Origin: Asterias rubens
Lineage: Eukaryota
NCBI RefSeq assembly: GCF_902459465.1
Contig: NC_047063.1
Location: forward strand, 10,540,001 to 10,604,000
Direction of reading: 5' to 3'
DNA: 64,000 bases
The notes under the pieces were generated by a model. The model was not told the origin of the DNA. It was given only the letters and a program-made list of their open reading frames with translations, and did no database searches. The position numbers were made by a program, and so were the translations under genes. Below, piece after piece: positions 1 to 64,000 of this stretch (the first letter of the stretch is position 1; each line of letters begins with the position of its first letter).

Positions 1-806
1 TTTCTAGTTTAAAGGATCATTGCCCAAAAACAAGACGTGTCTCCGCAGAAGGAGAAACAGAAATATAAAGAGAGAAATATCCTCAACTTAACACTTCTCA
101 CGGAGAAGGTTGTCTGACAGCTTTTTTATACCAAAAGCGATAGTTGTTAACATTTTTATTAGCTTTATTTGCACACATATATATATAAAGAGCAGATGAA
201 ACAAATCTAGCAAGAAATCGAGACAAGGTACAACGATGGATGAGTTGGTTAGACCATCGTCCATGTTCAATATTGCAAAAAACGTGGCACTCGCAAAACG
301 AAATGGCTCTTTTAACAGATTTGGTCTTGACATTTGCTTGTATAATATATGGCCCAATTCATTACATATGGTTGTACCCTATATGTAATTCTTCTTTAGT
401 ACAAATACAAACAAACAAACATACGGTTATAATAAACTATTGGACAGAACGACAAGAAAGACTAGTATAATAACACAAATTTTCAATTTGTTTTAAATTT
501 TAAGTAAGTACTGTAATTTAGCCATTACTTGTCACCTTTCTCTAGTCAGTCTTAAGTACCGGTAAGGCAATGTCTTAATATAATCAACTATATTAATTTT
601 CTTTTCTATTTAGTTTACTAAGAAATATATAGTTGACAACTATAACATTATGTCGAAAGTGGCACACAGGGCATCTGTGCATTATATCTTGTATGTTTAT
701 GGCCATATGCCTTATTACGAATATGCGACTGTTGTGTAAGAAAATAGTGCATAGTTACTTCTAGCCAACTTAGTGCTAAATAGCTAGCTCAGAGCTCACT
801 GACAGG

Positions 807-875
807 AGCGGGATTTGAACCTGCGACCTCCGAAATGTGTATGTTAACTTTGAGGTCGCATGTTCAAATCCCGCT
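807..875. repeat. Two head-to-head tRNA-derived SINE B-box fragments forming a 24-bp stem
   Basis: 807-830 is the reverse complement of 852-875 with one mismatch; contains a GGTTCAAATCCC B-box-like motif. Confidence 0.65.
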
Positions 876-953
876 GTAGTCAATGTTTTGTTTGTCCAAC
901 GGTTCATATTAACAAAATATAAAAAAATGTGTAGTAGATGATTGCATAGAAAT

Positions 954-1573
954 TTAATTGGGTTGGCTTGGCAACCTTTTACGTAGTTTTAAAAGCAACG
1001 TGGCAGTGTCATCTGAAGGTTCGTCAATCGTCAACTGTCCTGGTGACCACTGGGTAGTCTTGGTGTGTTGTAGTTCGTTCTTTGTCTTCTTCAACTCGTC
1101 TTGTGTTTCAATCAATCCACGCTGGAGACCCTTTACTAAACTCTCAAGATACTTCACCCTCGAATCGGTGGTGTCGCTTGAACTCCGTCCCCGTGTTCGA
1201 TGCTCAACCACCGGACTTGTTGCACGGGGGAAAGCACCACCCTGTCGGTGAATCTCAAAGTCCCGGGACTCCGGGATTTGATCCAGACCCTGGCTCATCG
1301 CACATCGGGATAAAGACTCGATACTCCCCGTGCTCAAGTCGTTGGCTGTCCACTCAGAGTCCGTACTGTCGTACGTTGAATATTTGTCGTCCTCAACATT
1401 CCAGCTACTGTTTGCACTACTATTTGAAGTACAATCCCATGATATCGAGCGATCAAGTCTCTGCTGTGATGGGAAATTGGCCAGCGGCTGCGTTTTCATA
1501 AGATCATCCTCTATGGCGTCGGCCATTTTGTTTTGTGTGTAAGTCTGTCCAGAATCCTTTGCACGTTCCACAT
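954..1573 (-). CDS. Ankyrin gene terminal exon 3 (Ser/Asp-rich region, heptad-like VKYLESLVKGLQRGLIETQDELKKTKNELQ)
   Basis: 620-nt open frame with acceptor CTTCATTCTCATTACAG; phase 1 matches exon 2. An unseen extra 3' exon cannot be fully excluded. Confidence 0.75.
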
Positions 1574-4500
1574 CTGTAATGAGAATGAAGTAGAGTCAAG
1601 GTACCATAAAATCTCTCCCAGTTTCACACATTTCACACAAATATAGTATTTGGGTTGGTTACTTCAATCTAGTAAGCATAATTGTTTTGGGCTTAGGTAC
1701 ATTTTGTGCTTAAACAGAGCTCTATGAAATTTATAAAAATAGCGGGAAAATCCATCACTATATTAGATGCTGCTGATCATGTTTTCATTTGTTTTGTGAA
1801 AGAGTGAATTCTTTCCAATCCTATTATTTTTCATGAAACCAACCATATGATATTTACTTCATCCATATCGGTGGCTGAAACAAAGATTCAAAGATTTACT
1901 GAACAAAGGTTTACGTTTGTGCATTGATTCTTGTACACTTTAATGTCAGGCTTATTTCGATTGCTATCATAGAAATAAGCATTGGTGATTTGGATTTTTG
2001 TTCGAATGCTATTCACTCGACCTTGTCAGTATTTCCAGCATTTCATACGGAATAACTTATCTAGAGAATTGGAACTTGTTAGTCCTTGAGCTTTCAGATT
2101 GAAACTCTGATAATGTATTCATCGAAATTTAGAATCCTGTTTAATCATCGTAGCTCAGTCATTTCCCCGATATCCACAAGATGTGTGATTGGACTAATAG
2201 TTTAATACAGGTATGATATTCTTCCTATACGTAAGTCTGATTTGTTTTGCTCTTGACAAAAATCAGAAAAACTGTGATAAAATAGCCTTGACTTTCCATT
2301 AAAACCTACACCATGTGTTCATGTGTATTTAAGTAAGTCTTTGCCCTGTAACTCAATAAAATACATGATGGTCTACTAAGCCTTTTTGAAAAACGATGGC
2401 CACTCTGGGGTTGCACTGTTTGGTTTTGGTGGATATGATGATTAGATCACATATAGGTCCGTTCTCTATGATCAGATTTACCCAAACCTGTGTCATAGTA
2501 CTGTGTCCGCCATACCTCAAAATGGCTCACTTCTACTTTTTCAAAGGACAAAATAGTCATGATTAGATCACTATGTCCTTTCTCTCTATGATCAGATTTA
2601 CCCAAGCCTGTGTTATAGTACTGTGTCCGCCAAATACCTCAAACTCCTACTTTTTTTTCAAAGGACCAAATAGTCATGCCTGCTAATGACACTCACCTAG
2701 TCGCATGACATGCTGTAGGTACTGTACAATCCTGTGGTGCCTGGCTGACTCTGCGTCATCAAGAGCCGTCTTCCTCTTTGAGTTCCTGATGTCCAGTTTA
2801 CATCCTCCTTCCACCAGACACCGTACTGCCCCGTAGTGCCCTCTGTATGCTGCTAGATGGAGAGGTGTGTCTCCGTAGCTTGTCTGTACGTTGATGTCAG
2901 CACCGTGCTTCAGGAGAAGTCTGTAATGGACAGGAGAACCAAGAATTATTACTCGTTTTATCAAAGTACTAATTTCTTGTTTTACCGATACACACCGAGC
3001 TATGTGAACAAATCACTGGCATATTACTCGGGTGGGATTCGAACCCAAGACCTTTGCCATTCTAGAGCAGCGTCTAAGCAACTAGACCACCGAGATAAGA
3101 ACTTGGTAATTTACAGACCGAACATTTTCAAGTTCACAACCAGTCGCCATAAGGGATTAACCTTCTATTAAATGCCTTATTGTGTGGGTACTGCTGCTGC
3201 ATTAGCTTTGAGATCGTTTCAAAAATTCTCTGAGCAGTCAGCAGATCAGAATAAAGTTTGAAACCTTTGTGCTGACTTTATGTGCTGTCATTGTTACCTG
3301 TTGAGACAAAATTACGAGTTTATGTAGTTTCTTCTGAACATAAATTGCCCATCTCTCACTATGGTTTTTTTATTGGTACATTACAAACGAAGGAAAACAT
3401 TTCAAATCATAAGTTTGATAGATAAGAATAATTGCTCTTGACTTTAGTCACATTTATTGCTTTTCTTGTTTTCATCGAGCGTATTTCAGGCCCTCTTTCT
3501 GTTAAAAAAAACCATAAATAACTTCAGCATGAGTGGCTAACAGTTCGTCAATGTTTTAATGTTTAGGATGTTCATCTAAGTTTTTCTCAGTTAGCAAACA
3601 AGGTCGACCTGTAAATTTGCACGTTCTCAACATTGTTTGACAATGAATTATTGTTGTCACAAACCAGTGTTTGATTTCTTTCCATCTCGAATGAAAGGCC
3701 TACTGGGAACCGGATGAATGAAAGAATGAAAATAAGAATAAAAGTGGGGGAAACGTTCAGAGAATTCGTGAATACACGATACTTTTGTATTTGGGGAATT
3801 CAAGGACGAGCACATTGTTCAGGCGAGGAATTCCGCAATCGGGTGTTTTCCCAATTGATTGTGCCCTGGGGGTTACAATTGAGGAGAAAGCTATTGGGGA
3901 TAATAATAATGGAATATAATTAAACGAAATTGTGTCGTGTCATGGCCGAGTGTTTTATGTGTCGGACCCAAGCTCTGGTGCTGTCAGTAGCAGAGTTTGG
4001 GGCTTGAATCCAGTTTTGGATTCGGCTTCATCGGCTAATTCGGCTAATTTATATACTATCTTTATAAAAATTGAATGGTTGACCAGCTCTTGCTGCGCGC
4101 TTTTGCAAATTTGAATAATTCTTGCGGCCTGATGAAATGGACTGACCTTATTTGAACAGTGAATGCTAAACTGTGAAATTGAACTACTCCTTTTGACTAT
4201 TGAATGCCGATCACTGCGGAGCAATCATTTTCAAACCAGACTGGATGAGCCGGGTGCTAAAATGAATGGATTTTTTTTTTTAAATTGACTGGGAAACCTA
4301 TAAAAACCGAACATCTGGGTCAAACAGTCCCTCTGAAACCCAGATCCGGGTTAACTCTACACGGGGGCTTCAACCCCGGACCTCGAATCTATAGTCAAAC
4401 CATGCTCACGGAGGCCATGAAGTTTTTAAGACACGGATCCTGATGATCCAGGGCGGCAGTCAACCTTAATGTCATTCAACTTGAACGAAACATGAATAGA

Positions 4501-7500
4501 GGTAAACTTAGGGGTAAAGCTTGATAGATCGTCCATGCTGTGATGATAATTTCAGGGTGGCCAGCCACCAGCTGGTTAGCCTTGTTTTCACTATGAGGAA
4601 AAATTACGTTTATAACACAGGCTGTCCTATTTCTAAAATTGTTCCTTTATAAACCTTTTTAATAGATGTAGATTTGCATGGGTATGAAGAATATTCGTTT
4701 TTTGTTTTACCCATCACCGATGTGTGTTTAGCACTGAATACTCGACTTTCCCTAGATATGTGTGAAATATATAAACCTTGCTAAACCTTGTCCTATAACC
4801 ATAACCAAGGTTCCCCGGTGTTAAAATGCTTGATTTTCAACTAATTAAACCTGCTATTTTTGGACATTGCAGGTCCATAATGCCATAATTCAGACCACAA
4901 ATGGCTTATTCAGGGGGAGTATGTTTGGGGGTTTTCTTAACTTTACCCCCGCACTTATTGCAAACATTCAGGAAGGCTATTAGAGTGGGGGCCATTGAAA
5001 AAAAGTGATTTGTCATCAGCAAGCCTTTTGTGACAAATCTGTTTTTTCAGTGACTGTAACAATAATCCTTCACACTGTGCCACACACAGTCGCATCCAAT
5101 ATTTATAGGCCTATATACACATGAATGAACGGGTGATTTCGGTGTTTCCCCCTACGACCCTTTACCCCCTGTATCTGTGTGCACTGGCTCGTTGACAACA
5201 GGAACCAGGAACGGGATGTAAACATGCCGAGTCTCTACATCCTGGGGAGGGGGAAAACTTCATCGCCCAATGAAATGGTGTTTCACAATCTTTGAGTTTG
5301 TTCATGTTCGTTTCAGATGTTGTGCGAGGTTTGATCATAGAGTCCTTACTCTATGGTTTGATGATGTAATTGGGAAATTATGAGCTATTTGTAACATTTT
5401 TAATACTATTCTTTTTTTTTCCATAGAAGTTTCGTGCCGGAACAAATTTAGTTTTTATATTTTGATTTAGGCCTATCAAAAAACACCCAAATGAAACCCA
5501 ATTCAGTTCGTTCTGCTATCTTGTCTAAAAGTTTACACCGCAAAAAAGATGGCCCTAACATTTTTCGTTTGGGGGTCATTTCTTTTTTAGTCTGGATCGT
5601 CTCTTCTGTGGACACTGTGACCATTTTCGAAACCACGGCCTCGGCTCCAGACTTGGCTTATGATAGCCTGGCCCCGCGGTTGTTTTGACAATTGCACGTG
5701 TTTATACGTAGGCCTACGTGCTCAGGGCTTCAGACGAGAGGACGGAGCCTGGAGCTGAATCCAAAGCCAGAGCCGTGTTTCGAAAAGGGCCTATGAGTCT
5801 ACAATTTGCCTAAACCTAAAAAGTGTTACGCTATATACAGTAAAATATATTTTTCTTCCTCCATGGTCCACCATACCCCAAAATGGCTTGCAGAATTTCA
5901 TTGTTTTTCTCTCCGGAACGGTATAACAAAATTAGGCATTGAAACCTAAACCAAATTTGAAAACTGAACCGTTTGTGGACGCGGTTCCTTCCTCTAATAG
6001 CTGTCACACAAGGCATTGAGATGATCCGGTCCATGTGAGGGGGAGATGGTGACAATGAGTTTAAAGGAAGTTTTGTTTTCCTAGAAACACCCCGTACCTG
6101 ACACAGTTTTAAGTTCAACACGGAACTACCATAAGATCACCGAACCATTAAGTTCAACTATATAACTATCAGTTTTAAGTTTTGTACAAATACATTTGTA
6201 CAAGGATGTACTAGAAGCCCTTTATATAATATAGAGTGCTGTGAGCGGGAGGGGAGTGCGAATGAAGTTACGCCATATTGTGTTCATTAAAGTGAAGTTT
6301 CTCTGTAACTTGTAGTAAATCCGTATCCGGGTGTGCATGATGCCGTGGTGGAATGCTCAACACGAAATGTTAATTTGACATTGAGCCAACCCCAAGCATG
6401 AGCCACATCGTGTTCTAGCTGGAGTAGTGGTGTCCAAATCAACTGTTGTGAATTAAGCTAAGAATTAACCTAAAGAATAGACCTATTGAAAACCAAACGT
6501 TTCACGAAACCTGTCGCCATTGTCCGCCCAAAACAATTCATCAACTCGTGTGAAGGTGGTCAGAATTGCACGTGGGCCTACGTAAACATTGCCGGTATCG
6601 TCTACACCGATCATTGCAACATTTTATTTTGTACAGATTTGTTCAAAGTTTAAATATGTGTTGTTCATTTAGTGATAATGACATTGACCTACTTCTGAGT
6701 AAACGCGGTGTTTCTGTATGATATTGATTACACAGTTGCCATACAATGAAAAGCAATGGACAATAAACTCACGCGGAAACAACTACTTGGTCGAAACCAT
6801 TTTGTATAATGATCGTTGCACTTCCACTTCCGGAAGGTTTAGGTTTTCCTTGATGTAGTTTTTAAGGAAAGAAACTTATGGTAATTCACCTCATTTGTAC
6901 TCAATTACTCATATTCCTGTACACAATGTCTTTGCCTCTTGGAGTGTTTTGTTTCTTTCCTGTTTTCTCCCAATTTATATTGACAGACATGTTTGTGTCA
7001 CCTGTCTCGCTTATAATAATATGATGATTGGGAAACACGAAGGGATCTGCAAGTACACTTAAAGATCTTGGTTTATGTGTACAAGTGCCTCAACAGCACA
7101 GCACCTGGCTGTTTATCCTCTTGCCTGTCTCCCCATCGGCCTGGCCGCAATACTCGCCTCATGGTACCTAAATAACTCAATCAAACTTCCCCACACACCT
7201 AGAATGCACTCTCCACCTCAATCAGGAAATCTGACTCTCTTCGAACATTTAAGAAGTGTATCAAACATTCTCTGTACCCTAATGCGCTGCGTTCTACACG
7301 TAGTAGCGCTATAATGCCCAATAACCAAACTCAACAAGAGGGCTCTCCGTTGACGGTGACATCCCGGCTGATCGCTGATTGAGCCTTCCAACGTTGTCAA
7401 AGAAGCCATGTGGTCTCCCGTTCCAGTCGCTTGGGACAGCTGCTCAACGAAGCTCAAGCCACGAAGGCATTGACAAAAGGCTACAAGTAAATACGCTCAT

Positions 7501-8741
7501 ACGACGTGTGTAGCCAAAGTGTATGTTGTATAAGTGCACGTACCCCATGCACCAACAATGGAATGGGCACGTTGCCATTGCATCGGTCCAAAAGGACCCA
7601 TTAAGGGGAAACCCCTAGTTATGGTGTCATACCGCAATGTCAATTTTGCTTACACCGTCCTGTCAATAAGCCGGGACCAGGAGGAAACCGCATTGCCATG
7701 TCAGGCGTAAATGTAGAGTTCTACCATGATTTACTCCACGCTTATAGTATTTTGAACTTCCGACATTCAAGGCAGGGTACAGACCATGTGAACTTTGTTT
7801 ACAATAAGTGTGACCTTGTACATTCTTTCAGTATCCTGGCAGGCACAATACTATACTACACAGGTCCTATGGGAAGTTGACATTTTGTGTCACAATTTGC
7901 ACACAAATCAAAGAATTATTAAAGTAAAATCTGGACAAGTTTTGAGATGTGCCCCCTTTCATCATATCAAAAGAATTAGACAGAGCAATCTGCATAAAAT
8001 ATAAGATTTTATTATTTTTTCCATTAGGCTATGTACAAATCATGCCTGCGGGAAGTCCAGGCTCTGTGGCTCGTTTGTAAACATGTGATGTCACAGGTCA
8101 CACGTCTATACTTTTGGTAATATATTGTCAAAGACAAGTATTCTCACTGTTTTCCAGGCAGCATGCACAAAACAACAAATCTGTAATATTGAAGTTGGGC
8201 TCGAGTGGTCATCATCGGAAATTGCAAGAAAATAATGAAAGAAAAACACCCTTATAAGACACCCTTGCCGTATAAAACGGCTGTTGAGAAAGGTTTTTTG
8301 CCTGAAACATTTCTAAGATTAAATTTGTGGGTGAAATTATCTCTTGCTCTAAAAATCTATATTATGACTCGAAATATTATTAATCATATTAACATCTCTC
8401 CAGCGATCTCTAGTAAGTTGAAAAACAGAAAGTTAAATAATGAAATTAGAACTTCAATTTAGTGCTTACCTGACTACCAGCTCGTGGCCCCTCTCCGAAG
8501 CAGCGTGAAGCGGACCCGCACCCCACGCCGTATAAAAACCACAAACGCCCCGTCCCTTCCACAGCAGCAACCGCACCATCTCGTAGTTCCCGGTGACGCA
8601 CGCACAAAACAGGAGCGTCTCCTTAGTCTGGGGTGCCCTGTACGCAAGGAGCTGAGCAACTTCATCATCTGGTAACGTAGAGAACACCTTGCGGACGTAC
8701 TTGTGCTCACCTTTCTTAACTGCCGTTAATAGTTCTGACAT
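954..8741 (-). CDS. Ankyrin-repeat protein with Ser-rich linker and C-terminal coiled coil; complement(join(954..1573,2697..2920,8470..8741)), 371 aa
   Basis: Three ORF segments join through GT-AG introns with matching phases: AG|GTAAG at 8470, TTACAG|A at 2920, G|GTGAGT at 2697, TTACAG|AT at 1573. Total 1116 nt, in frame to TAA at 954-956. Ankyrin motifs ETLLFCAC, GPLHAASERGH, DTPLHLAAYRGH, KTALDDA. AATAAA on the minus strand at 155-160 and 164-169. Confidence 0.85.
2438..2678. repeat. Two-copy ~120-bp direct repeat in ankyrin intron 2
   Basis: TCTCTATGATCAGATTTACCCAA...CTGTGTCCGC occurs at about 2463 and 2583. Confidence 0.8.
2697..2920 (-). CDS. Ankyrin gene coding exon 2 (RLLLKHGADINVQTSYGDTPLHLAAYRGH...)
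   Basis: Textbook ankyrin repeats; pyrimidine-rich acceptor CTCCTGTCCATTACAG; donor G|GTGAGT. Confidence 0.92.
2965..3095 (-). mobile_element. tRNA-derived SINE
   Basis: A-box-like TGGTCTAGTTG (3089-3079) and B-box GGTTCGAATCC (3045-3035); a related copy lies at 35762-35880. Confidence 0.7.
3941..4014 (+). mobile_element. Degenerate tRNA-derived SINE head
   Basis: CATGGCCGAGTG A-box-like start and a decayed B-box about 60 nt later. Confidence 0.4.
8470..8741 (-). CDS. Ankyrin gene coding exon 1 (MSELLTAVKKG...ASERGHELVV)
   Basis: ATG at 8741-8739, ankyrin-like translation, donor AG|GTAAGC, ends in phase 2. Confidence 0.85.
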
Positions 8742-10579
8742 TTTAAATAGTCTTGGCGTGGCACCTGGAGATACTCGGTGTTTTACACAGCTTTCCAAAT
8801 TTACGCACCCGCAAGAGTTCGACTGGTGATGTCCGCACATGTTATAAGTTACACCACCATGCAGTCCCGATAACATTGCATTTCTTTATGTTTACAGATA
8901 GTTTCATTCACAAACCTCCCGCTCATAAACATCAACTCGTAGTGGCACTGAGTACAGCAGAGGGCCTTATACCTATGCCGTTGCAGTGACAAATAATACT
9001 TCCGGGTTTTCATAATGGTTCCGCTTGAGTCATGAACCCACACATTGCGTTTACTTGGTGCTTCTTGGAACCGCTATAGTGTGTATATGTATGGTGGATT
9101 GCAAGTAGGTGAAACCCCGAAAAGGAAGTTTATCACCAAAGGTACTATACGAGTGCGTTGTTGCGGCCGTTGCAATCACTTTTTGAGTTGTGGACAGTGG
9201 TAAACAAAAATATCAAGTTTAACCAAAACAGGTTCACGACCGTGAAAAACACACGGGGTCAAATATTGACAAGTTTGTTTTAAAGTTCCAACATATTGAT
9301 TGAATAGACTAATATCAACAAAATAGTGTGCAAAAACTGTACACAATATTTGTATGTACATGTACAATAACGATATTGGCGAAACATGTTTAAATTGATT
9401 TTGTGTTTGGTCCTGTAAGGGGGCGTGGCTAATACTTTATGGATTGTGGTGATTCTTAGCTTTTCACCACTTGATTATAATGTGCTGTTTTGCGAGTGAT
9501 GTTGTTTTCAGCTTTTGTCTTTTTTATATTTCTTGTTTTCTATTTAATTATTTCACGATTGTTATGCGCTTGTTTTAATATGGATTTGTGCAATATAAAT
9601 CATTTTTTAGACAGTTATTTCGTGGGTATGACAACATAATAATCAGCATAACCGCAGGGTTATGATTTTATTTTGTTTGAATTCGGACAAAAAAAACAAA
9701 GAAAGAATCTCGCCAAAAGACAAATATATTGAAGGAGCAAATAAAAAGTAATAAATTAGTCTGAAAGGTTTTTACAATGAAATAACATTTGCAGAAAATT
9801 ATAGGCTATCAAAGTTGAACCCTTGTATTTACGATAGAAGTTTTCCTCTGTACACAAGCATGGAATACAATTTCATAAACTTCCCCATCAGTAACAATGT
9901 TGCTAAGGCCTACATGATATTCATTATTTGAGGAAATTATTTCCAAACACCTGTTCCAACACCTGTCAACATCATGATCTGTTTCAAGAGTGTAGATGTC
10001 ACTGTTGTTTCCGTGTGTTTTGTGTATCGTCGATGTGTGTTATCTTGTCAATCTATGATGAGACTAATGACCTATGTGGATGGCAGTTTGGGGGAAACAC
10101 GTCAACGCTTTCGGCATTCTGTCGTTTCTAATGTGGCATTTTATACGCAGGGTCAAAACTCGGTTATACAATTTACGTAATGTCCACTCGATTTGCAGTA
10201 TCGTTGTCGGCGTGTAAATGGAATAGAATGGTCAGAGTGTAGTTTTTTTTTCTTTCTTTTTTGAAATCTTGAGACTTACACAATAGCTACAGGTTGTACA
10301 GGGGCTGTCAATGTTAAAACATGTATAAAAACTGCCATCAAAAGATGTGTAAAACCAGACCCCTGCCAACGATAACAATATAATTATACAACATAAAAAG
10401 GAGATTGCATGAAACATTTAAAAATCATACAAGAAATCATTAAAACACAAGCAAATCCAGATTATTGAAAGAAGAAAAAAATGAGAAAAAACTGCACCCA
10501 CAACAAAACACCGTGTAGCAATAGGAGGAAGGGACAACAATTTAAAAGCAAAAACCCTAGAATGGACTAAAAACCCCCA

Positions 10580-11460
10580 ACCCACAGAGCCATCCTTACG
10601 GGTACACAGTCGCTACAGTCCCCGGTCGCTACACATCGAGTTACGATGCAAAGTACCTTGGGCACGTTGCACCGATCTCGGTGTTTGATCCCTCGTCGTA
10701 CTTTCCTCAGTCCCATGCCCAGTCTACACCCATTAAGTACTCGTCGACCGATGGTCTGTTAGCAATAGCTCATAACTGATGCCTGAACAACAACGAACTT
10801 TAAATCTGAAATTTCCATCTTGCAATAGTAACTTATCAATCTACTCGTTTTGTATCCCTCAGTGATGTCCCATCCAAAGAATCTCCAAACATTTTCACGA
10901 AGAGTTTGTTTCATCAAATACTTTTTTTAGTTACACCTTAAAGGCACTGGACACTATTGGTTATTGTCAAAGACCAGTCTTTGCTCTTGGTGTATCTCAA
11001 CAAATGCATAAAATAACAAACCTGTAAAAAATTTGAGCTCAATTGGTCGTCGAAGTTGCGAGATAATTATGAAAGAATAAACACCCTTGTCACACGAAGT
11101 TGTGTGCGTTCAGATTGTTGATTTCGAGACCTCATCAAGTTCTAAATTTGAGGTCTCGAAATCAAATTAGTGGAAAATTACTTCTTTCTCGAGACCTGTG
11201 TCTCAGAGGGAGCCGTTTCTCACAATGTTTTATACCATCAACCTCTCCCCATTACTCACCAAGTAAGGTTTTATGCAAATAATTATTTTGGGTAATTACC
11301 AATAGTGTCCACTGCCTTTAATTGAGGATCAAACATTTTCTCATTTTTGAAGAAGTTTAATGTAAATTGAGACATGATTGGTACAAAATGTTGTTTTTTA
11401 CAAAAACATTCAAGTGGTTAACCACTCTTGAGGTATTTTTAAAGCAGCTTGCTAATAATT
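10580..11460 (+). pseudogene. Inverted partial duplicate of homeobox exon 3 (last ~65 codons) plus 3' UTR, interrupted by a MITE
   Basis: Aligns to the reverse complement of about 14609-15099. Two mismatches in the ~198 coding nt; no homeodomain, start codon or acceptor upstream. Confidence 0.9.
10938..11321 (+). mobile_element. Non-autonomous TTAA-flanked TIR element (Kolobok-like MITE), family A
   Basis: TTAA-AGGCACTGGACACTATTGG ... CCAATAGTGTCCACTGCCT-TTAA; the paralogous empty site at about 14737-14740 has a single TTAA. Confidence 0.85.
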
Positions 11461-13076
11461 AAACAACTTAAAAACGTAAACTTGAATGCCTTAATGAAAT
11501 AGAATGACCGAAACGAATCTGAATGAGAAAAAAATTTAACATGTGCGCACGAAACAAAATTGAAGCTGAAATTGGCCGGGAAAAACTATATTTTTTTATA
11601 CGAAATATTCACGACTTTGTCCGAAAATTTACGCACAATAATTGTGGGCTCCAAATCGTAAACAAATTACGTAATGCGGCGATTTGGGGACACTCGTAAA
11701 TATTTGCACGAATAATGTGCAATTGGAGCATAAATCGCAAAATGTTCGATGTCCATAGTGACACAGAACTTGAGCCGGATCAATAAAACCGCTTGGTCAC
11801 GACCTATCAAAATGACCGAGACAATTGAAGAGAAAACATTGACCATATTATTACAGGAAGGCAGGTGAGCTCTAAATACGAATATCGTGGGGTATTCCCA
11901 TGAGGTATTCTAAAACAAAGCATGATTCAACGCTGTCAAAATCACCTTTCCTGTCGCGCGAGCCCCGTCAAATTTCCTCCTCTCTTGCTTTGTGTTCCAA
12001 CCGTGGGTGACTTCTGCAATGTTTTCTCAAATAATAGTATTGATAATACGAGGAAGAGAGAAAATACAAAAGCATCGTCATACACCATTCAATGATCACA
12101 CAGAACAAATTCCTTTATTGTGTTTGACTCACTGGAAGTACATTATTATTACTTTTATAGCTATTTCAGTTTGGTTTGAATAGAAAAACAAACACGGAGT
12201 TTCATTGCTTATTTGATGACCCATCCAGTGTGCTGATATTTATCAAAATAGTTTCATACTTCACAACTTTGTTAAAGCACGCGGGAAATCACAATCCAAA
12301 AATGCTGACAACAATTCTTACTCATTTATAAATTAATAGAGTCACAACCTTTATTTTTACATGATGACAACCCAACCAACATCATGCGTTTTACCTATTT
12401 TTTTATTGACTGTGATACTCCAAAAAGGGGGGGGGGGGTCAGTGCTAACCCGGATTCTGGGTCAGGGGCCCGACCCGTTTCGTGGTCAGGCTGACCCAGC
12501 AAACCAGGTTTGAAGAAGGGAATTTTTAATTTTGTGTTGCATCAGTTACTGGCAAGGATTGACCCAGAATTCGGGTCAATTCTGACCCAATGTTTTAAAA
12601 GCGATTGCATTATATTTTTTAAATGCATTTAATGACAGAAAAATATATATATATAAATTTCTTTGATGGCTCTAACACCACGAATCCGTGTTTTGGTTTA
12701 CCTGTGTAGATCAGCTCTAACCTTGACGTCGTCAAATTATCTTGGTTGCGGGATCTTGGGAGTCAGTAGGCCTATTCCCCAAATTTCGGGGGAAACCCGA
12801 AACACCATTCACTGAACATGAGATTGTATGTTTCACTGTAAATGTACATGTTTTCGCAATCTCGTTTCATCATTATTCTATTGCACGATATTAGATTTTG
12901 TTTTATGTTAAGCTTTGTTGTGACATAAAGCTCTCTGCATATTATCTAAACCATTGTGTGGTAATGTTTTAAGGTTGATGGGGCCCCCGAAATCCCAAAC
13001 ATTTCTTTAACCTCTCTCCCAAGTTGTAGAGTCTTACCAATCCTACTCTATCCAGACATGAACACTGCAGTGTCGT

Positions 13077-13460
13077 TTAAAAGCAGTGTATACTATTGGT
13101 AATTGTCAAAGACTAGCCTTCACAGTTGGTGTATCTCAACATGCATAAAATAACAAACCTGTGAAAATTTGAGCTCAATTGGTCATCGAACTTGCGAGAT
13201 AATAATGAAAGAAAAAAACACCCTTGTCACACGAAGTTGTGTGCGTTTAGATGGTTGATTTCGAGACCTCAAGTTCTAAATCTGAGGTCTCGAAATCAAA
13301 TTCGTGGAAAATTACTTCTTTCTCGAAAACTATGGCACTTCAGAGGGAGCCGTTTCTCACAATGTTTTATACCATCAACCTCTCCCCATTACTCGTCACC
13401 AAGAAAGGTTTTATGCTAATAAATATTTTGAGTAATTACCAATAGTGTCCACTGCCTTAA
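13077..13460 (+). mobile_element. Family A MITE
   Basis: Same TIRs and internal sequence as 10938-11321. Confidence 0.85.
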
Positions 13461-14899
13461 ATATTGTGTCAGTTCTCACTTATAATTCCCAATCCTGTAT
13501 TATTACCTCAATTGTTTTCAAAATCCCTTTTGCCATCGCCAAGAAACTTTGAAGATAGAGGTTTGCGGTAAACACCATGTGAATATTTGACTAATAAGCA
13601 CTGACCATACTTGTCACACTTGTATGTTATAAGTGTACACAAAACTAGTTGAAGTTTGTATGATCTATAATCATAAGCTTCCTATTTCCAGGAACCATAG
13701 TTCAATATATTGTATTATTATTCATATGCGGAAATGATCAACACATTTTTACTTGTGTTTATCTTGTATGATTGTATTTATCTTACAATTTTATGCGGAT
13801 GCTGATCAAGTTATGGGGATGCCCCTACCGTCCACACAAAAAAACCGTTACAACCCTTCGTCAGCACAGCGACTGTTACATAACAGTACCCGTTTACTCA
13901 CTTTGGTTTGTTCTCAAATTTAATACTCGGGGTTGTTTTTTTGCTTAGTAACTCACTCTTATTCATTGCAATAATTATGATGTATTTCTTTTCATGTTTG
14001 CCTTATTCAGTGCCGATATAAAGTGATGTTGAGATAGGCCTACAACAATTTGGATAGGGCTGACCAGTTGTAACATAACTGTTTTACATTGAAATTCACT
14101 ATAATAAATTGAAACTACGGTCAAATCATCTACAGGTTGCTTCAATCGATTCGAACACATTTCAATGTTTAACTCTTATTAGTTTGCTTTGTGAGGCAGA
14201 CTGCGCGATTCCCAAAAGTGTTGTCATACTGTGGTATAGAGGGCGCTATAACAAACGTTGGTGCTGGGCTATTTTATCTGTTTAAAGTTACGAACTTGCA
14301 AAGGCATAAATTATCACCTAATCTATGAGCATTGAGTCGGCCACATATTTCATGTGCATGTAGGTTCAATAAATGTATTTATCCACTACGTTTTAATATC
14401 AAAACATTTATTAACTGCCCCAGTGTAGATACAACAGTCTTAAAAAAAAAATTGAAATATCCTTAGATGTGCGCAATAATTATTGAGGAAACAAACAAAC
14501 AAATAAATATACATGTACAACGTCCATTGATTTGCTTTTAAATATTTTAATAACTCTCTATGATAAACAAACAACGTTACAGTTGAACAATTTTAAGAAA
14601 AAAATCAAATTATTAAGCAAGCTGCTTTGAAAATACCTCCAGGGTGGTTAACCAATCTAAAAAACAACATTTTGTACAAATCATGTCTCAATTTACATTA
14701 AACTTCTTCAAAAATTAGAAAATGTTTGATCCTCAATTAATATGTAGTTAAAAAAGTATTTGTTGAAACAAACTCTTCGTGAACATGTTTGAAGATTCTT
14801 TGGAATGGGGACATCACTGAGGGATACAAAATGAGTAGATTGATGAGTTACTATTGCAAGATGGAAATTTCAGATTTAAAGTTCGTTGTTGTTCAGGCA

Positions 14900-15421
14900 T
14901 CAGTTATGAGCTATTGCTAACAGACCATCGGTCGACGAGTACTTAATGGGTGTAGACTGGGCATGGGACTGGGGAAAGTACGACGAGGGATCAAACACCG
15001 AGATCGGTGCAACGTGCCCAAGGTACTTTGCATCGTAACTCGATGTGTAGCGACCGGGGACTGTAGCGACTGTGTACCCGTAAGGAGGGCTCTGTGGGTG
15101 AGCACTGCTGCCGTAATTCAGCCCGTAGTACCCGTAGCTGTACGACGGCACCATGGTGTACTGATCGTAGGGGAGGGAGGAGAGCCCGTAGTAGGGAGAG
15201 GTAGCACTTGGTGAGCTGACGCCTGTTGTGAGATCGTCGGAGCCAACAGGGGATGCTGAGGTTGAAGGTGATAAGTGGTTAGTCTCGGATGGCTTGGGTG
15301 TTGTTGTTGGCGTTACCGCTGATTCATCACCATCCTCGCTGCTTGATGAATCGATCAGCTTCCCTGTGCTGTTAGGACGCCCATGACGACGGGTCCTAGC
15401 ACGGCGGTTCTGGAACCAAAC
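14900..15421 (-). CDS. Homeobox gene exon 3 (VWFQNRRAR... Ser/Pro/Tyr-rich C-terminus)
   Basis: Acceptor TTTTGTCTACCAG|GTTTGG, open to TGA at 14900-14902; minus-strand AATAAA at 14407-14412. Confidence 0.92.
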   Translation of the reverse strand, partial: VWFQNRRARTRRHGRPNSTGKLIDSSSSEDGDESAVTPTTTPKPSETNHLSPSTSASPVGSDDLTTGVSSPSATSPYYGLSSLPYDQYTMVPSYSYGYYGLNYGSSAHPQSPPYGYTVATVPGRYTSSYDAKYLGHVAPISVFDPSSYFPQSHAQSTPIKYSSTDGLLAIAHN

Positions 15422-17236
15422 CTGGTAGACAAAAATAGACAGAGACTTATTAAGCATGTTTACATTTACGTCTATATATAACAACAGCAGCTAATCCATT
15501 TAGCCGGAGGTGTGAGGTAGAACATTAGATGGATTAAAGGGTAATGAGAAAAATCAATTTGGCTGAACTGTGAGAGGTGTCACAGACGAGGAATATCGAC
15601 AGGATAACAAGATGTGCTAAATGTCTGCCATCGATTTAAGGCATTATAACCTCTGCTGATAATCGACCATTTTCTAAGTAACGATTATTCCAATCCAAAG
15701 TTAAACACTTTAAGCGGCAGACTTGTTTAATCCTTGATCTATAATAAACTGTCAGAAATGCTAGGGCTTGTTTTCATGGAATGAAAAACCGCAAGTACGA
15801 AGTACAAAATCAGATCTCATCGCGTCTGCCATGATTGGGAATTAAGGATAGAAAATAAGGTTTCGAGCAAATTTTGTTTTAGCGATTTGTTGCTTGGGAG
15901 AAGAACAAAAATCACAGGTGCGCATCAATCACTTTGGTTACAAGTTACTGACATTTAATTGAAAGAACACATTGGAGATGTGTATTTTTGAAGTAATGTT
16001 TGTACAGTATAACAGAGAAAGAGGGAATTTTTCACCCACAAATCTTCCTCTGACACAACCAATTAATTGTGCAACAAGAGTGTTTTCCCCTTTTCTTGCA
16101 ACTTCGATACCAGTAGATAGTGAGCCTAAGAATGTTCGTTTTTGTCTTGAATGTATCATCACTGAAGAATTCCTTGAGGTTAGGTTAAAAGGAATTTCTA
16201 AGATCTAGAATTTATAGATTTGTTAAATCTGAGGCGGTAAGTAAAGATTACAGACATGATATTTACCTGCACTCTTGCTTCAGACATACCGATAGATTCT
16301 GCAAGCACTTCCCTGCTGGTTATATCGGGGTACTGATCGTCAGTGAAGAACACTTCGAGCTGTTGCCGCTGGTCTTCAGTGAAGATGGTGCGGGCACGGC
16401 GACGGCGTTTCCTGAGCGGGCCGCTCCCGGTAGACTCGGCGGGGCAACTAACGATGTGAACGGCGGCCTGTTCAGCTGCTGAAAAGGATAAAGGTGATTT
16501 TTGTTAATGAAGTTATCGTCTGGCGGTTTATAAGGGCAGGTTGGGAAAAAACACCAGGGAAATATTACCCTTGTAAATGACGAGCGTTACATACATGATC
16601 CATGGTCAAAATCCAGTTTTAGCAAAGGGTCTTTAAACACCTGTATCTACTGCATGAAAGGGAAAAACATCACGGTTTGTAGTCTGAAAACTTACCGATT
16701 AAATGCAAGTTCATACGTTTTTATCGAAAAAGAAAACATTTGATCACATTTGATTACGACAACCATGGAGGTAGAAATAGACCCCAAATGGTACAGCCAC
16801 AAATTGATTAATGTTATCTAATACATGCTGGAAAATACGGTTATTAACTATTTTTTTCTTGAATCACACGACGGGTTTATTTATAAGTATCTTCTGTCTT
16901 GACTCTATCTATGATATATCCACTCAAATGAACCCAGCAGTGATGGTGAATATTGTGTCAGCTCACATGTATTACTACCTCATTTTGTTTTTAAAATCAA
17001 TGTTGCCCTCGCCAAGAACTGTGAAAATAGAATCCCACATTGCTTTCTCTTAAAGTGTTGCGTGGCTTCAATTTTCTTTTTATAAATTGATAAATTAGGC
17101 GCTTTGGGTTTAAAAACCAGGGTTAAACTGAATTACCTGTATTGGAATTCCCTGTCTTTATGCCAAGGATGTCTTCTATCAGATGACCAGCTTTCCTTTT
17201 CACAACGCAAGACTTGACTGATCGCGTGCTCTCCAT
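14900..17236 (-). CDS. PRD-class Q50 homeobox gene, Pmar1/Phb-like; complement(join(14900..15421,16267..16478,17137..17236)), 277 aa
   Basis: Spliced homeodomain RRRARTIFTEDQRQQLEVFFTDDQYPDITSREVLAESIGMSEARVQ|VWFQNRRARTRRH, with the intron at the PRD-typical position between residues 46 and 47. QYPDITxRE and NRRAR resemble echinoderm Pmar1/Phb as I recall them. All splice sites are canonical and in phase; 834 nt. Paralog identity is not determinable by eye. Confidence 0.88.
15492..15733. promoter_or_regulatory. Cluster of three TAATCC (K50 homeodomain/Otx-type) sites in intron 2
   Basis: TAATCC at 15492-15497, GGATTA at 15531-15536, TAATCC at 15728-15733. Motif match only. Confidence 0.4.
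16267..16478 (-). CDS. Homeobox gene exon 2 (homeodomain residues 1-46); absent from the ORF track because it has no start codon
   Basis: Manual translation of the reverse complement; acceptor CCTTTTCAG, donor CAG|GTAAAT. Confidence 0.92.
17137..17236 (-). CDS. Homeobox gene exon 1 (MESTRSVKSCVVKRKAGHLIEDILGIKTGNSNT) with eh1-like HLIEDIL
   Basis: ATG at 17236, donor G|GTAATT at 17137, phase 1 matches exon 2, about 100 nt downstream of a TATA/Inr. Confidence 0.75.
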
Positions 17237-17329
17237 GATACAGATTAATGTTATAAGAAGACCCGAATGCAACTGGTGGTAGTAGAAGAGCAAGTTGCGG
17301 AAGACTGTAGAGATGTAGAAACTCAATGA

Positions 17330-17470
17330 GTGAATGATACAGGCTGAGGACATGAGGCCGCTTTTATAACTACCCCTACCAGGTCAGCCGGGCCCTTTGA
17401 TTCATTCATGAGACCCCAAATAAGGTGCCGTCCTCGGTTGCTGATTGGTCGAGCGTAGTCTTTGAAGTCA
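17330..17470 (-). promoter_or_regulatory. Proximal promoter of the homeobox gene
   Basis: TATAAAA at 17368-17362, Inr-like TCATTC at 17337-17332 about 30 nt downstream, CCAAT at 17448-17444, TCF/LEF-type CTTTGAT at 17395-17401 and CTTTGAA at 17460-17466. Confidence 0.65.
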
Positions 17471-17965
17471 CCGCCTGAAGGCGGTCCGTGCCCCATTGAC
17501 TGAACGCGGGCGTGCGAGTACTGCGAAAGAACACTGGGGCTGTAAATTACCAAGAAAACAGATAGTGATACCGTTGAAAGCCTTGAAGGGTTTATGAGAA
17601 GATTAGTTACTGATACCCGTTGGCGAATTGTTTGGGGTGATTGAAAATTAAAACCAACAACATCTCGTTTCTGATTTGGTATCCGCCATTTTCGGTGTTG
17701 GAGGGTTGCGCTCCATATTCTGATCACTGTTCCAATACTCTTGTATTTTCTTAGAAGTCATATCCTAACCATAATCCTATACCTCTCACAGTGTGTAAAT
17801 CACGAGGGTTTTCGAACGAATAGTGGGGTTGAATCAGAGATGAAGATATGCCTCTGTGACTTTATTTTTGTGTGAATTATTTAGCCTTTATTACTTTTGG
17901 TTAGTTTTGTGTAGGCCGATGGAACAAAGACTGACCAATGCTGGGTGGTAGGCCTATCTTGGCCC

Positions 17966-18335
17966 TTAAAACCACTGGACACTATTGGTAATTGTCAAAA
18001 AAAAACGGTCTTCTCACTTGGTGTATCTCAACTGAAAAATTTGAGCTCGATTGGTGGTGGGAGTTGCGAAATACTCTATGAAAGAAAAAATACCCTTGTC
18101 ATTCGATGTTGTGTGCTTTTAAATGCTTGGTTTCAAGACCTCAAATTCTAAACTTGAGGTCTCGAAATCAAATTCGTGGAAAATTACTTCTTTCTCGAAA
18201 ACTGCGTCACTTCAGAGGGAGCTGTTTCTCACAATGTTTTATACTATCAACCTCTCCCCATTACTCGTTAGCAAGTGAGGTTTTACGTTTATAATTATCT
18301 TGAGTAATTACCAATAGTGTCCACTGTGCCTTTAA
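17966..18335 (+). mobile_element. Family A MITE about 600 bp upstream of the homeobox TSS
   Basis: Same TIRs and body. Confidence 0.85.
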
Positions 18336-20519
18336 GCACTGCATGGAACAAGTTAGGATGTAATTGATTATGATAGAGAAGGCATTTGTTCAAATATTCG
18401 TGGAATGACCACTACTGAGTTGACCACTAGATAGCGCGTGTGAAAAAAATTATGAACATTCCAAAATATCGGAAATACCTTTAAAAATTACTGATAATAT
18501 TACCACCGGCCAAAATCTATGTGCAACAGTTCGGTCGTAATTTGACCGATCAGGAAGTGGTTGCCTAAGGAAGGGGGCCTACCCTTTTCTTGGTCAGCAG
18601 GACCCGTCAAAACACACAATTGACCGGGAGTCCTGTGTACTGGTCAGTCTCCATTTCAACATGGAACATTGGAGCCCGGAAATATGCGGGAAAACCCCTG
18701 CTCTCTCACATATTATGATATTATCTGTGACGTCATAGAAATATTTACAAAAGAGCCATAGCCTGGACTTCGTGCAGGCACGATTTGTACACAGCTCAAC
18801 GGAAGTTAACAATGGAAGTTTGTACATTTTTGAAGAAAGAGGACACATCTCAAAACTTGAACAGCAGTTGTTATTTTTTGTCTCTTGAATATTTGTTGAC
18901 ATTATGACACAAAATGTATAATTAACCTTAGCAGTGATGGCTATCGGGTCAGGGAATGACCTGGAATTTACGAGGCAAATTGTTTTACATAAAAAGCCCA
19001 AAGCGATCGTTTTGAAATCAATATGGTTGGACAGATACTTTTTAAAGTTGAATTCAAATATTCAGATAATTATCCCTTGTTTTGGTGTAATTCCATTTAA
19101 CAGAATCCGCTATTTTGTAGAGCCAAATTGTTGTCTCCAAGATTAAAATGGCCGAGCGAGTGCTCCACTGGTTGTATTACAAACGGCAAATAAATGCTTT
19201 TGCAATCACTACTCACTATTTACAGGTGTTTGCTTGTTGCACAAACAAATCTGAAAAAGTAAAAGGAGCGATTCCAAATAGAATATTTTTAGAAGGTGCG
19301 AATGCAATGTGCCATCCCGAGGTGTACATTCTCGAATCGTCAAGTATTTCTTGGAATTGTTGATCTTCATAAAATTATGAGTTTTACGCATGCATATATA
19401 TCTGGAGCCGGGGTCATGCTACACGCAGTACCATTCAGGTTGCACTTTATACCGGGACAGAGGGTGAATATCCTTACACAGTTTCTGATTTTGGTTTTCT
19501 GAAATCTAAGAAAATCACAAGTAGGCTAAATCGTGAATCTACAAGCCTCATCACTGTCCCACCTCCAGTCCTCATTCCAAGAACTCTGCCATTGCAGACT
19601 TAACTGCCGCTATCAATTGTCTTTGTTGATCAAGGCAGATACACTTTTTTAATGGTCTTTTCGAGACCAATCTGTATCAACTTGAAAATGTGCATTTGTG
19701 ATATGTGGCTTCAAACGGATTGACTAAGTTTAAGGCTAGATCCCAATTTCAAATAGTTTGCTAAGCACAACAAAAATTGTGCTTACCAGATTAAGGTTAT
19801 AAGCAATATTTTCTGCATACAAGCCGCTTTTTAAAACTAAACGCCCATCAATGACACGCGAGTTGTCACCCAGTCCTTTGACGCCCGTTCCGCTAAAAAA
19901 AATTGACAAACTTTTAGGACCCACTTTGTGGCTGCATCCAAGGGTGTTTTCCCCGCAATCCTTCAAGACAATGGTGCCATAAATTGGCTTAACACCCTTA
20001 GATGCTTTGTATGGTTTACAGATTGGTTCTAACCCAAGAAGTTTGCCCACCTTTACAAGAAGGTTCGCGGTTGACTGGTTCGGTGTACATGTGTAAGGAG
20101 CATACGTAGCGGTTCCACTGATGTCTTAATTGATTTGTCCGGGTAAAGGGTTCACCGCGCGCGTGCTTCCTCCTTCATGTTTGCCGCATCTGCTTGGGTG
20201 TTTTCATCAAAGGGTGGTATGGGCCTATACGACTAACTCTGTATGGGTGGTGCATACTGACTGTGAAAGCTTTCTTTCAGCTTTTGTAGGTTGTGCTATT
20301 TTGGTTAGAACTGCCATAAGCTCAAATCATGGAGGTAGAACTCCATGCTCAAATTCACAACCAGTTCGAACTGCAGCCATTTTAGAAATCTATTAAAAAT
20401 GTGTTTTGTATTCAGGGGGTATCTATTAATAACCAACCAGCCAATTTGCGAAACAGAGAACAATTGTATTTGTTTTATTAAGACATGCCTTTTAGGAAGA
20501 CCAAACCTGCTGGGGGCCA

Positions 20520-20902
20520 TTAAAGGCAGTGGACACTATTGGTAATTGTCAAAGACCAGTCTTCTCACTTGGTGTATCTAAACATATGCATAAAATAACA
20601 AACCTGTGAAAATTTGAGCTCAATCGGTCATTGGACTTGCGAGATAATAATGAAAGAAAAACACCCTTGTCACACGCAGTTGTGTGCGTTTAGATGGTTG
20701 ATTGACCTCAAATTCTAAACTTGAGGTCTCGAAATCAAATTCGTGGAAAATTACGTCTTTCTCGAAAACTATGGCACTTCAGAGGGAGCTGTTTCTCACA
20801 ATGTTTTATACCATCAACCTCTCCCCTTACACGTTACCAAGAAAGGTTTTATGCTAATAATTATTTTGAGTAATTACCAATAGTGTCCATCACTGCCTTT
20901 AA
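20520..20902 (+). mobile_element. Family A MITE
   Basis: TTAAAGGCAGTGGACACTATTGG ... CACTGCCTTTAA. Confidence 0.85.
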
Positions 20903-21354
20903 GCAACATTTGCTGCCATTTTACTCATGACAGTCGAAATTAAAAGTCAAATGAGGCAAACGACCTTTATTACTTCGTGTTCGCAAAAGCTAAACGTTTT
21001 TCGCCGAGGTATGATATTTTGTTAACGAATATGCCACTAAGAATTGGCAACCTCCATGGGTCAAATCTGCGAATGATTGCGTCTGCTGATGGCCACCGCG
21101 AAGCACTACTTCTTGGAAACCATTTCAGGGTTTAGGATTTTACTAAAAAGAATATTCTATATTTGAACCTTCGGCGAAAAGCAATCCGGAAGTTTGTTCC
21201 AGCCCTGTTTTTGGTGTTCTTAAAAACACCATAATTTCTACGCCTGTGTTCGCTTTTACGCCCTGTATTAGTGTAGTGTTGTATAATGAATACGAGATTT
21301 TTGTCGCATAAATTCTTCTTCCCGTGAAGGGGATGAAGTTTTTACCTCCATGGT

Positions 21355-21603
21355 TTAAAGGCAGTGGACACTTTTGGTAATTACTCAAAAATAATTATTA
21401 GCATAAAAACTTACTTCTTACGAGTATGGAGAGCTGTTGCACACAACTTCGTGTGACAAGGGTGTTTTTTATTTCATTCATATTTCGCAACTTACGACCA
21501 ATGAGCTCAAATTTTCACAGGTTTGTTATTTTGTGCATAGTTGAGATACACCAAGTGGGAAGACTGGTCGTTGACAATTACCAATAGTGTTCAGGGTCTT
21601 TAA
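21355..21603 (-). mobile_element. Family A MITE, internally deleted
   Basis: Both TIRs present, short body. Confidence 0.75.
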
Positions 21604-23034
21604 TAATCACTCTTGAAATGAATGGCAATAACAACTTTTGGTTAGAAGCATACACAACAACAGCTTCCATAAGTATAAAAGCGATTTCAGAAACATTTCA
21701 CGTCAAAGTAATTTGTTATGTAAAAAGTTGCCATGCCCCCAAATTTGAATCTGACAAACGTTACTGTCAGTATTGTTTCACAGATTAGGTATTCCTATTG
21801 CAGGAATTGCAGTTATTCAAGCACGGACAAACCGCTCCGGTTTTTACAGCGATGTCTCAAAGTGAGCACATTTTTAAAGAAACATGTGCACACGTATAGT
21901 TTTATTGTATACATCCACGATGATTAAAACAATCGAACTGTTCCGAAAACCAAAGATATACTTTGCCCAAAGTGACCATAAAAACAGGCTTGAGCGGCGA
22001 ACTATTGTCACCCCTTTTTGCATGAGAGCTAATACGTTTGTAGGCAATATCTATAAATTAATAAGCACACATGGAAACCCGACTGTCATGGTGCATACTT
22101 AGGTTTTTCGTAGGGTGAATCAGTGACCATTCGGTCAACGACCTTAACAAACCAGTCAGTTCAATAAATATAGCACCAATCTGTGCTTCATATAAAACAG
22201 GGCCATGTAAAAGCACCGACAGATAATAAAACCTCCCCCTTTGATAACGCCATCAAGTTTGATTACCTTTTGTTACAGTCTGTGATTACTTCTCAAACAA
22301 TGCCGAGTCGGCTCACATTAAAGCCGTCGTTTATAACGCAGCGAACCTCACTCAATGGTACGACTGGACTTATGAAACAGGATACCCTGATTGAGTTTTA
22401 ACAATGGGCCGGTAGAGAAGTGTGAAAAGAAAAGAAAATGATTCTGGCCTGTTCAAAACTTATAAGTTTATGATATAATTATAACGCTACTGTGTTTATA
22501 GGCGATATCTTTCCTTGTGTGGTCACAGCTTTTGTAATCAACTTAATTGCAACTATAAAGGGCACCGTGTTTCGACCATAGCAGAGCCAACCTAAATTGT
22601 CACATGGTCACAGCAACAACAACACTGCGCTTGTTATCTCGTCTTGTGTTCTTGCGGATGAATTAAGATCTCCCATGATCAAACCATGCCGTCAGGTCAT
22701 AATGAAAAAGAAAATAGTTAGAGTTGTATAGGAATGGAAGCTTTTTATATTTGGTATTGATGTGCAAATTAACTGCTGAAAGAAAAATGAAGAGTCAAAG
22801 CTACGACCGGCCGGGCATTCCTCTGCGTTCACCGCAGCCTTTTGATGGGTAGTCTAGGAGTAAACGTCTTCAATTGCTATGACTCATGGGGTGTGAACAA
22901 TGGGAGGTACCGTAACAATCCCAGGAGGGGCATCCCTGCTATTCGAACCTCAATACCTTGCCCGATGTGGCAGGGTTTGCCCCCTCCCCCTCCTTTCCCA
23001 CCATACACACGAACCAACAAACTAATAGCATACT

Positions 23035-23530
23035 TTCTGCTGGACACGTTTGGTAATAATTACTCAAAATATGGTTTAGCACAGGGGACCTGTTGATATA
23101 ATATTTTTGATAAAATAATGGCTCCCTGTGAGTTTTTGAGAAAGATGTAATTTCTTACTAAAATGTTTTAATCCGAGAAAGACTTCAGCATAAAGCCATT
23201 CTCATGCGTCTGAAAGCACAGATTTGTTTTGCAATGTTTTTTCCTTCATATTAATCGACATTTTCTTGACCAATTCGATGACCAATAATGAGCCGCAAAT
23301 GTTTACATCCAGAGTGGCATCCCTTCTATTCGAACCTTGCCCGATGTGGTAGAGGTTGCCCCCCCCCCCCTCCCCACCATAAACACGCACCACCACCACA
23401 CGCACCACACGCACCAACAAATTAATAGCCTACTTTTTGACTCAAAATGTGTAGATTTCTATTGGGATAGGCCTACACACCTACACCAAGTGAGAACACT
23501 GACAACAATTACAAAACGTGCCCAGTTCCA
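23035..23530 (-). mobile_element. Degenerate family A-related MITE carrying an internal insertion
   Basis: TGGACACGTTTGGTAAT at the left end and AATTACAAAACGTGCCCAG at the right end. Confidence 0.5.
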
Positions 23531-25206
23531 GTGTCCCATGGAAATCGGTCCGCCCGGAGATTCTGTCCCCAATGGAAAAAAATTAGCGTGAGCTGAAGAA
23601 GGATGTTTCAAAAGAGGGCGCAATAATCAGAAGTAGTTTGTACACAGTTCGCCGCACGGGACGGGGGACCGAATCTCCGGGGGGGGGGGGGGGGGCACAG
23701 GATCTCCTGGCAGAGATTCTGTGCCCCTCCCCCCCCCCCCCGAGATTCTGTGCCCCCCCCCCGGAGATTTGGTCTCCCAATGGCAAACTGTATAAGATCT
23801 TCTTCTGAGTATTGAGCGCCCTGTTTTGAATCATCCTCCGGACCATTTATTATGGTGGACCATCCAATCGGCGGAAATAATATACCCACCTCTTTTGCTT
23901 TTTTTTGGTATTATTAAGACACGCCTTATTTCCCTCTCATTGTATGTTTTCCATGTCATCTTGTTGAATGTTACGAATTTCCTTTATTGAACTGATGAGG
24001 AAATATCTGTGTTGTTATTTTGTATATAGAAGTTCCCCCTCCTGCAAAGAATTCATAGGAATCGCATAACACGTCTAGACACTGAGTTGGGGGGGGGGGG
24101 CGTATGGGATGGGCCTACCCCAGAAATGAACTTCAAGTGCACATGCTGTATTTTATGCAACACAAATTAGGTATGGTATTGCAAAAGTTACCCATGCATG
24201 GGTAACTTTTGCATATCAACTTTTGCGAAATATTCATGTGAGGCGCCAAATTAATTCGCCTTCCAATCCAGAGCTGTGTTCCAATCGCATGGAGGAGGCC
24301 CTCTGGAGGCTCTCGAAGCCCCATGCCATCTCGGATCGGTCAAGTCAGGTGCAAAACCCACTCAAATTGTTGGCGGTCCTCAGTAAGACTCGAACCATCT
24401 GGGTCGCCAAAGAAGACTGAATGGGATACTCTCATCTCCGTATGAACTCGTGCTTTGGCACAGCAACGAAAATAGTAGGTCTATTATGCTTTAAAGGGTA
24501 AATGGTGCACTTATGGCAATCTTTATTGACTCTTGCTTAATGCTAGCTTGGCTTTCACAACAAACACATGTGCTTGCATGGAACCATAGACAAAAAATCA
24601 GGTACCGATTATCGCTCATGCTATAGATACTTACTATATTATATGAGTCAGGGTGCCCGACTGGTGTTGCTGCTGTCACGCGGTGTTCTTTAAAAATGGC
24701 CTACAGTCGCGCTGGATGACTGATATGTGAGCATTTAATATCGTTTGATGTATATTCTGTGACATTTATGGAGCCTTAAGTAAGCTTGATTGTGTAGCTT
24801 ATTAAGCAAAGAATGTAGAATATGAATTGACCTAGTGCTATTGGATCCAGTGTAAAAACCTGAAATAGTCTTAAAATAAAACGAAAATACAACTTCTCTA
24901 AATATAGCCCCATGTGAGAAAATTCACACGCAAAATTCACTTGATTTTTACTCAAAGTCTGTGATACCTATTTGAACAATTCCAAGTGTAGTGCTATCTG
25001 CAACTTCTGAAGCATTAGATCGGTAAGTTTCATGATGCAGAACGTTGCAGATGGTTTTTCAAGGAAGCGAAAGGTTTTGATATCAATCAGTGGTGCTGGG
25101 GCCAAGGATACGGAGTGGATTGGACCGAGTTATGGGGCTACTCTAAATAGTAAAATTTAAAAACAATTGTTTGATTTTGTTTGATTGATTAAATGTTCTT
25201 CAGGAA

Positions 25207-25330
25207 AGGTTTCCATATTACGCCACCATTTTTTCATTCAATATGAAATAATATAGTATCTAATTTACCTCCATGAGATATCCCTTTTTATAGAAATTAG
25301 TGAAAAAGTGATGGCGCCATACGGAAAGTT
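25207..25330. mobile_element. Short MITE, family C (AACTTTCCGTATGGCGCCACC-type TIR)
   Basis: Ends match the TIRs of 56035-57057. Confidence 0.65.
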
Positions 25331-26387
25331 ATCCGACCAACCATGCGACGAACTGTGTACAAAATTCCTGATTGCGCCCTCTTCTGAATCAACCTCCTCC
25401 AGTCATGTTAATTTTGTACTTCATTTGCATTTTATTTAATTTTGCACAGTTGCAATCTCTAAAGCGGTTTCCATCATCGACAAGTAGATGTCTGACCTTT
25501 ACAGCTTCCTGACAACTCAATGAGTCTGGTATCTGCAAGAACTCGTCTCTCTGTTAAAGGTAACTGAACTGAAACAGTCAAACAAATCACGTTAATTAAC
25601 AATCTATTTATTGATACTTAGGGGTCCATTTCACAAGTTTAGTTGTTTACAATCACTAAATTAGTGTCTTCACAACGCTGTGACTTGTTATGAGAGTTAA
25701 ATTGTAAATCAGAGTTATTTCCAGTTTGGAGCAATGAAGTTTTACGATAAATGTTAGAAATGTACTACAATAAATGTGTCAGTCATTCAGGAATAGGACA
25801 CATAACACTCACTGTTTCATTTTCATTTATATATTATTTTGTTTTCTTTTGAATAGAAATGTTCCTTTGGAAAAAAATTACATGACCAAAAAAGGCAGAT
25901 GAGAAAGAAAAAAAAAACACAAAATGGAAAAAAAGTTTGCATGTTGTACCACTTTGGGTATGTCTGAGTTTGAGTACAGATCACCAGACAATACAGGTAA
26001 AAACAAAATTTATTATCAATAATTTGACTAACAAAGCGAAAAAACAACTATTTCAAAATAGAGTGTGTATTTTCATGACTGGTTTTAAAATATTATTGGA
26101 AATCTCTTATTTTGTATTTTGTTTGCATTTACACACAGAGGGTTTCCATCTCCAAAAGGATCTGCTCATCAATAAGAAGATTTCCGACCTTCATTTCTGA
26201 AAACACAAGGAGTCTGACCTTCAAGATATCATCTCTTCTTTACAAGGTTAAACTGAAACTCATTAACAGTAAAGCAATTAAATCATACTCTATTATTGAT
26301 TTCTTTAGGTCTGGTATTTCACAGAGGCTAACACCTCCATGACCCTATAGAATTAGTCATCGCCTTCATGTATTTCAAATTGTTCAG

Positions 26388-26749
26388 TTAGAGCCATTGG
26401 ACACTTTCGGTCGTAAAAAAAAAAAAAGTTCACAGATTTACAAATAACTTACAGGGTTTACAGAAGGTAATGGTGACAGACTTGATTCCAAATTGATTCC
26501 ATGAAATGCTTTACTTTTTGAGAAAACATTAAAACAATATAAATTCTCGATATCGAGAATTACGGATTTATTTTAAACACGTGTCATGACACGGCAGAAA
26601 CATGGGTGGGTTTTCTCGTTATATTCTCCCGACTCCGATGACCGATTGAGCCTAAATTTTCACAGGTTTGTTATTTTATATAGAAGTTGTGTTACACGAA
26701 GTGTGGACCTTGGACAATACTGTTTACCGAAAGTGTCCAATGGCTTTAA
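26388..26749. mobile_element. TTAA-flanked MITE related to family A
   Basis: TTAGAGCCATTGGACACTTTCGG ... CCGAAAGTGTCCAATGGCTTTAA. Confidence 0.75.
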
Positions 26750-26814
26750 AGATTGGAAGATTCCCTTTACAATTAGTAAACTAGTATGCTTTGGCTGGAT
26801 CATCCTGCCATCAC

Positions 26815-27101
26815 CTGGGCCCAATTTCATAGCGCTGCTTAGAAGCCAATTATATGCTTACTGTGTGATTTCCATTTCATAGCGCTGTTAACCAAAAGCA
26901 CCTGAAAGGCATGCTAACCTTGTGCTGCTTACCGTACACAAATAAATGACGTCAAAATGCAAATCCATGGTAAACGCGCAATATGGCCGCCCACTGTTTC
27001 TGCTAACTTGTGAAATACGCTTGCACCTTAGCAAATTTTTCTGTGACAGTAAGCACAAAAATTTGCTTACCATTAAGCAGCGCTATGAAATTTGGGCCCT
27101 G
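26815..27101. mobile_element. MITE, family B (CWGGGCCCAATTTCAT TIR)
   Basis: ~27-bp TIRs; other copies at 58439-58664 and 60941-61135. Confidence 0.8.
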
Positions 27102-27456
27102 TTGGTGTATAGGCCGATCATCTATTCGGTAAGTGCTACACCCTGCTACGTTGTGAGGTCTCGAAATTAAATTGTGGAAAATTACTTCTTTTTTGAAAAC
27201 TACGTTACTTCAGAGGGAGCTGTTTCTCACAATGTTTTACACTATCAACAGCTCTCCATTACTCGTTACCAAGTAAGCTTTGGACTAAAAATTATGTTGA
27301 GAAGTTACCATTAGTTTACACTGCCTTAATGGCCAGGGAACAATACAGTGGCCTCAGCCTCTTGTGCCATTGGTGTCTTGTCAAATGCTTTCCATAGACT
27401 TTCTGATTGTATGATGGAAATGATGATATTTGCAAGACGAAAGTAACCTTGCTCCC

Positions 27457-27604
27457 AATGGTAGACTTTGGAACGCTAGGTGGCAGCAGACTTACCAGGT
27501 AAACTCTCACTGTTTACGTAGTTCTGAGCATGCGCACATTACTGAGAACAATGGATTTTACCTGGTAAGTCTGCTGCCACCAAGCGTCCCAAAAGTCTCC
27601 CATT
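27457..27604. mobile_element. Small hairpin MITE with ~47-bp TIRs
   Basis: GGTGGCAGCAGACTTACCAGGTAAA is inverted to TTTACCTGGTAAGTCTGCTGCCACC. Confidence 0.8.
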
Positions 27605-27904
27605 AAAGCTGAAATTCCAGGCCCTAAATAATTTATGTTCTTTTTCTTGTACACAGCCAGTCAACCTTATCAAATGAGACCCAGCACTGGTAATGGTGAA
27701 TGATGTGCAGTGGACAACAACCTGGCATTTTAACTGGTAAATTCATTAAAATTCTGCTACTATCAGTGTATTTTCTGAGATAACTAATCAGTATCTCACT
27801 TTTAGCTCTGTTCACTTCAACAGCAGCAAATGGTGATGCTAATTTAAATTATAGTATTTTAGTTAGTCCTTTAACATAAGAATCAAAATATACTGGGTAT
27901 GCTC

Positions 27905-28130
27905 GTTCGAGGTTCAAGGTTCATTTTATTTTCAACAGTATCAACAAATAAAATACATTATCACTCAAGAGCGATCAGTTTAAAGAATACAGTACAGTAA
28001 AGATATATCAAGATGAAAATAAATATGAAACCGCAGAGGGATCGATTTTTAGAAGCAAACTAAAATAGTAAAAATATATATCTCAATGCACATGCATTTA
28101 AACTCAATAAGACACTTAAGTAAACACTTA
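27905..28130 (-). mobile_element. 3' end of a retroposon with a (TGAACCT)n-type tail
   Basis: GGTTCAAGGTTCATTTTATTTTCAACAGTATC; the same end recurs in the 2-kb units at about 46315, 48620, 50600 and 52430. Confidence 0.5.
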
Positions 28131-28136
28131 ACAACA

Positions 28137-28521
28137 GACGATAGTGGACACTATTGGTAATTACTCAAAATAATTATTAGCATAAAACCTTACTTTGTAA
28201 CGAGTAATGGAGAGATGTTGATAGTATAAAAGATTGCGAGAAACTGCTCCCTCTGAAGTAACTAACATAGTGTTCAAGAAAGAAGTAATTTTAAACAAAT
28301 TTGATTTCAAGACCTCGCTAGATTTTGAGGTCTTGAAATCAAACACATCTGAAAGCACACAACTTCGTATGACAAGGGTATTTTTTCTTTCATTATTATC
28401 TCTAAACTACGACGACCAATTAAGCTTAAACTTTCACAGGTTTGTTATTTTTTGCATATGTTGATACACCTAGTGAGAAGACTGGTCTTTGACAATTACC
28501 AATAGTGTCTAGTGTCTTTAA
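28137..28521 (-). mobile_element. Family A MITE, reverse orientation
   Basis: Same TIRs, body inverted. Confidence 0.8.
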
Positions 28522-28699
28522 GTACCGACTGAAACTGAATGATCACACACACAGAGAATACCCCCAAGGGAAAGGGCGGGAAATGTGGGCGAGGATCCCT
28601 GGTGGAGGGGACCACCCGTTCCCGGTCAGTACTGTACATCTTTAGAAAATAAGTACTTGGTAAATTCATACATGTACATATCTGTTCACTCATCTAAAT

Positions 28700-29120
28700 A
28701 AGATTCCATTGTGTCCGATTTAAAGACACGGTTAAAGATAGATAACTTTTGGAAACTCTTAGGTGTTCATTGATTTCGTTTCACAGCATGGGTCCCTCAT
28801 GTTTAATAGTTTCATGAGCGAGGGAAGTACGAGTGTAAGGAATGTGAAATTTAGAAGCTTGGCGTGTAGAATGAGAATGAAAATCTGAATTTAAAGAAAA
28901 AATGGATTTAATTGCAGGAGTTTATTTTTTTGCCTGACAGCCGATGTATCAGGGACACAAGCTCTAGGCGATAAATATCCATCACTTTCGAAGTGTTATA
29001 CTTGATGAAAAGGGGGTCTGAATGTGCATTAAAATCTGTAAAATTCATAATATGAAGAGCTAGTTTCTGCAAGATAAGAAGTCGATTGAGATTTGTAGCA
29101 GAACTAGAAAACATTAACCT
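28700..29120 (-). mobile_element. 5'-truncated, decayed non-LTR retrotransposon (CR1/L2-like) ORF2 C-terminus
   Basis: TNLNRLLILQKLALHIMNF...HSDPLF...DIY followed by NSDFHSHSTRQ...RT...GPML*N matches the conserved post-RT tail of CR1/L2/Jockey-group ORF2; stop codons and frameshift present. Confidence 0.8.
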
Positions 29121-29140
29121 TGTTCTCGCAATTCAGGCTC

Positions 29141-29391
29141 ATATCCGGGGGCACATCCAGTGGGCCAGCTAGGGGGAACATCCAGGGGGCTTATCCAGGT
29201 GGCACATCCAGGGGGCACATCCAGTGGGCACATCCAGGGGGCACATCCAGGGGGCACATCCAGGGGGCACATCCAGGGGGGCACATCCAGGGGGCACATC
29301 CAGGGGGCACATCCAAGGGGCACATCCAAGGGGGCACATCCAAGGGGGCACATCCAAGGGGGCACATCCAGGGGGCACATCCAGGGGGCAC
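29141..29391 (+). repeat. GC-rich 13-14-bp minisatellite (CACATCCAGGGGG)n, about 19 copies
   Basis: Direct inspection; explains the six overlapping spurious ORFs at 29114-29492. Confidence 0.95.
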
Positions 29392-30074
29392 GCGTTGATA
29401 TGTTATTAACAAATAGTTTTACTCAACCTGTTCACTTGTTAAAATGTAGGATGCCAAGGTTAAGCATGACCTCAAAAGCAGGAAAACAATAATTTCAAAA
29501 TGGCGTTTGTATTTTCATGATTAATTAATGTTAATTGGAGAATCTTTTTTATTGGTTTGCATACACAGTGAGGGCGGCCTTCCAAACGGCCCCTTTATGA
29601 ACAAGAAGATGTTTGACCCTTATAGCGGCCTGAGAGCACAAGGAGTCTGGTCTGCAAGAACTCATCCCTCCTTTAAAAGGTAACTGAAACTCATAAAGAG
29701 TCTAACAAATATCTTCTTCAGGGGCAGATTTCCCTGATTCCGCATGTTTTTTTTTTGTTTTCACTTTTTCTCGGTCTAGCCTTGAATGTGTGACTCGACT
29801 TTTTATTTTTGCACGATACACACTTCGAGAAACCGTAGCGGGTGCTAGGGTTGTGATTTTGGCATGTCAGTAGGGGACTAGACCCAAAGTAAAAGGCAGA
29901 AAATGTGACTTTGAAAGATGCCATCATGTTAGGATGTTCAGGCTAGACTTACATTAGGCACTACACATACATGCAATAACTAGTGCATAGACTTGCGAGT
30001 AGCCACCTGGCATGCAACATCAGACGATTCAATAAAATAGCCATTAAAATAGATATTGTTTAGCAACGATTCAA

Positions 30075-30180
30075 TAAACATACAAACATACATAAACACA
30101 TCATACATACGTACAAAAAAACACATCGTACATACATACACCCCCACATACATGCACACATACATGCATACATACACAAA
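30075..30180 (+). repeat. Degenerate (CATA)n microsatellite
   Basis: Low-complexity ACATAC runs. Confidence 0.7.
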
Positions 30181-30682
30181 CAAGTTAGTTTTATGTACCG
30201 CCATTCCATGAAGATCACAGCAATAACCAAAGCATGATATAAAAATCCAAAGCCGAATCAAATGTATAACAGTGTCATCATGCAAAAAAACATACATGCC
30301 AATTTATAGGCCTGCTAGAAACATTTTCTTGAAAATTCAAAGAAGTCATACATACCCCCAGACAGTTTCGATATTCCTTAAGATGGAAAGCATGTCACCT
30401 TGGGATGTTTAGACGGTTGGTGAAGGCACAGCTAGAACTGTATATAACTGGTTGTTTTTTCGGATAGCACTGGTACGGGTTAGCCCATGGATGCGCGGCT
30501 CCATTACTATGGGCACAAATGCTATCCAAAAACTGTCTCATAAAAATGCACCTCACATAACAGAGCTCAAGACCCGTTGTAAACAGATAAGTTTTTACAA
30601 AGTTTCCTACTTTATTACGCCTTTTAACCAAAATGGAATTTATGAATGTGAATATGCATTTATAAATGGGAATGTGTAGTGC

Positions 30683-30774
30683 CTCGTTCTTAAACGGCCG
30701 TTTAAAACCCTTTGCTCGGTCCTTTATCGCTCAGCCACGACCTTGCCGGTTTTAAACGACCATTTAAGAACTCG
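30683..30774. mobile_element. ~90-120-bp hairpin mini-element (GTTCTTAAACGGCCGTTT-type TIR); other copies at 32538-32606 (half) and 63881-64000
   Basis: ~25-bp imperfect TIRs; shared internal motif GGTCGTGGC...TAAAGG. Confidence 0.65.
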
Positions 30775-31307
30775 ACACTCATTGTTGAACCAACATAATG
30801 TGATTCTTAACGACTCTAATTATTTATTCAGCTTCTCAGAGACCAGGCCATTCCTTCCACTCATTTATTCCCTTATTATTGAACCAACATAATTGGAAAC
30901 TTGATGGCTGTAAGAGTTTATTCAGCTTTCCAGAGACTAGGCTGCTCAATAAGTATTGCTTAGCAACAACTCAATAAACCAAGCCTCTGATAAATCCAAA
31001 GCTAAGTCAATTATTAAATAGTGTCATAAAAATAATGCGCAAAATATAATGGAAATTACCAATAAAAAAGTTATACGGGCATAATACCCTTAACTATTCA
31101 GCCACCATTTATAAGATGCACCTTGGCGCCTAACAGTTTCATATACAGTGAAGTCAGTGGTTGATTCAACTGCCATATAGCGATCTATTCAGCACACAGT
31201 TTTCAAATGTGACTAGACATCTTGAGCTAAAATTCAGGCCAAGATCATAGGAACAAGAGCTTCTGACTTTTCATTTATTTGCGCAGGACTTGGTTATTAT
31301 TACCAGT

Positions 31308-31467
31308 ATGTTGGTATTTACCGCTTACAAGAACGAATCTTTCTTAATACTTGTCGCTGTTTTCTTTGTGGGGATGCGGGCCTTGTGTCCTTAATGACGC
31401 ATCCCGCCTGGAGGCTGACGTCACTGATTTCGAAGACTTGAAGGGCTGCTCCTTCTTAGAACTGTAA
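31308..31467 (+). pseudogene. Internally deleted paralog of the lectin-PAN gene
   Basis: The signal-peptide codons join directly to the last PAN codons; 584 nt corresponding to 33270-33853 are missing, creating TAA at 31392-31394 (28-aa ORF). Confidence 0.9.
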
Positions 31468-33185
31468 AATGATCAACGCAAGTATGAATGGATATGCCTG
31501 AATTAAGTTTGACTTTAAGGACTTGCTTTGTGAAAACTTTCAAAAACAATGTAGGTCATCTGTAACACAGAGGCATTCAGTAAAGTGTTCCTTCTGAGTG
31601 GGTTCGGAAGACAGTTCAAAACATCTTACCTCATCACCTTTAGTTTCTCATCACCACTGTGTCTGTTTTGGTGAAGTGGTCAACGTTTATGGCGTTATGC
31701 TAGATATAGACATCTATTTGTGGAACCCACATTTTGAAGACTTTGGTAAAGTGGGCAGCTAGATGTACTCATTTGATTGTGACATGACTACATTGAGTCT
31801 AAACTCGGATCTTGTAAATTCCTGTTCAAAACCGGAAAGGAGAAACATTGTGATTGCTTGATTTCTGTTGGTTCAGGTTACCACCAGTCTAGTGGTCAAT
31901 GCAAACATTGGGTGTGGTCAGTCGTGGTGGGCGGAGCCTATTTACCACTCCTCATTTGTCTTGTATTTTGAGAATTCTATAACTATCATCAGTCACAGAA
32001 CATTGTTAATTGTTCCTCTTTGTTAAACTGTAACTGTTTAAATGAAGCCACTACACAACTTTGTCATTGGTATTATCTCTAAACTTGACATCAGAATGGA
32101 GTTTGAGTTCTTATTTACATTTTAAGTATGATTGGCTGAAGCAGACTGATAGTGTCAACCTGTTACTTAGCAACGACTACGGATAAACAATACTACAGAT
32201 AAAAAATAAATTAGCAAACTTGTATAAAATGCATCTTGTTCTAATCGTTGCTGATAAATATATTTTTAAAAATAAATTAATCATTATAGCCCTTTTATAA
32301 TAGGCAACTCTTCTTGTAAGCTGAGGTGACATGACGTTTTTACGCACTGAGAACATCTATCATTCAATGATCTGCCACCTTTTGCCTAAGTGAGGAGCTA
32401 TTTTGAGGGTGTGATTTCATGTGGAGGGGGCCTACTATTACACATGAACTTTAAGCCATTGTTAAAGTTGCACTGATCTCTCATTAATGAAACTTCATCA
32501 GTTTTCAAAGGTCATAAAATTACCATCTTATATTTGATTGCAGGGTCGTGGCCGTCTGCTAAAGGCCCTCAGCCCTGCTCGATTTAAACGGCTGTTTAAG
32601 AACTCGTCACTATCCTTTTATACCCTTAGTATTAAACCAACATAATTTGATTCTTGACGACTCTAAGAATTTTTTCAGCTTCCCAGAGACAAGGCCTTTC
32701 AAAAGGTGATGCTTCCAATCATTTATTCCCTTATTATTGAACCAACATAATTGGAAACTTGATGACTCTAATAGTTTATTCAGCTTTCCAGAGACAAGGC
32801 TGCTCAATAAGTATTGCTTAGCAACAACTTAATAAACAAAGCCTATGATAAATCCAAAGCTCAGTCAATTATTAAATGGTGTCATAATGCTCAAACTGAA
32901 AATGGAAATTACCAATAAAAACTGTATACGGGCATAGTAGCTCCTATCTAGCCACCATTTATAAGATGCACCTTGGCGCCTAACAGTTTCATTTGCAGTG
33001 AAGTCAATGGTTGATTCAACTGCCATATAGCGATCTATCCAGCACACAGTTTTCAAATGTGACTAGACATCTTGAGCTAAAATTCAGGCTGAACTTTGAT
33101 TCAATCCAAGATCGTAGGAACAAGGGCTTCTGACTTTTCATTTATTTGCGCAGGAGTTGGGTCAACGGCTATTATAATTACCAGT

Positions 33186-33929
33186 ATGTTGGTATTTACA
33201 GGTTGCAAGAACAAATCTTTATGTTTACTTGTCGCTGTTTTCTTTGTGAGGATGCGGGCCTTGTGTCCTCCCGGCTGGGTTACTTGGCAAGACTCCTGCT
33301 ACATCTTACTGCCTGAGAAGATGAATTGGACCAATGCGTTCAGTGTTTGCGATCGTCCTGGAAGCGCCATGGCTATACCTGAATCTCAAAAGGAACAAGA
33401 TTTTATTTGGCTAGAAATGAAAACACAGGCGATACAAAATGGTCTGATTGAAGAAGATGAAAACTGTCTTTGGATTGGGTGTAAGAAAGATCTGATGAAT
33501 CCTGGACAACTGTCATGTCCTGGTAAGAAAGTTGATTCCAACTACACTAATTGGCGGAAAAACACTTATCGCCATGAGGGCCAGGACTGCATCATAATGC
33601 AATCAAACCACAAAGGTAAATGGGGAGATGGTACCTGTAAACATACCGTTTTCGCTGCTTGTGAGATGCGCGTCCCTCCTCCCATGTACTGTCTGACAGC
33701 TGACGTTGACGGTCGCTTCACACCGCAGTGTCTGCTGAACCATGACATCAAGAACCTGACAACCAAGGGAGTCATTGGGTGTGGTCAGGCGTGCTGGGCG
33801 GAGCCTCGATGCCACTCCTTCAATCTTTGGCAGCAGGGTAAGAAATGTCAGCTTAATGACGCATCCCGCCTGGAGGCTGACGTCACTGATTTCAAGAACA
33901 TGAAGGGCTGCTCCTTCTTTGAACTATAA
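33186..33929 (+). CDS. Secreted C-type lectin domain + PAN/apple-like domain protein, 247 aa, uninterrupted CDS
   Basis: Hydrophobic leader MLVFTGCKNKSLCLLVAVFFVRMRA; CTLD hallmarks CPPGW...SCY, WIG, C..W..C..AACE; PAN-like CGQACWAEPRCHSFNL...CQLN. CTGAC branch point at 33130, pyrimidine tract and CAG at 33151-33153 suggest a 5' UTR intron, so ATG 33186 is the likely start. Confidence 0.88.
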   Translation: MLVFTGCKNKSLCLLVAVFFVRMRALCPPGWVTWQDSCYILLPEKMNWTNAFSVCDRPGSAMAIPESQKEQDFIWLEMKTQAIQNGLIEEDENCLWIGCKKDLMNPGQLSCPGKKVDSNYTNWRKNTYRHEGQDCIIMQSNHKGKWGDGTCKHTVFAACEMRVPPPMYCLTADVDGRFTPQCLLNHDIKNLTTKGVIGCGQACWAEPRCHSFNLWQQGKKCQLNDASRLEADVTDFKNMKGCSFFEL

Positions 33930-34480
33930 AACGATCATAGCAAGTATGAATAGACATGCCTGAAGTTTCAGTCGGACTTAAAGAACTTGCTTTGTGAACA
34001 TTTTTAAAACAATGTAGGTCATCTGTAACACAGAGGCATTCAGTGAAGTTACATGTTCCTTCTGAGTGGGTTCGGAAGACATTTCAAAACGTCTTACCTC
34101 ATCACCTTTAGTTTCTCATCACTGCTGTGTCCGTTTTGGTGAAGTGGTCGACATTTACGGCGTCTGCAAGATATAGACAATTGTTTGTGGAACCCACATT
34201 TTGATGACTTTGGTTAAGTGGGCAGCTAGATGTACTCATTTATTTGTGACATGACTACATTGAGTCTAAACTCGGATCTTGTAAATTCCTATTCAAAACC
34301 GGAAAGGAGAAACATTGTGATTGCTTGTTTTCTGTTGGTTCGGGTTACCACCAGCCTAGTTGCTGATGCAAACATTTGGTGTGGTCAGTCGTGGTGGGCG
34401 GAGCCTATTTACCACTCCTCTTTTGTCATGTATTTTGAGAATTCTATAATTATCATAATTGACCTGAAGAACATTGTGCC

Positions 34481-34866
34481 TTAAAGACAGTGGACACTAT
34501 TGGTAATTGTCAAAGACTAGTCTTCACAGTTGGTGTGTCTCAACATATGCATAAAATAACAATCCTGTGAAAATTTTAGCTCAATCGGTCGTCGAAGTTG
34601 CGAGATAATAATGAAAGAAAAAACACCCACGTCATACAAAGTTGTGTGCTTTCTGATGCTTGATTTCGAGACCTCAAATTCTAAACTTGAGGCCTCGAAA
34701 TCAAATTTGTGGAAAATTACTTCTTTCTCGAAAACTACGTCACTTCAGAGGGGGTTGGGTCTCACAATGTTTTATACTATCAACCTCTCCCCATTACTAG
34801 TAATCAAGAAAGGTTTTATGATGATTATTATTTTGAGTAATTACCAATAGTGTCCACTGCCTTTAA
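34481..34866 (+). mobile_element. Family A MITE present only in duplication unit B
   Basis: TTAA-flanked; absent from the colinear part of unit A. Confidence 0.85.
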
Positions 34867-35213
34867 ATTTGTTCCAATCGTTGCTGATAAATAAATTTAA
34901 ACATTTTTAAAGATAAATTTACCATTTATAGCCCTTTCATAACAGGGTGCTGTTTGAGGGTGTGAAGTCAGCAAGGGGGCCCATTATTACATGTGAACTT
35001 TGAGCCTTTGTAATAATCACACTGGTCACACATTTAAATTAAACTAAGGGTCTTTAAAATTACCATCTTAGATTTGATTGTAATTGTTTGAATGAGAATC
35101 GATGATACTAAAATATACACATGAAGACTGTTGGTTAACTGTCAATAAATTATCCTTGTATCAGTTCATAATGAGTTCATACTGTCAACCGCTAACTTCA
35201 CTGGTACATGCCC

Positions 35214-35578
35214 TTGAAGGGAAGGTACACGTTTGGTAATTACCCAAAACAAATGTTAACTTAAAAACTGACTGGGTAACAAGCATTGGAGAGCTGTTGA
35301 TAGTATAAAGCATTGTGAGAAACGGCTCCCCCTGAAGTACCATAGATTTTGAGAAAGAGGTAATTTCTCACTAAAACAATAAAAGACTTTTATTCCTATC
35401 TGAAAGCACACAAATTTGTCTAACAAGGGTGTTTTTTTCTCTCATAATTTTCTCGCAACTTCGATGACCAATTTAGCTCAAACATTCACAGGCTTGTTAT
35501 TTTATGCTTATGTAAGGATACACCAACAAGTGAGAAGACTGGTCTTTGACACTTGCCAAATGTGTACCTTCCCTTTAA
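35214..35578 (-). mobile_element. TTAA-flanked MITE, AGGGAAGGTACAC subfamily
   Basis: TIRs AGGGAAGGTACAC ... GTGTACCTTCCCT. Confidence 0.8.
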
Positions 35579-35761
35579 AGGCCGGTGTTTAATGCTGAAC
35601 AGTTGGTCCTGAAAATGAGGCCAGTGATGCGAGTAACTCATGACAGCACAAGTCTGGCAGTAATATGTTTTCATCTAATAAATGTTTAAAATACCTATTA
35701 AATCGTTGCGGTAGCCGCGGCTAAAACATAGGATTTGAACTGACTCTAGCTATCAGGCATA

Positions 35762-35880
35762 CTGGTGGTTCATTTGGTAAGACATCTGCTCTAGAAATGG
35801 CAAAGGATTTGGGTTCAAATCCTACCTGAGTATATATGCTTGTGAATTTTAACACAGAATTTGGAGAAAGTATGGAGTAC
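35762..35880 (+). mobile_element. tRNA-derived SINE
   Basis: B-box GGTTCAAATCC; homologous to 2965-3095. Confidence 0.65.
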
Positions 35881-36098
35881 TCTCTAAAGCCAAAAGAGTG
35901 AAAAAGCACTCTTTGAAGAGCCATATGAGGGACAACTCTTTTTCGAGTGTTTTTCCACTTATTTAGATTGAAGTTTGCAGAGTGAAACCCCTTTAAAAGA
36001 GTGAAATAACCACTACACTACTCTTTTTAAAGAGCCTCATGAGGGACAACCCGAAAAGTAAAGAGTGGTGTTTTTCACCCTTTTACATTTAGAGAGTA
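35878..36098. mobile_element. TA-flanked MITE (ACTCTCTAAA ... TTTAGAGAGT)
   Basis: Short TIRs and internal AAAAGAGTG repeats. Confidence 0.55.
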
Positions 36099-36285
36099 TA
36101 CAGTGATTAAAAACACTTTGGTGTAAGGTAAAACCAAATAATATTCTTTATCTTCGATAAAAATGAACAATACCTCACTTCATAACGTCTTCAGCAGAAA
36201 GGCCTTGAATTACACAAGGGCCACTACCCTACTATCTCCCTGCTCTTGGTCTTTTATAAACCATAGACAAAAGTGCCTTGCCTTT

Positions 36286-36661
36286 TTAAAGGGAAGGTAC
36301 ACGTTTGGTAATTACTCAAAACAAATATTAACTTAAAAACTGACTTGGTAACGAGCATTGGAGAGCTGTTGATAGTATAAAACATTTTGGCAAACGACTC
36401 CCTCTGAAGTAACATAGTTTTAGAGAAAGAGGTAATTTCTCACTAAAATAATAAAAGACTTCTAGCTAGAAGTCTTTTATTCCTATCTAAAAGCACACAA
36501 ATTCGTCGAACAAGGGTGTTATTTCTTTCATCATTTTCTCGCAACTTCGATGACCGATTGAGCCCAAATTTTCACAGGTTTGTTATTTTATGGTTATGAT
36601 GGGCTACACCAAGTGAGAGCACTGGTCTTTGGCAATTACAAAACGTGTACAGTGCCTTTAA
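36286..36661 (-). mobile_element. TTAA-flanked family A-related MITE
   Basis: TIRs and body homologous to 35214-35578. Confidence 0.8.
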
Positions 36662-37128
36662 TGATGAAATTCCATTTGTGTAATTTTAATTTCTTATGTA
36701 TCTTTACTTGTTTTCTACACAGCTAGAAAGCGTATCAATGAGATTCAACAAAGTGGACATGGCTGTAGCTGGACGTCAACCTAGCATGAAAACGGCTCTT
36801 CCGCTAGTGTTAGCCCTCTGATGGTCCCCTGTGGCCTATCATTGGCCCTCTGTTGGCTGCTGATGGTGAACCACCTGGATCTGTCAGACCTTTGTGCCTG
36901 CGGGCCACTAGTTGCAGCCCTCTGATGGTCCGCTGTTTGTCGTTGATCTGCCCTCTCTTGGATGCTGACAGTGGACCACCAGCGAGCCGGCAGATGTATG
37001 TGTCGGTGTTCCGCTAAGGTTGTCTGCTGTTGCCTATCATTGGCCCTCTGTCAGCTGGTGACAATGGACATACTTGGATCGGTCGGAAGTTTGTGCTGGT
37101 GGTCCGCTAGTGGCAGCCCACTGATCGC

Positions 37129-39209
37129 TATAGGCTTGCGTTTTTATCAAATTTTGCCGTAAAATGCAACAAGGCTTGGAGATTTATCAAATTTTGCCCC
37201 AAAAGGCAACAAGGCTATATAGGCTTGCGTTTTTTTCTCTTTTTGGCCTAAATTGCAACAAGGCTACAGGCTTGCATATTTATCAAATTTTGCCCTAAAA
37301 TGCAACAAAGCTAGGCTTGCATATTCATCAAATTTTGCTCAAATTTTGCCTTAAAATGCAACAAGGCTTGCATAATTATCAAAAGTTTCCGCAAAATGCA
37401 ATAAAGCTATTGGCCTGCAGATTTATTAAATTTTTACCCAAAAAGGCAACAAGGCTATAGGCTTGGGTAATTATCAAACTTTGCCCTAAAATGCAGCTTG
37501 CAGATTTATGAAATTTTGCCCTAAAATGCAACAAGGCTATAGGCTTGCATATTTATCAAACTTTGCCCTAAAATGCAACAAGGCTATTGGCTTGGGTATT
37601 TATCAAATTGTGCCCTTAAATGCAACAAGGCTGTAGGCTTCCGTATTTATCAAATTTTGCTCAAATTTTGCCTTAAAATGTAAGATTGTGTGTATTTCAA
37701 ATTTTGTCCTAAAATGCAACAAGGCTATATAGTTGCGTAATGATCAAACTTTGTCCTGAAAAGCAACAAGGTTATAGGCTTGCGTATTTATCAAATTTTG
37801 CTGTAAAATGCAACAAGTCTATAGGCTTGCGTATTTATCAAACTTTGCTGTAAAATTAAACAAGGCTATAGGCTTGCGTATTTATCAAATTTTGCTGTAA
37901 AATGCAACAAGTCTATAGGCTTGCGTATTTATCAAACTTTGCTGTAAAATGAAACAAGTCAATAGGCTTGCGTATTTATCAAATTTTGTCGTAAAATGCA
38001 ACAAGTCAATAGGCTTGCGTATCTATCAAACTTTGCTGTAAAATGCAACAAGGCTATAGGCTTGCGTATTTATTAAATTTTGTTGTAAAATGCAACAAGG
38101 TTATAGGCTTGCGAATTTATCAAACTTTGCTGTAAAATGCAACAAGGCTATAGGCTTGCGTATTTATTAATTTTTGTTGTAAAATGCAACAAGGCTATAG
38201 GCTTGCGTATTTATCAAACTTTGCTGTAAATTGCAACAAGTCAATAGGCTTGCGTATTTATCAAATTTTGTCGTAAAATGCAACAAGGCTATAGGCTTGC
38301 GTATTTATCAAATTTTGCTGTAAAATGCAACAAGTCAATAGGCTTGCGTATTTATCAAATTTTGCTGTAAAATGCAACAAGGCTATAGGCTTGAGTATTT
38401 ATCAAGTTTTGTTGTAAAATGCAACAAGTCAATAGGCTTGCGTATCTATCAAACTTTGCGGTAAAATGCAACAAGGCTATAGGCTTGCGTATTTATTAAA
38501 TTTTGTTGTAAAATGCAACAAGGTTATAGGCTTGCGAATTTATCAAACTTTGCTGTAAAATGCAACAAGGCTATAGGCTTGTGTATTTATCAAACTTTGC
38601 TGTAAAATGCAACAAGTCAATAGGCTTGCGTATTTATCAAATTTTGCTGTTAAATGCAACAAGGCTATAGGCTTGCATATTGATCAAATTTTTCTGTAAA
38701 ATGCAACAAGGCTAAAGGGTTGCGTATTTATCAAATTTTGCTGTAAAATGCAACAAGTCTATAAGCTTACTCATTTATCAAACTTTGCTGTAAAATGCAA
38801 CAAGTCAATAGGCTTGCGTATATATCAAACTTTGCGGTAAAATGCAACAAGGCTATAGGCTTGCGTATTTATTAAATTTTGTTGTAAAATGCAACAAGGT
38901 TATAGGCTTGCGAATTTATCAAACTTTGCTGTAAAATGCAACAAGGCTATAGGCTTGTGTATTTATCAAACTTTGCTGTAAAATGCAACAAGTCAAAAGG
39001 CTTGAGTATTTATCAAATTTTGCTGTTAAATGCAACAAGGCTCTAGGCTTGCATATTGATCAAATTTTTCTGTAAAATGCAACAAGGCTATAGGGTTGCG
39101 TATTTATCAAATTTTGCTGTAAAATGCAATAAGTCTATAAGCTTACTCATTTATCAAACTTTGCTGTAAAATACAACAAGTCAATAGGGTTGCGTATTTA
39201 TCAAATTTT
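37129..39209 (+). repeat. 47-bp satellite, about 44 units (TATAGGCTTGCGTATTTATCAAATTTTGCTGTAAAATGCAACAAGGC)
   Basis: Period measured directly, e.g. CTGTAAAA at 37801 and 37848. Confidence 0.95.
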
Positions 39210-40462
39210 TAAGCAATTGTGAGTGTTATTTTTATGTGTAAAAGAATAAAGGCTGATGCTATTCACGGGCAAGTCAACCATAAGTTGATTTGCCTAAACT
39301 CTGTTCGTCTCATTATTTGACTCGTCTACTTGGCAGCCATGTTTGTCCTCAATGCAACAAATTGGGTGTGTACTAATTTTATGGGAGTTTCCTTGCGCAA
39401 AATTACTTGCTAAAAGCGACTTATATACACACCTAATTGTATTGTGGGCAAAAATTACTGCCTGGGGTCCATCTTATCCTGGTGGAACCCTCCCCCACCC
39501 TGTGGGGACTTACCTATTGGTCCCTACAGGGTGGGGGAGGGTTCCACCAGGATAAGATGGGCCCTCAATATAAATGGGGGGGGGGGGGTAGGGTTGAGGC
39601 AAATAAAACACAAGATACAATGAGAGTCATGTTCAATTTTTTATTGAAAATTTTGGCCAAAAAAAAAGCAGAGTTGTGCAAACACCTGTGCCTGTTGGTG
39701 GACCCCCTCGGCTACCTGGAACTCGTGAAGACCTTAGGCCCAAGTGCAATGGATGATATGTTCTTTGTTCAGTGAAGTTCAATTAGATGTACTCCTAGTG
39801 TCTACTTCAATGTTGTAATGTCTTACAAAACATAAACGAGCTAGACGCAATTTTGCGCTTTGTTTTAGATGCAAGTGTTGAGCAGAAGGTAGTTGTTGCT
39901 TGCTTAAATGAACTGGTGCCCTCAAGGGCCTAAGATTTCACCGATTGTTGACTCGCAACCAAGCTGCACTGGTGGTGCCAAGAGATGTCAACGCTTGTTC
40001 CAATGGGATCCTAACTCAACAGATGATGACGACTTCTATCCAGATGATGATGTGCTGGTCGGAGAAACGAGTTTTGCAATGGCCACTAATTTCCCCCTTG
40101 CTTTCCATGGGGCTGCAATTTGGAAGTTCACATGAAACCAAATGGCTATAAGTGAACTTGTTTTTGACCAACTTTGATTAACAACAAAGTGGACGAGTAT
40201 TTAAAACACATGTATCAACCAAAAGCTCAGAGAAAAACACTTGACGATATCACACAAACGTCACAATTTTGTTTACAGTTAAGTATGGCGAATAGTGATG
40301 TTTTCTCACTACATGTTTGCCAACAAATGATAACAAAGATGACATTGGATTAGTATAATAACTACCATCATAAAAGAGAACCAACTTTGACCACAATGAC
40401 CAAACATTTCTTAACACGGCTAAAGATTGATCAAGAACTGAGGTACATGTAATTGATTTATT

Positions 40463-41020
40463 TTGTTGCATGTTGCATTTTAGGGCAAAATTTGATAAAT
40501 ACGCAAGCCGCCTTGTTGCATTTTGGGGCAAAATTTGACAATTACGCAAGCCTGTAGCATTTTGGGCGAAGTCTGATAAATACGCTATAGCCTTGTTGCA
40601 TTTTAGGTCACAATTTGATGAAAACGCAAGCCTATATATAGCCTTGTTGCATTTTAGGGCAAAATTTGATAAATATGCAAGCCTGTAGCCTTGTTGCATT
40701 TTAGGGCAAAATTTGATCGGACGCAAGCCTATAGCCTTTTGCATTTTAGGGCAAAATTTGATGAACAAGCAAGCCTATAGACTTGTTGCATTTTAGGGAA
40801 AATTTGATAAATACGCAAGCCTATAGCCTGGTTGCATTTTAGGGCAAAATTTAATAAATATGCAAGCCTGTAGCCTTGTTGCATTTTAGGGCAAAATTAG
40901 ATACATACGCAAGCCTATAGCCTTTTGCATTTTAGGGCAAAATTTGATGAACACGCAAGCATGTAGCCTTGTTGCATTTTAGGGCAAAATTTAATGAATA
41001 CGCAAGCCTATAGCCTTGTT
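40463..41020 (-). repeat. Same 47-bp satellite in opposite orientation, about 12 units
   Basis: CCTTGTTGCATTTTAGGGCAAAATTTGATAAATACGCAAGCCTATAG is the reverse complement of the unit. Confidence 0.95.
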
Positions 41021-42201
41021 GAAAAGGGGTTGAATAAAATTAGGATAAATTTCTTTGCAATTTAGGAGAACAACTGTTTCCTTAATTGTCAACTGCAGTT
41101 TTTGAAAGGAACACTTTCACTTGGTTTGCCCTGAAATACTTTTGACCTTCTGTGTGACGACAAAACTTGCTGTACATTTCTATGCAATTTAGGGCACAAC
41201 TGTTTCCTAAATTGTTTCCGGAATACTTTCCCTTGGTTTGTATGAAAACACTACTAGTCTGGTAGTAGAAGAATAAACAAGGTAACTGTCTTGTGTTTGA
41301 TTCCCCCTCAAATTATTATCTAATAAAATGAAGGACTAAATTTGTTTGCAATTTAGGGCACAACTGTTTCCTAAACTGAAGTTTTTAAATGAATACCTTT
41401 ACTTGGTTTGCACTGAAATAGTCTAAGACTTAGTTTCCCCTCATTTTATTATCAAACAAAATGAGGATCTTAAATGGTTTCAATCTTTGTCAAAAATTTA
41501 CTTAAAATTGATCGCTCATTGTGACAGAAACTTATTTGATTTCTTAAGTTCACACCCCTGTTTTGGGTACACAGAAAGGTAAATTGCTTTTTCAGTAAAG
41601 AACATCACCGGGTGAAAAGACTCAGTTGCAATAAGAACCTGATGCAAGATATCTGTGTGCCATAAATTTACCTACAAAACTTCAGACAAATTGATCCCTT
41701 TGAAACCTTGAAATGACCTGTGACCTTTTATGCAATGATTTTAGTTTTGGCTGACCAATTTATGACCTTTGACACAAAATGAAGAGTGAGTTGAACAAGA
41801 CAACACGCTAAGTTACTTGAATGCTGACAAATTCTATTATACGCGCCTCAAACTTAAACAAGCTGCAGTTAAGTTCTACTAGTCCTATTCCAAAAACCAT
41901 ATCCTCATATTAAGTTAATGCCTTTAGTGTTTAGTTCTATCATTTGCTATTTCTAAATTTATATCCTAGAATATGATTTTGTTGTGAAAGTCTTTTATTA
42001 GATTTTATTTGAAAACTTGTTTAGTTTTATCTAGTCTGATTTCAAAAACTGTATTATCCAAAGATTTAAATGTTAACCTCGCAAGTGTTAACATCCACAT
42101 CAAGTTTGATTTTAATATCCTAGAACAAGATTTAGTTTGGAATGTCACATTAACTTTTATAATAAACTTTTTGTTCAGACGCTGCATTGTAAATGAACTC
42201 G

Positions 42202-42560
42202 GTTCTACCTAGTATAAAAACCATGGTCTCAATAAATTTTAAATGTCAAGTTTAAGTTGTAAGCGTCGTAAAGTTTCAGAGAATTTTTATGATAACTTTC
42301 TGTTTAAGACAATGTGTCGAAAATTAATTTAGTTCTACCTAGTATAAAAACCATGGTCTCAAATAATTTTAAATGTTAACTTTAAGTTGTAAGTGTCGCA
42401 AAGTTTCAGAGAATTTGTATGATAACTTTCTGTTTAAGACAACGCGTCGAAAATTAATTAAGTTCTGCCTAGTATAAAAACCATTGTCTCAGATATGGGC
42501 TTAAGTTTTAAAAGTTTTAGTTGTAACTGTCGCAAAGTTTTGGAGAACTTCTATGACAAA
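42202..42560. repeat. 130-bp tandem repeat, about 3 copies
   Basis: GTTCT(A/G)CCTAGTATAAAAACC at 42202, 42332 and 42462. Confidence 0.9.
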
Positions 42561-43795
42561 CATTCTGTTTGGCACTGCTTTGAAAACTAAATCTGTGATC
42601 TCCTGCAGTAATTTGCCCTCGACTGTGACCAGACCCTAAGAACCTTGACATAGACCTGACCTTTGACATCTTCTAAAAACAACCAATTCAAAGCAACTAC
42701 AAATTATAGGAATCCAATGTCATCTTTGGTATCAAAAGGCAAGAAAATTTGTGTTCTTACTAGACATTTTGGATATGAAGTGGCATGACCAAGCAGAACA
42801 TGTTTCTCCAGCCCTCATATCATCAACTGAACAGAAGTCCTCATCATCCACCGAGTCCAGATTCCATTGGCTCAAGCGAAGACATCTCCAGGCACCTTTG
42901 ATGATCTCAAAAGGATCCCCAATTCAAACCTGTTTACTCAAAAACAAAAGAATGACGTGACCAACAAAAGGCTAAATAATAAGGGGCCCTCATCCCGACG
43001 TCTTGAGAGATCTTGCCGACCAGAACTTTTTAGGGACCAACCACTAACTTCCAGCTCCATCCCTAGTATGATTGCTTCCAAAAATGCTCGCTCTAGCTCG
43101 TTAAACTTTGTAAGGCATTACACCAGTGAAGGAGAGCACTAGTTGTGCATCTAAAAGAATTTCACTGAACCAAGAACATACCTTCCATTGCACCCGGGCC
43201 CGTAGGACCAACACTTGTTCCAGGCAGCCGAGGGGGTCCACCAACAGGCACAGGTGTTTGCACAACTCTGCGAGTTTTTCATGGGTTTGGATGAGGCCCT
43301 AACATCAAAATGAGTTGCTCCTACACAATGAGTCCACGTTTTAGATAATGAAATTTAAAAAACACCCAACCCCCCAACAGAAAAATAAAGAAATATTATG
43401 AACAAATTGTGCTGTGTTTCAAGCTCTGAAGTATATTCATGATATCTTTCAGAACAATTAGGACTTACAAACAAACAAAATAAAAAAATCAATGAATTTC
43501 GCAATTCTTTTTGATAGAAATTTCCATATATCTGCAAAATACTAAGATTTCCATAGTTTTGTTTTCCTGCTTGGTCAATGAAACAAAGTTAATGGCTTCG
43601 CTTGCAAGAAAAGTCATTACACTTGGAAAAGTTTGACACTTTTGAATGGTCTCATTTGTGGGTATAGGAGCAGCTCATCAAGCATTTATTTTAAATAAAA
43701 CAAAGACATATGATTCAGAAAAGATCGTTATTCTAAAAAAAATCAACTGTTAAAATAAATAAGAAATGACGAGTTTTGTTCAAAATTCCACCCAA

Positions 43796-44030
43796 CAGTT
43801 TCAATCAGAGTGCTCTCTGGCTGGTAAAACTGTGTCCCAAGAAGACAATCAGAGTGCCCCGATTATCCGCAAAGGAAGGTTTCAGTTATATTCATCCAAA
43901 AGTTATTCAAAATAATTTGTTTAACACTTCTTTGTACAGTTTCAATCAGAGTGCTCTCTGACTGGTAAAACTGAGTCCCAAGAAGACAATCAGAGTGCCC
44001 TGATTCTCTGCACGGGAAGGTTTTCTTGAA
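43796..44030. repeat. Two-copy direct repeat, period 141 bp
   Basis: CAGTTTCAATCAGAGTGCTCTCTG at 43796 and 43937. Confidence 0.85.
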
Positions 44031-44169
44031 GATTTTGTCTTTGTGAATTTGGCATGTATGACTCTGAATCATTAATCTTTGAGTGGGAAAGGGAACTATG
44101 TTTCTAAACTTAAGGGGAAATCTAAACACTAGTTAAAGTATGTGAAAGTGGTTACCATACAAGGAAAGT

Positions 44170-44540
44170 ATGCATAACTCACCACACAAAGGGAAGTGTC
44201 GGTAACTCACGACACAAAGGGAAGTGTCAGTAACTCATGACACAAATGGGAATGTCAGTAACTCACGACACAAAGGGAAGTGTCAGTTACTCACGACACA
44301 AAGGGAAGTGTCAGTTACTTACGACACAAAGGAAGTGCCAGTAACTCATGACAAAACAGAAAAGTGTAACTCACGACACAAAGGGAAGTGTCAGTTACTC
44401 ATAAAATGTTAGTAGCTCTTGACACAAAGGAAGTGTGAGCAACTCAGCATAACACAAGGTGAAGAATCCCACAAGAAAAAGTGTGAGCAATTCACCGCAA
44501 GATGGAAAGTGTGAACAATTCAACACACAATAGAAAGTGT
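44170..44540 (+). repeat. 28-bp minisatellite (ACTCACGACACAAAGGGAAGTGTCAGTA)n, decaying rightwards
   Basis: TAACTCA at 44203 and 44231. Confidence 0.9.
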
Positions 44541-44945
44541 CAGCCAAAAAAAATCATTCACACACCCTGAAACGTTGACTGACCTACAAAAGTAATCTAG
44601 TAAATACAAAGCAAATACATAGTCAAATTTTGTTTGACTCCTAAGAATGTAGACACTTAAGTGTCCCCTACTCCACGCATGCAACTCTGTCATTTTGATA
44701 AAAGATTTGACATTCCTGAAATCAAGGCACAGCAAGATTTTGTGCTGTGTTTTGTTTTTTAATGGTTAAGAAAACCAAAACCATAAAAATAAGATGTTGC
44801 ATGGCTGCTAATTGCTGATGTATGAGATGGGCAAAAACCCCTCTGGGGGAAAAATTCCCATGCCGGCTCCACTATATGGCAGCCAAGTTTGTCAACTCCA
44901 TACATCAGCGTACATAAACTGACTGACCTATATGCGTGTCATGGC

Positions 44946-45500
44946 ACAAAGGGAAGTGCCAGTAACTCACAACACCAGGGAAGTGTCAGTAAGTCACAAC
45001 ACCAAGGGAAGTGTCAGTAACTCACGACACCAAGGGAAGTGTCAGTAAACTCACGACACAAAGGAAAGTGTCAGTAACTCACAACACCAGGGAAGTGCCA
45101 GTAAGTCACAACACCAAGGGAAGTGCCAGTGAGTCACAACACCAAGGGAAATGTCAATAACTCACGACACCAAGGGAAGTGTCAGTAAACTCACGACACA
45201 AAGGGAAGTGTCAGTAGCTCACAACAACAAGGAAAGTGTCAGTAACCCACGACACAAAGGGAAGTGCCAGTAACTCAAGACACTAAGGGAAGAAATATTC
45301 TTCAAACTAGGCCTAAGACAACGTTTCAGTTAGTAAACTTGATAATTTACCACACAAAGGAAAGTGTAAGCAATTTACCACCATAGAAAAGTGGACGTGC
45401 CAGAAATCCTACAACAAAGGGAAGTGCAAGAAATTCCCAACACAAGGGAAAGTGCGAGCAAATTCACTACACAAGAGAAAGTGTGAGCAATTTACCACAC
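44946..45500 (+). repeat. Second array of the 28-bp minisatellite
   Basis: Same unit, with a degenerate tail after about 45300. Confidence 0.9.
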
Positions 45501-46427
45501 AATGATAACCTTTATGATCCATCCCTATTATATACAACTAAATACTTCCTAAAGGTTGCCACATCTGTGCTGAGGATCGGATGGCAGGAACTCCTTGTGA
45601 AGATATAACACTCTCTGTCTGGATTACTCGATCCGTAGAAGATGGAAAAAAAGGAAAAAGATAATGATTTAACACCTTTGTTGGTACAGGAATTACCAAA
45701 AATGAATAAGTTCAGAAGGGGTATTATATTTTTTTCAAAAATAGGCTAAAATTTGATAAAGGTGTAAGTCTTGTATTTTTGCCCAGAATTGGCTAAGATT
45801 TGATAAAATCACAAGGGTTAGGGTTGCATTTTTGTTGAAAATTTGATGAGTTGGGATAAAATAACAAGAGGGCAAGCCTTGTATTTTAGGGGGCCATGGC
45901 TTCAATGGAAAGAAGACGATGAGGAGTGAAGGTTCAGTCTTAGATGTGGGAGGAACACCTAAGTATATTATTCCAGGGGAAAACAGATGCAGTCAGAGTG
46001 ATAACCCAATCCACAAACTGATTCAAACTAGAGTCCTAGAGGTGGAAGGCGATGTTGGAAATTAGACACAACTACGCTAACAAGACCACCAATTTTTGTA
46101 TTTTCAATTGCTTTTGTATCGTACCTGTATAAGCATGAAGTTTGAGAGAGTTGTTATAACGCAGATTGCTGCAAACAAGGCTTCAGTAGCGATAGCTTGA
46201 GACATCACTTCTGTTCTGTGAGACTGATAAGCTGACAATCTAGACGGCACTATGACTGATGATCTGACTACCTCTGATTGGATCACCTCATCTGTAGATG
46301 AAAAACAAAATAATGTTCAAGGTTCCTTTTTTCAACAGTATCAAAAGAAAATACACATTATCACTCCAAAGAAATCGGTGTACAGAACAAATCTATACAG
46401 TACATTATACATATATCAAAAACTAGA

Positions 46428-46908
46428 TTAAAGTCACCTGGAAATAGAATTTTTTTTCTTTCAAACATAAGAGTATATGCTTACGAACAATAAAACAATT
46501 TTTTTTAGTAATTGTTTGTCACGATTTATATGTTTAAAAAATATATAAAGTTGTTTGGGGGCTGACTCCGCCTACCCCTTTTGTGACGTCAATCGAGGCA
46601 GACTTTACCTGCAATGCGTATATTAAACACACGTGCAAAGTACATGTACGTCCAAGTTGTAAATTGGTACATTTCAAAAAGTGTTTTTTCTGCATTCAGC
46701 AGCAATACACCTGGTCGGCATTGCCTCGATTGACGTCACAAACAGCACCCTAACCCTAACCCTAAGCCCTACTCTTAAATTTGTTAATAACATAAGAACT
46801 GACTTTTTAAAACCTTAGTTAACTGTTTATGCACATTTCACTTATCAAAACACATATATTAGTGACAAAAGCTTTATTTTGATAAAATACCACTTCCAGG
46901 TGACTTTA
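46428..46908. mobile_element. TTAA-flanked MITE (AGTCACCTGGAA TIR) unique to macro-repeat unit 1
   Basis: TIRs AAGTCACCTGGAA / TTCCAGGTGACTT; the other units show the empty site CTAGATTAAAT. Confidence 0.75.
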
Positions 46909-47071
46909 TGGTACTGCAGAGCTTGCAGGCAATGGTCCATTTATTCCAGGCATTTACATTGAGACTGAGAAGAACAATTATATCTATTAGTGAAATATGA
47001 AAATATGAAATTAAAACCCAAAACAGTTCAGAGGGGGGGGGGGATGAAATTTGATTTTGCATTGTACACCC

Positions 47072-47242
47072 TAAAGCCCGGTTCATACTTCATGCGGATA
47101 CGAATGCGAAGTGATTTGATGTGAATTTGACGTCACCCTCTCACAAGGGAGTAGACGGAGTTCAACTGCTGCGAATTGCTCGTTGCGAATTGGTGACGTC
47201 AAGATTCGCTTCACATTCGCAGGAAGTATGAACCAGGCTTTA
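47072..47242. mobile_element. MITE with AGCCCGGTTCATACTTC TIR (PIF/Harbinger-like)
   Basis: ~20-bp TIRs; a second copy at 49022-49212 is flanked by TTA/TTA. Confidence 0.7.
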
Positions 47243-49021
47243 CACCCTGAACATCTCGGCTGTAAAACCACAGTGAAATTTTAATGAAGAGCAGGACTTG
47301 GTTGAAACTCAAGAATTATTTCTCTCTCATTGAAAAACAGAGTTTTCTGACCAGTTACTGGCCTCCAAAAGCCAAGATGTTGGTCTTGCATCTACGTCAA
47401 AATGGGCTAAAATTTAATACGATCACAAGGGGGAAGTAATTGCCTTACATTTTTATCAAAAATTTGCAAAAAAAAATTGATAACATCACAAGGGGTAGGC
47501 CTAATAGGTCCTAAGCCTTTCATTTGTTTTGAAAATTTGATGAAATTGTGATAAAAAAGGAGTGAAGGTGGTCAGCATTACAATGTTGTCTAAGATGGGC
47601 TAAAGTTTAAAGTTTGCTGAAATTGGTTAGCCGGAAGTGGCAGCTCAAGACCGGTCTATTTGGAAGCGTCTCACAAGTCAGGCAGGCGGTGCAGAAATTC
47701 ATGATGCTAACCAGTGATGATGATGATGGTTAGCCTTGCTTTGTCTTTGAAAATTTGATGAAATTGGTTAGCCTTGCTTTTGTCTTTGAAAATTTGATGA
47801 AATTGAGATGAAATCACAAGGCCTTGCATTTTGTAGAAATTGGGCCAAGAATTTAATAAAAAACATAAGGGGTAAGCCCTGCATTTTCATTGAAAATGGG
47901 TTGAAAAGTGATAAATTCACCAGGTTTAATTAAGCCTTCCATGTTTGTCAAAAAAGGCTGAAATTTGATAAAATCAAAAGAGAATAAAAAAAGCCTTGTG
48001 TTCTTGCCAAATTAATGAATTGTAAATTTTAGCATTCTCATTTTTGTAACGGTGACAATGTCAGAAATGTGATTCATTTTATTTCAATTATTCTGGTGAA
48101 GCTAAATATCTTTTATAAAAGCGAACTTAATCACTGTACTAGCCAAGAATCCAATTGAGGGAAGACAATGAGGAATGAAGTTTCAGTCTTGGATGTGGAA
48201 GGAACACCCCAGTAAATTATTCAAGGGGAAAACCCACGCAGTCGCAGTGATAACCCAATCCGGGTAGTGCCCCGGTGGATTCAAACAAGAGTCCTAGAAG
48301 TGGAAGGCGATGTTGGAAATTAGATGATACAACTATGCTAACTAGACCACCAATTTTGTATTTTCGTTTGCTTTTGTATCGTACCTGTATAAGCATGAAG
48401 TTGAAAGAGTTGTTATAATGCAGATTACTGGCTTCAGCAGCGATAGCTTTAGACATCACTTCTGCTCTGTGTCACAGACATCCACTATGACTGTCACTTC
48501 TGCTCTGTGTCACAGACATCCACTATGACTGATGATCTGACAATCTAGACGGCACTATGACTGATGATCTCACAACCTCCGATTGGATCACTTCATCTGT
48601 AGATAAAAAAAGAGAGAATAAGGTTCAAGGTTCATTTATTTTTCCACAGTATCAAAAAGAAAATAGACATCATCATTTCAAAGAAATCGGTGTAAAGAAC
48701 AAATCTTTACAGTACATATATCAAAAGCTAGATTAAATATGGCACTGCAGAGCTTGCAGGCAATGGTCCATTTGTGCCAGGCATTTACATTGAGAATGAG
48801 AAGAACAATTTCCTACATCTATGAGTGAAATAAGAATATGAAATTAAACCCCAAAACAATTCAGTGGGGGGGGGGGAGGGTGGGTAATCAAATGTGATTT
48901 TGCCTTGTAGGCCTCTGCTGATAAACCACAGTGATAATTTCAATGAAGAGCTGGATTTGGTTGAAAATCAAGAACTATTTCTCTCTCATCAAAAGTCTTC
49001 TGGCCTCCGAAAGCCAAGGAT

Positions 49022-49212
49022 TTAAGCCCGGCTCATACTTCCTGCGAATGCGAATGCGATACAAATGTTGACATCACAAATTGGCAACCAAGTTTGCACT
49101 GAGTTGAGTTGTGCTCAACTCTCTTGCGAATATCGCAGCGCAAGAGGGGTTGTAATGTCATTTCACATACCATTCGCATCTGCATTCGAAGGAAGTATGA
49201 ACCGGGCTTTAG
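49022..49212. mobile_element. MITE with AGCCCGG TIR, second copy
   Basis: TTA-AGCCCGGCTCATACTTC ... GAAGTATGAACCGGGCT-TTA. Confidence 0.7.
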
Positions 49213-52200
49213 CCTTGCATCTATGTCAATTTGGGCTGAAATTTAATAAAATCACAAGGGGGAGTAAGCCTTACTTTTTTGTCAAAGTTTGACAAAAAAG
49301 TAAGGCTTACTCCCCCTTTAGATTGCTGGAATATTGATAACATCACAAGGGGTAGGCCTAAGCCTTGCATTTTTTTTTCATCAATTGGATGAAATAAAAA
49401 TTCCTTGCATTTTGTAGAAAATGGGCTGAAAATGTGGTTTAAAAAACCGAGGGCAAGGGGGTCAGTATTGCAATCTTGTCTAAGATGGGCTGAAGTTTAA
49501 AATTTGATGAAATTGGTTAGCCTTGCTCTGTCTTTGAAAATTTGATGAAATTGAGACAAAATCACAAGAAAATGGGCTTAGACTTTAAAAATAAATAAAG
49601 GAGTAAGCCTAGCATGATAGTCAAAAAGGGCTGAAATTTGATAAAATCACAAGAGAATAATTGCCAAAAAAATAAATTGCAAATTTTAAGCATTGTGTTT
49701 GAAAAGAAAAAAGGAAATCAGCTGATCAGCTGAAAAGTTGCATGCCTTGGTGTCAATGTCAGATGTAATACATTTCATTTAAAAATTCACATGCTTCTTT
49801 TTGCCTTGCATGTTTGTTAAATGTGGATTTAAATTTTATAAAGGTTAAACCTGTATTTTTTACCAAAATAAGCTAAAATTTGATCAAGTCACAGGGGGAA
49901 GCCTTGCATGTTTGTCAAAAAATTGATTAACATTTGATAAAGGTAAGCCTTGTATTTTTGGCCCAAATGGGCTAAAATTTGATAAAATCACACGGAGGAA
50001 GCATTGCAGTTTTGTGTGAGCGGTGGGGGCATGGATTCACCTTTTTGTGAGCGGTGACAATGTCAGAAATGTGATTCTTCATTTAGTTTATTCTGGTTGT
50101 AAGTGAAGCTAAAGTATTTTATAGAAAAGCAAAATTAATCACAGCAAAAAACTCAATGAAGAGAAGACAATGAGGAGTAAAGTTTAGGTTTAAGGTGTGG
50201 GCCCGGGAGGAACACCCAAGAAAATTATTCCAGGGAAAACCCACGCAGTCATGGTGATAACCCAATCCACATTGAGCCCCTAGCGTGATTTAAACAGGGG
50301 GTCCTATAGAGGTGGAAGGCGTGGTAGAAAATTAGATACCACTAAGCAAACTAGATCACCAATTAGGTATTATCAATATCGCTTTTGTAGCCTACCTTTA
50401 AACATGAAGTTGAATGAGTTGATATATCACAGATTGCTTGAAACAAGGCTGAAAGTAGCAACAGCTTGAGACATCACTTCTGTTCTGTGTCACAGACATC
50501 CACTATGACTGATGGTCTGACAATTAAGACGGCACTATGACTGATGATCTGACAACCTCCGATTGGATCACTTCATCTGTAGATAAAAAAGAGAATAATG
50601 TTAAAGGTTCATTTATTTTTCCACAGTATCAAAAAGAAAATGGACATTATCACTCCAAAGAAATGAGTATAAAGAATGCAACTTAACAGTAAAGGTATCA
50701 AAATCTAGATTAAATAATGGCACTGCAGAGCTTGCAGGCAGTGGTCCATTTATGCAAATTAACATTGAGACTATGTAGAATATTTTTCTCAATCCATGAG
50801 AAAAGGGGGGTCCAATGTGATTTTCCCTTTGACACACTGAAATCTCTGCAGTGGCACCACTGTGAAATTTCAATAAAGAAACAGATTCGGTTGAAATTCA
50901 AGAATTATTTCTCTCTGAGAAGAGTAATATCAGTTTTAGGTGTTGGAGGAACACCCCAGAAAATTATTCCAGGGGAAAACACACGCAGTCAGAGTGATCC
51001 ACTTAGAATGAAATTTCAATGAAGAGCCAGATTTGGCTGAAATTTAAGAATTATTTCTCTCTCATTGACAAAAGGAGTCTTCTAACCAGTTACTGGCCTC
51101 CAAAAAACCAAGGAGTTAGCCTATGTCAAGCATGGGCTGAAATTTAATAACATCACAAGGAGTAAGCCTTGCATTTTTTTGAAAATTTGATAAAATTTGA
51201 TGAAATAACAAGTCCTTGCATTTTGTAGAAAATGGGCTGAAAATTTGATATGAAAACGAGGGCAAGGGGGTCAGCATTGCAATCTTGTCTAAAATGGGCT
51301 GAAGTTTCAAATGTGATGAAATTGGTTAGCCTTGCATTTTCTTTGAAAATTTAATGAAATTGAGGTGCAATCACAAGGCCTAACATTTTGAAGAAATTAA
51401 GCTAAGAATTTAATAAAAATCCGACAAAGGATTGCTATAGCACATGAGGGCAGAAACCCAGTGTGAGCAGTGCAAGTTTACGAGTGCTCGAGACAGCCCT
51501 TTCTCAAGGGCGTACATGCCGCGAAACACTTGCCACATTCGATCAAATGTTATCCAGGTAGCGGGTGAACTAGTTGAACGAAAGCAGTCAACAAAGCTGG
51601 CACCATCTTCCTTGTGATCTGAAGTAAATGGTACTTGTGTGGCAAAAATTCACTGGTGCTCGCGATAGAGCAAGCATGCTTGCAGGCTCTCATTACTTGC
51701 AACATATAGCACGGGTCACGAAGTGACATGGACTTGAATTTGATTACAGCGGGTGGATTCTTTTGAACATAAAAATACCACCAAATGTTTGACTAATAAT
51801 GCCTTCAACAGAATATGAAGTAGCCTTTGTTTGAAAATGTACAACTACTTCGTAAAGTTTGACCCTGTATACGTACTGCGCAATGGTTGCGGGCCGGGTG
51901 TGATCGACGTGCGACGTGCTCTGCGTGAATGAGACCGCACAATTTGTAATGTTTGGAAAGCAAACTTAATCACTGTACTAGCGCCAAGAACCAAATGAAG
52001 AGAAGAGAATGAGGAATGAGGTTTCAGTCTTAGATGTGGAAGGAGCACCCCAGAAAATTGTTTCAGGGAAAACCTACGCAGTTGCAGTGATAACCCAAGT
52101 CTCGTTGTGCCCCCCTTCATGATTCAAACAGAGGGTCCTATAGTTGGAAGGGGTGGTAAGAAATTAGATACAACTACGCAAACTAGATCACCAATTAGGT

Positions 52201-52651
52201 ATTATCAATATCGCTTTTGTATCGTACCTTTAAACATGAAGTTGAATGAGTTGTTATATTGCAGATTGCTTGAAACAAGGCTGAAAGTAGCATTAGCTTG
52301 AGACATCACTTCTGCTGTGTGGGACAGACAGCCACTATGACTGATGATCTGACAATCTAGACGGCACTATGACTGATGATCTGACAACCTCCGATTGGAT
52401 CACTTCATCTGTAGATAAAAAAAGAGAGAATAAGGTTCAAGGTTCATTTATTTTTCCACAGTATCAAAAAAAAAGACATTATCACTCAAAAGAGACCAGT
52501 ATAAAGAATACATCTTTACAGAACAGATATCGAAACATATAGAGTTGAATGCCTCATTTCCTTAACAAGACTGGCCTAAAGAGGGCGCCATCACTTTTGT
52601 GCAATTGGACTGTTGCGCAAAAGTGTGCGTGTGCATTAAATCACGCAATAG

Positions 52652-55600
52652 AGATTGCGCGCCGCCGTGCTGTGATTCGTGTGAGACCAGACATGTGCAT
52701 GACAAACTTTGAAGATAAAGTATGTGCATAAAATTTGAATAGTTATTAAATTTGATCAAGGAACTTGAATAAGTTAATGCCTAAATATTTATAAATCAAG
52801 TGAACAAGTTGCCCACAATCAATCATTTGGACACACAGGGCGATTCAAAAATGAGTTGTTTAAGAGCTCTTTCAAGGCCATTGGTAAAGCGTGGGATAAA
52901 ATGTGGATCATGAAACTTTATCGATAAAAGTATGATAATGAATTTGTCATCAAAAACAATTTTTTGGGAAGAGATAATCTTTCACATAATATGTAGAATG
53001 ATATACACTTAGTGAACAAATTGTGCAGACTATTCCCTTCCACTATTGGTAATTAATCAAAACCATTATTAGCATAAAACCTTACTTGGTTACGAGTAAC
53101 GAGGAGAGGTTGATAGATTAGTATAAAACATTGTAAGAAACGGCTCCCTCTGAAGTAACTAGTTTTCGCGAAAGAAGTAATTTCCACGAATTTGATTTGA
53201 TGAGACCTCAGATTTAGAATTTCGTGTAACAAGGGTGTTTTTTCTTTCACTATTATCTCGCAACTTCGACGACCGATTGAGCTGAAATTTTCCTAGGTTT
53301 GTCATTTTATACATATTTTGAGATACAGCAAGTGAGATGACTGGTCTTTGACAGTTACCGATAGTGTCCACTGTCTTTAACTATTACCAATGTTGTGGTG
53401 ATGCTTGAACACATGCATTGTACATGCCTTCCTACTCCTGCTGATAGGGGTGCAATTTAATGAGACAATTTAACTCAGTATGAACTAGATTAACTATTGC
53501 ATGCAGGCAATGGTCCATTTATGCCAGGCATATTTAAATTGAGACTGAGAAGAACAATTTTCTACATCTACGAGTGAAATATGAAAAAAATTAAAAATTA
53601 AAAAAATTTAGGGGGGGATCAAATGTGGTTTTGATTTTGACACCCTGCAAATCTCTGCTGTGAAACCAAAGTGAATGAACTGATGCGTTCAAGGGCCAAA
53701 GATTTCACCGATTGTGGACTCTCAACCAAAGCTGCACTGGTGGTGCATAATTCTGCAAGAGGGCTTTGATGAGGCCCAAACATACATGTGTTGCTCCTAT
53801 ACAATGAGTCTATAATAAAAAATAAAAAATAAAATGCTGAACAGTGTGCTATTTTTCAAGCTCTGAAGTATATTCCAAATGTCTTCCATGAAAAGTAATG
53901 TTAGAAATTATTTCCATAACTCTGCAAGATACTGAGATTTCCATTGTTTTGTTAAATAAACCGCTCTTTGAAAGGGGTGTTACAAGGCAGTAAGGCAGTG
54001 CTTGCGCTCTATGAGTGAACGGCGGGCATTGTAAACGGATAGCGCACACGCACTGCCACACTGTCTTGCAACACCCCTTTTACGTCAACCCAGTAGGCTG
54101 GTACCTGCGTTTTAGCGCTTGGTGACCAAAAAATAAAGCGTTGAACATATCGGGAAGTCAAAAAGCGTGCAAGGTTCACATATCAAACTGGTAAGTTCTA
54201 GTCCTTTTTCTTCAAAATATTTTCTCAATGGTGTTATGAAAGGATTCAGATTGCGCGCCGCCGTGCTGTGATTCGTGTGAGACCAGACATGTGCATGACA
54301 AACTTTGAAGATAAAGTATGTGCATAAAATTTGAATAGTTATTAAATTTGATCAAGGAACTTGAATAAGTTAATGCCTAAATATTTATAAATCAAGTGAA
54401 CAAGTTGCCCACAATCAATCATTTGGACACACAGGGCGATTCAAAAATGAGTTGTTTAAGAGCTCTTTCAAGGCCATTGGTAAAGCGTGGGATAAAATGT
54501 GGATCATGAAACTTTATCGATAAAAGTATGATAATGAATTTGTCATCAAAAACAATTTTTTGGGAAGAGATAATCTTTCACATAATATGTAGAATGATAT
54601 ACACTTAGTGAACAAATTGTGCAGACTATTCCCTTCCACTATTGGTAATTAATCAAAACCATTATTAGCATAAAACCTTACTTGGTTACGAGTAACGAGG
54701 AGAGGTTGATAGATTAGTATAAAACATTGTAAGAAACGGCTCCCTCTGAAGTAACTAGTTTTCGCGAAAGAAGTAATTTCCACGAATTTGATTTGATGAG
54801 ACCTCAGATTTAGAATTTCGTGTAACAAGGGTGTTTTTTCTTTCACTATTATCTCGCAACTTCGACGACCGATTGAGCTGAAATTTTCCTAGGTTTGTCA
54901 TTTTATACATATTTTGAGATACAGCAAGTGAGATGACTGGTCTTTGACAGTTACCGATAGTGTCCACTGTCTTTAACTATTACCAATGTTGTGGTGATGC
55001 TTGAACACATGCATTGTACATGCCTTCCTACTCCTGCTGATAGGGGTGCAATTTAATGAGACAATTTAACTCAGTATGAACTAGATTAACTATTGCATGC
55101 AGGCAATGGTCCATTTATGCCAGGCATATTTAAATTGAGACTGAGAAGAACAATTTTCTACATCTACGAGTGAAATATGAAAAAAATTAAAAATTAAAAA
55201 AAATTTAGGGGGGGATCAAATGTGGTTTTGATTTTGACACCCTGCAAATCTCTGCTGTGAAACCAAAGTGAATGAACTGATGCGTTCAAGGGCCAAAGAT
55301 TTCACCGATTGTGGACTCTCAACCAAAGCTGCACTGGTGGTGCATAATTCTGCAAGAGGGCTTTGATGAGGCCCAAACATACATGTGTTGCTCCTATACA
55401 ATGAGTCTATAATAAAAAATAAAAAATAAAATGCTGAACAGTGTGCTATTTTTCAAGCTCTGAAGTATATTCCAAATGTCTTCCATGAAAAGTAATGTTA
55501 GAAATTATTTCCATAACTCTGCAAGATACTGAGATTTCCATTGTTTTGTTAAATAAACCGCTCTTTGAAAGGGGTGTTACAAGGCAGTAAGGCAGTGCTT

Positions 55601-55845
55601 GCGCTCTATGAGTGAACGGCGGGCATTGTAAACGGATAGCGCACACGCACTGCCACACTGTCTTGCAACACCCCTTTTACGTCAACCCAGTAGGCTGGTA
55701 CCTGCGTTTTAGCGCTTGGTGACCAAAAAATAAAGCGTTGAACATATCGGGAAGTCAAAAAGCGTGCAAGGTTCACATATCAAACTGGTAAGTTCTAGTC
55801 CTTTTTCTTCAAAATATTTTCTCAATGGTGTTATGAAAGGATTCA
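52652..55845 (+). repeat. Near-identical tandem duplication of a 1596-bp unit (52652-54247, 54248-55845)
   Basis: Identical ORF translations offset by 1596/1597; the difference I located is an A7 vs A8 homopolymer near 53600/55197. Confidence 0.95.
53039..53380 (-). mobile_element. Family A MITE, one end clipped (duplicated at 54635-54976)
   Basis: Right TIR GATAGTGTCCACTGTCTTTAA and typical body. Confidence 0.8.
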
Positions 55846-56034
55846 TTAGACATTGAGGATTAAGTTTGGTTCCTAGAATTTGTGTCATAATTTTTCGAAA
55901 GTGGTAAACATGGAGCAAATCTGTTGACAAGCTGATGAAATTGTTTGGTTGGACCAGTCGGGAGGAGGGTTTTGTAATCGCAACTAAAAAAAAAGGAATA
56001 TCTCATTCAGGTAAATTAGATATCAACTATGGAA

Positions 56035-57057
56035 AAGTTTCCGTATGGCGCCACCACTTTTTCATTCAGTATGAAGTAATATAGTATTCATAAATACCCA
56101 AGTCAGTTTCTCTACTCCTATTGGTGGAGAGCGCATCACGTGGGTGTGCATAAACCTTTTGTTGATGACCGGTAAAAGTGTTAATTCATGGACGTGACAC
56201 GAGACCTTGCACCTGTTCTTATAAGACAGTTTCTTCATTCCTATTGGTTGAGAGCAACGGCTGAAACAGTTGTGCCACATCACGCGAAACGCGCACAACA
56301 TTCCCTTATAAGGAGTTGTTTACGCAAGGGCAGCGAAGGGCTCTACCATTTCATAGCTGGAGGGGTGTTGTGTTGAAAGAAATCATTAAACAATTATAAT
56401 TTTTGCATTTATTTTACTTTTTGACCAACAAGTGATGATGTTTTTGACCGAAAAGGTATTTATTAATGGGAATCAAAGTGTGTTGAATCGGTTTTCAACT
56501 AGTGGTTTAAACCCGCTGAGGCCTGGTTCTTTATAATTTACCTTAACTTCGTCTCGGTAAATTATCAAGAACCAGGCCTCGTTGGAATTAAACCACTAAT
56601 TGAAAACCTCTTCACCACACATTGATTGCCTTATTTAAAGACATTGGACACTATTGGTAATTGTCAAAGACTAGTCTTCACAGTTGTTGTATCTCAACAT
56701 ATGCATAAAATAACAAGCCGGTGAAAAATTGAGCTCAATCGGTGGCGACGTGCGGAAGATTATCCGAAAAAACACCCTTGTCGCACGAAGTTGTGTGCTT
56801 TCAGATGGTTTGATTTCGAGACCTCAATTCTTAATCTGAGGTCTCGAAATCAAATTCGTGGAAAGTACCTTTTTCTCGAAAATTACGTCACTTCAGAGGG
56901 ACCTGTTCTCACAATATTGTATACTATCAACCTCTCCCCATTACTAATTGTTATCAAGAAAGGTTTATGATAATAATTATTTTGAGTAATTACCAATTAG
57001 TGTCCACTGCCTTTTTGTAAAATTTAGTGAAAAAGTGGTGGCTCTATACGGAAAGTT
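56035..57057. mobile_element. Family C TIR element containing a hairpin repeat (56468-56630) and a nested family A MITE (56635-57014)
   Basis: Outer TIRs TTTCCGTATGGCGCCACCACTTTTT / AAAAAGTGGTGGCTCTATACGGAAAGTT. Confidence 0.7.
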
Positions 57058-57589
57058 ATCCCCGACTTCCAACAACTACCACCATTCACCAACACAACTG
57101 TCAAGTTGTGGTCTGTGACAAAATGTTGGGTGAGTGGGTGTGAGAAGAGCTTCATGCCTTGCAATTTTGTAACATTTTTTTCCAACTGTTACTTATAGTT
57201 TGTTTTCTTCTGTCTGTTTTTTATATGTTTAAATGTGGTAACCCCTACTTGTAAGTTGTAGGTTGAGAAAAAAATTCAGTGTAGTTTGAGCTAATTTAGG
57301 ACGGAAAAATTGGTGGCGAGGTGCGAAAAATTTGCCAAATGAAGCTGGATACAAGCTTCGGGCATTGTCAGGACACGTGTGTTTCGAGAACTGCCGCCAC
57401 ACTGAGCCGTGGGCCTATACCCCTCCAGCGCGCACCCCGCCACACACTGACCGCCACACTAAATACCAGTTAAGCCAACCGCCGACTGAACAGTAAAGCC
57501 AATGTTTTGCTTCATTTTTAGCTGTTTTGAAACCTCACGTTCACCTTAAGAACCCTTCCAGTGGATTCTACAACTAACTTTCAACTCAC

Positions 57590-57780
57590 CTTACACACTT
57601 TAGAAAGATTTTGTCGACCGAATAGGCGATCAAATACGGAATAACTGAAGAGAAAACTGAAGAGTCCACGGTCAGCCATTTTGTCTTCAAAGAAAGGACC
57701 ATGCTTCATCGAAAAATGTGCATATCAATTTAGCCTGAACATCCGACGTCACACTACGGCCCTCGCGTATGATAAAGATA
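57590..57780 (-). promoter_or_regulatory. Candidate TATA-less promoter and first exon of a leftward transcript
   Basis: Perfect donor AAG|GTGAGT at 57590, YY1-like CAAAATGGC at about 57675-57683, CRE-like ACGTCA at about 57746, CpG-richer flank at 57300-57500. Motif-level evidence only. Confidence 0.4.
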
Positions 57781-58368
57781 GGGGACCAGTCTAATTAAAA
57801 GGTGCAAGCCACCCCGTGACTACTTTGCATATTCACTGCTCATGAATACCCATAGTTCATAAGAAGGGCAAGTCAATGTATTTTATGGGAAAAACATTTT
57901 CTGGGATGGTTCGTTTTTAAATTCAAACAAAATCTCATGAATATGAGTTAAGACTTTGATAAAAATCTATGGGGAAGAAATAGTCGTGAAATAGTCGTGA
58001 AGTTTACCATCCCTTAACACCCATCTATAGAAGCCCCCCCCCTCCCCTCCCCTCGCAAGCATATCACTTTGATATTTTGTATAGATAAATTACCTAAAAT
58101 ATTTGACAATCAGCCCTGGCCCTACTTCTAGAAACGGAGCCTTATAGTTTTTTAGAAGTACCCTGGCCCAATATCAAAGAGCAGCTTAAGCAGATAATGT
58201 CGCTAAACTATATTTAAGTGCTTTCTTTTCCATCAAGTTGATTATTTTAACAAAAGATAAATCTCAAACTAATTGTCAACATTCCAAAACATTGACCTTA
58301 GAGGGGTGTTTGAATAGCTTCGCATGATGGATAATCAATGAGAGAAAATTATACTTCTCAGTTTGCCC

Positions 58369-58942
58369 TTAAAGGCACTGGACACGTGTGATAACTACTC
58401 AAAATATTAGCATTTACTCGCTAACAAGCAACGGGGAGCAGAGCCCAATTTCATAAAGTATGTAAGCAAACATTTCCTTAGCATAAAATTTCTTCCTTGA
58501 TAAAAACAAGATTACCAACCAAAAATCTTATTGTTGCATATTGCTTGTTATTGGCATTCAACTTTTGTTAGCTTATCCTGAAAATCACGTGGAAATTTGG
58601 TTGATAACCAAATTCCATGCTAAGCACATTTCTGTGCTTACAGGCTTTATGAAATTGGGCCCTGCTGGTAGCACAAAACATTGTGAGAAATGACTCCTTC
58701 CAATAAGGTGGCTTAAAGGAAAAGGGTTATTTTTCACTTAACGCATTTGAATCTGAGAAAAACAGACGACGCCTGAAGCAATCATCAGGCATCTTAAATA
58801 TTCAACTTTTTTGTCATGCAACTTTGATGACAAATTAAGCCAAAAATGTTTCACAGATTTGTTTTTTGTATGTTTTATGCCGGGGCACCCCAAGTGAGAA
58901 TACTGGTCTTTGACAATTGCTAAACGTGTCCAGTGTCTTTAA
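58369..58942 (-). mobile_element. Family A-related MITE with nested family B MITE (58439-58664)
   Basis: The outer TTAA-flanked TIRs are intact and the outer body resumes after the inner element. Confidence 0.75.
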
Positions 58943-59109
58943 ACTGCCCTGTCTAATCTGTAAAATATTTCTCTCTGAACTCGCCCTAAAGAATTACACA
59001 ATTTGTTACATCAAAGTAGGGTATTGCTTGCCAACAGGCTCAACCACCAGTTGGAGCCGGCACTTAATATTTATTTCCTTGGACTGTCATACTTTGTATG
59101 TATAAAACG

Positions 59110-60030
59110 TGTTTACAAACATTCAATTCATAACTAGTGTTACTTTTTAACAATTTTCAGCAACTACTTAGTCCCACAGAATTAAAAACCAAAGGTAAAA
59201 CCCAATCATCAAAAACCTCTGGAAAACCTTGTGGCTGCCAGCAAATTGTACCTCTTTAAGGTTTGGCTTTTGGTACTTTTAATTTAAGTAACCACATTTT
59301 TCAATTGTATAGCATCTATTTTACAAACATTCAATCTAAGAATTGTTGCTCTTCACTTTTTTGCAACTATACATAGTCCCACAGGATTACAATCCACAGA
59401 TAAATTTAAATGAGCAAACACCTCTGGAAAACCTTGTGGCTGCCAGCAAATTGTACCTCTTTAAGGTTTGGCTTTTGGTATTAACCACATTTGTCATTTG
59501 TATAGCATCTATTTGTCAAACATTCAATCTAAGAATTGTTGCTCTTTACTTTTTGGCAACTATACATAGTCCCAAAAGAGTAACCACCACAGATAAAACT
59601 TAATGAGCAAACACCTCTGGAAAACCTTGTGGCTGCCAGCAAATTGTATCTCTTTAAGGTTTGGCTTTTGGTACTATTAACCAAATTTGTCATCTGTATA
59701 GCATCTATTTTACAAACATTCAAATATTACTTGTTCGGCAACTACATAGTCCCACTTTAGAAACCAGAGATAAAACTTGATGAGCAAAAATCTCTGGAAA
59801 ACCTTGTGGCTGCTAGCAAATTGTACCTCTTTCAGGTTTGCTTTTTGTTAAAACAACATATCTCATTAATTATTTTTCGTAAAATGTTTATTTTTACAAG
59901 AATTCAATCTAATGCTCGTTGCTTTTCACTTTTTCAGCAACTACATAGTTCCACAGGATAAAAGACCCAGAGATGAAACCAACTGAGCAGAAATCTCTGG
60001 AAAACATATTATGACTGCCAGCAAAGTGTT
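59110..60030. repeat. ~190-bp tandem repeat, about 5 diverged copies
   Basis: CTCTGGAAAAC at about 59217, 59423, 59615, 59792 and 59995. Confidence 0.9.
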
Positions 60031-60940
60031 TCTTGTTCGAGGTTTGCTCTCATGCATGATAGTAACCACAATTGTCTGGTACTTTTCAAATACATTAAGC
60101 TGTGTTCTAAACTGAAGTTACAAGCTAGAATGACCAATAGGGGCTGAGGCCTTTTTGCACCTTCTTTGTGATAGCATTTTTCCACCATCTTTTCTTCCTC
60201 GCAAACCAACCATTCGGAATGCTTTTGAAACCAATCAGACAACTTTTGCCTGCTATACAAATGCAACACAGGCAATAATTAGGCCTACTATAATAGATGT
60301 AAAATTTGCATCGGGTAAAAAGAATATTAAGTTTGGGTTTTTACCTACACACTGATGTGTGTCAGCACTGTAAACAGTACATGTACTTACCCCAAGTCCC
60401 GTGAAAACAATTCACAGACATATTTCTTGGCCATGATTTTTTAATTTTTTTTTCTTCGCAGGACTCGGGAAAGTACTGAGTATAGCCTACAGTGCTCATG
60501 ACACACATCAAAATATAGGTAAAAACTAAAATTAATAATATAACTACTGAAACCACAACAATGTATTCCCTGTAAATCGAGTTCTGTCAGAAAATGAGAT
60601 TTGCTGACCCAGAATGTCAATGATAAACACAGTGTACAATATTGTGGGTTTTTCCCCAAGTATATTCATGACTCACTTTGCATCCCTTAGCATAGGGGTA
60701 TCAATGGAAAGATCTTGTCAAAAACTGTTTCAGAAAAATTGACAAATCTCATTTTGATAGGAGCTCAAACACAAGAGGACTGTAATGTATGTACATCATT
60801 CATTGATTCCTGCAGTCCTCTTGTGAAGAACAATTATTCCCAAAACAGAGTGCTCACATGCCCTGCTAAATTTGCCACACAAATTAGTCTTAACGTTCTT
60901 TGTAACTGTGTGTAGCCAACATCTCATCCAGTGGTATAAC

Positions 60941-61135
60941 CTGGGCGCACTTGCATAGAGGTGCTTAAGCACATAAATTAGCTAAGCAAAATATTATGCT
61001 TGCCAGAATAAGGTTTTCAGCCAAACTACAATGTCACATGTACAACTCTACATTGGTATCCTGCTCATTTCTGCTTAGCCAAAAAAATGTTAAGCAATAT
61101 TTCATGCTTAAGCACCTCTATGAAATCGGGCCCAG
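60941..61135. mobile_element. Family B MITE
   Basis: CTGGGCGCACTTGCATAGAGGTGCTTAAGC / GCTTAAGCACCTCTATGAAATCGGGCCCAG. Confidence 0.75.
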
Positions 61136-62517
61136 GGGGGGTTCAGAACCCTTGCCCCCCCCCCAAAAAAAAAGAACGGGTGGAAAACAAACGCAACTGA
61201 ATGGTTTAATAGCCCCCCCCCTCCCAAGTTATGTAATTTTCCTTGCTTGTACCCTTTCCAAATGAAAATGTCTGCTTTTATATAAGATTTGTAAGCATAC
61301 ACCCATTCTCTTTTCTGAATCATTTTGAAGGTTGTTGAGTATAGGTTAATGCTGTGCATATTTATCACTTGGCTAAAAAGGTACATATATCGCTGTACTC
61401 GATTATGATCACAAAACAAAGGGAACATGGCCATATTCCAAAAAGGGTCTGTAGTTTACATTGGTTCAAAATGTTTTATTTAAATATTCACAATAACATG
61501 GCAGTAGACGTCTGAAGACATAATGACAAAAAGGCATACGCTCACTACACAAACTCACAGTCCAGTTTAGGCTCACGAACACACACACTCACCATCCAGT
61601 TCTACTCAATTCCAATGCCAAACGTTTTCAGTCACAACTACTGCCATGCTAAAGCAACTTTATCTTATATCATTGGATTATGTCAATTCATACTGAAGTT
61701 TGTTGCTGCAAGCTTGAAAAACGCTGTTAATTATAAATCTATGTACAAGATAATGAGTTGGGCACTGTACAAAGTATCATGATGTACAAAAGTCGTACGT
61801 AAATGTTAAGTCTGACATACGATTCAATAAGTCTTACATATCAAATAAATCATATGTTCTTATTCAAACTAATCGTATGTATGAGATAATAAATTGTACG
61901 TACGAGATGATCAGTTGTACATGATACATGATTAATGGTACACAAGACATCCACCTTGTGTGTATGTACAAAGGTAATAACTCATATATGTATGAGAAGA
62001 TACTCATACCTACGAGTTATAATTTTTAGTGCAAAATGGTTAGACTGCAAAAAGCAGCTAACTAAAGAGTCATACGTCTGCAACAGTGAGTAGACGTATG
62101 AAACAACCAACCATCTTGTACTGTGATTTAAGAGAAACTTAAGTTTTTCAAGTTTGCAGCAATGAGTATTTTGTGAGAATTTACTCAACTTGTTGTCTAA
62201 ATACAGTCCCAAAGGAATGGCCACATTCACCTTTTGATATAGTATCTTTGGATTATAGCATAACTACCATTAGATTACCTTTTCTTAGATGTTCTTATGT
62301 AAAAACCCTTTTTGGTTAAAGAAGATGTTGATATTGACTACAGGTCTTTGATCTATATAATAAAAAATAAAAAAATTAAAAAAAACCTGTGAGGGAGCGA
62401 TGAGTTTTAGGAGAAGTTTACCCCCACCCCCACCACTGGACAAATGGCATTTGACTCAATTGGCATTAGTTCTCTTAAGCTAATACTTAGATCAAAGTAT
62501 GATTGTCCTATGATAGT

Positions 62518-62866
62518 TTAAAGGCACTGGACATGTTCGGTAAATGTCAAAGACCAATATTCACACATCCCAACATAATTTTATGCATAAAATGATATAT
62601 CTGTGAAAATTTTGGTTCATTTGGTCATCGAAGTTACAAGAAAATAATGAAAGAAATAACACCCTTGTTGCACAAAATTTGTGCTTTCAGATGCCTGAGA
62701 AAGGAATAAGCCTTTTACAGACTCAAATATTTGAGTGAGTTATTACCTCTTTCTGAAAAACTAGTTCAGAGAGTCTCACAATATTTTATACTATCAACAG
62801 CTCTCTGTTGCTCGTTACCAAATAAGTTTTATGCTAATATGTTTTGAAAAATTACCAAACGTGTCC
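62518..62866 (+). mobile_element. Degenerate family A-related MITE
   Basis: TTAAAGGCACTGGACATG ... TTACCAAACGTGTCCAG. Confidence 0.7.
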
Positions 62867-64000
62867 AGAAACTTGGATTGGGCAATTTTGCCTATTAAAA
62901 GCACTTGAAACATTTGTTATGTTAAAATGGTTGGAAAGATGTTTTTCAAAAGTATAACAATGATTCACACAATATGCCTATGTGGTTTCCCTTTTACTAC
63001 GTGAACTAACACCATCCGCCATTTTGTGGAGTCAAAAACTTTGTTCTACAAAATGGCGGACTGTGTTAGTTCACAAAGTAAAACCACACAATTGCAGCAA
63101 AGTGTATTGCGTGGATCATCTTGATTTGTAAAACCAAAATAGCTCAATCCAAGGTAACGTGTCCCTTTAATTTTTCCCCAGGGGTCTTTTCTGCCTTTCT
63201 TAAAGCAGTTTCTGAAGGTTAAACAAAACAATGAACAAAACAAAATTGGGGTGAGGAAATCAAGCAAAATGAGTCCCTTTCGACCAAAGTAATTTTTAGT
63301 TTTTTTATACATTAGAAGAGGGCATAATCCATGTTTTAATACTGTTAAAACCTTGTGTCGATACCATATTTAGTTCAAAAGTTGTGAAAGTAGAAAAACC
63401 AAGTTATGCAAAAGAACGTAGCGCATTGTTTTTTCAATGCTAATTTTAATTCCGAGTTGATGTTTTTTTAACAGGAAGCTATGTTGTCCAAAATAAAACA
63501 AGAGATATTTGGCCTTTAAAATATATACAAACATATTTTTGAAAATATATTGACCTGTTTTGGTTTGTTTCTCCATACTGATAGTTTCGACCCATTTACA
63601 GCATCACTATTATCTTTAGTTTTACCTTTATAGATCAAAGTTGCACATTAAGTAGATCCCTCATGGTAATGCATGTAACACAAGTATGAAGACGCATCAA
63701 CATCAGGTTCCCAGAGCGCCACCTCCTTGGAAAAATTAGATCATCCCAGCTGCAGGTCAGCATGTATCAAACTGCTGTGAAATAATGAGTTACTGTTAAC
63801 AGGATTTTTTTTACATAAAAGGGGCTTTCAACAGTATAATGGCAAACGAAATAAGGAAACACTCATGTGTATTAATAAAAGAGTTCTAAAAACGGCTGTT
63901 TATCATCGCCAGGGTTGGGCTGTGTAATAAAGTCCCAAGGTACAGGCCTTTATCCCAGAGCCACAACCCTACAAGGTTTTTAACAGTCGTTTAAGAACGA

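Follow-up and report, generated by a model that had tools for sequence, protein, structure and literature searches.

Downstream of a homeobox gene of Asterias rubens, we identified an inverted copy of the gene's own 3′ end that is probably a real, lineage-specific pseudogene fragment, generated by local inverted duplication, exposed to gene conversion up to the limit set by a MITE and left to drift since, most likely without any function. Within the 64-kb stretch of DNA analysed (the window), repeat search and global alignment identified positions 10580-11460 (plus strand) as an inverted copy of positions 15099-14608, the 3′ end of the minus-strand homeobox gene. The copied segment comprises the final 65 codons together with the stop codon and approximately 290 nt of the 3′ UTR, and aligns in two inverted blocks, 10580-10937 with 15099-14741 and 11318-11460 with 14740-14608. 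Identity between the arms was 99% over the first 292 nt and 92–98% in the later blocks, which in addition carry one 11-nt and one 1-nt indel. The gene (right) arm has a length of 492 nt, while the copy (left) arm is extended to 881 nt because a 376-bp MITE is inserted in the copy. A first-pass annotation had described a palindrome with arms of about 490 bp around a spacer of about 3.1 kb, and repeat search and alignment confirmed this architecture, with a spacer of 3147 nt. The coordinates that it had given for the convergent copy, with its ~65 codons, stop codon and approximately 290 nt of 3′ UTR, were likewise borne out by alignment and translation. The MITE splitting the copy was absent from that description.

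Features of the homeobox gene, its inverted copy and the intervening DNA (window coordinates)
Feature	Position	Strand	Basis
Parent homeobox gene, three coding exons (17236-17137, 16478-16267, 15421-14900)	14900..17236	-	gene model, protein search, RNA contigs
Gene arm: last 65 codons, stop codon (14902-14900), ~290 nt of 3′ UTR	14608..15099	-	alignment, RNA depth
Outer part of the copy: codons 213-277, stop, first ~158 nt of 3′ UTR	10580..10937	+	alignment, translation
TTAA-flanked MITE in the 3′ UTR part of the copy (element 10942-11317, 376 bp)	10938..11321	.	repeat search, alignment
Inner part of the copy: distal 3′ UTR; 11-nt insertion among the differences fixed in both species	11322..11460	+	alignment
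Spacer, 3147 nt, no ORF of note	11461..14607	.	repeat search, RNA depth

The copy corresponds to a section wholly inside exon 3 of its parent. Its translation equals residues 213-277 of the gene product up to the stop codon (10777-10779); relative to the gene, it carries one Pro>His exchange and one synonymous change. The outer part of the copy has neither a start codon nor a plausible splice acceptor, and an in-frame stop occurs 9 codons upstream of it. No homology was detected past either arm end (z about 0), and neither blastn nor tblastn revealed further gene copies or homeobox relics elsewhere in the window. The TTAA target of the MITE is present once in the gene arm (14740-14737) and is duplicated in the copy (10938-10941 and 11318-11321).

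The parent gene encodes a product of 277 amino acids with a paired-class Q50 homeodomain, an N-terminal eh1-like motif and a conserved C-terminal tail. The domain was recognized by Pfam (Homeodomain, E = 4.7e-21), placing the protein in the paired class, and its nearest named relatives were paired-like proteins (Arx, Phox2, Prop1-like). The best full-length match was P0002 of P. miniata, with 43% identity at 100% coverage, and the published forward primer for Pp-phbA matches exon 2 of the P0002 gene at 19 of 20 positions. Judged by sequence comparison, the parent appears to be a gene of the phbA type. It resembles the phb/pmar1 genes in its Q50 homeodomain and in that its best full-length relatives are proteins of Patiria and Acanthaster; however, outside the homeodomain the protein is just 41–43% identical to these valvatid proteins. 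Patiria pectinifera possesses two phb genes, phbA and phbB (PMC8505446). Expression of phb genes peaks sharply at mid-blastula and then drops more than 200-fold in Patiria (PMC8505446).

A check for the copy in related species, as proposed in the first-pass annotation, was positive for the assembly of Asterias amurensis (locus L001), in which the copy recurs together with its MITE and the spacer is colinear. The alignment gave no sign of a spacer inversion between the two Asterias species, and in both the homology ends sharply at the same base, midway through exon 3. No gene was called over the copy at the A. amurensis locus. Positions 10438-10609 and 11301-11972 are covered by contigs of X7, an independent DNA run, and these contigs cross the copy junctions; a further X7 contig bounded exactly by the arm (14749-15099) displayed about twice the single-copy depth. 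The arms differ by 1–3%, which is within the range of allelic divergence and would suit an assembly artefact, for instance the misplacement of a haplotype fragment. Yet structure, MITE and breakpoints are identical in the separately assembled A. amurensis genome and independent contigs span the junctions, which refutes an artefact and leaves it virtually no probability. At the loci of Patiria miniata (L002) and Acanthaster planci (L003), neither a copy nor a second homeobox was found within 10 kb downstream. In Acanthaster, the order from the homeobox gene to the ankyrin-repeat (Ank) gene is maintained over a gap of approximately 6 kb, similar in size to that of the window, and nothing was called inside it. 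As both the copy and a tail-to-tail paralog are absent from the syntenic locus in Patiria and Acanthaster, we concluded that the duplication is an event of the Asterias lineage and not the relic of an ancient paralog.

Four-way site patterns were determined for the gene and copy arms of both Asterias species. Paralog-specific fixed differences were lacking in the outer 347 nt, whereas nine occurred in the adjacent 143 nt (Fisher p = 1.3e-5). The latter stretch, made up of the last 10 nt before the MITE and the inner 133 nt, carries 9 substitutions and 2 indels. This pattern in the sequences points to past arm-to-arm gene conversion that was halted at the MITE, the element itself probably having served as the barrier. 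Conversion since speciation is only hinted at, because just one or two sites show both copies of one species changed together, one of them clear (column 163) and one ambiguous (column 297). In addition, the mRNA of the RNA run X4, from another individual, has the T of the copy at the synonymous site 14972, a variant common to gene and copy. Between the species, the copies diverged by 3.1–3.5%, compared to 3.7–5.2% for neighbouring introns and intergenic DNA. This is close to the neutral rate, and therefore no constraint on the copy is apparent. However, the A. amurensis copy displays a single private change in 347 nt where about 7.5 were expected (Poisson p = 0.005), a deficit that neutral drift alone does not explain and that speaks against a neutral reading.

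As in palindromes of the sex-chromosome type, two inverted arms enclose a unique spacer. With converting palindromes the locus further shares arms devoid of fixed differences, here over 347 bp, although the duplicate predates a speciation, and a homogenization that stops at a non-homologous block, here the MITE. It differs from them in that the arms are very small (0.5 kb), that one arm is the 3′ end of a functional gene and the other a truncated fragment, and that conversion seems to have largely ceased, given one or two concerted sites since the species split.

The RNA profile was derived from the contigs of one expressing run (X4), which are strandless, have rare variants dropped and leave small RNAs invisible. 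Word depth was approximately 2376 on the mRNA and 41 (about 1.7%) down to position 13854. Beyond this point it ranged from 0 to 7 across the remaining spacer, repeat-affected bins aside, and was 0 beyond the copy. The distal spacer is thus represented at about 0.1–0.2% of the mRNA level, in a patchy manner, with traces reaching 11597 and none in the unique DNA beyond the copy; over the copy itself, such contigs do not separate it from the far more abundant mRNA arm. The 3′ end of the major mRNA maps to approximately 14590-14622, as a contig of the RNA run X15 ends at 14622 and the depth in X4 drops at approximately 14590-14615. ATTAA/AGTAAA signals precede the point near 13854 at which the 41-fold stretch ends, as expected of a long-UTR isoform, and the gene's minor long 3′ UTR takes up the proximal spacer from 14607 to approximately 13854. 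RNA runs that seemed to contain the spacer were rejected: all of them share about 0.11 of the spacer words, and this share is the MITE, not the spacer. A second MITE copy lies inside the spacer at 13077-13462. Between 9000 and 18500, no structured RNA family of Rfam scored above threshold, and two sub-threshold mir-3036-like matches fall inside the MITE copies.

Taken together, these data suggest that a local inverted duplication, presumably at the DNA level, placed a segment of approximately 490 bp, starting midway through exon 3 and extending to near the 3′ UTR end, into intergenic DNA 3.1 kb downstream, after Asterias had split from the lineage of Patiria and Acanthaster and before the two Asterias species separated. 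A TTAA-targeting MITE would then have inserted in the UTR part of the copy. Until about when the two species separated, arm-to-arm conversion may have kept the 347 bp outside the MITE in exchange with the gene, while the 143 bp at and beyond the element would no longer have been reached by it and would have diverged. After the species split, the copy would have been drifting at an approximately neutral rate. Judging from the assembled contigs of the one expressing run, the copy is most likely functionless, because it has no start codon, splice acceptor, called gene or RNA evidence of its own. Its practical effects would be confined to an occasional exchange of variants with the 3′ end of the gene and to a purely latent capacity to form dsRNA.

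With regard to its origin, the copy could instead stem from the homeobox mRNA, either as a 5′-truncated retrocopy or as a captured piece of cDNA, which we regard as unlikely. Similar to 5′-truncated processed pseudogenes, it is a 3′-terminal mRNA piece from within one exon, its inner boundary (14608) lies within approximately 15–20 nt of the mRNA 3′ end estimated from X15 and X4, and A-rich DNA follows, with 62% A in the 21 nt after the boundary. However, the flank preceding the copy is equally A-rich, so that this tail is not specific; the copy displays no clear poly(A) tract, and between its flanks no target-site duplication stood out from shuffled sequence (p = 0.22 in the window and 0.11 in A. 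amurensis). Moreover, homology stops right after the sole candidate poly(A) signal, AATAAT (14614-14609), and not at a cleavage site 10–25 nt further on, and the copy adjoins its parent, whereas a random retroposition landing 3.1 kb away would be very improbable. Even less credit is due to the idea that the copy is the last remnant of a full convergent phb paralog, the other exons of which were deleted. The presence of phbA and phbB in Patiria pectinifera and the convergent orientation of copy and gene would fit this explanation, which corresponds to the tail-to-tail paralog remnant suggested in the first-pass annotation. Against it, tblastn and blastn found no homeodomain or remnant of exons 1-2 elsewhere in the window or at the A. 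amurensis locus, no second homeobox occurs within 10 kb on either side in Patiria and Acanthaster, the latter has kept the gene order over its gap of approximately 6 kb, and the homology breaks off abruptly at the shared mid-exon base. The suggestion thus found no support, and we consider it highly unlikely.

A functional role was also considered, in which read-through RNA reaches the antisense copy and pairs in cis or in trans with the mRNA 3′ end, the resulting long dsRNA feeding Dicer or ADAR and so shutting off a transcription factor that is expressed only transiently. Physically this would be possible: in a single RNA, the arms are predicted to form a very stable 350-nt duplex (-660 kcal/mol) that includes perfectly paired stretches of 114 and 126 bp, and the inverted structure has survived one speciation. 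The sharp mid-blastula pulse of phb genes and the X4 RNA downstream of the main 3′ end would also be in line with such a role. Precedents are the Nmy/Tmy hpRNAs of Drosophila simulans, which derive from and silence the Dox genes (bioRxiv 10.1101/2021.08.05.454923). The locus shares with these an inverted repeat derived from a copy of a protein-coding gene and a long, near-perfect complementarity to the target mRNA, here 350 nt of the outer arm at 97% identity. The hpRNA loci, however, carry both arms on a single dedicated transcript and are documented to yield siRNAs in abundance, whereas here one arm is the target gene itself, the arms lie 3.1 kb apart across a poly(A) site, and no transcript was seen over the copy in contigs that do not tell it from the mRNA arm. 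Read-through finds no support in X4 either, in view of the sparse, patchy distal depth and of the 41-fold stretch stopping like a long-UTR isoform. Furthermore, the copy evolves at an approximately neutral rate, a third of the stem has decayed unchecked and is broken by the MITE, and no compensatory pattern was seen between the arms. The hairpin claim of the first-pass annotation therefore stands as to duplex stability and lacks support as to read-through; it is weakened, not refuted, and a shut-off of this kind appears decidedly unlikely. Less likely still is a cis-encoded device by which the phb pulse limits itself. Strong blastula transcription would lead a few polymerases to read through to the copy, the antisense segment would pair with phb mRNA 3′ ends, degradation of the dsRNA would help to end the pulse, and gene conversion would double as keeper of the match between guide and target.

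If the copy did supply an off-switch acting through RNA on a key early endomesoderm regulator, the locus would matter much more, because neither RNAi by long dsRNA nor endo-siRNA-type control is known to be established in echinoderm embryos. Such a switch receives no positive support from the present evidence. As a probable pseudogene fragment, the copy offers a small and well-dated example of how inverted gene fragments evolve, in which conversion would have matched the copy to its parent, a transposon would have ended the exchange beyond its insertion, and neutral decay would have followed. It also preserves ancestral C-terminal codons that have since changed in the A. amurensis gene.

Repeat search and global alignment of the window confirmed that the 3' end of the minus-strand homeobox gene is present a second time in inverted orientation, as the first-pass annotation had described. 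The two arms pair in two blocks (see table), with 99% identity over the first 292 nt and 92-98% in the later blocks, which include an 11-nt and a 1-nt indel. The spacer between the arms comprises 3147 nt. No similarity was found past the arm ends on either side, and the window contained no N runs and, over its whole 64 kb, no further copy of the homeobox gene. The copy retains residues 213-277 and the stop codon, differing from the gene by a Pro to His replacement and a synonymous substitution. Its frame is interrupted by a stop 9 codons upstream of the coding part, and neither a start codon nor a credible acceptor was identified for it. The structure belongs to a known kind, that of genes duplicated in part and in inverse orientation, or pseudogene fragments.

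The two blocks of the copy are separated by a 376-bp element with inverted termini. As TTAA occurs at both flanks of this element but only once in the gene arm (14740-14737), we classified it as a TTAA-targeting MITE. The family of ~376-bp TTAA-flanked elements is represented by at least 14 copies or fragments in these 64 kb, and its word depth was enormous in DNA and RNA runs alike; contigs of this family were also present in marine metatranscriptomes. Two copies with equal BLAST scores, at 53041-53380 and 54637-54976, are offset by 1596 nt, suggesting that ~1.6 kb was recently duplicated in tandem.

Coordinates of the homeobox gene, the inverted duplicate and MITEs, with word depth in RNA run X4
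Feature	Sequence	Position	Strand	X4 word depth
Homeobox gene, coding exons	window	17236-17137, 16478-16267, 15421-14900	minus
First block, copy	window	10580-10937	plus
First block, gene arm	window	15099-14741	minus
Second block, copy	window	11318-11460	plus
Second block, gene arm	window	14740-14608	minus
MITE in copy	window	10942-11317
Second MITE copy, in spacer	window	13077-13462
Further MITE family members, plus fragments	window	~17961-18338, 20515-20905, 28143-28522, 34479-34872, 35213-35583, 36286-36663, 56635-57025, 62518-62867
Gene arm	A. amurensis L001	12103-12597
Inverted copy	A. amurensis L001	16472-15584
MITE, at TTAA identical to the window's	A. amurensis L001	15724-16113
Exon 3 and proximal UTR	window			~2376
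Single contig	window	13854-14639		41
Intron 2	window			9
Rest of spacer, without bins affected by repeats (signal patchy; contigs as far as 11597-11820)	window			0-7
Region past copy	window	10001-10200		0

The A. amurensis locus (L001) likewise harbors the duplicate, with the identical mid-exon breakpoint, a colinear spacer, and the same ankyrin-repeat gene further on. In X7, an independent DNA run from an organism (D) with A. amurensis-type changes in exon 3, one contig (10438-10609) passes from unique DNA into the copy, another (11301-11972) joins MITE end, inner arm and spacer, and a third (14749-15099) is limited exactly by the arm, at roughly double the single-copy depth. As both sources share this arrangement, an assembly artefact was ruled out. 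In Patiria miniata and Acanthaster planci, neither a copy nor a second homeobox was found within 10 kb on either side; in Acanthaster the homeobox-to-ankyrin order is kept with a gap of ~6 kb, similar to that in the window. Given this absence and the presence in A. amurensis, the duplicate originated within the Asterias lineage and predates the split between A. amurensis and the window species, which corresponds to 3.7-5.2% substitution divergence in neighboring non-coding DNA. The strand of the homeobox gene also carries, 1.7 kb past the copy, the first coding exon of the ankyrin-repeat gene (8466-8876, minus); A. amurensis and Acanthaster share this gene order.

We favor a DNA-level inverted duplication as the origin. 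The absence of a second homeobox within 10 kb in Patiria and Acanthaster speaks against the earlier proposal of a remnant of a tail-to-tail paralog, and decay of a full paralog is highly improbable. A 5'-truncated retrocopy or cDNA capture is somewhat less improbable but still unlikely. In its favor, the inner boundary at 14608 is close to the mRNA 3' end (contig end at 14622 in X15, an RNA run from an A. amurensis-like organism; depth drop at ~14590-14615 in X4), and A-rich DNA follows the copy. However, the flank upstream is just as A-rich, a target-site duplication was not significant, and homology ends right behind AATAAT (14614-14609), the sole candidate signal, rather than at a later cleavage site. 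A distance of 3.1 kb from the parent is, moreover, the outcome of local DNA rearrangement and not of random retroposition.

To compare the paralogs we aligned gene and copy from both species, scoring gene-versus-copy differences common to both as paralog-specific. The outer 347 nt contained no paralog-specific differences and one clear and one ambiguous species-specific site. In contrast, the 10 nt directly preceding the MITE, together with the inner 133 nt, had nine paralog-specific substitutions and two indels but no species-specific sites (Fisher p = 1.3e-5; p = 0.0015 with the inner 133 nt alone). Four of the shared differences fall within the 10 nt before the TTAA (10928-10937 versus 14750-14741) and may be a scar of MITE insertion or its repair. 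In the simplest reading, the age of the duplication would be about double that of the speciation, insertion of the MITE would have cut off the short inner segment, and the outer segment would have stayed homogenized with the gene until about speciation. In its behavior the structure is comparable to a miniature palindrome in which conversion between the arms took place in the past. At synonymous site 14972, X4 mRNA from another individual carries the base found only in the window's copy, a hint of exchange later than speciation. The copy itself appears to be under no constraint, as its divergence between species (3.1-3.5%) is close to that of neutral DNA (3.7-5.2%). Private changes in the outer segment numbered five in the window copy, two in the window gene, six in the A. 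amurensis gene and one in the A. amurensis copy; about 7.5 were expected for the latter (p = 0.005), a shortage that we cannot fully explain.

The first-pass annotation had also proposed that read-through of the homeobox transcript yields a hairpin RNA. If joined in RNA, both arms would form a very stable duplex (computed at -660 kcal/mol). In X4, identified as an RNA run by its spliced contigs, the signal nearing the copy was at most ~0.1-0.2% of the steady-state level, and assembled contigs gave none past it; a small signal at 10401-10600 was due to a dispersed repeat. The end of the 41x contig, close to 13854, lies downstream of ATTAAA (13924) and AGTAAA (13898), so that this contig looks like a minor long-UTR isoform. 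X15 contained the mRNA only, the remaining RNA runs MITE sequence only, and an Rfam search gave no relevant match. As the contigs are strandless, omit rare variants and do not separate the copy from the abundant mRNA arm, the hairpin reading is weakened, not refuted. The only likeness to the Drosophila simulans hpRNA loci Nmy and Tmy is an inverted copy of a gene: such loci are defined by co-transcribed arms and small RNAs. The duplicate is well documented and dated, and its interest is modest, barring evidence to the contrary from small RNAs of embryos.

The parent gene encodes 277 aa, with an eh1-like motif in the N-terminal part, a homeodomain (Pfam E = 4.7e-21) and a C-terminal tail kept among starfish. 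Its top protein match was from A. amurensis (97% identity), followed at full length by 'prophet of Pit-1-like' proteins of P. miniata (43%) and A. planci (41%). The exon 2/3 junction was borne out by X4 and X15 contigs, in which the match ends at the exon boundary and the contig continues. As 19 of the 20 bases of a published qPCR forward primer for Pp-phbA (PMC8505446) are matched in exon 2 of the Patiria gene, the gene probably belongs to the phbA type. Expression of the two Patiria phb genes is maximal at mid-blastula and falls below 0.5% afterwards (PMC8505446). The C-terminus of the A. amurensis gene is altered, ending in AIAK (L001 12290-12299), while in its pseudo-copy (L001 16283-16290) the ending is still AIAHN, as it is in the window's gene (14900-14910); the fragment keeps the ancestral state. 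In run X3 (organism B), exon 3 (15057-15412) had a word depth of ~66 compared to 10-20 in flanking single-copy DNA, and a contig placed on the copy reached ~90, reflecting either RNA mixed into the library or extra exon-3 copies in this organism.

What the first reader, a model, noticed from the sequence alone, without database searches (positions are those of the whole stretch)
14900..17236. Pmar1/Phb-like PRD homeobox repressor with an N-terminal eh1-like motif
Seen: Q50 homeodomain with QYPDITSRE and NRRARTRR, and HLIEDIL in exon 1 (17165-17185). Known: eh1 (FxIxxIL) recruits Groucho, and Pmar1/micro1 and Phb genes are fast-evolving echinoderm repressors acting in early endomesoderm specification. 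Inference: this is a Phb-family member with a non-canonical eh1 (His in place of the leading Phe). Exon 2 is invisible to simple ORF calling, so the gene may be mis-annotated.
Basis: partly seen in the sequence, partly recalled or inferred. Interest (0 to 1): 0.7.

Follow-up and report, generated by a model that had tools for sequence, protein, structure and literature searches.

The report
Sea-star PhbA-type paired-like homeobox gene

Summary
A minus-strand gene with three exons (17236-17137, 16478-16267, 15421-14900) encodes a 277-aa protein. It has a Q50 paired-like homeodomain and an N-terminal HLIEDILG motif at 17185-17162. A spliced contig from a public run of a closely related species joins the exons at exactly these boundaries.

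The Phb reading is supported. The Patiria miniata ortholog shares a 90% cluster with GenBank BBK09441.1, named 'Pmar1/Phb1 related' (288/295 identical). The published Patiria pectinifera phbA qPCR primer hits that gene with one mismatch. In a homeodomain tree the window gene sits in a well-supported asteroid clade with it. That clade lies inside a weaker group holding urchin, holothurian, crinoid, ophiuroid and hemichordate relatives, away from Alx, Arx, Shox, Rx, Otp and Otx.

His at the first eh1 position is within the documented F/Y/H range. The sister species already has this same gene model annotated.

Groucho-dependent repression and a role in early endomesoderm are inferred from Patiria and sea-urchin work. 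They were not tested here, and Pmar1 sequences could not be fetched for the tree.

Verdict: a new member of a known kind, of modest interest. The scan has a separate note on the inverted duplicate of this gene's 3' end.

The parts
17440..17450 (-). CCAAT-box-like block GACCAATCAGC in the proximal promoter
   Evidence: Conserved with the Patiria miniata ortholog's upstream region (GGCCAATCAGC) in the pairwise alignment. Its function is inferred.
17395..17408 (-). Conserved promoter block TGAATGAATCAAAG, which holds a TCF/LEF-like ATCAAAG core
   Evidence: 13 of 13 bases TGAATGAATCAAA are identical in Patiria at the same distance from the TATA box. Other WWCAAAG-like motifs lie nearby in Asterias, Patiria and Amphiura. 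Binding was not tested.
17362..17368 (-). TATA box (TATAAAA)
   Evidence: Read from the sequence. Patiria has TATATAA at the aligned place. The RNA-derived contig reaches 17307, downstream of it.
17237..17307 (-). 5' UTR (minimum extent)
   Evidence: Spliced contig record 4 of run X1 covers 17137-17307.
17137..17236 (-). Exon 1 coding part: Met1 to the first base of codon 34
   Evidence: ATG at 17236 and a GT donor after 17137. The joint 16478|17137 is seen in a spliced contig.
17162..17185 (-). EH1/octapeptide-like motif HLIEDILG (residues 18-25)
   Evidence: It is conserved as HLIADILG in Patiria, HLIKDILG in Acanthaster and FSIDGILG/FSIERILG in Amphiura. It lies in a region predicted to be disordered.
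16479..17136 (-). Intron 1 (658 nt, GT..AG)
   Evidence: One search reports a joint that skips 658 bases, with ends CT..AC on the + strand.
16267..16478 (-). Exon 2: linker plus homeodomain positions 1-46. It has a tandem NAGNAG acceptor at 16478/16475
   Evidence: The two A. amurensis isoforms differ by one Ala exactly here. The X1 contig uses 16478.
15422..16266 (-). Intron 2 (845 nt, GT..AG) at homeodomain position 46/47
   Evidence: One search reports a joint that skips 845 bases. The same exon layout is found in the Patiria and Amphiura relatives.
14900..15421 (-). Exon 3 coding part: homeodomain positions 47-60, a Ser/Thr/Pro-rich linker, a Tyr-rich conserved tail and the stop codon at 14902-14900
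15047..15091 (-). Asteroid-conserved C-terminal motif SPPYGYTVATVPGRY (residues 215-229)
   Evidence: Alignments, coordinates. Function unknown.
14909..14926 (-). Extreme C-terminal motif GLLAIA (residues 270-275), invariant in four asteroid species
   Evidence: Function unknown.
14701..14899 (-). 3' UTR (minimum extent)
   Evidence: Contig record 1 of run X1 covers 14701-15175 without a break.

Best explanation
The locus is the single-copy Asterias ortholog of starfish phbA, a member of the ambulacrarian Phb/Pmar1 group of paired-like (Q50) homeobox genes.

Shown here: the gene is intact, has three exons, is spliced and transcribed in the sister species, and changes mostly at synonymous sites between the two Asterias species.

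Shown here: the protein consists of a disordered N-terminus carrying one conserved EH1/octapeptide-type motif, a well-folded homeodomain with all the canonical DNA-contact residues (R5, W48, F49, Q50, N51, R53), and a disordered tail with short motifs conserved among asteroids.

Inferred: the homeodomain binds TAAT-type paired-like sites and the EH1 motif docks on the WD40 domain of Groucho/TLE, so the protein acts as a transcriptional repressor.

Inferred from Patiria pectinifera PhbA/PhbB and urchin Pmar1: it is expressed zygotically around blastula stage and promotes endomesoderm gene activation indirectly, by repressing another repressor.
For: Gene model and transcription. Single copy. A 96%-identical Asterias amurensis protein and full-length Patiria and Acanthaster orthologs.

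Name link: P0360 = BBK09441.1, 'Pmar1/Phb1 related', shares a 90% cluster with the Patiria miniata ortholog and is 288/295 identical to it. The Pp-phbA qPCR forward primer from PMC8505446 matches that gene at 19 of 20 bases, against 0 matches expected by chance. The reverse primer's 5' half ends at the exon 2 donor, which is what an exon-spanning primer would show.

Tree: the asteroid clade is supported at 99/98 and 99/84, and is sister to Amphiura at 90/77.

The three-exon layout is shared with Patiria and Amphiura. The profile search recovers relatives in every species listed for the published pmar1/phb tree of PMC11310086 that I could check: P. flava, S. kowalevskii, A. japonica, S. purpuratus, A. 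japonicus, A. planci and A. filiformis.

Selection: 7 synonymous against 3 non-synonymous codon changes versus the sister-species contig, and none of the non-synonymous ones fall in exons 1-2.

Fold: only residues 68-117 are confident, as three helices.

Biology of the family: PMC8505446 (phbA and phbB peak at mid-blastula and act upstream in endomesoderm specification), PMC7719182 and PMC4709884. EH1 binds Groucho, and F, Y or H is accepted at the first position: PMC4901127 and PMC1310626.
Against: No Pmar1 or named Sp-Phb1 sequence could be put in the tree. The link to Pmar1 therefore rests on the GenBank name, on the literature and on the Patiria ortholog.

The wider ambulacrarian grouping is weak (94/76, and it also takes in spiralian sequences; the AU test only fails to reject an ambulacrarian clade, p=0.49).

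Only one EH1-like motif is present, whereas urchin Pmar1 is reported to need two (PMC4709884). The brittle-star relative Pplx lacks EH1 and does not repress, so function in this family is labile.

Stage and tissue of expression are unknown. Six other RNA-like runs of the two Asterias species hold next to none of the sequence. That fits a narrow expression window but does not prove one.
Confidence: 0.8

Rival explanations
1. It belongs to the Phb family but does not work as a Groucho-dependent repressor. The HLIEDILG motif would then be a conserved linear motif with another partner, or the protein would act as an activator or a context-dependent factor.
For: Afi-Pplx, a relative, lacks EH1 and does not repress in urchin embryos, and EH1 motifs are gained and lost easily (PMC4709884). 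Urchin and holothurian relatives found here show no such N-terminal motif. There is only one motif here, against two in Pmar1. The motif region has low model confidence.
Against: The motif fits the EH1 core (aromatic-x-I-x-x-I/L-L followed by G) and lies N-terminal to the homeodomain, as in other PRD-like repressors. It is kept over the whole asteroid clade, in Amphiura and in hemichordates. Starfish Phb proteins are reported to act through a repressor intermediate, as I recall the abstract of Yamazaki et al. 2020, which I could not read here.
Confidence: 0.15
2. It is the echinoderm ortholog of a classical bilaterian PRD-like family, and 'Phb' is just a local name. Candidates are Prop1, as NCBI's automatic names suggest, or Phox2, Prrx, Arx or Alx.
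For: NCBI calls the Patiria and Acanthaster orthologs 'prophet of Pit-1-like'. Teleost PROP1 is the nearest classical family in the rooted tree (84/86). The best single-sequence hits outside echinoderms are Prrx2 and Phox2b.
Against: Teleost PROP1's best match in this genome is on another chromosome (C1:5066353, 64% identity), and this gene is not among its 23 hits. No OAR motif is found. The homeodomain has R55 (WFQNRRAR) and an RRRxRT start, shared with the Phb group and not with the K55 families. Those similarities are confined to the homeodomain (17-50% of the query covered). Automatic names in this family are plainly erratic: ceh-36, ALX1-like, Dmbx-like, MIXL1-like, OTX1-like, aristaless.
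Confidence: 0.04
3. It is a decaying or non-functional copy.
For: The homeodomain is unusually divergent for a PRD-like gene: 46/60 identical between Asterias and Patiria, on a long terminal branch. A partial inverted copy of the 3' end lies 3.9 kb away.
Against: The 277-codon frame is open across three exons, and the splice sites are canonical and used. The N-terminus and homeodomain are 100% identical to A. amurensis, with only synonymous changes there. All the structural and DNA-contact residues of the homeodomain are intact, and it folds confidently.
Confidence: 0.01

Closest known systems
Patiria pectinifera PhbA (GenBank BBK09441.1, 'paired-like class homeodomain transcription factor Pmar1/Phb1 related'; Yamazaki et al. 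2020, as cited in PMC8505446 and PMC7719182)
   Same: It is the ortholog by tree (99/98) and by full-length alignment. It has the same three-exon layout, the same N-terminal A-G-H-L-I-x-D-I-L-G motif, the same RRHGR after the homeodomain, and the same C-terminal SPPxGYTVAT(V/L)PGRY and GLLAIA motifs. The proximal promoter blocks are conserved.
   Different: Only 46/60 homeodomain identities and about 33% identity in the tail. Asterias has lost the C-S-P-P segment that Patiria shares with ophiuroids and holothurians (CCSPP-type). Function was tested in Patiria, not in Asterias.
Euechinoid Pmar1/Micro1
   Same: According to the literature it is the same paired-like group. It is a small protein that acts as an EH1-dependent repressor at the top of the endomesoderm/micromere network (PMC7719182, PMC4709884).
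   Different: Pmar1 occurs in tandem arrays, is reported to have two EH1 motifs and represses hesC. This gene is single-copy with one EH1-like motif, and starfish Phb does not act through HesC. No Pmar1 sequence was available here for direct comparison.
Amphiura filiformis phb paralogs and Pplx
   Same: These are the nearest non-asteroid relatives in the tree (P0005 and P0016, 90/77). They have a canonical FSI(D/E)xILG motif, the same exon layout and a tyrosine-rich tail.
   Different: Amphiura has 13 phb genes (PMC11310086). Pplx has H50 and no EH1 (PMC4709884). Asterias has this gene plus one divergent PhbB-like paralog.
Hesx1, Goosecoid and other PRD-like repressors with an EH1/octapeptide motif
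   Same: They work the same way in outline: an N-terminal EH1 motif, a paired-like homeodomain and Groucho/TLE recruitment (PMC4901127, PMC1310626).
   Different: They are different homeodomain families. There is no orthology, and they were not in the tree.

Membership tests
Phb/Pmar1 paired-like homeobox group (Ambulacraria) | Paired-like homeodomain with Q50, no PAIRED domain and no OAR motif | tested here: met
   Pfam finds only Homeodomain in exons 2 and 3 and nothing else at E<=1. Q50 and the intron at position 46/47 are seen.
Phb/Pmar1 paired-like homeobox group (Ambulacraria) | The homeodomain groups with named family members in a phylogeny | tested here: met
   It forms a well-supported clade (99/98) with the Patiria miniata protein that is 288/295 identical to BBK09441.1, 'Pmar1/Phb1 related'. 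Caveat: Pmar1 and a named Sp-Phb1 were not available, and the deeper node is only 94/76.
Phb/Pmar1 paired-like homeobox group (Ambulacraria) | Identity of the reference gene as phbA | tested here: met
   The published Pp-phbA-qF primer (PMC8505446) matches the P. miniata ortholog's exon 2 at 19/20 bases, with a chance expectation of 0.00.
Phb/Pmar1 paired-like homeobox group (Ambulacraria) | EH1 repressor motif(s) | tested here: met
   One N-terminal motif, HLIEDILG, is present and conserved. A second, C-terminal motif as reported for Pmar1 was not seen in the protein (no separate scan was run).
Phb/Pmar1 paired-like homeobox group (Ambulacraria) | Transient zygotic expression in cleavage or blastula, at the vegetal side | not testable with these tools
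   All that is shown is that a spliced transcript exists in one run of the sister species. The run's tissue and stage are coded. Other RNA-like runs lack it.
Phb/Pmar1 paired-like homeobox group (Ambulacraria) | Repressor activity that promotes endomesoderm genes | not testable with these tools
   This needs embryo injection or reporter assays.
EH1/octapeptide Groucho-binding motif | Core of aromatic (F/Y/H)-x-I-x-x-(I/L)-L, N-terminal to the homeodomain and conserved among orthologs | tested here: met
   H-L-I-E-D-I-L-G at residues 18-25. F/Y/H at the first position is documented in PMC4901127, and FHYW in PMC1310626. Conservation is shown.
EH1/octapeptide Groucho-binding motif | Physical binding to the Groucho/TLE WD40 domain | not tested
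   No complex prediction was run. The Asterias Groucho is a multi-exon gene with no single reference, and the tool's Swiss-Prot references cover microbes and phages only.
Prop (PROP1) family | Reciprocal best similarity with vertebrate PROP1 | tested here: not met
   Teleost PROP1's best hit in this genome is C1:5066353, and the window gene is absent from its hit list.
Alx/Arx/Rx/Shox/Otp/Drgx (OAR-bearing PRD-like families) | Grouping by homeodomain, K55 and a C-terminal OAR motif | tested here: not met
   The tree separates them. The residue at position 55 is R, not K. No OAR motif is found.

The most novel reading that the evidence does not exclude
The 13-nt promoter block TGAATGAATCAAA(G), which sits about 30 nt upstream of the TATA box and is identical in Asterias and Patiria, may be a TCF/beta-catenin response element, along with the further WWCAAAG-like motifs nearby in Asterias, Patiria and Amphiura. 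If so, the maternal beta-catenin to pmar1 input that starts the sea-urchin vegetal network would be inherited from an ancestral beta-catenin to phb link rather than invented with pmar1. A second, weaker possibility is that the family is older than Ambulacraria. Spiralian proteins (Haliotis, Lingula, Owenia) with an HSIxxIL motif fall in the same weakly supported group, and the Haliotis protein's best match in this genome is this gene.
Probability: 0.2. Interest if true: 0.55.

Novelty: new member of a known kind. Interest (0 to 1): 0.3.

Why it matters
Phb/Pmar1 genes are a textbook case of how the earliest steps of an embryonic gene network get rewired. Tying an 'uncharacterized protein' locus in Asterias to starfish phbA does three useful things. 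It adds a second asteroid order, Forcipulatida, to a family studied only in Patiria. It shows which parts are constrained over that distance: the EH1-type motif, the homeodomain, two tail motifs and a short promoter module. And it gives exact coordinates for probes, morpholinos and reporter constructs. It does not change the current picture of the family.

Tried and rejected
- The key paper (Yamazaki et al. 2020, Development) is not held. What I say about it comes from papers that cite it and from my memory of its abstract.
- No Pmar1/Micro1 or explicitly named Sp-Phb1 sequence could be fetched. They did not appear among the best 120 or 150 hits, and searches for 'Sp-Phb1' and for accession numbers found nothing. 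S. purpuratus XP_783180.1 / XP_003730812.1 (P0127) is probably Phb1, but that is unproven.
- The Pp-phbA reverse primer did not match Patiria genomic DNA. It spans the intron at homeodomain position 46/47: its first 7 bases end exactly at the exon 2 donor, but the exon 3 half differs between the two Patiria species.
- The peptides encoded by the phbB primers are absent from the Acanthaster PhbB-like protein. The PhbB label for the C20 paralog is therefore only a guess.
- Tandem-array check in Amphiura: P0005 has no locus on record, and there is no second copy within 10 kb either side of P0016.
- Prop1 orthology is rejected. No OAR motif was found.
- My first tree had one hand-entered row shifted by one residue. 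It was corrected and the tree rebuilt; the placement of the window gene did not change.
- The structure model adds only that the regions outside the homeodomain are disordered. No fold search was warranted.
- Complex prediction was not used, because no usable Groucho chain was available.
- RNA-like runs of the window's own species held none of the sequence, so expression is shown only in the sister species.
Full report
**What is there.** On the minus strand of the window a gene runs from a TATA box at 17368-17362 to at least 14701. By eye it has three coding exons: 17236-17137, 16478-16267 and 15421-14900. The introns have GT..AG ends, and the 834-nt frame is open and encodes 277 residues.

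HLIEDIL is at 17185-17165, QYPDITSRE at 16335-16309 and NRRARTRR at 15409-15386. Pfam recognises a homeodomain that begins in exon 2 (E=5.3e-12) and ends in exon 3. The split falls at homeodomain position 46/47, the usual paired-class intron. Position 50 is Gln. There is no PAIRED domain and no OAR motif.

**Independent support for the gene model.** I laid contigs of public runs on 14700-17400. Run X1 comes from a closely related species, with pieces about 97% alike. It holds a 618-nt contig that joins 15421 to 16267 and 16478 to 17137. It skips exactly the 845-nt and 658-nt introns I had predicted, and it extends to 17307. A second contig covers 14701-15175.

A contig that lacks both introns must derive from spliced RNA, so the gene is transcribed and the model is right. 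Compared with that contig, the coding sequence shows 7 synonymous and 3 non-synonymous codon changes, and none of the non-synonymous ones fall in exons 1-2. That is the signature of purifying selection.

Six other RNA-like runs of the two species hold next to none of the sequence. This fits narrow expression but proves nothing.

**Genome context.** The assembly is 417.6 Mb and the window is C2:10540001-10604000. The closest protein in the public collections is from Asterias amurensis: 96% identical over exon 3 and 100% over the N-terminus and homeodomain. The window is therefore from Asterias or a very near relative.

The homeodomain exon occurs once in the genome. The next-best match is 45% identical, on C20.

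**Relatives and family.** Full-length relatives are confined to sea stars: Patiria miniata XP_038069357.1 (295 aa) and Acanthaster planci XP_022081433.1 (303 aa). NCBI auto-names both 'prophet of Pit-1-like'.

Three results tie these to the described Phb family.
- The 90% cluster of the P. miniata protein contains BBK09441.1, deposited as 'paired-like class homeodomain transcription factor Pmar1/Phb1 related [Patiria ...]'. It is 288/295 identical.
- The Pp-phbA forward qPCR primer printed in PMC8505446 encodes T-A-E-Q-R-H-Q. It matches the P. miniata gene at 19 of 20 bases, inside the homeodomain exon, with 0 matches expected by chance.
- A profile built from the echinoderm hits recovers relatives in P. 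flava, S. kowalevskii, Anneissia japonica, S. purpuratus, Apostichopus japonicus, A. planci and A. filiformis. These are the species listed for the published pmar1/phb tree in PMC11310086.

**Phylogeny.** I built a 60-column homeodomain tree of 60 rows (IQ-TREE, LG+C20 PMSF). The window gene falls with A. amurensis and Patiria PhbA (99/84) and with A. planci (99/98). This clade is sister to two Amphiura proteins (90/77).

All of this lies inside a weaker group (94/76). That group also holds the urchin, holothurian, crinoid and hemichordate relatives, the PhbB-like pair and some spiralian sequences. Rows labelled Alx, Arx, Shox, Rx, Drgx, Otp, Otx, Prrx and Phox2 lie outside it.

An AU test does not reject an ambulacrarian-only clade (p=0.49), but that is not proof of one.

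There are several caveats. The alignment has few columns. Automatic source names are often wrong: several rows labelled Unc4, Arx or Otp have Shox- or Drgx-type homeodomains. Families such as Hbn, Gsc, Pitx, Mix and Hesx were not sampled. Pmar1 itself could not be obtained.

The signature shared by the group is an RRRxRT start, YPDI, LA(D/E)(A/S)I and R55 (WFQNRRAR). The classical families have K55.

**Is it Prop1?** Teleost PROP1 is the nearest classical family in the rooted tree (84/86). But its best match in this genome is on C1, and the window gene is not among its 23 hits. I therefore reject simple Prop orthology.

A mollusc 'Prop1-like' protein (Haliotis) does hit this gene best. This leaves open that the family has spiralian relatives.

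**The EH1-like motif.** HLIEDILG (residues 18-25) is kept as HLIADILG in both Patiria species and as HLIKDILG in Acanthaster. Amphiura has FSIDGILG and FSIERILG, Saccoglossus has HTIACIL and Ptychodera has FSIAEIL. The urchin and holothurian relatives show no such motif.

The reviews state that the first hydrophobic position of EH1/octapeptide is F, Y or H (PMC4901127), or FHYW (PMC1310626). His is therefore an ordinary, octapeptide-type variant, not a departure from the motif.

The AlphaFold model shows only the three homeodomain helices with confidence (residues 68-117, pLDDT about 95). The motif lies in a disordered arm, as expected for a short linear docking motif. Groucho binding itself was not tested.

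**Rate of change.** Between two asteroid orders the homeodomain is only 46/60 identical, the N-terminus 24/53 and the tail about 51/156. The Asterias branch is long (0.42 changes per site). 'Fast-evolving' is fair.

The conserved islands in the tail are SPPxGY(T/A)VAT(V/L)PGRY, a short (V/I/M)FD motif and a C-terminal GLLAIA. The C-C-S-P-P segment shared by ophiuroids, holothurians and (as C-S-P-P) Patiria is gone in Asterias.

**Mechanism.** Shown: an intact DNA-binding homeodomain with canonical contact residues, a conserved EH1-type motif, transcription and splicing, and purifying selection.

Inferred from family knowledge: the protein binds TAAT-type paired-like sites and recruits Groucho/TLE to repress targets. 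Inferred by analogy with Patiria PhbA/PhbB: these peak at mid-blastula and act upstream in endomesoderm specification (PMC8505446), and they feed positively into hesC indirectly (PMC7719182). By that analogy this protein would promote endomesoderm genes through a double-negative step.

I put about 0.9 on the family and orthology call, and about 0.55-0.6 on Groucho-dependent repression in early endomesoderm.

**Novelty and verdict.** The gene is an unnamed member of a family already characterised in another sea star, and the same gene model already exists in the annotation of the sister species. It is a sound annotation result of modest interest.

The most interesting leftover is a short promoter module conserved between Asterias and Patiria. 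It consists of a CCAAT box, TGAATGAATCAAA(G) with a TCF-like core, and a TATA box. This hints at a shared upstream input, but it is untested.

Noticed in passing
window 10580-10871 vs 14808-15099; 11318-11400 vs 14658-14740: The last 200 nt of the coding sequence plus 3' UTR of the gene are repeated in inverted orientation about 3.9 kb downstream (292 nt at 99%, and 83 nt at 98%). The copy would encode the last 64 residues (97% identical to the A. amurensis protein) but has no homeobox. It could be a real partial duplication or an assembly artefact. It is already noted by the scan as s1-175492.
   Followed up: partly
window 16475-16478 (minus strand): There is a tandem NAGNAG acceptor (cagCAG) at the start of exon 2. 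The two annotated A. amurensis isoforms (273 and 272 aa) differ by one Ala exactly here. The spliced contig of run X1 uses the upstream site.
   Followed up: partly
window 17362-17450 (minus strand) and L027:9790-9960: The proximal promoter architecture is conserved between Asterias and Patiria miniata: a CCAAT box, a 13-nt identical block TGAATGAATCAAA with a TCF-like core, and a TATA box. Extra WWCAAAG-like motifs lie upstream in Asterias, Patiria and Amphiura.
   Followed up: partly
G000:C20:3261939-3263172 (minus strand; L028, L029): This is a second, divergent family member. It has two exons split at homeodomain position 46/47, R55 and an SCC motif in the tail. It is the ortholog of Acanthaster planci XP_022107915.1 ('MIXL1-like'). 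It may be the Asterias phbB, but the published phbB primers could not be matched to it.
   Followed up: partly
G000:C21:0.52-0.77 Mb; C7:16.58-16.73 Mb; C3:1.57-2.02 Mb; C10:14.44-14.57 Mb; C23:0.52-0.60 Mb: Several clusters of paired-like homeobox exons turned up in the own-genome searches, and some carry in-frame stops. They look like tandem arrays of PRD-like genes or pseudogenes. They were not identified.
   Followed up: no
window 33096-33929 (+) and 8466-8876 (-): Neighbouring open frames carry a C-type lectin plus PAN domain (E=4.6e-11 and 1.2e-6) and ankyrin repeats (E=1.4e-10). They are probably exons of unrelated flanking genes.
   Followed up: no
proteins P0242, P0351-P0353 (Saccoglossus kowalevskii): The hemichordate relatives form one 90% cluster of several accessions, at least some on one 10-kb scaffold. 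This suggests recent tandem duplication there as well. They carry a His-type motif, HTIACIL.
   Followed up: no
source names of family members: Automatic annotation gives members of this one family at least eight different names: prophet of Pit-1-like, ceh-36, ceh-37-like, ALX1-like, Dmbx1-A-like, MIXL1-like, OTX1 A-like and aristaless. Name-based surveys would miss the family.
   Followed up: no
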